This document shows, in pieces, positions 1-64,000 of a DNA stretch of 64,000 nt. The stretch spans positions 32,240,001-32,304,000 of the forward strand of contig OX597830.1 of the NCBI GenBank assembly GCA_951406725.2, read 5' to 3'. Position 1 is the stretch's first letter; every line of letters begins with the position of its first letter. A program made the translations under genes and the position numbers. Source of the stretch: Octopus vulgaris. Lineage: Eukaryota. Below the pieces are notes generated by a model that was not told the origin of the DNA, did no database searches, and saw nothing but the letters and a program-made list of their open reading frames with translations.

Positions 1-8
1 GGTGTTCC

Positions 9-9
<1 letters not shown>

Positions 10-94
<85 letters not shown>

Positions 95-175
95 CATCAT
101 CATCATCATTATTATTATTATTATCATTATTATTATTATTATTATACATCATCATCATCATTATTATTATTATTA

Positions 176-219
<44 letters not shown>
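10..219. repeat. (TAT)n/(CAT)n microsatellite
   Basis: Direct reading of trinucleotide tandem repeats. Confidence 0.97.
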
Positions 220-450
220 TGTTTCTTTATTGCCCACAAGGGGATAAACATAGAGGGGAGAAACAAGGACAGACAAATGGATTAAGTCGATTGCATTGAT
301 CCCCAGTGTGTAACTGGTACTTAATTTATCGATCCCGAAAGGATGAAAGGCAAAGTCAACCTCGGCGGAATTTGAACTCAGAACGTAACGGCAGACGAAA
401 TACGGCTATGCATTTCGCCCGGCGTGCTAACGTTTCTGCCAGCTCACCTT
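220..450 (-). mobile_element. tRNA-derived SINE, family A (AAGGCGGCGAGCTGGCAGAA head; GCCTTTCATCCTTTCGGGGTCGATAAA core)
   Basis: Reverse complement shows A/B-box-like head (GAGTTCAAATTCC). Homologous copies at about 1433-1610, 2137-2350, 15481-15872, 34970-35070, 40045-40282, 43272-43667, 44581-44770 and 56390-56587. Confidence 0.9.
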
Positions 451-475
451 ATTATTATTATTATTATTATTATTA

Positions 476-1393
476 AGTGAGAGGACAGTGCATGCCATCA
501 AAGTGATACAGATGTACAAATATACGAAGTTCAGTGTACCCATCATGACTACCCGTCTGATAAGGGCACACCTGGCAGATGCATGACAACGATATGTGCG
601 CGACCTGGTGATCTTATATCAAGATAAACTGCGCATGACTTTGCAGGTGGAGCCCAGTCAGAATTTTCTTCGGATCTCTTCAGTTTGGCTCACAGATTTT
701 AAAATTATTTTTTAAAACTAAACTGTTTGAAACTTCATATACTGGTGTAGTTTCTCACGCTGAACATGGTTTACTTTCAACATTTTTGACAAAATTTCGT
801 ATTTTAGAAGTTATTTCGTGTTAAAGTTGTCGCATTTAGGTAATTTTAACCAATCAACGACGTGTATTCAGTTGAAGAAACCTACTGCTGTTTGTGATAG
901 TAACTGAAGAACAACATTTTCCAGGTTATCTCTACTAAATGTGCTACGTCCCAGCCATGTACCTTTCCTAGCAGATATAGTTTCGTTACAGCCTTTCCGA
1001 AAGCACCACCAGTCAAGGCTCTCCCGGACCACTTTCTTTTTCCTTGAGTGTCTAGATTTACGCAACGCCAAATAATTCACACGTAGTTGAAAAATACATT
1101 TAGTAGAGATGACCCGGAAGTTGTTCTTCAGTTACTATCGCAAACGGCAGTAGGTTTTTTTCAGCTGAATACACTTCGTTGATTGGCTAAAATTACCCGA
1201 ACACGGCAACTTTAAACCGAAAAACTTCTAAAATACGAATTTTGTCAAAAATGTTGATAGTAAACTGTATTCAGCGTGAGAAATTACACCAGTATACAAA
1301 GTTTCAAACTGTTTAGTTAAAAAAAAAATTTTAATCAGTCAGCCAAACTGAAGAGATCCTTCTCTTCTGGTTGAGTATCCTGTCCCACTCAAG
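476..1393. mobile_element. Interspersed repeat abutting (TAT)n, split by a MITE
   Basis: 476-671 plus 1368-1393 align with the uninterrupted copy at 37408-37630; both copies follow a (TAT)n tract. Confidence 0.8.
672..1359. mobile_element. Non-autonomous DNA transposon/MITE with ~270-bp TIRs (Merlin- or Mutator-like)
   Basis: GGATCTCTTCAGTTTGGCT...AGCCAAACTGAAGAGATCC termini, long imperfect inverted arms, and an 8-bp near-perfect TSD (TTTTCTTC/TTCTCTTC). Confidence 0.88.
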
Positions 1394-1401
1394 TTACTTA
1401 A

Positions 1402-1432
<31 letters not shown>

Positions 1433-1665
1433 AGGCAACGAGGTTGAAGAACCGTTAACGTACCGCGCAAAACGCTTAGCGGCATTTCGTCCGTCTTTAC
1501 GTTCCGAATTCAAATGCTGTTGGGGTCGACTTTGCCTTTCATTTTTTCGGATATCGATAAAATAAGTAATAGTAGAGTACTGGAAATGCTGGCCTTGTGT
1601 CAAAATTTGAAACTATTGTTAGCTAGTTAGCAGCAGCAGCAGCAGCAGCAGTAGTAACAGCAGTA

Positions 1666-1697
<32 letters not shown>

Positions 1698-2550
1698 AAG
1701 CCTTAAGTTTTAGTGTGTTAATACGTTTTTATATACTCTCTTTTATCAGTCACGTATTTCATTTTCGCTCTCAATCTCTCTCCATCATGCATATTATGCT
1801 CATCCAAGTTGTCATTCTCCTACACAGATAACTTTTTGACTTTTTTTACTTCTTTTTTTTTTTTACTTCTACATTCTTCTAGGCGTTCTTTTGATCAAAA
1901 GAAACCGAGATGTATCACCGATTACATACGCTTTCCCTTTTTTCGTCTCTGGTCATGATATCGGAGTAGTAAGCTTTGATCTCGTTGTCAGTCTATAGAA
2001 GTAAGTCTTACAATATTGTAGACAATTTAATTTTACACAATGGATTATTAGTATGTTTATACTGTATATTTTCTACTTTGATGAGTATGACTCAACATAA
2101 ATGTGTTTCTGCTGCAGATTCCATTACTGCTATTAGAAAGGCAGTGAGCTGACAGAATCTTTAGCATTTCAAACAAAGCGCTTAGGAGTCTTTCTTCCGG
2201 TAATTTTTATGTCTGAGTTCAAATTCCACCGAGGTCAATATTTGCCGTTTGTTCTCTCGGGATTGATAAAATAAATACCAGCTAAATACTGGGGTAGATA
2301 TAATCAATTTACCCATTCCCCTTAAATTTCGAGCCTTCTGCTTACCACAGAAGAAGAAAAAAATTGTTTCTATTCCAGATTTTGATTACAGATCAAAATG
2401 ATTCAAAAGCGTTCCACTCCAGAACAATCCATCGATTTTTACATACAGGCTATCTAGGTGTTACTGTATGGTAAGGAGCTTGCCACGCGATAATATGGTT
2501 CCGGTTCAGTCTTATTGCGTGACACCTTGGACAAGTGTCTCCACTATACC

Positions 2551-3474
2551 ATCTCTAACACTTCGGTTAACTTCCTAGATAGCTCTCTTACCATTGACCT
2601 CCCCTCCCAATCTCTCACCACATGCCTTCTTTAAGCCCACAAATTCTCACCTCTACCTCAACTTTTCCTCCTCCCATCCCTCCCACACCAAACGGGCCAA
2701 CTCTTACTCCCAGTTCCTCCATCTCCGACGCTTGTGCAGCCGGGACAAGGATTTCGAGACTCAGTCTCAGTACCTTGCTCGCCTGTTCATGCATCGAGGA
2801 TATCCATCCAACCTTGCCCAAACCGCCCTTACCCACGCCCGTCTAATCGATCGCATCACCACCCTCTCTCCTTCCACACAACAATCCTCTATCCGCACAA
2901 CTTCCCCTCCTTCTCCACCCCTCCACCCTACCCCCACGTCGGAGGATCCTACGGCCCTTCCGTCATCTGAATCCCAGCTGAATCCCACCAGCCGCCCTAT
3001 TTTCCCCAACCCACCCTTGTCCTTTAAACGCGCCCGTAACCTATGCGATCTACTGGTACATAGCACCTTCTCCTCTTCCCATCAGCCCCACCCGGATCTT
3101 TCCCTTGCTCTAGAACCGCTGCCACACTTACCCTTTCATCCCCAACACCACATCCCTCACTGGATCCAAACAGCATATTCTCCACGTTAGAAATTCCTCC
3201 TGCATCTCTTCAAGCCTTATCTATTGTATTAAATGTAATCTCTGCAATAAACTCTACATTGGCCAAACGGGCCGCCGACTGGCCGACCGGTTCACCGAAC
3301 ACCCCCGTCGCCCTCCATTTCTGCTTGGACAACCACTCCACCTCTAATATCTCCGTTTTTGGCCTCGCCCTGCACCACGGATCCACACACTCGCGTCTCC
3401 GCCTGGAACATCGTTACATTTTCAGTCTACAAACGCAAGTTCCTTACGAACTCAATACAACACCCTCGTCTTAA
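2551..3474 (+). mobile_element. Penelope-like retroelement remnant: RT C-terminus plus GIY-YIG endonuclease, frameshifted
   Basis: Reads ISNTSVNFLD...FKPTNSHLYLNFSSSHPSHTKR...RRLCS...RGYP (PLE RT/thumb), then SCISSSLIYCIKCNLCNKLYIGQTGRRLADRFTEH (GIY-YIG) and RLRLEHRYIFSLQTQVPYELN. Confidence 0.9.
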
Positions 3475-3819
3475 CGACCGTCACTGCACCATCCCTAAAA
3501 AACGTAACTATTTATTTTATTTTATTCTATCTTATTTTATCCGCTCTTGTACCCACTTTGTTCTATACTGTCACCCTTTTTTCGATTCTTTTTTGTTGTT
3601 TTTTTCCCGTCGAATTGTTTAACTTTTTAATTGAATTAATTTTTTATAATTGCATTAATTGTATTAATTTCTATTTTATCCCTTTTATTTTGATTATTTT
3701 ATTTTTTATCTTGTATTTGTCATTTTTTGTAATTTTTATTCATTTTTTTATTTTTACATCTTGTACCCTTCCCCCTTCCCCCTTTTTTATCGGTCTTATA
3801 TTTTATTTTATTTCTGTAT

Positions 3820-4320
3820 GCATACACACATACATACACACACGTACATATACACATACACATGCACACACATACCTCCCACACACACCACACACATACA
3901 CAATACACATACATACATACATACACCTACATGCACACACACACACATACACGCGCACACACATACCTCCCACACACATCACACACAATACGCATACATA
4001 CACACACAAGTACAAACACATACACGCACATACATACGCACACACGCGCATACACACATGCACGCACACACACAAGAACGCACATATACCTCCACACACA
4101 ATCCCACGAACGCGCTCACATACACACACACTCATACACACACACACACATACATGCACACACGCATATATACACACACGCATATATACACACACGTATA
4201 TATACACGCACGCGCACACACATGAATGCACATATACCTCCCGCACACACCACACACACACAACACGCACATACATGCACACACACAACACATACATGCT
4301 CACACACACACGTACACACT
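3820..4320. repeat. Degenerate (CA)n/(CACATA)n low-complexity tract
   Basis: Direct reading. Confidence 0.9.
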
Positions 4321-4344
4321 GTGTCGTTTGCTTTTATTTTGTTT

Positions 4345-4557
4345 TACTCTTTTACTTGTTTCAGTCATTTTGACTGCGGACATGCTGGAGCACCGCCTTT
4401 AATCGAGCAACTCGACCCCGGGACTTATTCTTTTGTAAGCCCAGTACTTATTCTATCGGTCTCTTTTGCCGAACCGCTAAGTAACGGGGACATAAACACA
4501 CCAGCATCGGTTGTCAAGCAATGCTAGGGGACTAACACAGACACACAAACACACACA

Positions 4558-4619
<62 letters not shown>

Positions 4620-4780
4620 TATGACGGGCTTCTTTCAGTTTCCGTCTACCAAATCCACTCACAAGGCTTTGGTCGGCCCGAGGCTATAGTAGAAGACACT
4701 TGCCCAAGGTGCCACGCAATGGGACTGAACCCGGAACCATGTGGTTGGTAGACAAGCTACTTACCACACAGCCACCCCTG
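4345..4780 (-). mobile_element. tRNA-derived SINE, family B, with internal (TA)n/(TG)n
   Basis: GGCTGTGTGGTAAG head, GGGTTCAGTCCC B-box-like motif, CORE-like ACCTTGGGCAAGT, and GGCGGTGCTCCAGCATG...GACTGAAACAAGTAAAAGAG tail. Confidence 0.9.
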
Positions 4781-5132
4781 CTTGCTCTTTTCCCTAATTC
4801 TATGCAGGAAAAAAAAAGAAATTTTTGCGTGCACCGCCAATTGGGAAGCTCTCAGTCTTATCGTTAAAAGTGCGAAACTGAATATCACCAATTGGTCGAT
4901 AACCGATGAAGAATTACAAACTATCTGTTTGTCCCCCGTTCGTTTTTACATTCAGTATACGTTATGCCGTTTGTTTATTTACCATACACGGTGGTGCCCC
5001 AGCATGGCCACAGCTCATAAGCTGAAACTAGAATCAATCAATCAATCAATCATACCATTTTTTCCCTTTATTTAGTAATGTGACGCAACACACGCCGAAT
5101 TTGTATTAACAAGTAAGTTTTATACACACACA

Positions 5133-5538
5133 CAGGAGTGGCTGTGTGGTAAGTAGCTTGTTTACCAACCACATGGTTCCGGGTTCAGTCCCACTACGTG
5201 GCACCTTGGGGCAAGTGTCTTCTACTATAGCCTCGGGCCGATCAAAGCCTTGTGAGTGGATTTGGTAGATGGAAACTGAAAAGAAGCCCGTCGTATATAT
5301 GTATATATATGTCTGTGTGTGCGTGTATGTTTGTGTTTGTTCCCCTAGCATTGCTTGACAACCGATGCTGGTGTGTTTATGTCCCCGTCACTTAGCGGTT
5401 CGGCAAAAGGGACCGATAGAATAAGTACTGGGCTTACAATGAATAAGTCCCGGGGTTGAGTTGCTCGACTAAAGGCGGTGCTCCAGCATGGCCGCAGTCA
5501 AATGACTGAAACAAGTAAAAGAGTAAAGAGTAAAAGAG
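5133..5538 (+). mobile_element. SINE family B, full length
   Basis: Same head, core and tail as 4345-4780, opposite strand. Confidence 0.9.
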
Positions 5539-6509
5539 TACACACACACACACACATAAATACACACGTATGCAATGTATATATGAATGTAAGTATGTAT
5601 ATATCGAAGTATGTGTGTGTATGTGCGTGTGTTTGTACTCGTGTCTATTTGTGTGTATCATCATCGCTCGACAGCCGGGGGTTGGTGGGTCTTTACCGTC
5701 AAGGCGATGCTCTTGCATGGCCGCAGTCAAATGACTCAAACTAATAAAAGAAATCATATGCAGACTAGTAGCTAGCTTCATTTCTTTGACACTTTACCAA
5801 AGGTATCATCTTCGTATGATTTGTCTGGTATAATAATTAGCAGATTAAAACTGCGACCGTTAGAACCTTCGCATACTGGATCGTACGTATGTTTGGGAAT
5901 GCGTATTCACAGAAACGAAAGTTCGGCGAGCAGCGTGTAGCTGGGTCAGTGAAAAAAGGGAGAGAAAAGGGAACGCAATTACAGACATTGCACCACTGAA
6001 AGATTCCATATTGATTTTACAAACATTCCTTTTATGTTAAAAGTACGTAGAAAAGTCATGGAAAAAGAGTCTTCGTTTGTATTAGAATGTGAAAACTCCC
6101 TGTATTATTTATTGCTTGGAAAACTCGTCATTTAAAAAGATGATGTTAAAATGGAGAGACAATAAAATGGATGAATAAAAATCAATGCATAGAAAAAATA
6201 TTGGTGGTGGTGGTCGTGGTGGTAATGTTAATTTTGAAGCTTAAAGCCTGCTTTTCTGTTCCAATATTATGTCAAGTAACACAGCTCTACCTGTACAAGC
6301 CACCCGCTATTTGATTAGCAAAGTGAACCTTACATATTAATGATCTAACTTCCCGTCGTGTGCGTATCTATACAACGTGAGTGTGTGTGTGTAAAGTTTT
6401 ATGGAAGTGAGTAGCATTTCCAATCCATACCAAAAGGGGCTTATATAGCCGGCTTCATACTGAGAGAACTGCACACGTAATTGGCTGTAGGAAACAAATG
6501 CTTTGTCTA

Positions 6510-6937
6510 TGGTAGATATATCTATCTATATACATATGTATACCCGTGTGTTTATATATATATATATATATATACCCATATATACATATATACACACACA
6601 TGTATATACATGTATATGTGTGTACATATATATGTATGTATATATATATATATGTATGTATGTGTGTGCATACACATACACAGGTACACATGTATACTCA
6701 TACACAGCCAGGCGCAAAAATGTAAGTGCATGTTTGAATATGTACTGGTGTATGCATACATATAAACACCCTCACAGATATTCATACATACACACACACA
6801 TTCATGTATTATTCATATAGGTGCATACATTCTAACACATGAACACACGTATATCTATACGTATACGCGTATAATATATATGTATATATGAGATTATATA
6901 TATATATATTTCGATGTATATTTATATGTATACATAC

Positions 6938-7024
<87 letters not shown>

Positions 7025-7650
7025 CATACATACATACACGCACATACACACATATATATATATGTATATATATATATATGTTAGTAGGTAGACTTTCCTA
7101 TATATTTCTTTTATATTTTCATTCATCCTACCGTTTTATTTTTGTTTTATACTGTTTTTTTTCTGTATACTTTTTTCATTTTCAGTAAGTTTTATCTTCA
7201 TTATATTATTTGTTTGCGATCCTTTTAATTAATGCAGAGTAATACAGCGTTCGTTTCATCAAAAGCCCAGTTCTAGCCGCGAGGCACATGCCCCAATTTG
7301 CCGACAACGCACCACTTTGGGAGCAATTAATTCTGCATTAACTCTACTTTTAATAAAAGACGACAGAGAGAAATTAAAGAGGAAGACGAACTGGTAAATA
7401 GGGAGTAATTTGATGGAACGGTAACAAGGGACAGTGAATATCTGAACAAAGAAATACATACATACATACATACTTACACACATGCATGTGTGTGCGTGTG
7501 TGTTTCTGCTTATATGTATATATATATATATATATATGTATTCATATATATGTACATATATATGTTTATGTATATCTATGTAGGTATATATAAATGTATA
7601 TGCATGTATATATATGTATTTGTGCAGGTATATGCACACATGCATATATT

Positions 7651-7693
<43 letters not shown>

Positions 7694-7735
7694 ATTTACA
7701 TATATATATGTGTGTGTGTGTGTGTATATATTTAC

Positions 7736-7804
<69 letters not shown>

Positions 7805-8029
7805 TATATATATACACGCACACACACATATATATATATATCCTACACAGGCATTTTTGCGCAAGGCTTGTGCACACGTTTGTATAAAAATGGTTGCAAG
7901 TGTTTATCTTTTTCTCTCTAGCTATACTTATGCCTATCCGCTCTTCATAAGATGCACGCACATACATACATAAATATATATATATGTATATATATATATA
8001 CACACTCATATATATATATATATACACAT

Positions 8030-8128
<99 letters not shown>

Positions 8129-8145
8129 TGTATGTATACATAGAA
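6510..8145. repeat. Compound (TA)n/(TG)n/(GA)n/(CATA)n microsatellite fields
   Basis: Direct reading; a short unique stretch lies at about 7200-7450. Confidence 0.9.
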
Positions 8146-8649
8146 TTTTAACTGTGTGTATAAACACATGTGCGCAGGCGCACACACAATATTATTGTCG
8201 TTTATTTAACCAAGCAGCTATGGGTTTAACGGCTCATCTATCCTTTCTTACCTATACACTCCGAGGACCAGCTCTTACTCATAACGTTCGTTTTGGGTCA
8301 GGCCACGTACTATTTCTATCACAATTGTTTCATAATGTGTTACTGGTGCGTTTTATCGTGACACAACCAATGGAGAATTTGGAATGGTTCTCATGAAGGC
8401 GAAAAAGGCCTCTCCACTGAACGTTGTCTTCATTCGGTACCTCAGTACTTTAATGGTGCTTCCTCGTCAAGACTCAGACGTCTGTGTACTGGTTTGCGCT
8501 CTTTGTTCGTTCTGACTTTGCTGCCTTGGCTCTTCCACCTGCTCGGTGGAATATCATTTGCATTTTTAATTTTCTTGTGACAAAGAATAACTGTACAGAT
8601 TACTAGAAATGTTTAGAAGTTGGCGTGTCAAGTTAACGCAGCGACAGAG

Positions 8650-8706
<57 letters not shown>

Positions 8707-8905
8707 CCGTTGTATGCTGTGTGTGCATGTATATGCGCAAAAATGTGTGGTTTTATATTCAGGATCTACGTAGAGACGCCATCAGCACTTAACGATAGTT
8801 TGTGATTGTCAAATATGTTGTCAAATAAATTTTATAACATGATTATGTTTACGCGTGCGTGCGTGAATATGTATGTATGTATATATATATGTATGCATAT
8901 ATATG

Positions 8906-8955
<50 letters not shown>

Positions 8956-9184
8956 AATCTACATAGTACACATACAAACGTGCCAAAACTTACTATTTCT
9001 CTGTAGATTGAAAAAAATAAACGGACTTGACCGATTTTCGATCCTTATTGGCATCTCATCAGTGATTTCTGTATCCATTGAACATTCCCCGACAAATAGA
9101 CAGCCATTCCGTTTATATAAACTCAATAAATCTACAAGCTTTAAAAAAACCGGAAATACTAATTTGCATAAATATTTTTTTACG

Positions 9185-9430
9185 AGTTTCAGCCATTTTA
9201 ATGCAGCTATGCTGGAGCACCGCCCGAAAGTCTAGTACTTATTCTATCGGTGTCTTTTGCCGAACCGCTAAGTTAGAGGGACATAAACACACCAGCGTCG
9301 GCTGTCAAGTGATGGTGGTAGAGACAGACATACACACATAAATATAGACATACATACATAAAGCATACATACATACTTACATACACACACATATACATGC
9401 ACTCATTCATACATACATATATATATATTC

Positions 9431-9461
<31 letters not shown>

Positions 9462-9603
9462 TTCATACATGCATGCATACATACATACATACACAAACAC
9501 ACATATATATATATATGATGGGCTTCTTTCAGTTTCCGTATACCAAATCCACTCACAAGGTTTGGTCGGCTCAACGCTATAGTAGAAGACACTTGATCGA
9601 TAA

Positions 9604-9665
<62 letters not shown>

Positions 9666-10085
9666 TGATAGATAGACAGATAGATAGATTTTCAATCACT
9701 TGACAGCGGCCATGCTGGAACACCGTCTGTAGTCGAAAAAATCGACCCCAGAGCTTATTCCTTGTAAGCCTAGTACTTATTCTATTGGTGTCTTTTGCCG
9801 AATCGCTAAGTTACGGGGATGTAAACACACCAACATCGATTGTCAAGCGATGATGGGCTGACAAACATAGACACACACAATATATACTAGCATATGTGTG
9901 TGTGTGTGTACAAATATATAAAAACACTACGCTCTAAGATATATATATATACGACTTCTTTCAGTTTCTGTCTACCAAATCTACCCACAAGACCTTTGTC
10001 GTCCCGAGGCTATAGCAGAAGTCACTTGCCGAAATCATGTGGTTGGGAAGCAAGCTTCTTACCGCACAGCCACCCCTGCGCCTAT
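9185..10085 (-). mobile_element. Two adjacent diverged SINE family B copies separated by (GATA)n
   Basis: Tail and core motifs at 9185-9595 and 9695-10085. Confidence 0.8.
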
Positions 10086-10824
10086 GACAGAAAGACAGAC
10101 AGACACATAGATAATGTTCTAGGATCTATCGCAATGTTATATTTTCCAACTATTTCCTTTTCATCTCAGATTGTCATAACACTACCTGATGATCTTGAAA
10201 TGAAATTTCGTATCTAGACCAACATTACTGCATGAAGAAATTGAAGACCATCCCGATCGAAATAGCGTGTCAGCATCTTTTCCTCGATAAGAAAATTGAT
10301 CCGAGAACACACACACACCACTATAAAATTATGTATTAGCCCCATAAGTCTCCTGTACGAGAGAATATAATTTGAGTTACAAGAAGGAAAATGAAGACCT
10401 ATAAAAAAAAAAGCTTGAAAATGAAGGCCCAAAGAAGCAAAACGAAATGCAGCTTGATTTTTTGAGAAGTATCGTAGTTCACCTTTTGAAATAAACTGTA
10501 TCGAACGTTTCAACCCAAAGACCAGAAGAGCATTTCCTTTACATGAGATCAAATCATAGCCAGAAAATTTGCAAGAGGAAACAGTCGCTTATATCGAAAG
10601 AATACTTGTATGGCATTTTATTTTGGATATTTAAAAGACAAAGTTGACTTTCATAGAATTTGAACACTGAGATTAAAAAAAGAAATCGGAACAACTGCAT
10701 CAGAACCATTCGCTCCAGTGCCCTTGGTATTTTCTCCCCAAAGTTACCACACGAAGACAGGCAAACCCAATAAAGGTTTTATCATTGTGACGTATTGATC
10801 AATATACCTTACAGTATAGCCGAG

Positions 10825-11125
10825 TTGTCTGTCGGTTGCGACAATGTGTGGGTCCAGTCAATATGGTCGGCTGAACAGCCAGATCATAAAATTAACGTGC
10901 AAGTGGCTGAGCACCCCACAAACATGCGTACCCTTAACATAGTTTTCAAGGAGATTCAGCATCACACAGAATGTGTGACATATCTGGCTCTTTGAAATAC
11001 AAGTAGAGCTCAATTTTGCCACGAAAAATAAAGTGTCTTACTCAGAGACACAAAGCGGCGCTGGGAATCGAACTGACCACCTTGTGATCGAGAACCAAAT
11101 ACCTTAACCACTAAGCCACGTGCAT
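10825..11125 (-). mobile_element. tRNA-derived SINE with tail shared with 35895-36060 and 36990-37180
   Basis: Minus-strand GGCTTAGTGGTTAAGG...AGTTCGATTCCC head; shared AAATTAACGTGCAAGTGGCTGAGC segment. Confidence 0.8.
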
Positions 11126-11447
11126 CATACTTTACGTCATAAAATCAGACAAATTTCGCCTTACCTCTAGGAAGAACACAAGAGAAATGGAAAACCCAGA
11201 GCTCGACTTTCGAACTTTTCAGAATACTTTTGTTACTGTAAAACTGTTTGGTCCTCGTCGGCTAGGTCTACCGAAGAGACTAAATTTAAAATATCCGCAA
11301 CATCGATGCCTGTATACTCGGGCAATAGTCCCAGCCATAAACAGAACCGAGATCAGTGGAAAAGTGAGAAAATTTCCGTGAGTGGAACTTATGCTGAAGT
11401 CGAAGCGACTAAGTTTCTCGGGTAATCCAAAGATTACCTTGTTGTGC

Positions 11448-11477
<30 letters not shown>

Positions 11478-11478
<1 letters not shown>

Positions 11479-11652
11479 GGCGCATGAGTGGCTGTGTGGT
11501 AAGTAGCTTGCTTACGAACCACATGGTTCTGTGTTCAGTGCCACTGCGTGGAACCTTGGGTAAGTGTCTTCTACTATAGCCTCGAGCCGACCAAAGCCTT
11601 GCAAGTGGATTTGGTAGACGGAAACTGGAAGAAGCTCGTCGTATATATGTAG

Positions 11653-11684
<32 letters not shown>

Positions 11685-11887
11685 TTGTGTGTCTGTGTTT
11701 GTACCCCCAACATCGCTTGACAACCGATGGTGGTGTGTTTGCGTCCCCGCAACTTAGCGGTTCGGCAAAAGACACCGATAGAATAAGTACTAGGCTTACA
11801 AAGAATAAGTCCTGGGGTCGATTTGCTCGACTAAAAGGTGGTTCTCCAGCCTGGCCGCAGTCAAATGACTGAAACAAGTAAAAGAGT

Positions 11888-11888
<1 letters not shown>
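11478..11888 (+). mobile_element. SINE family B, full length
   Basis: Head, core, internal (TG)n and tail all present. Confidence 0.9.
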
Positions 11889-11952
<64 letters not shown>

Positions 11953-11959
11953 TAACCCA

Positions 11960-12122
11960 TCCTTGTTTTCTTTGTATCGTCTATCTGGATGTTTTGTTAT
12001 CCCTAGCTGTTATTACCTAGCTGTCCGGATGTTCTGCGTTCTTTCGCAAAACATCCGGACAACTAGGTAATACAAAAGGGGACAACAACACATCCAGATA
12101 GACGATACAAAGAAAACAAGGA
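11960..12122. repeat. ~75-bp-arm inverted repeat (foldback)
   Basis: CCTTGTTTTCTTTGTATCGTCTATCTGGATG...ACCTAGCTGTCCGGATGTT pairs with AACATCCGGACAACTAGGT...CATCCAGATAGACGATACAAAGAAAACAAGG. Confidence 0.85.
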
Positions 12123-12181
12123 CAAGTCATTGGAAGTTTTCTTTCCTCAGTCAAGCACAAGATTATCCTCGCAATTTCGGC

Positions 12182-12240
<59 letters not shown>

Positions 12241-12586
12241 GACGGGATACTTTCAGTTTCCGTCTACCAAATCCACTCACAAGGCTTTGGCCGGCCCGAG
12301 GCTAGTGTAGAAGATACTTGCCGAAGTTGCCTCGTGTGTGTGTATAGAAATGCATGAATCTATAAGTGTATATTTGATTATGACATTGCGTATATGTCCA
12401 TAAGTGTGTATGCGAGTGTGTTTATGCGGAAGTGTTCGTGCGTCTGCGCGTATGTTTGTGTGCATATGTGTGCACCAGTTTGTCCGTCCGAGTGTGTGTG
12501 TGTGTATGTTTGTGTGTGTACTCATATGGATGTGTACGTGCGTCTGCGCGTGTGTCTGTATGTATGTGTGTGTGTGTGTATATGTA

Positions 12587-12705
12587 TGTACCTGTCTGCC
12601 CATAAATGTATGTGCGTGTATGTCCTTATTTATATGGAGGTGTACATGCGCCTGCGTGTATATGTGTGTTTATGTGCCTGTGCCTGCGCGATCATTTCTC
12701 TGTGT

Positions 12706-12758
<53 letters not shown>

Positions 12759-12906
12759 TGTATATGTACGTACCTGTTTGCCCATAAATGTATGTGCGTG
12801 TATGTCCTTATTTATACGGAGGTGTACATGCGCCTGCGTGTATATATGTGTTTATGTGCCTGTGCCTGCGCGATCATTTGTGTGTGTGTTTATGTGTGTG
12901 TGTGTT

Positions 12907-12946
<40 letters not shown>

Positions 12947-13080
12947 TGTGTATATGTATGTACCTGTTTGCCCATAAATGTATGTGCGTGTATGTCCTTA
13001 TTTATATGGAGGTGTACATGCGCCTGCGTGTATATGTGTGTTTATGTGCCTGTGCCTGCGCGATCATTTGTGTGTGTGTT

Positions 13081-13128
<48 letters not shown>
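12587..13128. repeat. Three-unit ~185-bp tandem repeat: conserved ~110 bp plus variable (TG)n
   Basis: TACCTGTYTGCCCATAAATG...CGCGATCATT recurs near 12589, 12771 and 12961. Confidence 0.92.
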
Positions 13129-13129
<1 letters not shown>

Positions 13130-13485
13130 CTAATCTCTAGAAAGAGCATCAAGACAGAAATAAAGGAATTGTCACAGAGAATTACATGATTACTATTCCA
13201 AATTAGACATACAGCATTGACTTCAATTAAAACATACTTCGTTGATTCTTCACATTTGCCGCTCCTTTCCCCCGCCCTTCGTCCCTTCGTCCCTTCTCAC
13301 TCTCTCACCCCCCTCTCCCCCCACACACATTCTCTCTCCATTCCTCATTCAGCCTCACCTTCTACCTCTCTTTATTCCCTTCCGTTTCTTACTTCCCCCC
13401 TCTCTCTCTTATACAAATTATATATACGCTCTCTCGTTCACCCCCCTGTCTGTCTGTCTGTCTGTCTCTCTCCCTCTCTCTCCCC

Positions 13486-13516
<31 letters not shown>

Positions 13517-13789
13517 TCTCTAATGAATGAATGAATGTTATATCGGTAATTATATAACTGTGAAACGAACAATTGCAACATGTCAAATACACATCTCCCT
13601 TAAACACACGCACACACGCGCACACACACACACACACACTCACACACACAAACAAATACACACACATCCAAACATACATACAGACACACATACATTCATG
13701 CACACACACAAACATATATACACACATAAATGTATATATGTATATATATGCATATACATACATATATATATATACATACACATACTTAA

Positions 13790-13832
<43 letters not shown>

Positions 13833-14089
13833 CATACATATATACATACACACACACATGTACATATACATGGAGAGTGCAGTACACATAATACAGCGTA
13901 CTAAGGCAAATACATGCAAACAACAGTTACCATCCACATATACACATAGAAATACTTTATACAACGCACACATACACTCGTGCTAACAAACACGCACACA
14001 TACACACACACACAAGCCCCCAGAATACGCACAAACGCATACTAACGGACAAAAATACCGAAAAATTGTCCTCCGCCACCCCAGCCTCT

Positions 14090-14160
14090 AATAATAATGA
14101 TGATGATGATGATAACGATGGCGACCACGACGACGATGATGATGATGATGATGGTGATGG

Positions 14161-14198
<38 letters not shown>

Positions 14199-14223
14199 GT
14201 GATGGTGATGATGATGATGGTGG

Positions 14224-14261
<38 letters not shown>

Positions 14262-14309
14262 GTGATGTTGATAATGATGATGATGATGATGATGGTGATT
14301 GTGAAAATG

Positions 14310-14340
<31 letters not shown>

Positions 14341-14342
14341 AG

Positions 14343-14381
<39 letters not shown>

Positions 14382-14400
14382 GTAATAAATAATAATAATG
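14090..14400. repeat. (GAT)n/(AAT)n microsatellite
   Basis: Direct reading; the poly-D and poly-M ORFs are artefacts. Confidence 0.95.
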
Positions 14401-14677
14401 AAATTAAAGAAATTTAAAAAGAGTCACATAACTCCGACCAACCCAACTACAGACAATAATTATTTTGTCAGATTACATCAGTTTAAACATTTGGACAAAA
14501 CACACGACAAAAACCTACGCGGAGCATTTTTATTTCAGATGGGCTTTCTATTCACTGATTTGAAATTAACCATAATTTTGATTAGAATATTCAAACGAGG
14601 AAAAACCATAATTTATAGCAGAAGAAGAAGAGGAAGAAGAAAACGAAGAAGAAAAAGAAGAAGAAGTAGAAGAAGAA

Positions 14678-14709
<32 letters not shown>

Positions 14710-15255
14710 AAAAGAGCGTGTGTGTGTGTGTGTGTGTGGAAGGGGACAGATGAGGAAGACGGGGGTGGGGGGAGAGAAAGAGATGGGGAAGAGATATCAA
14801 GAAGAAAATATTGAATTCCACAGAGAGCTTTATACACACACGCACATGCACATACACACACACATATGCACACACACACATGCACACACACACATGCACA
14901 CACACACGCACGCACACACACACACGCACACACACACACGCACACGCGGAAAATTAACAAAATAATAATCCAATGAATGAAACTCCGAGCAATTGTAGTT
15001 GCTGCTAATTTTGTTTTTATTGTTTTTGTTGTTGCTGCTGCTGCTGCTGCTGACGATGATGATGATGCTGCTGCTGATGCTGCTGCTGCTGCTGATGATG
15101 ATGAGGATGATGTTGTTGTTGTTGATGTGTAGCCCCAGGTCAAGCCATAAAGATCAGTTATGTCACCAGTTGTGTCCTAGTTGCGGCCATCTCGTATTTT
15201 TGTATATCAGAATTCTACGTCGTTCGTTTTGTCCCATTCTTCCTATATTTTAAAA

Positions 15256-15479
15256 GGTGTGCAGACAATTCGCCGACAGACAATTTCCACACGGCCTCAG
15301 ACTCAACACGGAGGCCTACATCAAGTGCCTGGAGGAGGTTGTGCTGTCCTGGGTCAAGAGGTAGTCCGCTGGAACACCCAGTCCCTAGCAACAGGACTGT
15401 GCACCATACCACACAATCGCCCTGTCTGTAACTTGTCTGTCGGTCAACTGACTGTCTGTCGACGAATTGTCCGTCTACC
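15256..15479. mobile_element. Small GG...CC TIR element containing a Tc1/mariner-superfamily transposase fragment
   Basis: GGTGTGCAGACAATTCGCCGACAGACA ... TGTCTGTCGACGAATTGTCCGTCTACC; interior 15288-15417 reads HGLRLNTEAYIKCLEEVVLSWVKR*...QQDCAPYHT. Confidence 0.7.
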
Positions 15480-15480
15480 A

Positions 15481-15872
15481 AGGCGGCGAGCTGGCAGAAA
15501 CGTTAGCACGCCGGGCGAAATGCGTAGCCGTATTTCGTCTGCCGTTACGTTTTCAGTTCAAATTCCGCCGAGGTCGACTTTGCCTTTCATTCTTACGGGG
15601 TCTTTTAAATAAGTAACAGTTACGCACTGGGGTCGATATAATCGACGTAATCCGTTTGTCTGTCCTTGTTTGTCCTCTGTGTTTAGCCCCTTGTGGGTAG
15701 TAAAGAAACAGGTATTTCGTCTGTCTTTACGTTATGAGTTCAAATTCCGCAGAGGTCGACTTCGCCTTTCATCCTTTTGGGGTCGATAAATTAAGTACCA
15801 GTTGCATACTGGAGTTGATCTAATCGACTGGCTCCTTCCACCAAAATTTCGAGCCTTGTGCCTAGAGTAGAA
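15481..15872 (+). mobile_element. Dimeric SINE family A with 19-bp TSD
   Basis: ACGAATTGTCCGTCTACCA at 15462-15480 and 15873-15891; two core domains in tandem. Confidence 0.92.
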
Positions 15873-16054
15873 ACGAATTGTCCGTCTACCATTTAAGACC
15901 GTATCATGTTATTTGAGGGAGGTTTGCCTGCTGTTTACCTCAGATCAATCCTGAGAGAGCAGGCATGTCATCATTGGTGATCTAGTTGTGTCCATTCCCA
16001 CATTCAGTTTTCTTTGTACATCTAACAGTCTTCATATTTCAAGAGGGTATCGTA

Positions 16055-16210
16055 CAGGGACGGACTGAGCCGCCGATCAATCGGGCACCGCCCGAGGACC
16101 CGGAGTTCTGAAGGGCCCGCACTCTACATGTCAACTCTGCTGATATTAATGCTAAAGTGCCTAGTAAACAGTTATTCCTGAGTGCCCTTAATGCTCTCAG
16201 TCCGCCCCTG
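16055..16210. mobile_element. hAT-type MITE (156 bp)
   Basis: CAGGGACGGACTGAG...CTCAGTCCGCCCCTG TIRs; perfect 8-bp TSD GTATCGTA (16047-16054 and 16211-16218). Confidence 0.92.
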
Positions 16211-16218
16211 GTATCGTA

Positions 16219-16495
16219 TGATTTGGGGAAATTTGGCATCTATTTCTAATAGACTTCCCACCCAACAAATTTCCCTTATAACATTCACTCGTGTGCAATG
16301 GCTTCGTCTACGACTTCTTCTGCCTTCACTTACATCCCATACAAATCGGACATCTTGTCCTGGCAATAGTTACGCCATTAATCTCTTAACTAAGTGCCCA
16401 TGACCACTTTGAATTCTTTGACCCCTAATGGAAATGACAATGTTTGTGAGAGACCAAACTGAACGCAAAATACTTGACACACTCGGTCCCTTCCC
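16219..16495 (-). mobile_element. Highly degraded LINE RT C-terminal fragment
   Basis: IRGQRIQSGHGHLVKR...FVWDVSEGRRSRRRS resembles the RTE-type RRLRWxGH...GRRxRGRP region. Confidence 0.45.
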
Positions 16496-16501
16496 ATACT
16501 T

Positions 16502-16868
16502 TTTTACTCTTTTACTTGTTTCAGTCATTTGACTGTGGCCATACTGGAACACCGCCTTTAGTCGAGCAAATCGACCACAGGACTTATTCTTTGTAAGCCT
16601 AGTACCTATTCTATCGGTTTCTTTTGCCGAACCGCTAAGTTACGGGGAAGTAAACACACCAGCATCGGTTGTCAAGTGATGTTGGGGAGAGGGGACAAAC
16701 TCAGACACGCAATCACACACACACATATATACGATGGATTTCTTTCTGTTTCCGTCTACCAAATCCATTCACAAGACTTTGGTCGGCCCGAGGCTATAGT
16801 AGAAGACACTTGCCCAAGGTGCCACGCAGTGGAATTGAACCCAGAACCATGTGGTTGGTAAACAAGCT
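16502..16868 (-). mobile_element. SINE family B, 5'-truncated
   Basis: Tail and core motifs. Confidence 0.85.
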
Positions 16869-17471
16869 AGGCACTGAATCCTTGTAACAGCTCCTTCGTT
16901 TACGATCAACGGCTACACAGTTCCTGAAAAGGACCCCCCCCCCCTAATTGATAACACTACAGCTTTGCATTTCCAAGAATCAATGCCCCATGAATTCACT
17001 TGAGCGACACGCTCACTTGATCCCGAAACCTTACCATCACCATGTAAGGCAATTTAGGTTCTCCTCGCAACCAACATCCTAAACTATTCATTCTTGTTTC
17101 AAACTCAACGGGATGACCCCGCTCATTCACTTGAAATCAGTAACTCACCATTTTATCTTTTCGAGAGGTCATACTCCTGATGTCCTCCACCTTAAACTAT
17201 CATCAGAGTCCATAAAATCTGCTCTTAAAGTTTCCTCAAAATTGCTTGCAATTTTCTCTTCTTAGTTTGTCACAGGCGTCGAAGAAACAAACAAATGAAG
17301 GAACAGATATAAAACGTAGAAATATATTTGGCTTCTACCACCATTGGTCTTCAATTTTCTACGAAAACAGTTCTTCGTAAATACAGAACTAATTTGTAAT
17401 TGCTGCCAATGACTTATTTTTCTATTCGGTAAGTTCTCTCGATGTCTATTTCACATTTTAGGCACACGTAG

Positions 17472-17536
<65 letters not shown>

Positions 17537-17779
17537 CACACACACGTATGTATATACGTAGTGTATAAACATGTCTGTAGGTATATATAAGCATATATAT
17601 ATACAAATATATATTCATATATACATATATAAGCATGTGCGTATATATATGTATGGATATATATATATGTGTGTGTATGTATGTATGTATGTATATATGT
17701 ATGTATATATGTATATACATTTATATTATATATATATATATACATATATATATATACATACATATATATACATATATAT

Positions 17780-17843
<64 letters not shown>

Positions 17844-17940
17844 GTATGTTTGTATGTATGTATGTATGTATATATATATATAATATAAATATATAGATAT
17901 ATATATATACATACATACATACATACATACATACATACAG

Positions 17941-18015
17941 ATAGCCAGATAACCGAAGGGATGGTGTTGTGGATTTCCACTTCGGCATCCGAAACTCAGA
18001 GTTTTATCTTGGCTA
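17941..18015 (+). ncRNA. Degenerate minimal type-I hammerhead ribozyme
   Basis: Stem I ATAGCCA-GATAA/TTATCTTGGCTAT; core CCGAAG (vs CTGANGA); stem II GGATG..GTGGA/TCCAC..CATCC; GAAA; stem III ACTC-A-GAGT; GTT triplet. Confidence 0.6.
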
Positions 18016-18049
18016 TTGTATAATTGTCACATATTAATTTACAGATATG

Positions 18050-18116
<67 letters not shown>

Positions 18117-18171
18117 GGAGAGAGGGAGATAGATGTGCATATGCTTGTGTATTGGATGAATAATGTGTATG

Positions 18172-18243
<72 letters not shown>

Positions 18244-18413
18244 CGTATGTACGTATGTTCGTACGTAATGTCACCGCGTAAATATATACCCGTTGATGCC
18301 GGAGGTGAAGAGTCAGGTAATGAACGTTCCGGTGAATGAATGTCATTAAACCATTTACTTCCATTGCATCAAAAGCCTTCTTTATAAACAATATTATTTG
18401 CTTTCTTTTGTGA

Positions 18414-18526
<113 letters not shown>

Positions 18527-18879
18527 TTAGAGAGGAATTTTTGTGTTCCGTCTCGTGGCGCAGTAACATATAACTAACTGACTATGGGCAAAAACAGTGA
18601 TCCTTCATTTGTGAAACCAGCACATGAGGGTTTGTTGACAGACGAGGCAAAACACATATTACTAAGAAGGAAATGCAGACCTTTAAATTCGAAATGGGTT
18701 TTCTGGAATGTTTGGAATGCTTGCGATAAACATATCCACCGCCGACAGCGCACTCTCTGTCACTATTGCTGCTTCAATCGGATTTGACATTAGATCGTTT
18801 CGTTACCAAACCTTTGACATTGCAGAAACGTGGAGGATCCGAGTTTTTGAGACAGAGAGAGCGAGATAGAAAAAGAGAA

Positions 18880-18924
<45 letters not shown>

Positions 18925-19200
18925 GGCAGGCAGGCAGAGAGGGAGCGAGAGAGAGAGAGAGAGAGAGAGAGAGTTGGGGACCCTTTCTGTAGTGTGCGTC
19001 AATGACGTAGAATACCGAGTAGCTTAACTCGTGGTGGCTGAGACATTCATTGGGGGTAGTTCACAGGGTGTTTGGACTCTAAAACAGCGTCGAGAGACGT
19101 AGGGTAACCTTATGTCTTCTACTTTGCTTCGCTCATTAGATTGCGGCCATGCCGGGGCACCGCCTTCAAACATTTTTAGTCAAATGAATTGATCCCAGCA

Positions 19201-19236
<36 letters not shown>

Positions 19237-19279
19237 CATACACACACACACACACATTTATATATATATACACACACAC

Positions 19280-19344
<65 letters not shown>

Positions 19345-19347
<3 letters not shown>

Positions 19348-19645
19348 CGCAATGGCCCGGTGGTTAGGGCAGCGGACTCGCGGTCGTAGGATCGCGGTTT
19401 CGATTCCCAGACCTGGCGTTGTGTGTGTTTATTGAGCCAAAACACCAAAAAGCTCCACGAGGCTCCGGTAGGGGGGTGGTGGCGACCCCTGCTGTACTCT
19501 TTCGCCGCAACTTTCTCTCACTCTTTCTTCTGTTGGCCTGCTCGCTTAGCCAGCGGGGTGGCCTTCATTTGAAGGCTAAAACAATGCGAAGCGCATTGTG
19601 ACCAGCGATGTGTAGCAACATCTGATAGCCTGGTCGGTCACATGA
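19345..19645 (+). mobile_element. tRNA-derived SINE, family C (GGCGCAATGGCCC(A/G)GTGGTTAGGG head)
   Basis: A-box and B-box (GGTTTCGATTCCC); related copies at 28421-28603, 28679-29020, 34208-34475 and 36990-37270. Confidence 0.9.
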
Positions 19646-19873
19646 TGATGATGATATATATATATATATATATATATATCATCATCATCATCATCATGTG
19701 ACCGACACATATATATTGTGTCTTTGTTTTTAAAGCCTGATATTATTTTTGTTGGTTCCTTTTGCTGAACCGTTAAGTTACAAGAACGTAAGCAACACAC
19801 CAACACCAGTTGCGAAGCGGTGAGGACGGGGCCAAACACACACAGATACACACACATTTATATATATATATTA

Positions 19874-20274
19874 GGGGCATTACTATACATAGATGCCTCA
19901 CGCTAGGAGGGACTCTTAGAGTCAAAACTATCATAACAAATAAGCACATTGCTGCAATTCGAAAAGCCCGCCTTTTACATAGATACATAAGTGTGAACAA
20001 TTCTATGTACTATGCTGGATACATTTGCTGTTCGTCTGGTATGTTGATTTTTGTTCATTTTTAAGTATCTTGAATTATGCTTGCACTGACGATTAAAAAG
20101 TGCATTTTGTGCACTAATTATGAAATCATATGATCTGCAGCTGAATTCTGTTTTTAAAATTCTCGCTTCGAGAGTTGCATTCCCTCGAGTTCGGTACAAT
20201 GTGTTTATTTATTATGGTAGTTTTGACTGTAACAGTCCCTCCTAGCGTGAGGCGTTTATGTATAGCAATGCCCT
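19874..20274. mobile_element. MITE with ~80-bp TIRs (PIF/Harbinger- or TTAA-type; superfamily ambiguous)
   Basis: GGGGCATTACTATACATAGATGCCTCACGCTAGGAGGGACT ... AGTCCCTCCTAGCGTGAGGCGTTTATGTATAGCAATGCCCT, flanked by TTA/TAA. Confidence 0.85.
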
Positions 20275-20400
20275 TAATATAAATAAATATATTTAACAGG
20301 AATAATTGATAGATTTTTCCCTTATGAGGTTTTTCACGTTAAGTCATCGATAAATTCTTATAAAGATTTCATTTTATTTTTCAATTGTATGTATAGATAT

Positions 20401-20517
<117 letters not shown>

Positions 20518-20571
20518 GGCGGTGCCCCAGCATGGCCACAGCTCAAGAGCTGAAACTGGAAAACATAAAAC

Positions 20572-20609
<38 letters not shown>

Positions 20610-20683
20610 CATACATACATACATACATACATACATACATACATACATACATACATACATACATACATACATACATACATACA

Positions 20684-20717
<34 letters not shown>

Positions 20718-21321
20718 AATTTATATATTTATTTTTGCTAATTCATTTTGTCTCTTTGTCTTCTCTCTTTGTGCTGTATGAACATTTGGTGTGGTTTAGA
20801 GCCAAGTTTTGGCTGCTATATCTAGCATGGCGGTATCTCTTAGACACCCTTAATTATAATTTTATATACATGCATATATATACGAATGGTTTCTTTCAGT
20901 TTCCGCCTACCAAATACCTTCACAAGACTTTGGTCAGCCCAAGGCTATAACAAAAGTTATATATCCAAAGTGCCACGGAGTGGGACTGAAACCTGAACCA
21001 TGTGGTTGGGAAGCCACAAACAATTTACTCAGTGGTCATATTAACTACTTTACTGATTAGTGGGGAGGGAGTAAGTTTTGCCTTTTGCTCAGAGCCATTT
21101 ATGATTGTAGCAGCTCCTTTTGAGTGCGGAGAAAGACTTCATATTTTTGTTTCTCGTCAGATGATGACAATTGGCTAATGTCGATAATAGATATTTCCCT
21201 ACTTTATTCAGGTACATCAATTCCTTCTCCACGTTCCAAATTCTTGTAACAAGGGCAACCACGTGTCAGTCTTCGTAATTGTAACTCATACTTTCTTCCA
21301 TTTTAAAACAACTCAGCATTC

Positions 21322-21464
21322 ACCTTATTTACATTTGACAGATATTTGTCCTCATCTTGTTTGTAGTTAACACAACGTTTCGGCTGATATACCCTCCAGC
21401 CTTCATCAGGTGTCTTGGGGAAATTTCGAACTTGGGTTCTCATTCTTAAGGTATTTTTCGATGC

Positions 21465-21533
<69 letters not shown>

Positions 21534-21796
21534 ATGTAACTACCTGAAATCGAACTCGGAATCTTGGGGTTAGTAGCCCGCGCTCTTAACCACTACACCA
21601 TAATAATAACATCCTCGAAAAATACCTTAAGAATGAGAACCCAGTTTCGAAATTTTCCCAAGACACCAGATGAAGGCTGGAGGGTATATCAGCCGAAACG
21701 TTGTGTTAACAACAAAAAAGATGATGACAAATATACGTCAAATGTAAATGATGTAAATAATGTACATAATTCCTCATCTCTTAAATATGGAACTGT
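21322..21796. mobile_element. Inverted-repeat cassette with a hammerhead in each arm (Penelope pLTR-like), 12-bp TSD
   Basis: Arms at about 21328-21470 and 21600-21748 are inverted; AACTCAGCATTC at 21310-21321 and 21797-21808. Confidence 0.85.
21369..21414 (-). ncRNA. Minimal type-I hammerhead ribozyme, intact core
   Basis: GACAC-CTGATGA-A-GGCTG(GAGGGTATAT)CAGCC-GAAA-CG-TT-GTGTT; palindromic AACGTT stem III. Confidence 0.75.
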
Positions 21797-21844
21797 AACT
21801 CAGCATTCCTCTACAAACGCAATGATTTCACGCAGACTTTGATT

Positions 21845-22160
21845 TGATCGGTCTCACAATCATGAGCTAGTGAGTTCGATTCCCAGATCGGGCTGTGAGG
21901 TGTGTTCTTCGGCAAGACACTTTATTTCACGTTGCTCCTATTAACTCAACTGCAGAAATGAGTTACGACATCACTAGTGCCAAGCTGTATCGGCCTTTGT
22001 CTTTCCCTTAGATAACATTGGTGGTGTGGAAAGTGGAGGCTGGTATGCCTGGTTGACTGCTGGTCTTCCATAAACAATCTTGCCCGGACTTATACTTCGG
22101 AGAGTAACTTTCTTGGTGCAATCCTATGGTCATTGATGACCGAAGTGGGGTCTTTACTCT
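21845..22160 (+). mobile_element. tRNA-derived SINE with GCAAGACACTTTATTTCACGTTGCTC core
   Basis: GAGTTCGATTCCC B-box; similar core at about 41475 (+) and 11030 (-). Confidence 0.75.
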
Positions 22161-23359
22161 TTACCCTGTTTCTTTTGGAATAACTTGAAGTGTCTGAAGA
22201 GAATGTCTTCCTAAGACTATTATTACAATTCTGAAAGAACAATGTATTCCAATAAGAACTCTTGAGTTTGATCTTCAGCTTCAACAGCAACTTTATGGTG
22301 CACAATACACTTACAATAAATTATCATCGATTTCTGTTTTAGCATTTCTATGAAGAAGTTCACTACCAATTTGTATGTACTGTGAAAGGTTTTCTTGCGG
22401 GAAATAGAAGCTGCATCTTCCAAGGCTATTTTCTCATGAGTCCTTACTTCAGCCAGCAGAGTGCTTATCATTTTAGTTTCCCTTGTTGCATTAAGAAAGA
22501 ATATTTCACTTTTTTTTTTTTAGCTCTGAACACTATCATCAGTTTTCCGAAGGCAGATTTTGATCATCAAATAGTTTAGCTTCACTCTCAGCAGTAAATC
22601 GAATGTTGAACCTCAGTAATTGGCTTGCTCCTTCGCGGCTGGCTAATATAAAGCAAGTTACATTTATGCAATTCGTCCTCATCCATTGCCAAAATCTTGT
22701 CTTCAGCACCAACATGACACAAGTTGACGACTGCATCACTAAAATCAATGACAAAATCATCTAGATGCTTCAAATCGCTAGATAGGTTTTCTCTGATCTG
22801 AAACTACAGATCCTAGGGAGATGACAATGTGTTTTGTATAGAACAGCAAGGAAGCTTTGTGGTTTTAAAAAATGATTGCAAAACGATTTTTTCCATCATT
22901 TTTGCTTCTTTTCCTAACAGGCTTCGTCTGTATATATACGCTTCTCTGTAAATATTTCATCATGCCTGTATATATTTCACCATATAGTCCTTTATCCAGC
23001 TTTAAGTGTTGATGGTTATATTTTTGACCATTCACTCTTCGAAGTTGGTTTTGCGATTTTAATTTTTTGCCTTCGTGTAAGAAAGTCGTTGTGTTGAAAC
23101 ATTCCAGCTGACTTCAATAAACAGTAGAAACGCTTCGCAAAGAGTAATCTGTCTAAGATATGTGTAACTTTGAAAAGGAACACTTTTACTCTCTTGACTA
23201 TTTTGTTCTGTTAAAAATGAAATATAGAAAAAGTTGGTAATAAAGCAGTGCTGAAGCAAATGTTTTAGCTTAGTAAAGAAAGAAAATGTTGTGAATGTAA
23301 TGTCTCAGAGCCAGAGCTTCTTGTATTGTACTCCTAGCACAAGATTGATATGTATACAC

Positions 23360-23533
23360 ATGATGTATAAACAGCATACACAAACACACACACACACGTA
23401 CACCCACACTATATATGTGTGCGTATCTATGTGTGTGCGTATGTGTGTATAGACGGATGGATAAATGGATGAATGCATGTATGCATGTATTTATGTACGT
23501 AGGTATGCATGTATGTACGCATGTATGTATGTG

Positions 23534-23565
<32 letters not shown>

Positions 23566-23750
23566 TGTATGTATGTATGCATGCATGTATGAATGTATGT
23601 ATGTATGTGTGTGTATGTATGTATGTGTGTATGTATGTAGGTAGGTAAATAGATAGGTAGGTACGTAAGTACATACGAGCGTGCGTATGTATGTTTGTAT
23701 GTATGTATGTATGTATGTAATGTTTGTATGTATGTTTGTATGCATGTAGT
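23360..23750. repeat. (TATG)n-rich microsatellite
   Basis: Direct reading. Confidence 0.9.
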
Positions 23751-24975
23751 AATATGTAGTCAGATTCCAAAGTATTTGTTGGAAAATCTTTCTTGTCACA
23801 AAATAGCAAATTTTGAAATATCGTTGATACTTGTCTAACAGTAGTTTAAAGGTATTGGTTTTGGTTTAATGTATATCAAGACATCCTAAAAATATGTGCA
23901 GCCCCTTGAGAACAATTCTCATGCATATACGTTGAAAAACAAAAGCTAGTCTGTTGGATATTCTTATCCAATAAATATAGCTGAATACTTACGATTCAAT
24001 TGGAAATTCTGGTTGAGAAGTCCCATCATATACATCCATTTGCTTAACAAACCCAAACCGACTCGTGTGGTAACAATTGATGAAGGCAAGCAAGGTTTCT
24101 GAATAATGTAGGATATTTTTTAGACGGGGTGGGGGAAGAGAGTTTGTCCCCCCAACATCGCTTGACAACCGATGGTGGTGCGTTTACGTCACTGTAACTT
24201 AGCGGTTCGGCAAAATAGACTGATAGAATAAGTACTAAGCTTACAAAGAATAAGTCTTGGGATTGATTTGCTCGACTGAAGGCGGTGCTCCAGCACGGCC
24301 GCAATCAAATGACTGAAACAAGTAAGTAAAAGAGAGAACCACCTAAACAAATCAATCTCACAAATCGCAATCATTTCAGAGCTCAGTGTTGATTGTAACT
24401 AAGTATTTCGCGCCCTTGGAATCTTCATGTCCAGCTGTTGAATCATGTCCGTATCTGACCAGCTCACAGGAAACACCACTGAAAACTGATACCAACTAAT
24501 GAGAATAAACGTTATGTCGATGAAAACGTTGGCCTTGGAGTACATTTGGCAAAACTGCAATGGCGTAGCTAGAGTGTGCGGTCCGGGGTAGCACGCGAGT
24601 TTTCCCATTCACTTCTGTAAAAGTCCTATACAGGTTTAAAGAGCGTCTCAAAAAGGACGGCCCCCATTAAAGTACTGCCCGAGACAAACGGCTCCTACGT
24701 AACTTACTCTACTGCAAAACTGGCTGGCTATTATGAAATAATAAGACTGAAATATCAGTGCAGTGAAAATCCATGCAAACAAACGTTACAGGCCAGATGT
24801 GGATAGGATGAATTTTCTACTTTATTGCACATCTTGAGGAGAGTTCTTGTATGCAAAAACCGCAACTCACGCACTGTGATCATCTGATATCTTCGTTTAT
24901 TTGTGAAAATCCACAATTTGCTAAAATGACTAAGATTTTAATATCGCAAGTTATATTTTTCTAAGATTAACATGC

Positions 24976-25134
24976 CTAGGAGTGGCTGTGTGGTAAGTAG
25001 CTTGCTTACCACATACATGGTTCCGAGTTCATTCCCACTGCATGACACTTTGGGCAAGTGTCTTCTACTATAGCCTCGAGCCGACCAAAGACTTGTGAGT
25101 GGATTTGGTAGACGGAAATTGAAAGAAGCCCGCC

Positions 25135-25218
<84 letters not shown>

Positions 25219-25431
25219 ATGTATGTATGTGTGTGTGTGTTTGTCCCCCCCCCAACATTGCTTGACAACCGATGCTGGTGTGTTTACGTCCCCATAACTC
25301 AGCGGTTCGGCAAAAGAGTCCGATAGAATAAGAACTAGGCTTACAAAGAATAAGTCCTGGGGTCGATTTGCTCGACTAAAGGCGGTGCTACAACATGGCC
25401 ACAGTCAAATAACTGAAACAAGTAAAAGAGT
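24976..25431 (+). mobile_element. SINE family B, full length
   Basis: Head, internal (TA)n(TG)n and tail. Confidence 0.9.
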
Positions 25432-26177
25432 ATGCGTGTGTTTACCAATTTAAAAAAATTTTTTTTAATACCAAACCTGTTACTTATTTACGTTAATTAA
25501 ATACGAAATAACGCAAACTTAGAAATCGAGAGAAGATTTGATAACATAATGTAAAACAGATGAGATGAGATGAGATTCCTGAAAACTTTTAGGATTAGGA
25601 TTTTTTTTTTTTTTTTTTTTTTCATAGTTTCTTTTAAGAACTTATAACATTTGATGCTAATGTAATAATGATTAACTATATACAGGTGTTCTGTTTGTGT
25701 TTGAGAAATTGCAGTTTGTCGTTATGCTTGACGCAGCTATTGTAAAGGTAAAAAAAAAAAAAAAAACACACAAATAATTTAACTGGATAGCATGGCACGT
25801 GCGATCAATTTTTTTTTGGATATGTATAATCTATTTACAATTTACCGCTAAGATGCCTGTCATGTGTTTGTAAACTATTTGTTAAAGTGTGTACTTTTGT
25901 TACTGAAATATTAATGGTGTTGCTATTAGCGTTGAATTTACAATATTTGTTGTTAGTTGATTGTTATTAGAAGCGCATGTTGAAGATCATTAAAAATTTC
26001 CAGATACTAAACGGTTGTTTTTTCCTTCTTATTTTCTTTTAAACAATACGTTAGCTGATATTTATTTTTAAATGAATATTTTTTTCTGAATGATAAAATC
26101 AAAACATACATACATCAGTATCTTCTGCATTTGGAGGGAACACACACCTGATATGACTTCTATAGTAATCGTTAATA

Positions 26178-26600
26178 TTGGGTTGTCTGGAAAGTTCGTG
26201 CCGATTTATAGTAGCTTACCTTTCGACTTATTTTAGAACATGGTTGAGTCCATTAAATAGGATTTGACTACACCTCCATTTAAAGCACAGTTTAAGCTAT
26301 CTTTTCGTGGAAGAAGATTTATGTTCCTATAACCTGTGTTAATTCTGTAACCCTTTAAAATGGAAGATAGGAAAGTTCATTTTCGGCACTTGATGCTTTG
26401 GGAACCAGACAAAAATTGCTGCAGCTCGGCCATGAAACCATCTCAATTCTGGGAAGAGAGTATTTTCAAGTTAAAGGAAAGATGGAGAGGCATTGTGCAA
26501 CAAAATGGTTCATATTTGGTTGATTAAAAATGTAATCGCAAGTATTCATTGACCTTTTTCTTTCCTTTAAAAATTGGCACGAACTTTCCGGACAACCCAG
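26178..26600 (+). mobile_element. Internally deleted mariner (MITE derivative)
   Basis: TA|TTGGGTTGTCTGGAAAGTTCGTGCCGATTT...AAATTGGCACGAACTTTCCGGACAACCCAG|TA; retains transposase start MEDRKVHFRHLMLW and end KLKERWRGIVQQNGSYLVD*. Confidence 0.92.
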
Positions 26601-26744
26601 TACTTTCGTTGTGTAATAAGATACCATGGAAGGTGGTATGGCTCGTTTGAATAATGGTAAGAACCAGCTACAGCTTGAATATAGAATGCATAAACTGCTC
26701 AATGATCAAGTTTCCTTTATTTTATATCCTTTCTGTATACACTT

Positions 26745-27160
26745 TTTACTCTTTTACTCTTTTACTTGTTTCAGTCATTTGACTGCGGCCATGCTGGAGC
26801 ATCGCCTTTAGTCGAGCAAATCGACCCCGGGACTTATTCTTTGTAAGCCCAGTACTTCTTCTATCGGTCTCGTTTGCCGAGCCGCTAAGTAACGGGGACG
26901 TAAACACACCAACATCGGTTGTCAAGCAATGCTAGGGGGACAAACACAGACACACAAACATATACACACACATACATATATATATATATATACATATATA
27001 CGACAGGCTTCTTTCAGTTTCCGTCTACCAAATCCACTCACAAGGGAATTGGTCGGCCCGAGGCTATAGCAGAAGACACCTGCCCAAGATGCCACGCAGT
27101 GGGATTGAACCCGGAACCATGTGATTGGTTAGCAGGCTACTTACCACACAGCCACTCCTA
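26745..27160 (-). mobile_element. SINE family B, full length
   Basis: Conserved motifs on the minus strand. Confidence 0.9.
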
Positions 27161-27451
27161 CGTATGTAATGTGTTACAAAATTATTTAGAAGTGATGGGA
27201 AATCGTTATGATATACAATCAAACAAAGAGAAAAGATCGCATTCTTATTCTATATTAAATATCAAGTCGTGTTTAGTGTTGTAACTATGTCTATCGTGGC
27301 ACCAACCGCTTTGCATTCTGTTTGCAACAATTTCTAATTGTCTTTTAAAAACATTTATTATGAATTCATAATTACAATTTCCCCTCTCACTGTCCTCAAT
27401 CGAACTCTCTTTCTCCCTTTTATTTTCTCCGCATACACACGCATACACACG

Positions 27452-27482
<31 letters not shown>

Positions 27483-27554
27483 GCGCGTATATACATATAT
27501 ACATAAATATAGTACACACAACTAACTAAATGTATTATTCAGCTATGATTATGT

Positions 27555-28040
<486 letters not shown>

Positions 28041-28420
28041 AGTGAACGTGAGCAAAAACGAAATATGATTAATTCCATAGCAGTTACATATTGATATTAT
28101 AGAATATAATTACAGTTTCGAAGTTTCGTTTGTCATAATGATCCTTACTTAATGTCGTCGTTCTCATTTGTGGCAGCGAAGACAACGATCTCATTAATGA
28201 CAGGAGACAGAGAAACAAGCAATATCAACAGTTTTTAAGACGTCAGCATCAACAGCATCGCCATCATGATGGTTGCAGTCGTCGTCGTCGTCGTGATCGT
28301 CGTTGACGTCACCATCGTCACTTTTCCCTGCATCATTGTAGTCTTCTTTATTCAACATCATCACCATCACCACCACCACCACCACCGCCGCCGCCGCCGC
28401 CGCCGCCGACACCAACATCA

Positions 28421-29025
28421 GTGGAGGCGCAATGGCCCAGTGGTTAGGGCAGCGAACTCGCAGTCGGAGGATCGCGGTTTCGATTCCCAGACCGGGCGTT
28501 GTGTGTGTTTATTGAGCGAAAAAAACACCTAAAAAGCTCCACGAGGCTCCGGCAGGGGGTGGTGATCCCAGCTGTACTCTTTCACCACTTTTTCTCCCAC
28601 TCTTTGTATTTTGTATTTTATGTGTAGATGTATATATATAGATGTACATGTAATATGTACACATATATATACACATATGGAGGCGCAATAGCCCAGTGGT
28701 TAGGGCAGCGGACTCGCGGTCGGAGGATCACGGTTTCGATTCCCAGACCGGGCGTTGTGTGTGTTTATTGAGCGAAAACACCTAAAGCTCCACGAGGCTC
28801 CGGCAGGGGGTTGGAGGTGGGGGTGGCGACCCCTGTTGTACTCTTTCGCTCAAACTTTCTCTCACTCTTTCTTCCTGTTTCTTGTCCCCGACTTCCTGCG
28901 CAACCGCTGAGCCTCGATGCTCTCGGTGTCGGGGGTTGACCTGTTTGCGGGTCTTACGAATAGCAAAGGAACACGTTTCGAACTTCTCCCACTGGGACGA
29001 AGATCGCTTCGCTCAACAAACAAAC
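28421..29025 (+). mobile_element. Two tandem SINE family C copies separated by a Helitron-derived spacer
   Basis: GGAGGCGCAAT(G/A)GCCCAGTGG heads at 28422 and 28679. Confidence 0.85.
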
Positions 29026-29067
29026 AAACCACCAACATCAATATCACCATCACCACCACAACTGCTG

Positions 29068-29455
29068 CCACCTAATAAGCGAGAATTTGACAGGTTTCCG
29101 GGAAAGCGAAACGACTCACGTAACAGTGAAGTTTGGGGTTAAGAGTTTGATACTTTGGGGATGCATAAAAAGTGATGGTTCAAGAAAGTTGGTTAAAATT
29201 GATGGTAACGTGAATAGTGCCAAATACATACAGTTGCTGAAGGACAATTTAATACCAGACTTGGATGAAGGTGAGATTTTTCAGCCTGATGGAGCTCCAT
29301 GCCAAAGATCACATGCAGCACAGCAGAGTATGGCTGATGAGGGTGTTATTGTACTGAAAGATAGGACAGCTCGGAGCTCTGACTTAGATATCATCGAGCA
29401 AATGTGGACAGAGCTAAAGAGAAGAGTTCGTCAGAAGAACCCACGCAATCTTGAA
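29068..29455 (+). mobile_element. Tc1-family (DD34E-type) transposase fragment
   Basis: TVKFGVKSLILWGCI...NSAKYIQLL...IFQPDGAPCQ...SSDLDIIEQMWTELKRRV (cf. FQQDxAPCH...SPDLNPIExxW). Confidence 0.88.
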
Positions 29456-32124
29456 TTTTTCACATACAATAACTTGTGCATCGCTAACACATTCTTTGCC
29501 AACAAGACATCCCACAAGGCATCTTGGAGACATCAAAGATCTCACCACTGGCATCAGCTGGATCCCATCATTACACCAAGACCCTTTCTGAATTCTGTTC
29601 AACTGTCTCGTAGTTACCATAGTGCGGATTGTGACACAGATCATTCACTAATAAGAAGCAAGATGAGGATTCTGCCTAAAAAGTCCATCACTCCAAGAAA
29701 AGGGGCCGACCATGCATTAACACTGCCAGAACCTCCGACCCTACGCTGCGACAATATCTTGCTGTTTCTATCAAAGTTGCCCTCAGTAGCTGCCCAACCA
29801 TCTTTGCTGAAAGTAGGTGGAATTATATCAGGGAAGCTTTGTATACCACATCAATAGATACTTTCGGCATGAGAGAAAGGCAAAACCCAGATTTTGTTCA
29901 GTGCTGGGCTCTCAGAGCTGGAAACAGTTATCGAAACAAAGCGTGCAGCTCTGATGTAATACAAGAGTGATTCTTCTATAAAGTCACTCGAAGAACTCAG
30001 AAAGGCAAGAAATAAAATCCAACTGACTGCCAGACGCTGTGCAAATAGGTATTGGCAGGAAATCTGTCAGAGTATCCAGTCAGCTGCTGACAGTGGTGAC
30101 ACCCGTGGGATGTATGCCGGTTTGAAGAAGGCCCTCGGTTCATCTGCAACCAAGTCAGCCCCTCTGAAATCAACTACTGGGGATCTCATCAAGGATCAAA
30201 GCAAGCAAATGGATAGCTGGGTGGAGTACTACCAGGATCCCTGCTCACGAGAGACCACGATAGCTGAGGCTGCAATAGAGGGTGTCGAGATCTTGCCAGT
30301 CATGTATGAACTTGACAGTCTGCCATCTATAGCAGAGCTCACCAAGGCTATTGACTCCCTAGCAAGTAACAAGGCTCCGGGAAAAGACGGCATCCCCTTA
30401 GAGATCATCAAAACCGGCAAAAACACCATCCTGCTTCGGCACATTCATGAGCTTCTGTGTCAGTGCTGGGAAGAGGGTACAGTCCCTCAGGATATGCGGG
30501 ATGCTAACATCATTACGCTTTACAAAAACAAAGGTGACTGTGGTGATTGTAACAATTACCGTGGAATAACTCTTCTAAGCACTGTTGGAAAGGCCTCTGC
30601 TCGCGTTATCCTGTCCAGGCTGCAACTGCTTGCTTCTCGAATTTATCCAGAATCGCAGTGTGGCTTTAGAAGAAGCAGATCAACTATTGACATGATATTC
30701 TCCATACGCCAACTTCAGGAGAAGTCCGGAGAGCAGAAAATGCCATTATATATGGCCTTCATTGATCTGACAAAGGCGTTTGACTTGGTTAGTAGAAAAG
30801 GCCTCTTCATCCTGCTCCAAAAAATCGGATGTCCACCAAAGCTGCTGAGGATCATCACATCTTTCCATGATGATATGCAAGGCACCATACAGCACAATGG
30901 TTCAACATCAGCCGCCTTCCAAATAAAAAATGGGGTAAAGCAAGGTTGTGCCCTTGCTCCTACATTATTTGGCATCTTCTTCTCGCTGCTGCTGTCACAT
31001 GCCTTTGTGACATCAGATGATGGAGTGTTTCTGCACAGTAGAAGTGATGGGAAACTGTTCAATCTCTCGCGTCTGCGTGCCAAGACCAAAATCAGATCAA
31101 GGAGATGCTATTTGCTGATGATGCTGCTCTGGTATCACACACAGAAGAAGCCCTACAAAGGCTCATCAACTGTTTTGAGCAAGCATGGGGCAACTTTGGC
31201 TTATTTATCAGCCTCAAGAAGACCAACATCATGGGTCAGGTTACATCGACCATCTCAAACATACATATTGGAGTCCACAGACTACAGGAGGTGGAGACGT
31301 TTACCTATCTTGACTCTGCCGTCACCTACAACCTCTCCCTTGATACTGAGCTCAATATACGCATTGGCAAGGCAGCTGCTGTGATGGCCCAACTCATCAA
31401 ACGCGCATGGGACAACAATAAGCTGACCAAGACCACAAAAATGAAGATTTACCAGGCATGTGTACTTAGCACTCTACTGTATGGAAGTGAGACTTGGACG
31501 CCATACACACGCCATACGTCGCCTAAATATCTTTCACCTGCGCTGCCTCCGGAAAATCCTTCGCATCAAATGGCAGAATCATGTCCCCAACAAAGACGTC
31601 TTCAAGCAAGCAGGAATACCAAGCATGTTTGCACTCCTCACACAAAGACGTATGAGATGGCTTGGGCATGTTAGCCGTATGAAAGATGGCAGAATCCCCA
31701 AGGACATACTCTACGGAGAGCTTGCTAGGGGCACTGGGTCTGTGGGAAAACCGTTCTTACGATACAAGAATGTTTGCGAAAGGGACATGAATGCCTGCAA
31801 CATCAATATTACCAGCTAGGATGCAGTTGCCAGCAACCGTGGAGATTGGCGACGTACCGTAAAATAGAGAACATAAAGGAGTGACATAGAGGGAGAGGAG
31901 AAATAGAAAGACAAGAAAAGACGTCAACAAGAAAATATGACATTACAACCAGCCAGGCCAAGTCTTCGCTACATTTGCGGCACCTGCCAGAGAGAGTGTT
32001 TGTCCAGGATAGGACTACACAGCCACAGCAGGAGATGTATTAGGACATGAAATGTAAAAGCCGGACTAGATTATTTTATGCGCAACTCCATTGTCTCCCG
32101 AGACAAAAAGGATGCCAGCAACAA
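29450..32124 (+). mobile_element. RTE-clade LINE, 5'-truncated, frameshifted: APE end, RT and C-terminal C2H2 finger
   Basis: HWHQLD..SADCDTDHSL (APE); KAPGKDGI, NYRGITLLS, QCGFR, AFIDLTKAFD, GVKQGCALAP, LFADD (RT); YICGTCQRECLSRIGLHSH; 3' end CCATTGTCTCCCGAGACAAAAAGGATGCCA. Confidence 0.96.
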
Positions 32125-32404
32125 TATATATGGATTTCGTAGACAGGAACTGAAACAAATCAATCGTATATATATATGTATGTATATATGTAAGTGTATG
32201 TGTGTGTCTTTGTGTCTGTGTTTCGCCCTCATCACTGCTTCACAACTGCTGTTCATTTATTTACATCCACAAAACTTACTGGTTTCACAAGAACAAACTA
32301 ATAGAATGAGTACTAGGCTTATCAACATAAAAAAGCACTAGGCTGTGTCTCATATTTTTGTTTGCCCACTCAGTTGTATCTATCAATTTATCTTTGTGTG
32401 TGTA

Positions 32405-33570
<1,166 letters not shown>

Positions 33571-34000
33571 TATATATATATATATATATATACACACAGA
33601 GTCTTCTATCAAATCTACTCAACGATTTGGTCGGCTCGAGGCTATGAAAGAAGATACTTGCTCAAGGTCCCACACAGTGGAACTGAACACGGAAGCAAAC
33701 TTCTTACCGAGCAGCCACGCTTGCGTTCCTAGATGCGGACGTTGTATTATCTGTTGGGGCATGAGAGAATTAACGGCGTAGTTAGATGGATTGCAATAAT
33801 TAAAAGATGTGGAGCGTGAGTTTTGTGTTGCGAGAGAAAACCGAGAGAGAGGCGTTTCGTGTAAGATGTGACGATCAGAATAGATGATAAAAGCGAAATT
33901 TTTATGGGCACTTCAGCTTCTGAGTTTGGCATTTTGTCCAACGAAGATTAGCACTCCTCTCTTCCTTCAAGCCATGTTTTAGTTCTATCTTTCTCTCTCT

Positions 34001-34048
<48 letters not shown>

Positions 34049-34079
34049 TCTCTCTCTCTCTCTCTCTTCGTTGGCAAAC

Positions 34080-34206
<127 letters not shown>

Positions 34207-34207
34207 A

Positions 34208-34475
34208 AGGCGCAATGGCCCAGTGGTTAGGGCAGCGGACACGCGGTCGTAGGATCGCGGTTTCGATTCCCAGATCGGGCGTTGTGAGTGTTTATGCTGC
34301 TCCTGCAGGGGGTGGTGATCCCTGCTGTACTCTTTCACCACTCTTTCTCCCACTCCTTCTTCTGTTGGCCTGCTCGCTTAGCCAGCGGGGTGGCGTCATT
34401 CAAAGGCTAAAACAATGCGAACGCATTGTGACCAGCGATGTGTAACAACATCTGATGGTCTGATTGGTCACGTGA
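34208..34475 (+). mobile_element. SINE family C
   Basis: Homologous to 19345-19645. Confidence 0.88.
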
Positions 34476-35122
34476 TGGTGATATATATATATATATATCT
34501 GTTTACCTGCTCAGCTTAACACCTGGTTCTTCAAATTCCAAAAGCGTGATAGAAACCACACAAAAGCGATATGTTGCTTGGTCTGTTGTAAATTTTATAA
34601 GTTTGTAATTGGTTGTATGTGTATTTGTCTCTGTATGTGCGCACGCCCACAGAGCAGGAGCACATACACACACGCCTGTGTGTGTGTGTATATGCACGCA
34701 TACGCTTACGTGTGAGGGCAAGCGTTCACCAATGTGATTAGACATCTCTCCGTGAAAAACCCGAAGGGCTTAATACGCACTCACATAATTTTGCCGAACG
34801 TAAGCTATAAACCTCATATTAAAACTTGCCTCATATATAGAAATTAAACAAATAACTAAAGAGCAAAGATAAATGCTAAGGAGCGATTTACGGTACCATA
34901 ATGACACTAGATCTTGATCAACAATAAGGTTTATGGTATAAACATGATTCTGTACAGAAAATAACGTACGTCTGTCTTCCGCCGAGGGTGACTTTGCTTT
35001 TCATCTTTTGGGGGTCAAGTACCAGTTGAATACTATATTAGATGCAATCGACTAGCCCAGTGGCTCCTGAATGGGGTCCATATAAGATTTTGTTGTTAAA
35101 ATTTATGTGCAGTAAATTGGTA

Positions 35123-35278
35123 AGAGTGGTTGTGTGGTATGTAGCTTACTTCCCAACCACATGGTTCCGGGTTCAGTCTCACTGCGTGGCACTTTGGACA
35201 AGTGTCTTCTACTATAGCCTCACGCTGACCAAAGCCTTGTGAGTGGATTTGTTAGACGGAAACTGAACGAAGCCCATC

Positions 35279-35357
<79 letters not shown>

Positions 35358-36930
35358 TGTATGTATGTATGTATGTATGTATGTATGTATGTATGTGTTT
35401 ATGTGTATGTATATATATGTATATATATATGTGTATGTATATATATGTATGTATGTATATGTTTGTGCGTCTGTGTTTGTCCCCCTACCATCGCTTTACA
35501 ACCGATGCTGGTGTGTTTACGCCCCTGTAACTTAGCAATTCAGCAAAAGAGCCTGATAGAATAAGTACTAGGCTTACAAAGAATAAGTCCTGGGGTCGAT
35601 TTGTTTGTCTAAAGGCGGTGCTCCATTATGGCCGCAGTCAAATGACTGAAACAAATAAAAGAATATACTTCTGTAATAAACAAAGTATTTGGACAATTTT
35701 TTTAAAAAATACAATCCCTAATAATATTGAATTCCAAAAATATAAGATTTTTAAAAACTCAAATCGTTATGAGGGTCCACCCAAGTTAAATAGGAATTAG
35801 AGGGGTCCATAGGTAAAAAAAAATGGTTGACAACCATTGGTTTAGCCCCTCCCCCAAAATTTCAGCCCTTGCGCCTATACTATAAAGCCAATCCGTCGGT
35901 CATGACGACGAGGGTTCCACGGAACAGCTTGCTCGTGAAATTAACGTGCAAGTGGCTGAGCGTTCCACAGACACATGTACCCTTAATACAGTACTCAGGA
36001 AAATTCAATCTGACACAAGACGTGACAAGATTGGCCCTTTCAAATAAGGGTACTTCTCATTTTCACCAGATCAGTGAACTGTACCTATGAAAGAAAGGGT
36101 AATACACGAACGTGAGGTGGATTAGACGTTTGACTCTCTGATATTTGGTTATAGATACAATTCTACGATAAGCCATTTCTGTGTTTTTGCACAGACTAGA
36201 TTGCGAAGAGGAAACTAAAAGAAGCTCGTCGTGCGTGCATGTGTTTGTATGAGAACGTGCGTGTGTGTTTGTGTGAATGTGTGTATCTGTGTGTCCATGT
36301 TTGTCCCCCCCCCAACCCAGGGCGTGACAACTTATGTTGGCGTGCTTGCGTCCCTCTAAACTAGCGGTTCGGTTAAAGAACCAATACAGTAAGTACTTGG
36401 TCGAGTCGTTCAAATAAAACCTTCAAAGCGGTGCCCCAGAATGGCCACAGTCTAATGACTAGCACAAGTAAAAACAAATGAAACATGAAATATATATATA
36501 TTGTATAGGAGTGGCTGTGTGGTAAGTAGCTTGTTTACCAACCACATGGTTCCGGGCTCAGTCCCACTGCGTGGCACCTTGGGCAAGTGTCTTCTACTAT
36601 AGCCTAGGGCCGACCAAAGCCTTGTGAGTGGATTTGGTAGACGGAAACTGAAAAGAAGCCCGTCGTATATATATATATATATATGTATGTATATATATAT
36701 ATATATATATGCGCGTGTGTGTTTGTGTGCCTGTGTTTGTTCCCCTAGCATTGCTTGACAACCGATGCTGGTGTGTTTATGTCCCCGTTACTTAGCGGTT
36801 CGGCAAAAGGGACCGATAGAATAAGTACTTGGTTTACAAAAGAATAAGTCCCGGGGTCGAGTTACTCGATTAAAGGCGGTGCTCCAGCATGGCCGCAGTC
36901 AAATGACTGAAACAAGTAAAAGAGTAAAGA

Positions 36931-36931
<1 letters not shown>
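35123..36931 (+). mobile_element. Cluster of SINE family B copies (35123-35662, about 36200-36480, 36507-36931)
   Basis: Repeated core and tail motifs; full heads at about 35123 and 36507. Confidence 0.85.
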
Positions 36932-36989
<58 letters not shown>

Positions 36990-36990
<1 letters not shown>

Positions 36991-37270
36991 TGGTACTTCG
37001 TCGGTTACAACGACGAGGGTTCCAGTTGATCCGATCAACGGAACAGCCTGCTCGTGAAATTAACGTGCAAGTGGTTGAGCACTCCACAGACACGTGTAAC
37101 CTTAACGTAGTTCTCCGGGAGATTCAGCGTGACACAGAGTATGACAAGGCTGGCCCTTTGAAATACAGGTACTACAGAAACAGGAAGAAAGAGTGAGAGT
37201 AAGCCGTGGTGAAAGAGTACAGCAGGATTGCCCACCCCGCTCCTGGAGTTTCGTGGAGCTTTAGGTGTTT
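36990..37270 (-). mobile_element. SINE: family C middle joined to an alternative tail
   Basis: AAACACCTAAAGCTCCACG...CTGCTGTACTCTTTCACCAC on the minus strand, followed by the tail shared with the 10825-11125 element. Confidence 0.8.
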
Positions 37271-37368
37271 ATGTATATTATATTGTGTGAAATTTGATTT
37301 AGTATTTCTAAATTGAATTTTTTCCCTGTAAGTTAGGATTAATATTCTCTCAAATTATTATAATTATA

Positions 37369-37407
<39 letters not shown>

Positions 37408-37880
37408 GAGTGAGAGAGCAGTGCATGCCATCAAAGTGACACTGGGGTAAAATATACGAAGCCCAATATACCCATCATGACTACCCGTCTGATAAAGATA
37501 CACCAGGCACATGCATCACAACCATATGTGCGCGACATGGTGATCTCATATCAAGATAAACAGCACATGACCTTGCAGGTGGGGCCCAGTTAGAATTTTC
37601 TTCAGGTTGAGTAGCCCATCCCGCTCAAAAGGTCCCCGAATAAGGGTTGTTTAAGGATGTTGAAAGAACCACCCATGTTTCCAGAGGTGAACTATTCAAA
37701 CCCCAAAGCATCCCTCTCAACACATGGCTATGATGCTCCCCCACTACTTCTGCTCGTGATCAGAGATGCACATATCGTCAGCCACTAAGGGACATGCTCA
37801 ACTGGTTAAGGTCAAACAACTGACAAGCAAATCCGCAGAATATTTGCTGTAGCCCATCTTTTATACCAAGACAAAACAAT
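37408..37880. mobile_element. Interspersed repeat abutting (TAT)n, same family as 476-1393
   Basis: Alignment with 476-671. Confidence 0.75.
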
Positions 37881-38094
37881 TTCCTTCTTTGCTTTCAATA
37901 CTTATCCTTATATTAAGACGGTTCCTGTTTCTTGTGTGGCTTAAAGTTATAAGAAGCTAACCACTTATTTCAACCATTTGCATTTCGAGTCTTTCACTTC
38001 CACTCTCGCGCAGCTTTTTACGTCAGTCTGTGTAGTGTGAGGAATACCTCATCCTTCCACTTACTTTCGTTTTACTCCTTGGTTGAGAGATAGC

Positions 38095-38369
38095 TAGGTA
38101 GGTAGGTAGGAGGGTAGGTAGGTAGGTAGGTAGGTAGGTAGGTAGGTAGGTAGGCAGGCAGGCAGGCAAGCAGACAGATAGGCAGGTAGGTAGGTAGGTA
38201 AGTAGGTAGCCGGCTAGATTTAGAGAAAGATATATATATATATGTATATAGAGACAGACAGACAGATAGACAGACAGATAGATAGACAGACAGACAGACT
38301 GATAGACGGACGGACAGACAGACAGACAGACAGACAAATAGATAGATAGATAAATAGATAAATAGATGA

Positions 38370-38407
<38 letters not shown>

Positions 38408-38440
38408 AATAGATAGATAATAGATAGATAGATAGATAGG

Positions 38441-38509
<69 letters not shown>

Positions 38510-38526
38510 TGGTTGATAGATAGATG
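38095..38526. repeat. (TAGG)n/(CAGA)n/(GATA)n tetranucleotide array
   Basis: Direct reading. Confidence 0.95.
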
Positions 38527-38986
38527 CTCAAACTTCTATAGTATACAATGAAACAAAGGTACAGATGTTTAGGTCCAAGTATATACGTGTGAAACGGGCG
38601 AAATTCATATACAACAATTTAGTTTTTTAACATCTGCACATCTAAGTGTGTTATTATTCCTTTCACACACGTAGATTCACACACACACACACACGCAGAG
38701 TCGCCCGTACACACATACATCTGACAGTGCACAGTTAAAATGCCTCCGTTGCGAACACATACAGCCAAACACACTCGTACACACAATCAAAATTATTTAC
38801 ACATACACACGTATACGTGTATAGAACAACGGACGGTTGCTTTGCTTTGCATTGTGTGGTGGTGTGTGTTCATTTAGACGCACATTTAACTACTCTTATG
38901 TATGTAGGGGAGTGCGTTTTGATTGTATGTGCATGTGAGGACGTGTTTGTGCGTGCGTTGGTGCGTGCGTGCGTGAGTGTGCTCGC

Positions 38987-39042
<56 letters not shown>

Positions 39043-39337
39043 ACGCGTGTGTAAGTGTGTGTAAGTGTGTGGATGTGCCAGCTTTCATGATTTTTAATTA
39101 ATTTCCAGCACTTGAACAATTCGTGTCCAGTTGGTTCTCGATCATCGTCGACGTAGTCATCATGATCATCATGATCATCATCATCATCGTGATCATCATC
39201 ATCATCACCATCATCATCAACATCATCATCATCATCATCATCAATATCATCACCATCAGCATCATCGCAATCACCATCATCACTCTCATCGTCAACATCA
39301 CCAAAATACTTTACATATACACAGTATATATATGTGT

Positions 39338-39378
<41 letters not shown>

Positions 39379-39539
39379 TCATCTTTCCATTCTTTCCATT
39401 TTAATCATCAAAATCGTGTGTGTGCGTGTGTTTGCGTGCATGCACTTATGAATACGTATATGTATATATATAAACGCGTGCATACATTATTTATATGCAT
39501 AAACGTATATGTATATAAGCGTATGTATATATGTATGCG

Positions 39540-39582
<43 letters not shown>

Positions 39583-40291
39583 ATTTATATGTATTAATGT
39601 TTGTGTATGATGTATATATATTATATGCATTTACATATATGTACAGAGGCGTACATACAAACACACACACACACACACACGCACAGACACATACCCACAC
39701 ACACACAAACACAAACCCACACACATGTATATATGTATCGTGCCATTTTCTAATTTGCACTTATCATTTCAGTTTATATTCGGCGCCATTTTGATTTAAG
39801 CCCGTGTACCAAAATCTTGTGCAACTGCAATAATTGAGTTTTGCAGACGATAGGTGGAAAGAAAGAAGACAACGGAGATGTATCAGATGTGTTGATAGTT
39901 GTTGTGGTGACAGTGGTAGTTCTGATGTTGTTCTGTAGAGAAATGAGCCATAATAGTTGTGTCTTGTGTAGAATATTGACTGAAATAAGTACACGAAAGC
40001 TTACCTCATCACACCAACGGCGATCATAATAATGGTTTCCTATGAATAATAAGGGTTTCAAATTTTTGTGCAAGGCCAGTCATTTCGAAGGCAGTGGGGG
40101 GGGGGGACAAGTCGATTACATCCACCCCAGTATTCAACTTGTACTTGTTCTTTATCGACCCAGAAAAAGGTTGAAAAGCCAAGTCGACTTCGGCGGAATT
40201 CGAACTCAGAGCATTAAGACGCACGAAATGGCACTAAACATTTTGACCGGCGTGCTAACGATTCTGCCAGTTCGCCGCCTTAATGATGATG

Positions 40292-40365
<74 letters not shown>

Positions 40366-40384
40366 TATTATTATTATTATTATT

Positions 40385-40926
40385 ATGCCAACATTATGGA
40401 ATAACAACAGAAAAAAGATGGTATAGGCACACACCAGAAAAGGTCACAGAAAACGAGAAAGCAACCATACTCTGGGATATGCCGATACACACAGATAGAG
40501 AAATTAAGGCCAACAGACCAGATATAGTTGTCAGAGATCATGAAGAAAAAAAATGCTTTCTAATTGATGTATCAATACCGGCAGATGACAACGTGTCTCT
40601 AAAAGAAATGGAGAAACTCTCAAAATACAAAGACCTGGAAATAGAGATAACTAGAATGTGGAACCTGAAAACAGAAACAATTCCTATCATAGTAGGTGCA
40701 TTAGGCATGATAAAAAAATATTCAGACAAATACATAACAAAAACACTAGGACTTACAAACACATATAACATACAGAAAATTGCACTACTAGGCACTGCAC
40801 ACATCCTACGCAGAACACTTTCCATACAATAACCATCAGAGCATCACAACAAATCACAGCACATACCCAAGGCACACAGAGCTGCGCTCGGTAGTGAAGT
40901 GAAAGCACGCTATAAAAATAAAACTA

Positions 40927-40929
<3 letters not shown>
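40385..40929 (+). mobile_element. 3' end of an R4/Dong-clade LINE (restriction-like endonuclease) within (TAA)n
   Basis: WYRHTPEKVTENEKATILWD...NRPDIVV...LIDVSIP...EKLSKY...IPIIVGALG (PD-D..K RLE motif); stop codon, short 3' UTR, then (AAT)n. Confidence 0.92.
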
Positions 40930-41006
<77 letters not shown>

Positions 41007-41023
41007 TAATAATAATAATAATG

Positions 41024-41090
<67 letters not shown>

Positions 41091-41152
41091 TAATAATAAT
41101 AATAATAATAATAATGATGATGATGATGATGATAATAATGATGATAATAATA

Positions 41153-41187
<35 letters not shown>

Positions 41188-41225
41188 AATGATGATAATG
41201 ATGATGATGATGTAGATGGTGATGG

Positions 41226-41284
<59 letters not shown>

Positions 41285-41333
41285 GTGGTGATGATGATGA
41301 AGATGGTGGTGATGATGATGGTGATGGTGATGG

Positions 41334-41372
<39 letters not shown>
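40930..41372. repeat. (AAT)n/(GAT)n microsatellite
   Basis: Direct reading. Confidence 0.96.
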
Positions 41373-41373
<1 letters not shown>

Positions 41374-43271
41374 CTTGACAGCAAAAAATGCAACAAGTAT
41401 GGACTTAGTGGTTAGGGTGTTGGATCCCTGATCGTAAGATGGTGGTTTCGTTTCCCGGACCGAACGACGCGTTGTGCTGTAGAGCAAAACATTTCATTTC
41501 CCCAAAAATGAGTAATCCTGCGACAGACCGGCGTCCCGCCCAGGTGGGGAACATATACTCCATGGAAACCGGAAAACCGGCCCTTATGAGTCCCTTATGA
41601 GTCTCTATGTCTCGAGAAGAAACTTTACATATTTTACTACACCCATATTAAATTAGTTTAGTCGTGATACCCCACTCGTCACTTCGGTGGGCGCTGGGCA
41701 AAACAACTACTTAAAAGTGGAACGCCACTAAAAATGTTAATACTGGTTTATACTTATGCCAAAATTTTGTATCAGAAAGCAGGATTAAAAATGGTGCTGT
41801 TGGTCACTCCTTGGCGTTATTCTTCCAGTGAAAAAGATATATGAACCGAGCCATTGAAGTCGTTATTTTGACAATAACAAATATAATGTATCCATAATGA
41901 GAGGGTATGAATAAACTCTCAATAGTTTTGTTTGTTATATATTATCTTATCCACCACATTATTTTCTATAGTCTGTCTGTCTTTCTCCCATACCCTTAAA
42001 TTCATTCCTGCTAATATACATATTTGAATGTTTATAAAACATCTAAGCTAAACCAACAAAAGGACAATTGTAGCAACGCCCTTATTCTATACTCTTAACC
42101 ATAAATGTCTCACCAAAGGCGCTTGTGTGCAAATTAAAGATAACACGTCTAGATCATGACAGGAAAAGTAAATACGTATTGTAGGAAAATAAATCTACAT
42201 CCAAACATCTATAGCTCACACGTAATAAATCCAGATTTAGAAGGGAGTCTACTTTTTTATCCCAACATATCTGGAAACCTAAAAATAGAGAAAATTAACA
42301 GCGGCCCTATAAACTGGGACTTAGTTACAACCGTAGTTACATCTTCCAGTCAAACAAAAGGGTAAAGTATGCTTGTTTGTAAACAATTAAACTCACTAAT
42401 TCAATGCTGAATTGTATTAAACAAGATCCATAGAGTCCCTAAGTACTTAAAAGATTTTGGTGTTCCCATATACCTGTAATTCAAAATATAAACGATAATA
42501 AACAATAAACCATACAATAAATTTTTATTTTTCAAAATTAAGTAAAACTAACAGTAAGATGAAAAATAATCTTTATCTTTGCGTACTTCCACTTAATTTA
42601 TATTTGAAAACTTCTCTTCCTTTCATTAAATGTAAAGTTTTTGATCAGGTCCTCGCTATGACACCATACACACTGTGAAATTATATTTCCGATCATAAGC
42701 CAGTTCGAATATTATTTTAACAATTTTAAATTGATTTCTTTTGTGCCGGAAACAATTTACTATTTTTGTGGAGTTCTCCATTTCCTTTGATGCCCTAAGC
42801 CACGTGCTTATTTTGCTTAATGTTTAATCCAGGGCTGCCCATTGGTAACTGACAATAATAAGCAGAAGTAGTTCTCTGTATACATCGTCAACGTCGGCTT
42901 TATCTCCTATTCGAGAATTTAATTTCTTCTTTGCTGAACGATTCCTATATGGTGATGGCGTTCATGACTTTGTAGGCCAATTCTTGCATAGAAAAGTCGA
43001 TAGCATTGGTTGATTTAGTCAAACAATTCTCTCCTGTCGTTTGATTTCTGCTTTTTCTCATCTAGAAGCTTCGAAGATTTTGGATCCGATGGTGATGAAA
43101 CACTGCCGCCTAGTAGAGTTTGCTTTTCGTACAAAATTTTGCTATGGTTTCAGATTAGTTTAGTATGAAAACACAAAATTCTGTTAACACACCTGTAATT
43201 TATTAAATAGGACTAACTGCCAAAATCCTGTTCAATATCTAAACGATGTTTTTGGTTATAATAAAGTGCCT

Positions 43272-43667
43272 GGTAATCATTTCTACTAAAGGCACAAGGC
43301 CTGAAATTCGAGGGAGCGGACTTAGTCACTTACCCCAGTGTTTCACTGGTACTTAATTTATCAACCCCAAAGGATTAAAGGCAAAGTTGACCTCGGCGGA
43401 ATTTGAATTCAAAACGTAGCGATAGGCGAAATACCTATTTCTTTACTACCCACAAGGGGCTAAACACAGAGAGGACAAACACGGACAGACAAACGGATTA
43501 AGTCGATTATATCGACCCCAGTGCGTAACTGGTACTTATTTAATCGACCCCGAAAGGATAAAAGGCAAAGTCGACCTCCGCGGAATTTGAACTCACAACG
43601 TAACGGCAGGCGAAATGCCGCTAAGCATTTCACCCGGCGTGCTAACGTTTCTGCCAGCTCGCCGCCT
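43272..43667 (-). mobile_element. Dimeric SINE family A with 10-bp TSD
   Basis: TAAAGTGCCT at 43262-43271 and again from about 43668. Confidence 0.88.
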
Positions 43668-43681
43668 TAAAGTGCCTAATA

Positions 43682-44552
43682 TGAGGTCCGATCAATAAGT
43701 ATCCGGACTGTTGTCATAGTAACGAAGCTAAAGCCTGCTGACTGAAGCCGCTTGGCTCAGGTTGATCTTGAACTCTGCTGTGCATGCGAACTAAGTTTTA
43801 CCGTGCCAGTGCTTGGAAGGAAGGTGTGTAGCGTGTGACCGTCGCATTGATCATGATGGTCATCGCGATACCTGCCTCATGGCGATACCTGCTCAGAGGC
43901 CAATGCAAAGTTGCAGAATGTGTATGGAGAAGAGTGTATAAGCCGCACACAGGTGTACGAGTGGTTCAGACGTTTCCAAGATGGTCGAAAATAAGTTGAT
44001 ACTGACGAACTTTCTGGGAGACCCGCAACCAGCAGAACTGAGAAAAACATAGCAGATGTGCGTGCAGCTTTGAGAAGAAATCGTTGAATCACTATCCGAG
44101 AGTTATCAGAGGACGTGCAGATAAGTTACGGTTCAGTTCAGTCCATTATCACTGAAGATTTGGGTATGAGACACGTGTCTGCCAAGTTTGTGCCAAAACT
44201 GCTTTCAGCTGACCAAAATGACACTCGTGTTTCAGTTGCACAAGATCTTGATTGTGTCGAGAACGATGAAAACCTCTTTGAAAACTTTGCATAAGCCTCT
44301 GAGCAGGTATCACCAAGTTTTCGCAAAATTTGACGAAGATTCTCTGCTCAACTTTCTCTGTCATGGTCACTGTGACGTACCTTAATTCCAAGCACTGCCG
44401 TAAACAGCAGAAGTGAGTTAGAACGTTAAAACTTAGTGCGCTTGCACAGCAGAGTTCAAGGTCAATCAGAGTTCAAGGTCAAGTGGCTTTACTCTGTATG
44501 CTTTAGCTTCGTTACTATGGCAACAGTCTGGATACTTATTGATCACACCATG
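43682..44552. mobile_element. Mariner derivative with two inverted 5' ends
   Basis: TA-flanked GATCAATAAGTATCC(G/A)GACTGTTG TIRs; + strand GDTCSEA..RTQVYEWFRRFQDGR..SGRP..AKFVPKLL; - strand MTEKVEQRIFVKFC..GDTCSEAYAK. Confidence 0.9.
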
Positions 44553-45359
44553 TAATAGCTAATAAAATTGGCTGTATATCAAGGCGGCGAGCTGGCAGAA
44601 TCGTTAGCACACCGGACGAAATGCTTTGCAGCATTTTATCCGTCTTAACGTTCTGAGTTCAAATTCCACCGAGGTCGACTTTGCCTTTCAGCCCGTCGAG
44701 GTCGATGAAATAAAAGTAACAGTTGAGCACTTGGATTGCTGTAATTGACTGGCTCCCTTTCTCCGAACTTGCTGGTTACCCAGTAGCATCGCAAGCGATT
44801 GCGGACGAGCTGCGTGATTAAGAACTTCGCTTTGCAATTACGTGGCTGCAAGTTCAGTCCCACTGCGTGACACCTTGGACTCAGTAAAGTCCTGTGAATG
44901 GGTTTAGTAGACAGAATCTGTGTGGAAACCCGTCGTACATGAATAGGTGTGCGTGGTGATTTGTGTTTCTATTTGTCCCCTACCACCATTTAACAACCGG
45001 TGTTGGTTTGTTTACGACCCCGTAATTTAGTGGTTCGGCAAAAGAGATCACTAGAAGAAATATCAAACTTTAAAAATACTGCGGTCGATTTGTTTGACTA
45101 AAAGTTCTTCAAGGCGGTGCCCCAGCGTGGCCGCAGTCCAATGACTGAAACGTGTAAAATGTAAACGAGAAAAGCTAGTCCGGTCGAGCCTATATTTTTT
45201 TCTGCCCACCATGAATTGTCTAAGAATGACAGCAATTTATAACTATCCAATGTGATTAATTAATTTTAATTAGTTTACGGATGCAGTTGACAGCTAAAAT
45301 CACTGGATTCGAGTCATGGTAAAAGCGTGTATGTATGTGTGCGTATACTACGTAAAGAG

Positions 45360-45397
<38 letters not shown>

Positions 45398-45480
45398 ATA
45401 TGTATGTATGTGTGAGTGAGAGTGTGTAGTATGTATACACGCACACAATCGTACACACATGTACACAGATACACACACAC

Positions 45481-45527
<47 letters not shown>

Positions 45528-45579
45528 TAGAGAGAGAGGGAAAGAGAAATACGTATACATAATATACATATATGTATGT

Positions 45580-45743
45580 ATGCATGTATGTAAGTATGTA
45601 TGTAGGTAGGTATGTAGGTAGGTAGGTAGGTAGGTAGGTAGGTAGGTAGGTAGGTAGGTAGGTAGGTAGGTAGGTAGGTAGGTAGGTAGGTAGGTAGGTT
45701 GGTTGGTTGGTTGGTTGGTTGGTTGGTTGGTTGGTTGGTTGGT
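45580..45743. repeat. (TAGG)n(TTGG)n
   Basis: Direct reading. Confidence 0.95.
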
Positions 45744-46214
45744 ATTTTGTGTTGAAACTTCAAATTTTGTACTTCTCAGTATCATGCCTCCGATTCTCGG
45801 ACGAAATCTGCATAATCACAGAGGAGGCTGCTAAAAGGAACGTCCTGGAAGCAAAATAAAAAAAAAAAAAAAACGAAAAGGGGGTCATTTTAATTGAACA
45901 CAAGTGTCGGTATAAAATAGAATAAACAAAAATATTTGATTATATTGTTTTATTCGTTCACTTGTTTCACTTATATGACTGTGGTCATACTGGGACACTA
46001 CCTTGAAGTGTTTTGGTCGAACAAATCGACCCACGCTTTTTTTTATAAGCCTAGTACTTATTCTATCGTCCATTTTGCCGAATCGCTAAGTAACAGGGAC
46101 ATAAACACACCAACACCGATTGTCAAATACTGATGAGGAAGCGACAAACACAGACACTAAAACACACACACAGATACTCGTATACATATATATGCATATA
46201 TATGTGTGTGTATG

Positions 46215-46246
<32 letters not shown>

Positions 46247-46249
46247 TAT

Positions 46250-46339
<90 letters not shown>

Positions 46340-46340
<1 letters not shown>

Positions 46341-47047
46341 GTTTGGATTTCATTTTTTTTTGTAAGTGTCCACGCTGTTTTTTCATATAAAAGGACTGAC
46401 TCTGCTGCTGCACAGAAAAAATACCTCTTAAGTTTATCTGACAAGTTTTATTTCCAGACAACATCCAATTTGTTTAGGGCCCACCATGCTTTGACTGTCT
46501 GAGTTTTTACGTCCTTTCCAGTTGAGGCTACCTCAGAACCGAGGTACATAAAATCTTTAACTTGACTGAAGAGATCTTCGCTAATGTTGGGGATAGAACT
46601 TTACTGATTGTGAGCAATGAATTTAGTTTAACTAGAATTAACAAGTAGTCCAACATCGTGTGCAGCGAATTCTAGACTACGATGTGATTGAGTGTCGTTT
46701 AACGTTGTGTCAGAAAGCATGCTTAAATCATCAGTGTAGTCTATATTAGTTATTTTACTTAGCTGGATGGAGATCTGCTTGTTTCCACCATTATAAGGGA
46801 AAGGCGCATGCTCTTTCCAGGACATTAGAGGCGAGTCAAACAAGAGCCGACAAGTAGTCTACTGCTATGGATACCAATGCATGGTCGTACTCAAGCAGCT
46901 CGTCTGAACACAACGTATGTACATCAACTCACCAGAGACACTAGATGCCCCATGAAAACCTCCCTCAACTAATACAGGACCGAGATGGGCAGTGTGCGCG
47001 GGTTAACAATATCCGAGCAAATTCGACCAGATGCCAACGACGATGAT
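46340..47047. mobile_element. RTE-like LINE fragment with inverted 5' part
   Basis: Minus 46340-46790: [34 protein letters not shown]. Plus 46805-47047: LLWIPMHGRTQAARLNTTYVHQL, with a GAT-like tail. Confidence 0.75.
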
Positions 47048-47087
47048 TTCTTATTTTTTAAAGTTTTCTTTCATTTTTATTCTGAGT

Positions 47088-47468
47088 GCAGGAGTAGCTG
47101 TGTGGTAAGTAACTTGCTTACCAACCGCATGGTTCTGTCCCACTGCGTGGCACCATGGGCAATTGTCTTCTACTATAGCCTCGGGGCGACCAAAGCATTG
47201 TGAGTGGATTTGGTAGACGAAAAGAATCCCGTCGTATATATATGTATGAGTGTGTATATGTTTGTGTTTGTGTGTCAGTGTTTGTCCCCCAACATCACTT
47301 GACAACCGATGCTGGTGTGTTTGCGTCCCCGTAAATTAGCGGTTCGGCAAAATAGACCGATAAAATAAGTACTAGGCTTACAAAGAATAAATCCTGGGGT
47401 CGATTTGCTCGACTAAAGGCGATGCTCCAGCTTGTCCGCAATTTGAAACAAGTTAAAGAGTAAAAGAG
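47088..47468 (+). mobile_element. SINE family B
   Basis: Conserved motifs. Confidence 0.85.
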
Positions 47469-47959
47469 TCTATGCCTTTGTTGTGTGGTCCTCAAAAGAA
47501 TCCTTACAGTGGACAGCATTGTAAATGGTTTTAGCAACAGTGTTATGTCTCGTAAGCAATACCTTGCGGGCATTCTGGACAGCTGATGACGATATGGATG
47601 ATATCTGCTGTATTTCAACAATCGAAATTCAGGCTAAGAGACATCCTTATCTCTCTCATTGATGAAAAATCTAGTAGCTATCTCCTGTTTCTGGCAAGCA
47701 AAGAGGAAACCTTTCTCGGTGAGATGTGATGTATCTATCAGTGGTTTGGGAGAAGATACTCTTCCTATCATTGTGTATATGTATGCATATATGTACGTAT
47801 GGAGGTACGAACGTATGCTTGTATGTACGTACGTATGCATGCATGTATGTATGTATGTATGTAGGTAGGTAGGTAGGCTCTCATAGCTTTTAGAAAATTG
47901 AACATTGCCTTTGTATGAGGTTTGCTACAAGAATGTTGGCGTAAAATCTCTCTCTCTAT

Positions 47960-47965
47960 CATACG

Positions 47966-47997
<32 letters not shown>

Positions 47998-48022
47998 CGT
48001 ATATATATATATATATATATAC

Positions 48023-48072
<50 letters not shown>

Positions 48073-48507
48073 ATATATATGTATGTATGGATATATATGT
48101 ATATATATATATATGTATACACATATGTATATATGTATATGCATATGTATATATGTATGCATATACGTATGCATATGTGTATATATGTATGCATATATGT
48201 ATATATGTATGCATATATGTACATATGTATGTAGAGACAGAAAGACAGACAGACAGATATATATATATATAAATAGATAGATAGGTAGGTAGGTAGGTAG
48301 GTAGGTAGGTAGGTAGGTAAGTAAGTAAGTAGGTAGGTAGATAGGCAGGTAGGTAGGTAGGTAGGTAGGTAGGTAGGTAGGTAGGTAGGTAGGTAGGTAG
48401 GTAGGTAGGTAGGTAGGTAGGTAGGTAGGTAGGTAGGTAGGTAGGTAGGTAGGATAGGTAGGTAGGTAGGTAGGTAGGTAGGTAGGTAGGTAGGTAGGTA
48501 GGTAGGT
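47960..48507. repeat. (TA)n then (TAGG)n arrays
   Basis: Direct reading. Confidence 0.95.
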
Positions 48508-49163
48508 TTTGAACATAGGAGATTACGATTTCCTGCAAATAAAAACATTTAAAAAATTTCAATTTGTTTTCGTTCTACGCACTTCTCCATTGGAGAGCGT
48601 TTTCACGGCGGTAACGTTTTCAGTTCTGGAATGTTCTCTTTGAAAATTTTTTCACAATTATATTTCAAACATAGCAGATTAGGATACAAAACACAATATA
48701 TAATTTTAAAAAACTAACAATAAAATTAGGTTCAAGCATCACTGGAGTGAAATTTTAGCGAGTAGGATTCAGATTTCAGCGCTTGGGGTTTAGGGTGTCA
48801 AGTTTAGTTAGGGTCACCATTCGGGTTTAGGGTTAAACGAAAGAACGAGATTCAAAACACTTAGATTGAAAAAAAGCTATCTTTTATTGATTCATTTTTT
48901 AACGAATTTATTTATTTATTTATTTATTCATTTATCTATTCCAGAAACGTAATCTGTTTAAAACAGAAGTTCAAAGAACCTTTCTCAAAAGCAGAAAAAT
49001 GAAATGTAATACGGTTTACTTCGTCTGATACTCGGTCTGTTGTTTGTCCAAAGGTTTTCTATACTTTAAGTAAATTACATAGTGACTGTAAGGTTAAACC
49101 TTCAGTCAGGACAACGCCGGGTACTTCGGTAAGTTTATATGTGTGTGTGTGTGTATATGTATA

Positions 49164-49194
<31 letters not shown>

Positions 49195-49431
49195 ATATAA
49201 GCATTTATGTGTGTAAATGTATGTCTGTAAATGTATGTGTATACGTTGATAATACTATAGGAGTTACTTTGGACACCGACAGTTTCGTTCAAAGCACTTT
49301 ATACGTAAACGTATTTATGTGTTATGTATGGTTGTACACACACAGACACACACACATGCATGTATTTATGTATCTATGCATATTTCTACACACACACATA
49401 TGTATGTTTGTATATATATATGGATATATAA

Positions 49432-49485
<54 letters not shown>

Positions 49486-49536
49486 TGTATGAATGTATGT
49501 ATGCACCTATGTATATTATATATATAGGTGTATGTG

Positions 49537-49567
<31 letters not shown>

Positions 49568-49711
49568 CGTATATATATAATCTTATACTTATGGATGCAT
49601 ATATATCATATGTATATGTATATATATATATATATATATACATATATATACATATATATCTAATATGTATGTATATATGTATATTTTATATATGTGTGTG
49701 TGTTATATATA

Positions 49712-50096
49712 GGTGCAGAAGTGGCTGTGTGGTAAGTAGCTTGCTAACCAACCACATGGTCCCGGGTTCAGTCCAACTGCGTGGCACCTAGGGCAAGTAT
49801 CTTCTACTATAGCCTCGGGCCGACCAAAGCTTGTGAGTGGATTTGGTAGACGGAAACTGAAAGAAGCCCGTCGTATATATGTATATATGTGTTTGTGTGT
49901 CTGTGTTTGTCCCCCTAGCATTGCTTGAAAACCGATGCTGGTGTGTTTGTGTCCCCGTAACTTAGCGGTTCGGCAAAAGAGACCGATACAATAAGTACTG
50001 GGCTTACAAAAGAATAAGTCCCGGGGTCGAGTTGCTCGATTAAAGGCGGTGCTCCAGCATGGCCGCAGTCAAATGACTGAAACAAGTAAAAGAGTA
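49712..50096 (+). mobile_element. SINE family B, full length
   Basis: Conserved motifs. Confidence 0.9.
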
Positions 50097-50163
50097 ATAG
50101 GTGTATATATATACGTATATATATAATCTTATACGTATGGATGCATATATATTATATGTATAA

Positions 50164-50212
<49 letters not shown>

Positions 50213-50276
50213 TATCTAATATGTATTTATATATGTATATTTTATATATATATATATACATAGCTATCTATCTATT

Positions 50277-50311
<35 letters not shown>

Positions 50312-50868
50312 ATGTGTGTGTGTGTATGTGTGTATGTATGTATGCATGTGTGACAGTGTGCATTACTTTGCTACGTCCATTTTTTATTCTTTTTCCTTGC
50401 TTATCCCTCTCACTCCCACTCTGTCTAACTCTCTCACCTCCCTCTCTCTCTCTCTTTTTCTGTGTCTACTTTCAAATTATTCATATTCTTCAATGCACTT
50501 TAACCAATATTTATTATATATGTATATACTCTACACTATTCTTTTATTATAACCTCATTTTTTTTTTACTATTTTATTTCTTTATGCATTTATCTGTTTG
50601 TATTCTTATTTCGTTATTTCCGCCCCCCCCCCCATTCTTCATACTTCATCTAATTTCATTTATTTCTTTCAATGTATTTCATTTCAGCACATCACAGAAA
50701 TATTAAGTACACGTATATATATATATATGCTTGTATGTGTGTGTAGATATATATTTATATATATGTGTATATATATATATACATATATACATATACATAC
50801 ATATATATATATGTATATATCTAGATATATATATATATATGTGTATATATATATAAACATATATACAT

Positions 50869-50966
<98 letters not shown>

Positions 50967-51518
50967 TTATATGTATATATATATACATATATGTATGTAT
51001 TGCATCTATCCCTCTATGTATATATGTGTGTATGTGTGTATGTATATATGTATATGTATACACACACACAAACCAATAGAATGGCTACAAATATTTTTCA
51101 TGCATTTTTTTTCTCCATCCTTCATTTTGCTTTAAATGTTTGTTACTTGTAATTTTTTCAGGGGATCTTTTTTTTTTTTTATGGCAACTGTCTTCATCAT
51201 CTTTTTATCTTTTTTGTGTTTTTTTTGCAAAATAGACGGTGGGAGAGGAATATTTCATTTATTTATGTGTAGTAGCTGTAGTTGTTTTTGTTGTTGCTTC
51301 TGCTGTTGTTGTTGTGCTTGTTGTTGTTTTTTAAGTCTTTTCATTGCTTTTAAGAGTTTATTTAAGAAGTAAATGAAGACTGCAACTGAATTGTGTGAAG
51401 GTAGAGATTAACTTTCTTCCAAGACCTTTTTCTTTTTAATGGAACCGTGCTCCCTGAAGACTTGGTTCTTCTTATCTCTATATATCTGTACCTATGCTTA
51501 TGTAAGTAAAGTATATAC

Positions 51519-51571
<53 letters not shown>

Positions 51572-52003
51572 CATACATATACACATATATATATATACAT
51601 ATATATATACATACATATACACATATATATATACAAATATATATATATACATATATATATACATATATACAAACATATATATATACATATATATACATAC
51701 ATACAAACATATATATATGTATGTATGTATGTATATGAATGTATATGTATATATATGTGTGTGTATGTTGTGTACTCATATGCATATGTGTAAATTTGCA
51801 TACATCTGCAATGCATGTCTATGTGACTCTGTGTGGTGACCGTGCTTATGTGTCAATGTGAGTGTGAGCATGAGTGAATATTTTACTCAGAGAAAGGTAA
51901 GAGCAAAAGGAACGCATCGCTATAAGTATATATACATATATGTGTGTGCATGATTATATACATTATACACATATATACATATATGTATATGTATATGTGT
52001 GTG

Positions 52004-52047
<44 letters not shown>

Positions 52048-52206
52048 TACACATACAAACATATATACAAAACGTATAGATATATATGTATATATGCATA
52101 TACACACACATATGTATGCATGTTCATATGTACATTTACATACACAAATACATGTATGCATATATTGTAATAAAACAAAAATGTTAATATATTGGGGTTC
52201 AGGGTA

Positions 52207-52252
<46 letters not shown>

Positions 52253-52345
52253 ATGTGTATATGTTTGTGTGTATATATATATATATATCTATGTATGTAT
52301 ATAAATATACACAAATTCACATATATACACACACATATACACACT

Positions 52346-52393
<48 letters not shown>

Positions 52394-52767
52394 CATATAT
52401 ATATTCCTTCCTGACTTCTCATTTGTGCATGTTTTTAATATAGTCTTGTTATCGTTGTTCTTCGTGTTGTTCTTGCTGTTATTCGTTGTTGGTGATTTCT
52501 CAAAGACTCGGCTACTATGAATGAACCTGTCAATGATTTATCTTCTGCCTTGCAAGGATTAATTCCATTACCAAACCTCTGTGGCATAGCGTTGATGGCT
52601 TTCTTGGAGAACTTCTGACATGAGCAGAATTCTTCAGGAGTAGTATCTTTTCTTCATGGCACTACAGTGCTTACAGAACCTCCATCTAATCTACTTAATC
52701 CCTCGTCATAAACACACACACATGCTTATATGGACACATACAAACACATGGACTCATACAAATACCT

Positions 52768-52806
<39 letters not shown>

Positions 52807-53009
52807 CCTTCATATATATTATCCCATACAAATTTCTATATGTATGAATATCTATCTATCTATATTTATATATATATATAGAGAGAGAGACTCACACAAA
52901 CACACACACACTTACATATAAAGGTATAAAGATACACACTCTGACAGATATATACCGTATACCAATATGCATTGAATATTATTTATCTACTTACCTATGT
53001 ATCTAACAA

Positions 53010-53046
<37 letters not shown>

Positions 53047-53079
53047 GTATATCTATATATATGCATTTATATACTTATG

Positions 53080-53111
<32 letters not shown>

Positions 53112-53135
53112 TAGATAGATAGATAGATAGATATT

Positions 53136-53166
<31 letters not shown>

Positions 53167-53237
53167 TTATAGTTATGTATATATAAATATATATATATGT
53201 ATATGTATGTACGTATGTATGTATGTATGTATGTATG

Positions 53238-53268
<31 letters not shown>

Positions 53269-53369
53269 CTCTTACTAAAGGTGTCAAGTGCCTTTTTCTT
53301 TCATTTGTCCATTTGCTCATATGAACATCTATATACATGCATTTTCCCTGAAACTCACATATATCGATG

Positions 53370-53414
<45 letters not shown>

Positions 53415-53437
53415 ATGCTTACATACATATTTACATA

Positions 53438-54324
53438 CGAGGGGGTACCCAAGGGTAACTGTAAACGTTCTCTGTGGGACAAGCCCATTGTAGTTCAGCC
53501 TTCTGCCACCAGAAGCCACTTGATGCAACCTGATTTATGTCATTCAACCGGCAGTGTCCTCTGAATTTGTCCTACCATGTTGTGTATCTTTGTTTTGCAA
53601 TGCTTCTTCCCTGTTCGTCGATTTTGGCAATGGCTGAAATGAAAGAACAGCATGCTTCCATGAAATTCTGTTAACTGCTGGCGAAAATGGTGTCTGAAAC
53701 AATTGTCATGCTTCAAACAGCTACAAGGACGCTGGCTTGAGCAAAATACAAGTTTACGAGTGCTTTTTATGCTCTAGGAATAATCACTTATTACTTGAAG
53801 ACCAGCCTCGTTCAGGATGACTGCCGACTACCCAAACAAATGAAAACTTCATGAAAATTCATGAACTGATCTGAGATACTGTCTCTGAACAATTGACGAA
53901 CTTGTTGATATGGCTGATATGCCCTGAAGCTCCTGCCAACGAATTTTGAGTGAGGAATGGCAAATGAAAATAGATGCAGCAAAATTTGTACCTTTGCTTG
54001 CTCGTAGAATATCAACAGCAGTCACATGAACTAAAAGAACAGTTTGAAGTTGAGCTGGACCTTTTTGCGAAAATCATCACTGGTGACGAAAGCTGGTGTT
54101 ACAGAATTTGCAGATGTGAAAGAGGCGAAGAAAAAAGTGACAGAGGTGTTAAAAGGCATCACTTTGCAAGAGTTCCAGCACTGCTCCCAACAGTGGGAAA
54201 TGCACACCTGAACCGATGCATTGCTTCGAATAGAGAATAGTTAGAAGGCAATAAAAGTGTAAACATGCAAAGCTAAGTGAATAAAATAATATTACAAAAT
54301 GCCGGTTTCTTTTGGGTACTCACT

Positions 54325-54326
<2 letters not shown>
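53438..54326 (+). mobile_element. Internally deleted mariner
   Basis: TA|CGAGGGGGTACCCAA ... TTGGGTACTCACTCC|TA; MAEMKEQHASMKFC, QVYE, DQPRSG, KFVP, IITGDESWCY, then jumps to the C-terminal RFADV..FQHC. Confidence 0.88.
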
Positions 54327-54380
<54 letters not shown>

Positions 54381-54391
54381 TATATATATAT

Positions 54392-54603
54392 ATCACCTTG
54401 ATCACCTTGACCGACCAGTCCGTCAGGCGTCCATTTGACACAGCTGGTCACAGCACGCTGTCCACTCCTCTCTGGATCGCGCCTTTCTCATCCACGTGAT
54501 CCCAATCGTCCTCCTGAAATCGTAACTCCACCGTCCTGGAAGCCTTCCGGATGGTCGTTTCCGCTCGCGCGGGTACCACTCGACAATTGCGCGGGTCCAC
54601 CGA
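54392..54603 (-). mobile_element. 3' end of an RTE-like LINE
   Basis: RWTRAIVEWYPRERKRPSGRLPGRW..WMRKARSREEW...* followed by a TCAAGGTGA repeat tail. Confidence 0.8.
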
Positions 54604-54619
54604 TTATTATATATATATA

Positions 54620-55067
54620 ATTTTTTTTTCGTAATGAGATAAAAAAAAACAAGGCTGTGTAGATATTAGAACATTTATAGATAGAAGCTCTTGCAGCTAT
54701 TTCCAGGATATATATTATATCCCTTCATCAGAGACGGTGTGAAAGGATGGTTAAGAAATAGTTAATTTAGATAATATATAAAATAGAGAGTGAGATGGAA
54801 GAAATAAAATATATTTGTATACCATTCTAACTAAAAAGATGGATCTACAAATGCAATATCCCTACATATCTCACATCTATTTTCTTTTATTTCCTCCACC
54901 TCACTCTCTATTTTATATCTTATCTAATTAACTATTTCTTAACCCTCCTCTCACACCATCTCCGATGAAGGGATATAATATATATCCTGGAAACAGCTGT
55001 AAGACCTTCTATCTCTAAATATTCTAAAATCTACACAGCCTTGGTTTTTATCTCATTACGAAAAAAT
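54620..55067. mobile_element. Inverted-repeat cassette with a hammerhead in each arm (Penelope pLTR-like)
   Basis: ~190-bp inverted arms; TCT-C(T/C)GATGA-AGGGATATAATATATATCCTG-GAAA-(C/T)AGCTG-(TA/CA)-AGA. Confidence 0.8.
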
Positions 55068-56625
55068 ATTTTTTATATACACACGCTGACATATGACCAA
55101 CGCTTAACTCCTTATTCGCATAATTACCGAACCTGGAACTTATCTACGATCCATCTATAGCACTTATTCAACTTTACCTGACACCTTTGGGTCCCAATGA
55201 CACCATTACCTCTTATAACCCCCTCTCTCTCTCTCTCTCTCTCTCTCAATATATATATTACACACACACACATATATATATATGAAACTTAAATGTCTAT
55301 GATTTTACAGTAAATTTTAAGCTTTCCCTTTTTATGTGAAATGTTGCAGCACTCCTACCCTTGATTCAACAGAACAGTGGGGATGTGAGAAAAGATACAA
55401 ACGATGCGAAACTCTCTTCAGGGGCTACAAAGAAAGAAAGTATAATGATAAGCAGGACAAAGAAGCTATTTTATAAATCATTTTAAAAAGAGGCAATAAG
55501 AGAAGCTACACAATATATGGAATAATTATTAAGCACTAAGAAATTTTAACAATATACTCATAGAGGAACATATACACATATACACACATACGCATTTTTA
55601 CGAAGAAACAATAAAACATGAGATATTAATGATTAGGTAGAGTTTAAGACACTCCAGAAACAATTCTCTTCACAAATTCTCAAATTGTTTACAAGTGCAA
55701 CCAAATGCACCAGTGAGCATTTTTTGGAGACATTTGATGATGAAAACCCCCATCTTTAAGATTTTATCCATAAAAATTCGATATGATAGCTTAATTTCAA
55801 TTTTGATAGTCATCTATCTCTTGCATGTTGTTTAATTCTGAACATAATTGTTTTTGTGCCATTCTAGCTTCTTCAGAATGTTTGTTGTACCAGAGATACT
55901 TAATTTTGTCTATTAGCTGTTTGCTTGATTATTGAAGAATGATAAATTTTATTTCATTTTTGTTCTTTTCATTTTCTTCATCCCTTTCCTGAGGAAGGAT
56001 TTCGTCAATTGTAAGAAATAGTTCCTACTTATCTATTTCTGTTGTTCTATGTCGGGTCTTCTCTTTACTATGATTTCCCCTCGTATTTCTCTTCGTATTT
56101 TCACAAGGAATTATCAAATGTAATCATTATTTCTTCATCCTCACACGATGAAGGTGTGATACCCCCGCTTGGTACTGTTAACGGAACAGACGAGGTAAGA
56201 ACTCATCAACTTGTGATACTTGGCTTGAAGATCTTTCATTTACTACCCCCAAATTTGTAATTGGTGGTACACTGGAAACAGGGGTTCATTTTCCTTGATT
56301 TTCTTCAGTCTTTCCAGTTCTTCTCGACTTTCGGCTCAAAGGTGCATTTTACTTTAAATGTAGCAAATAATCTTTCTGCCTTGTATTACTAGTTTCAAAT
56401 TTTGGCACAAGGCCAGCAGTTTGGGGGTAGATCGATCCCAAGGCACAACTGGTACGTATTTATCGACTCCAAAAGGATGAAAGGCAAAGTCGATCTCGGC
56501 AGAATTTGAACTCAGAACGTAAAGACAGACGAAATATCACTAAGCTTTTCACCTGGTGTGCTAACGTTATTGCCAGCTCGCCGCCTTAAATAATGCTAAT
56601 AAAGGAATCATAACAGTAACAATAA

Positions 56626-56706
<81 letters not shown>

Positions 56707-56955
56707 TCACTACTACAGCCAACGATTCTAGTCAACGCACAAGACAGCCATTATGTTCCCACACATAAAACGCTACAACGTGGACTCTGTTGAAACTAGT
56801 CAGAAATAATTATGAACTTTTATAACACTTAACCTTTTTAAATATTTTTTTGATAAGGTTCGTTTTGTTAAAGAACCGAAACATTTAAAATCTCTCAGAA
56901 AATTAAAATTTATCTGGTATAGTGGCATTTTCAAACTTCTTCATATATATATATA

Positions 56956-57727
56956 TCTTCTATAGATATATAAAACTGAGAATGTGTGTCTGTCTGTCTG
57001 TCTGTCTGTGTGTTTCCGTCAAACTTCAGAACTACACAACCAATTTCATTCAAATTTTACACATGCCTTACTTAGGGTCCGGGGAGTGTCATCGGCAAAA
57101 ACAAATTTAACTTTTTGCCTAGGGCGAGCCCACAGCAATATCATATGTTATCCACTACGATTCCCTAAAACTTGAGAACTACACAACCAATTTCATTCAA
57201 ATTTTACACATGCTTTACTTAGGGTCCATGTAGTTTCATGGGCAAAAGAAATGTTCAACTTCTTGCCTAGGGCGAGCCTATAGCAATATCATATCTTCTC
57301 CACTATTTCAGTATTACGTGTTAAAAATAAAACAAAAACATTTCTCTATTTTATGTCAGATATTTCACTTTAACAATAAAAATTAGAGATAATAATAATA
57401 ATGGAGTTATATGTAGTAAGTAATAATTAAAACCAAACTAAAGTATAATATAATAATTAAATCGTAACATAACAAAAGTAAAAATAGCAATTGGTATAAA
57501 ATTGCATCAATGACTTGAACTTGAATAAGTGAGTGTGCAGAAATGGAATAGTCCAGATGGATAATAAAAAATTAAATTAAAGAAAAGACAATTGTCTATA
57601 AAATATACAATGTAGAGAAAAAAGATTTGAACGCCTGGAGGAAAGCACCTTCGAAAATTGTCTCGGTGCGACTATGAAAGATATCTAACCAGAGGCGGTA
57701 AATTCGCCACAATAGAAGCAAGGTTCG
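56956..57727 (+). mobile_element. Non-autonomous Helitron, 3'-truncated, with an internal ~147-bp duplication
   Basis: TC..TATATAAAACTGAGAATGTGTGTC(TGTC)n start; homologous to 58737-59382. Confidence 0.8.
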
Positions 57728-58223
57728 TGTGAATTTTGTTTTTAACGTTGTTTGCATGACTTGTTTATATCCTCAACGCCACTGTTATTCTGTGGTACTT
57801 TCCACATCTATAATGTGTGGCCACTGTTGTGACTGTAGCTGTTGTATCTACTCAAGTAGCCAGGATATTTTCTTGGTATCATATACAATGTATCTCTTCA
57901 ATACCAGAATGATAATACACTACCTTCTCTATCATGGTATCGCTGATAGCTCTGCAAAACATCGAATTTGAACCATCTATCTTGACTGTAACTCGAACTC
58001 GACTATAACCCATAACTGACACTTAACTTCAACTAAGAACTCGTACAATGACTGTACAATGACTGGCACACCACATTCAATACTGGTTGACGTTGTCTCA
58101 CTTTATAGTAGCTGGTCATACCACTAGTCCTGTAGGAGGAGTGTACTATTTCCACTACAACAATCTCACTGATAATTTCACAGCAATATGAGTGCATATA
58201 TATATATATATGTATACACACAC

Positions 58224-58281
<58 letters not shown>

Positions 58282-58285
<4 letters not shown>

Positions 58286-58568
58286 AAATAAGTAACAGGA
58301 TGTTAAGTATTAGTACAACACGACTGTTTCAAGCGACTGCATTAAATTGAACAATGCAAGCAATGCAATTACAAGAAAAATGAATTTTCTGATAAAATAT
58401 TTGAGAAAAATTATATTAATATTTCTTGTCTGTTGAAAATCCATATTTCTTGCAACTGAAGATAGCACTGCATTTAAATTGATGTAATGCTTGCATTGTT
58501 CAATTAAATGGAGCCGCTTGAAAAGGTCGTATTGCACTAATACTTGACAGCCTGTTACTTATTTTGAT
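58282..58568. mobile_element. Inverted-repeat cassette containing a long-stem-II hammerhead
   Basis: ATCAAAATAAGTAACAGG...CCTGTTACTTATTTTGAT arms; TGCAA-CTGAAGA-stem II-GAAA-AGGTCG-TA-TTGCA at 58451-58536. Confidence 0.75.
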
Positions 58569-58736
58569 TTTATTCACCTTACTTTGAGCTGTACAGATAA
58601 TACTGGACTGACTTGGTACCTCAACTCAAATACCGAATTCAACTGAATCTTAATTATTTCTTATGAATATATATATATATATATATCAAGATAGAGAGAG
58701 AGAGAGAGAGAGAGTAAGAGAGAAGAGAGAGATGTA

Positions 58737-59772
58737 TCTTTATATATATATAAAAGTGAAAATGTGTGTCTGTCTGTCTGTCTGTGTGTTTCCCTCAAAC
58801 TTGAGAACTACACAACCAATTCCATTCAAATTTTACACATGCCTTACTTAGGTTCCATGTAGTTTCATGGGCAAAAAAAAATGTTCAACCTCTTGCCAAG
58901 GGCGAGCCTATAGCAATATCATATCTTCTCCATTATTTCAGTATTATGTGTTAAAAGTGAAACAAAAACGTTTCTCTATTTTATGTCAGATATTTTCACT
59001 TTAACAATAAAAATAATAATAACAATTGAATTATATGTAGTAAGTAATAATTAAAATCAAACTAAAGGATAATATAATCGTAACATAACAAAAGTAAAAA
59101 TAGCAATTGGCATAAAATTGCATCAATGACTTGAACTTGAATAAGTGGTTTTACATGAATGGGAATCAATTAAAAATAAAATTAGCGTGCAGAAATGGAA
59201 TAGTCCAGATGGATAATAAAAAATTAAATTAAAGAAAAGTCTATTGTCTATAAAGTATACAATGTAGAGAAAACAGAAGATTTGAACACATGGAGGAAAG
59301 CACCTTCGAAAAGTGTCTTTGTGCGACTATGAAAGATATCTAACCAGAGGCGGTAAATTCGCCACAATAGAAGCAAGGTTCGAGTCAACGGAGCGTGCAA
59401 GGGAGTACTCGACTCGAACTTGCAAAGTGGAAATATTTTATTTTTACCTTTATATCTGGGACGTAGGACGTCCCGGATAAAAATTAAAAATGTCCCCCCA
59501 AAAGTAGAGGTAGGCTGGATCGTAGCCACACTTCTATACAAGAGGGAGGACAAGATACAATTGATCGAAATTACAAGAGACGGGCTAACAATTCCAGTCT
59601 GTTATATATTTTGAGTATTGTTATCACTAGCGATATCAAGATATAACTTTGTATTTTGTATTTTATGTGTAGATGTATATATATAGATGTACATGTAATA
59701 TGTATACATATATATACACATATATACATGCACTAGCACTATGACCCGGCAACGACGGGTCTTTAATGCTAT
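58737..59772 (+). mobile_element. Non-autonomous Helitron, near complete
   Basis: 5' TC and (GTCT)n near the 5' end; 3' hairpin GACCCG-GCAACGA-CGGGTC then CTAT (CTRR-like). A third Helitron head follows immediately at about 59772-59885. Confidence 0.82.
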
Positions 59773-60765
59773 ATATATATATAAAACTGAGAATGTGTGT
59801 CTGCCTGTCTGTGTGTTTCCCTAAAACTCGAGAACTACACAACCAATTTCGTTCAAATTTTACACATGCCTTACTTAGGATCCAAAGAGTGTCATGGGCT
59901 CGCTCTGGGCGCCATTGGACTCACTATCCAAGGCTACGACACCACAGTGAGCGCCATGGCGACCAGAGCTCGCTCTGGGCGCCATTGGGCTCACTGTCCA
60001 AGGCTATGGCATTGGTGTTACCGTTATAAATGGCTTGGCTTGGCTTCTGAAGGAGAGGAAAGAAAGAATTTTAATTATATATAGAGAACTATAGCGCGAA
60101 GGCAGCATAAAAAAAATAGGCCTCCCTCAGTTGTTGGCAGTTTTACCTACTCCACATTGCAGCAAGTTGCGTTTTCGTCAAAGCAATTGCTCCCCCAAAG
60201 CAAATTAAACAAAATTTGAGATACGAGTAACGTCAAAGCTGCTAACAAAAACAGGACAGTGAAAACATTCGGTAAGGGCTGTTTAACCCTAACGAGGGGA
60301 AGTGGTGAACGCTGGAGAAAGAAAGCTTTGTCAAGAGACAGACAAGAATGCATGAACGAGAAGAAAAAGAATTACATTTAGAAATAGATCTATAATTATT
60401 GAGGACAGAATTTCTGTTAGAAATAGAGAACTATAAATATTGAATTATGCATAAAGTGCTGACTTACATTCGGGGCTTCCAATTTCTCTGTAAAATATAA
60501 GATAATCGCAAAATCATCGTACATGTCACCATCGATTACAAACACCTGTGGAAGATGAAAGTTCCAGAGGACATTCTTGTTCTTTCGTTGTACAAGGATC
60601 GTATTATGTTTCGGCTTAAAATGAATTATAGATACAAATATAATGTATAGAAATATATAAAAACCAGAATAGAAAATAAACGTCTTAGGCATATAAAATG
60701 AGATAACATGAGATATCAAGGTGTTATAAACTTGAAACCTACTAGAATATCATAGATTAAATATA

Positions 60766-63333
60766 TCAAGTCATCCAGTCAGTTCTGTCCAATTTTACCT
60801 TTGTTTTTAGATTTGAATGAAATTTAATAGTATTTGCAAATGTCTAATTCAATTAAAAATTATTTTTATGCATTTGTGTACGTTTAAACTAATTAAGTAT
60901 TGTTTTACAAAATAATAGAGGGTGTCCACAAAGTCTGCGTACATGGGGATTAACGCATACTTTTAAAACAAAACAATTTTATTTAATTATAATGTCAATA
61001 AATAATATTTTCAAAGTGATTTCCATTATTTTCAATGCATAACTTGATGCGCCTTGCAGCATTCAGGTGAACTTGATTAAATAAGTCTACATTGCCATCA
61101 ATTTCAGCACACTGACTGGTAATGCGTTCTTTCGTGTGTTTTAAATCTGTAATCTTTATTGAGTAAACTTTCTCTTTCAACATACCCCAGAAAAAGAAAT
61201 CAAGGGGGAGAAAGGTCTGGTGAACGAGGGGACCATTCCATATGACCCCTTCTTCCAATCTAGTGAGGAAAAGTGTCATTAAGCCAATCTCTAACAGTTG
61301 TTGAAAAATGGGTAGGGGCCCCATTCTGCTGAAACCAATTCGGAAGGCCCTTGCCTAGGCGCTCAATTTAAGATATTAATTTGTCTCTCAATATATTTGC
61401 ATAAGTCTCATCCGTTACATGTTCAATGAAGAAGGGTCCTAGAACATGAGCTTTCCAAAAGCTACACCAAACCATCACCTTTTTGCTGCCTTGCTGTTTG
61501 GATAGATCCATCCAATGTGGATTACCTCGAGACCAGTATAGAAGATTCTGTCTGTTGACCTCACCATTTACATAAAACGTAGCTTTGTCACTGAACAACA
61601 CAAAGTTTTTCGGAAAATTGATATTTTCATCCAATTTATCTGAAAACCATTCGCACGTCTACATTCGTCTATCAGGATCGTCTTCATTTAAGTGATGCAA
61701 TATCTGTAGGTTGCATCGATGAAACTTTTCCTCAACCAGCATTTTGTGGATGGTTGGTTTTGGAACACCTAACACCGTGGATGTCTGACGAAGTGATTTC
61801 TTTGGGCTAGCAGAAACTTTAGCCTCGATAGCCTCTTTAGTTTCATCTGAAGTCTTTGATCGCCCGGGACGGGGTTTATCCAAAACACTGCCTGTTTATT
61901 TAAATTTCTTGATCAATTTCCTAACGGCAGTAAAATAAATAGGTTGCCTACAAGGGTGTTGAAGATTAAATTCTTCCGCAATTTGGGGATAAATCCATCC
62001 CTCTCGTCCACTTAATAATACTAACTCGATTCTTTCTTCTTTAGACAGATTCATCATTCGATCTGGGATTCTTTCTTTAGACAGAGCCATCATTCGATCA
62101 TCTGTAGAAAAAATAACAAATAAATTTACAAAAGTAAAGTATTTTTTTATTTAATTTAAACAAAAGTAAAAAAGGAAAATTATTATTTCTGATATTTATT
62201 TGTTTATGCTATGATTTTATTCCATAAACCCAGACTTCGTGGACACCCTAAAATTGCTTTGATTAAAACCCTTTCAACATGGAAGTATCCAAGGAGCATT
62301 TAAGGCACATATAATTCTTTATGAGTACAATAAAGGTAACTCTGCAGCCGAAGTGACTCGAAACATACACTCAGTTTATGGGAAAGTGCTCGAATGAAAG
62401 AACTTGCAGGAGATCGTTTGCAAAACTGAAGATGAATATCGAACAGGACATCCAGTTGAGTTTGATGATAAGCTCCTTGAAGCATTACTTGAAGAAAATC
62501 CGTCATTATCAGTTGAAGAATTGGCAATAAAGCTTAGTCCAAACCATACAACAGTTCATCGTCATCTTCAACAACGTGGTAAGATTCCTAAACTTGGAAA
62601 ATAGGTGCCTTATGTACTGTCCGAAAGCAACTGCAAATCCCGAGTTGGCATCTGCTCTTCTCTCCATTCTCGCAAACTCATTTCACCCTTTTTCGATAGA
62701 CTTGTGATGAAAAATGGATTTTCTATCGAAATGTTAAACGTCGTAAACAGTGGCTTGGTAAAAGGGAAAATGCTCAACCACAACCGAGAAGGGAACTTCA
62801 TGGGAAAAAGGTTCTTCTCTCTATCTGGTGCAAAGGTGTAATTAACTTTATATTGTTACCACCTAATGCAACAATCAATGCTCAAGTGTTCTGTCAGCAA
62901 TTAGAGCATTTGAACCAAGGTTTGAAGGAAAAAAGAGCCACTTTAGTGAGTCGAAAACGAATGATGTTTCATCAGGACAATGCGCAACCCCACACTGCAA
63001 AGATCACATCACAGAAGATCGAAGAGGTCGATTGTGAAAAATTTTTTCATCCACCTTATTCTCCCGACCTTGCTCCTTCAGACTACCATATGTTTCATAG
63101 TTTACCAAATTATTAGGGGGGGGCACAACTTTCGCAAACCAGGAGGAGGTCGAACCTGACATTTCAGAGTTCTTCGCTTTGAAACCAAAAGAGTTTTACA
63201 TTCATGGGATTGAAAAGCTTGTAAATAGATTGAAGTAAGTCATAGATAATCAGGGAAAGTACATTGATGATTAACTTTCAATTAAATACATTTGATCACT
63301 TGTATTCTTTATCCAAAATTCGGACAGACCCGA
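60766..63333 (+). mobile_element. Mariner (DD34D) pseudogene, interrupted in its 5' UTR
   Basis: AGTTCTGTCCAATTTT / AAAATTCGGACAGA TIR remnants; MEVSKEHLRHIILYEYNKGNSAAE..., KLGK*VP, HQDNAQPH...HPPYSPDLAPSDYHMF at about 62279-63270. Confidence 0.88.
60918..62250 (-). mobile_element. Full-length degraded Tc1/mariner-superfamily element of DD41D (rosa/Visitor)-like type
   Basis: AGGGTGTCCAC(A/G)AAGTCTG TIRs; SKEERIELV..TGSVLDKPRPGR..FSDKATFYVNGEVNRQN..W..KVMVW..FQQNGAPTH..WSPRSPDLSPLDFFFWG, with about 40 residues between the last two catalytic positions and several stops. Confidence 0.92.
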
Positions 63334-63339
63334 GATATA

Positions 63340-63872
63340 TAAACTGGCGAAAATATATTTAAGACAGACGATAAAAGTTCTATTTCTTATAAAATATTTT
63401 GTTACTAACACCATACAATTATTTTTATCTTTTACACCTTATGCAAAATTTATTTCTTTTTCGACTGATGCAGACAATAAATATTTTTATGCAACTTGAA
63501 GAATTCTAATTAATATAAACTTTTCAAATTTACCGGGAAAATTAGTTTAAGACCATGTAATATGTATGCATTTTGTTGGCCAAAATGGGTGGTCACACAA
63601 CGAGCCTAAATGCACCATACAAAGTTATAATTTAATGTTATTATATAATTTATTAATAATGGGAAAACAACGTAGTCTTAGTCCAGTCACGAGAGCAAAA
63701 ATCGTATATTACAGCAAAAAGTTTCCTTTTCGAACATCAGCAAGCAACTAAACTGCAGTAAACCGGCTTGCGTGCATGCGTAGAAGTTATACTCGGAGAC
63801 TGGTCAATATAAAGATAGGCAAGGGACTAGTAACAGAATATAATCGGTCTTAAATTTATTTTCGCCGGTGTG
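63340..63872 (+). mobile_element. Internally deleted Tc1-like element with IR/DR-like left end
   Basis: ACTGGCGAAAATATATTTAAGAC / GTCTTAAATTTATTTTCGCCGGTGTG|TA termini; inner repeat ACCGGGAAAATTAGTTTAAGAC at about 63533; MGKQRSLSPVTRAKIV start at 63659. Confidence 0.75.
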
Positions 63873-63953
<81 letters not shown>

Positions 63954-64000
63954 ATGGAATATTTTCCTTTTGAACGGCAGATGTCAACACAATTTCTAGT

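Follow-up and report, generated by a model that had tools for sequence, protein, structure and literature searches.

Insertions of Penelope-like elements (PLEs) leave a published footprint, in which an inverted truncated copy adjoins the insertion and a 30-40-bp tail is present on one end (PMC3846280, PMC8557442), and the TSDs described with it are 8-10 bp long (PMC3846280, PMC8557442). For Poseidon of the anole, the tail length is reported to equal the spacing of two internal RT start sites, and the protein to cut and extend both strands (PMC11167929). The minimal hammerheads in PLE pseudo-LTRs (pLTRs) are described as weakly active and dimer-dependent (PMC4209133), and the Poseidon hammerhead as needing protein for cleavage and being dispensable for insertion in vitro (PMC11167929). 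Another relevant group is TRIMp3, whose autonomous partners have been argued to need Pol II and hence not to share the repeat (PMC10886601). The published octopus repeat annotation lists Penelope families, with no detail on a pLTR head in the available part of that article (PMC13282606).

The window analysed here is a 64,000-nucleotide stretch of the Octopus vulgaris genome (contig OX597830.1, positions 32,240,001 to 32,304,000), and at 21310-21808 it contains a cassette which, as such, is an ordinary Penelope footprint. We consider it probable that the cassette consists of head-to-head truncated pLTR copies of an old, abundant PLE with an RT + GIY-YIG-type ORF, and that the template likely began at the head. 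The parts of the cassette, in window positions, are these:

21310-21321, plus strand: left copy of the TSD, 12 bp, AACTCAGCATTC
21322-21467, minus strand: short arm, part of the pLTR, with the ORF start (ATG 21443-21441) and 41 codons; its 3' end is the family's 'short' 3' end, at about arm position 148
21369-21414, minus strand: minimal type I hammerhead with an intact core, inside the ORF (a motif reading)
21468-21531, minus strand: (AAT)n linker between head and ATG, which reads (TTA)21 on the plus strand
21532-21603, minus strand: tRNA-like head, the 5' end of the pLTR and a likely Pol III promoter
21557-21546, minus strand: B box of the head (a motif reading)
21600-21590, minus strand: A box of the head (a motif reading)
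21601-21603: head-to-head junction with approximately 3 nt of microhomology in the sequence, which may have served in joining
21604-21796, plus strand: long arm with an AAT stub, the ORF start (ATG 21633) and 55 codons; its 3' end is the 'long' end, at arm position 185
21662-21707, plus strand: second hammerhead with a CAGAUGA core change, predicted to be inactive
21760-21796, plus strand: tail of approximately 37 bp, on one arm only
21797-21808, plus strand: right copy of the TSD, 12 bp, 100% identical to the left copy (AACTCAGCATTC)

The inverted arms (21318-21476 and 21600-21758) are 159 nt long and 91% complementary, and they translate in the same frame. At the junction, the minus-strand copy ends 2-3 nt upstream of the A box, where it abuts the plus-strand copy's AAT stub. 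An earlier note on this DNA had described a 12-bp TSD around two inverted arms, each with a minimal hammerhead, and a (TAT)n tract and tRNA-like head between them. This description stands: the TSD copies are identical, the arms and hammerheads are present, and the (TTA)21 tract is followed by a head whose A and B boxes, read on the minus strand, make the note's label of a Pol III-type head appear right. The note was also right that the cassette inserted in one retrotransposition event, as the TSD already shows. The parts of the cassette are not chance sequences, because exact 28-mers from the head and hammerhead occur 2083 and 3523 times, respectively, in the 2.8-Gb genome, versus 0 times for reversed controls.

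The cassette lies beside a decayed Helitron Rep/helicase remnant (23284-22167, minus strand, best tblastn E about 2e-6), with a SINE-like repeat at approximately 21853-22160 between the two. The remnant is also seen at approximately 21853-21150 (minus strand), broken by the SINE-like repeat and the cassette. When the cassette is removed in silico, one Helitron frame aligns across the TSD in motif order, with a score of 41 for one query (reached in 0/300 shuffles) and 33-34 for four more, and the other two queries listed aligned on one side only. The claim that the helicase reading resumes across the cassette is thus weakly confirmed. A helicase frame across the TSD fits a single insertion. Pfam and PDB searches of the flanks gave no match. 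For three organism labels, contigs cross from the left flank into the arm and continue there for 26-30 bases, which is below the 31-base threshold and so a weak hint that the insertion is shared. No empty-site joint was present among the 15 joints listed of 454, and the left flank was single-copy at first look, so there is no paralogous empty site. Elsewhere in the window, at 28964-31381 on the plus strand, are two open frames (297 and 474 aa) that we take to resemble LINE ORF2.

The left hammerhead consists of CUGAUGA, one extra A before stem II, a 5-bp stem II, GAAA, a 5-bp stem I, a stem III made of the palindrome ACGU, and the triplet GUU, with a predicted cut between 21374 and 21373. Its stem III is predicted to be formable solely in a dimer. 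The intact core, palindromic stem III and GUU triplet of the left arm and the CAGATGA of the right arm are all as the earlier note gave them, and its assignment to the Penelope-type minimal hammerheads agrees with the architecture published for these (PMC4209133); by analogy, the left hammerhead fits the minimal, dimer-dependent, weakly active kind. CAGATGA is a private change (0/84 sampled arms), and the core is intact in 41/84 sampled arms and in the family majority. The Rfam check that the note had proposed gave no hammerhead match (21250-21900, E up to 10). Rfam searches of the window, the cassette and a second head matched neither a hammerhead nor a tRNA, and ARAGORN found no tRNA in the cassette, so the labels for hammerhead and head rest on motif reading. 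Free folding of two hammerhead arms as a dimer did not produce the hammerhead dimer, and the fold of the left arm by itself is no more stable than that of shuffled sequences (z -0.18). Because a dimer is predicted to be necessary and the two copies here cannot share a strand, the hammerhead is a passenger in this cassette.

The arms are coding. They comprise the opening 41-55 codons of an ORF of approximately 830 codons with an RT and a GIY-YIG-like motif (2482 nt from ATG to stop in locus L285), and the 55 residues of the right arm match the N-terminus of P0003, an 847-aa full-length homologue (residues 18-39, E 7e-6). Among 30 loci picked on the hammerhead, six share common sequence upstream of the head and a seventh has it in its inverted half, and this sequence encodes the C-terminus of a PLE-like protein. 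A 28-mer at the ORF stop occurs 596 times in the genome. When loci were picked on the ORF end, the head came after the ORF stop, separated by a short spacer, in 30/30 (a set that includes five near-duplicates in two groups), and at least part of an arm followed in 29/30. When they were picked on the 5' part of the ORF, the arm continued directly into the ORF in 13/30, and the frame running from within the arm into the ORF is open for 244 codons. A full head is kept before the ORF in one of these 13 loci (L248) and a partial head in two others (L256 and L285), and both L283 and L285 carry the pLTR, holding the ORF start, at both ends of the ORF. Because the repeat adjoins both ORF ends and the arm codes for the N-terminus, head + (AAT)n + arm is a pLTR, and the hammerhead is inside the ORF. 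As a side observation, two ORF-linked insertions recur almost unchanged, flanks included, across L165-L169 (contig C1, 7.9-9.05 Mb), which points to local segmental duplication.

The element has a single ORF with a PLE-type RT (RVT_1 E 5.8e-8, and E 2.7e-6 on a 569-aa open frame) and 2735 protein homologues at E<=1e-30. At residue 461 of the 569-aa frame is VYSIPYSCGRLYKGET, a motif that we take to be GIY-YIG-like. The Pfam GIY-YIG model (PF01541) did not match the family's endonuclease segment, and PF01541 is annotated in 3 of the 120 homologues listed of the 2735. A PDB search with the ORF matched no solved structure. Identity to a second PLE family of the octopus genome is 27.5%, and the Penelope/Poseidon clade labels for the element are ones that we assume. 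A search for sister families based on P0003 returned only the cassette's own PLE family. P0003, a PLE protein with 55% identity, keeps the hammerhead-coded peptide at its N-terminus, and it is the one case among 23 long homologues checked. The longest open frame is at least 569 aa (150 scored), and the longest read-through with one stop is at least 753 aa (53 examined); with such decayed frames, the family looks old.

Short and ORF-linked copies are alike in sequence. Their majority base is the same at 79/79 head and 185/185 arm positions, each group diverges 6-9% from the majority, and the few skewed sites fall within the picking 28-mer or a stretch prone to indels. Long coding copies are two-armed in the same way, and their inversions extend into the ORF.

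Copies were drawn both with the whole cassette and with the head. The cassette query gave 6561 first-look candidates, of which 40 were scored, and this set is biased toward two-armed copies. The unbiased set is the first 70 head-pattern places on contig C1, reduced to 69 by dropping one duplicate insertion. Both arms are present in 37 of these 69 loci, an inverted arm only in 6 and a direct arm without an inverted one in 17, and 9 heads have no arm within 750 bp. The inverted pair thus recurs with different TSDs, which is the outcome the earlier note had asked about. Some inverted part is present in 48/69 loci, and the inversion point varies: it can be inside an arm, in the linker, in the head, between two full heads or deep in the ORF. 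A few loci (e.g., L057 and L098) have an extra arm on the same strand.

Arm ends cluster at arm positions of approximately 137-157 and 180-185. Both ends could be measured in 35 two-armed loci, with a long end at approximately 180-185 and a short end at 131-162. The pairing was long/short in 33 loci, short/short in 2 and long/long in 0, so a tail of approximately 35 bp is present on one end in 33/35. In 20 loci it is the inverted side that carries the long end, and in 13 the direct side. TSDs of at least 7 bp flank 22 of the 35 (12 of these are 11-15 bp), versus 14/175 for shifted controls.

In the 15 viewed heads that have no direct arm, the AAT linker continues either as a long AAT expansion or into another repeat. 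The linker varies in length, and in other copies, too, other retroelements have often inserted into it, displacing the arm from the head (L010, L019, L053, L061, L070, L091, L092, L094, L099, L103 and L109), and several of these loci have recurring LINE-like ends.

We propose that the PLE's own protein likely wrote the cassette in one event. Judging from the Poseidon work (PMC11167929), it would have cut both DNA strands 12 bp apart, and reverse transcription would have been primed 125-165 nt into the ORF, at two internal sites separated by approximately 35 nt. One cDNA would have reached the 5' end of the RNA at the head, the other would have stopped in the AAT linker, and the two may then have been joined by microhomology. 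The template itself may have been made by RNA polymerase III, starting approximately 13 nt upstream of the A box. If priming is internal, a full-length mRNA and a short solo-repeat RNA would both yield the cassette, and because either template suffices, a separate non-autonomous lineage is unnecessary.

On tRNA-type promoters, Pol III starts approximately 13 nt upstream of the A box, and it terminates at runs of T. The repeat begins with tRNA-type promoter boxes and is therefore likely to be read by Pol III: A and B boxes are near its 5' end, and the family majority fits, at tRNA spacing, what we take to be the A/B-box consensus. The 5' ends of copies also bear on this. Of the 69 copies, 63 begin within -27 to +24 of the A box and 6 continue into the ORF. 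An improved reference allowed 61 ends to be placed, of which 56 are at 0 to -14 (two of these being ORF-linked copies stopped by indels), none at -15 to -20, one at -21 and four at -43 or beyond, with 8/69 ends unplaceable. Where copies continue beyond the head, they do so for a median of approximately 390 nt, so random truncation would put approximately 12% of ends in the head window, and the pile-up has a rough binomial P of 1e-50 against it. A hairpin with a 5-bp stem sits at -14 to -3, and three of the eight ends at -14 are fold-back forms.

Because Pol III stops at T runs, these were counted. On the sense strand of the 2597-nt majority line there are 0 runs of 4 T, compared with a mean of 4.5 in mononucleotide shuffles (P 0.006) and 2.6 in dinucleotide shuffles (P 0.056); synonymous-codon shuffles of two ORF parts gave P 0.13 and 0.24, so the deficit is weak against the stricter nulls. 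In 101 kb of natural copies the density is 0.48 runs of 4 T per kb, and at most 4 of approximately 50 copies have any given TTTT site in common. Of 13 control ORF sets, 11 have 1.4-8.6 T runs per kb, including an intact PLE family of equal T content (4.3), and two are about as poor, a Helitron ORF (0.35 per kb) and a window ORF (0.7). That Helitron ORF (L294, a 954-aa open frame in the locus, 1473 aa in a second reading) has 1 run of 4 T in 2.9 kb, versus 6-9 per kb in two other Helitron families.

RNA reads came from three raw runs of one study, with approximately 6% read and strandedness unstated. In those runs, the repeat is covered about a hundredfold more deeply than the ORF, both orientations are alike, and there is no start or end pile-up on the repeat, a pattern as expected from passive transcription of scattered copies and neutral as to start site and cleavage. 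No cut-site-to-cut-site RNA joint was seen among the 15 joints listed of 59. From the indirect signs of the 5'-end limit and the T runs, we regard it as likely that Pol III transcribes at least a short RNA, and as possible that it transcribes the whole ORF. A fuller version is more tentative, and we rate it as distinctly less likely than its opposite: an autonomous coding PLE swapped its promoter for a tRNA-type Pol III one and keeps its 2.6-kb sense strand free of terminators, its uncapped Pol III RNA serving as the mRNA and also, via internal priming near the 5' end, giving rise to the SINE-like stubs in their thousands.

The same Penelope origin could also be combined with a Pol II template, in which case the A and B boxes would be left over from a captured SINE head and the pile-up of ends would be caused by RT folding back at the hairpin. 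The hairpin and fold-back junctions suit this explanation, since such a structure could stall RT on a longer RNA, and palindromes are known at pLTR 5' ends (PMC3846280). Characterised PLE promoters are described as overlapping a 5'-UTR intron and giving poly(A) RNA (PMC8557442). The head is also 62-71% similar to other tRNA-type SINE heads in the same loci, and ORFs with few T runs occur without such a head. We nevertheless judge a Pol II template unlikely, because the majority A and B boxes keep their fit and tRNA spacing, the limit of the 5' ends coincides with the expected Pol III start, and TTTT sites are not shared beyond 4 of approximately 50 copies. Much less likely still is that a SINE mobilised by Penelope (tRNA head, AAT and pLTR tail) forms a lineage of its own, and that the coding element acquired this head as well. 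Short copies do outnumber ORF-linked ones (63/69 in the head-picked set, and 2083 head versus 596 ORF-end 28-mers), and a short unit that has no TTTT could be re-transcribed from solo copies; however, short and ORF-linked copies have no diagnostic difference, and the head is present at all 30 ORF-end loci. A SINE lineage that shares only a 3' tail with its partner does not describe these copies, which share the whole unit, head included, with the coding element. The short RNA would function like a SINE yet belong to no separate family.

The earlier note had concluded that the cassette is a protein-free, ribozyme-bounded, retrozyme-like element. That conclusion fell, since the arms are the 5' end of an ORF and the head is fixed in the terminal repeat of a coding element. 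A fixed double-hammerhead cassette moving as one such unit might seem to be favoured by its clean TSD and by the presence of both arms in 37/69 loci, but we find it scarcely credible: the ribozymes are on opposite strands and therefore cannot bound one RNA, a transcript across the whole cassette folds as one long hairpin (-238 kcal/mol) that buries both of them, the inversion points vary, the arms are coding and the long end can be on either side (20 versus 13). As for a non-LTR retrozyme, the hammerheads are not head-to-tail on the same strand, and the unit is not non-coding, the arm being the ORF's N-terminus. Other GIY-YIG PLE families were considered as partners in 40 loci; none shares the arm, and L130 merely has a copy of the cassette's element nearby. 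Some of the loci viewed (L121:1245-3587, L122, L037, L042 and others) hold a young PLE family of near-identical copies with an intact 781-aa RT + GIY-YIG frame, which adjoins (AT)n microsatellites and is unrelated to the cassette's pLTR.

We therefore return to the preferred reading, i.e., truncated pLTR copies of a coding PLE whose template likely began at the head. The unusual trait of this family is a pLTR that begins with tRNA-type A and B boxes, and the rest is a known kind of element. If Pol III does read the coding element, a 2.5-kb retrotransposon ORF would be made by the polymerase of small RNAs, the boundary between SINE and autonomous element would be blurred, and the usual view that Pol III is fit only for short non-autonomous elements, as argued in PMC10886601, would be contradicted. 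Short copies, which number in the thousands and have a definite 5' limit and paired long/short 3' ends (33/35), also offer a clean genomic test of RT start-site use, i.e., of how two start sites known in vitro serve two cut strands. Among the literature matches listed, none was found to describe a PLE whose pLTR contains a tRNA-type promoter, and Repbase, Dfam or the library of PMC13282606 may hold the family.

The closest known systems are the EN+ PLEs Poseidon_Ac of the green anole (PMC11167929) and Adineta Pen2a (PMC3846280). As described in the available parts of those papers, they share with the octopus family one ORF with RT plus, putatively for the octopus family, a domain of GIY-YIG type at its C-terminus, a pLTR that holds the ORF start with a minimal hammerhead overlapping it, an inverted truncated copy with a 30-40-bp tail on one end and a TSD of approximately 9-12 bp, and two 3' ends that match two RT start sites. 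Unlike these elements as described, the octopus pLTR begins with tRNA-type A and B boxes followed by an (AAT)n linker, and most octopus insertions stop at the tRNA-type head. Its hammerhead resembles the minimal ones of PLE pLTRs in having an extra base between 9 and 10.1, a G10.1-C11.1 pair and a palindromic stem III that needs a dimer, and differs in its GUU triplet, a word absent from the main text of PMC4209133 as available.

Metazoan non-LTR retrozymes (PMC7229834; bioRxiv 10.64898/2026.07.22.740005) are similar in their type I hammerhead, kinship to PLE pLTRs and TSD of more than 4 bp. As these sources present them, however, they are head-to-tail tandems, non-coding, with same-strand ribozymes and circular RNA, whereas the octopus cassette consists of head-to-head coding pLTR stubs. 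The SINE-like alpha repeats of Schistosoma, as reviewed in PMC6765202, likewise have a Pol III-type promoter followed by a hammerhead; they are non-coding, whereas in the octopus the putative promoter and the ribozyme are in the terminal repeat of a coding element. Finally, the TRIMp3 elements Cassandra, Helenus and Ajax are described as having a small-RNA-derived Pol III promoter inside the terminal repeat (PMC10886601), much as the octopus repeat appears to have. They are non-autonomous LTR elements, whereas in the octopus it is the coding element itself that carries the head.
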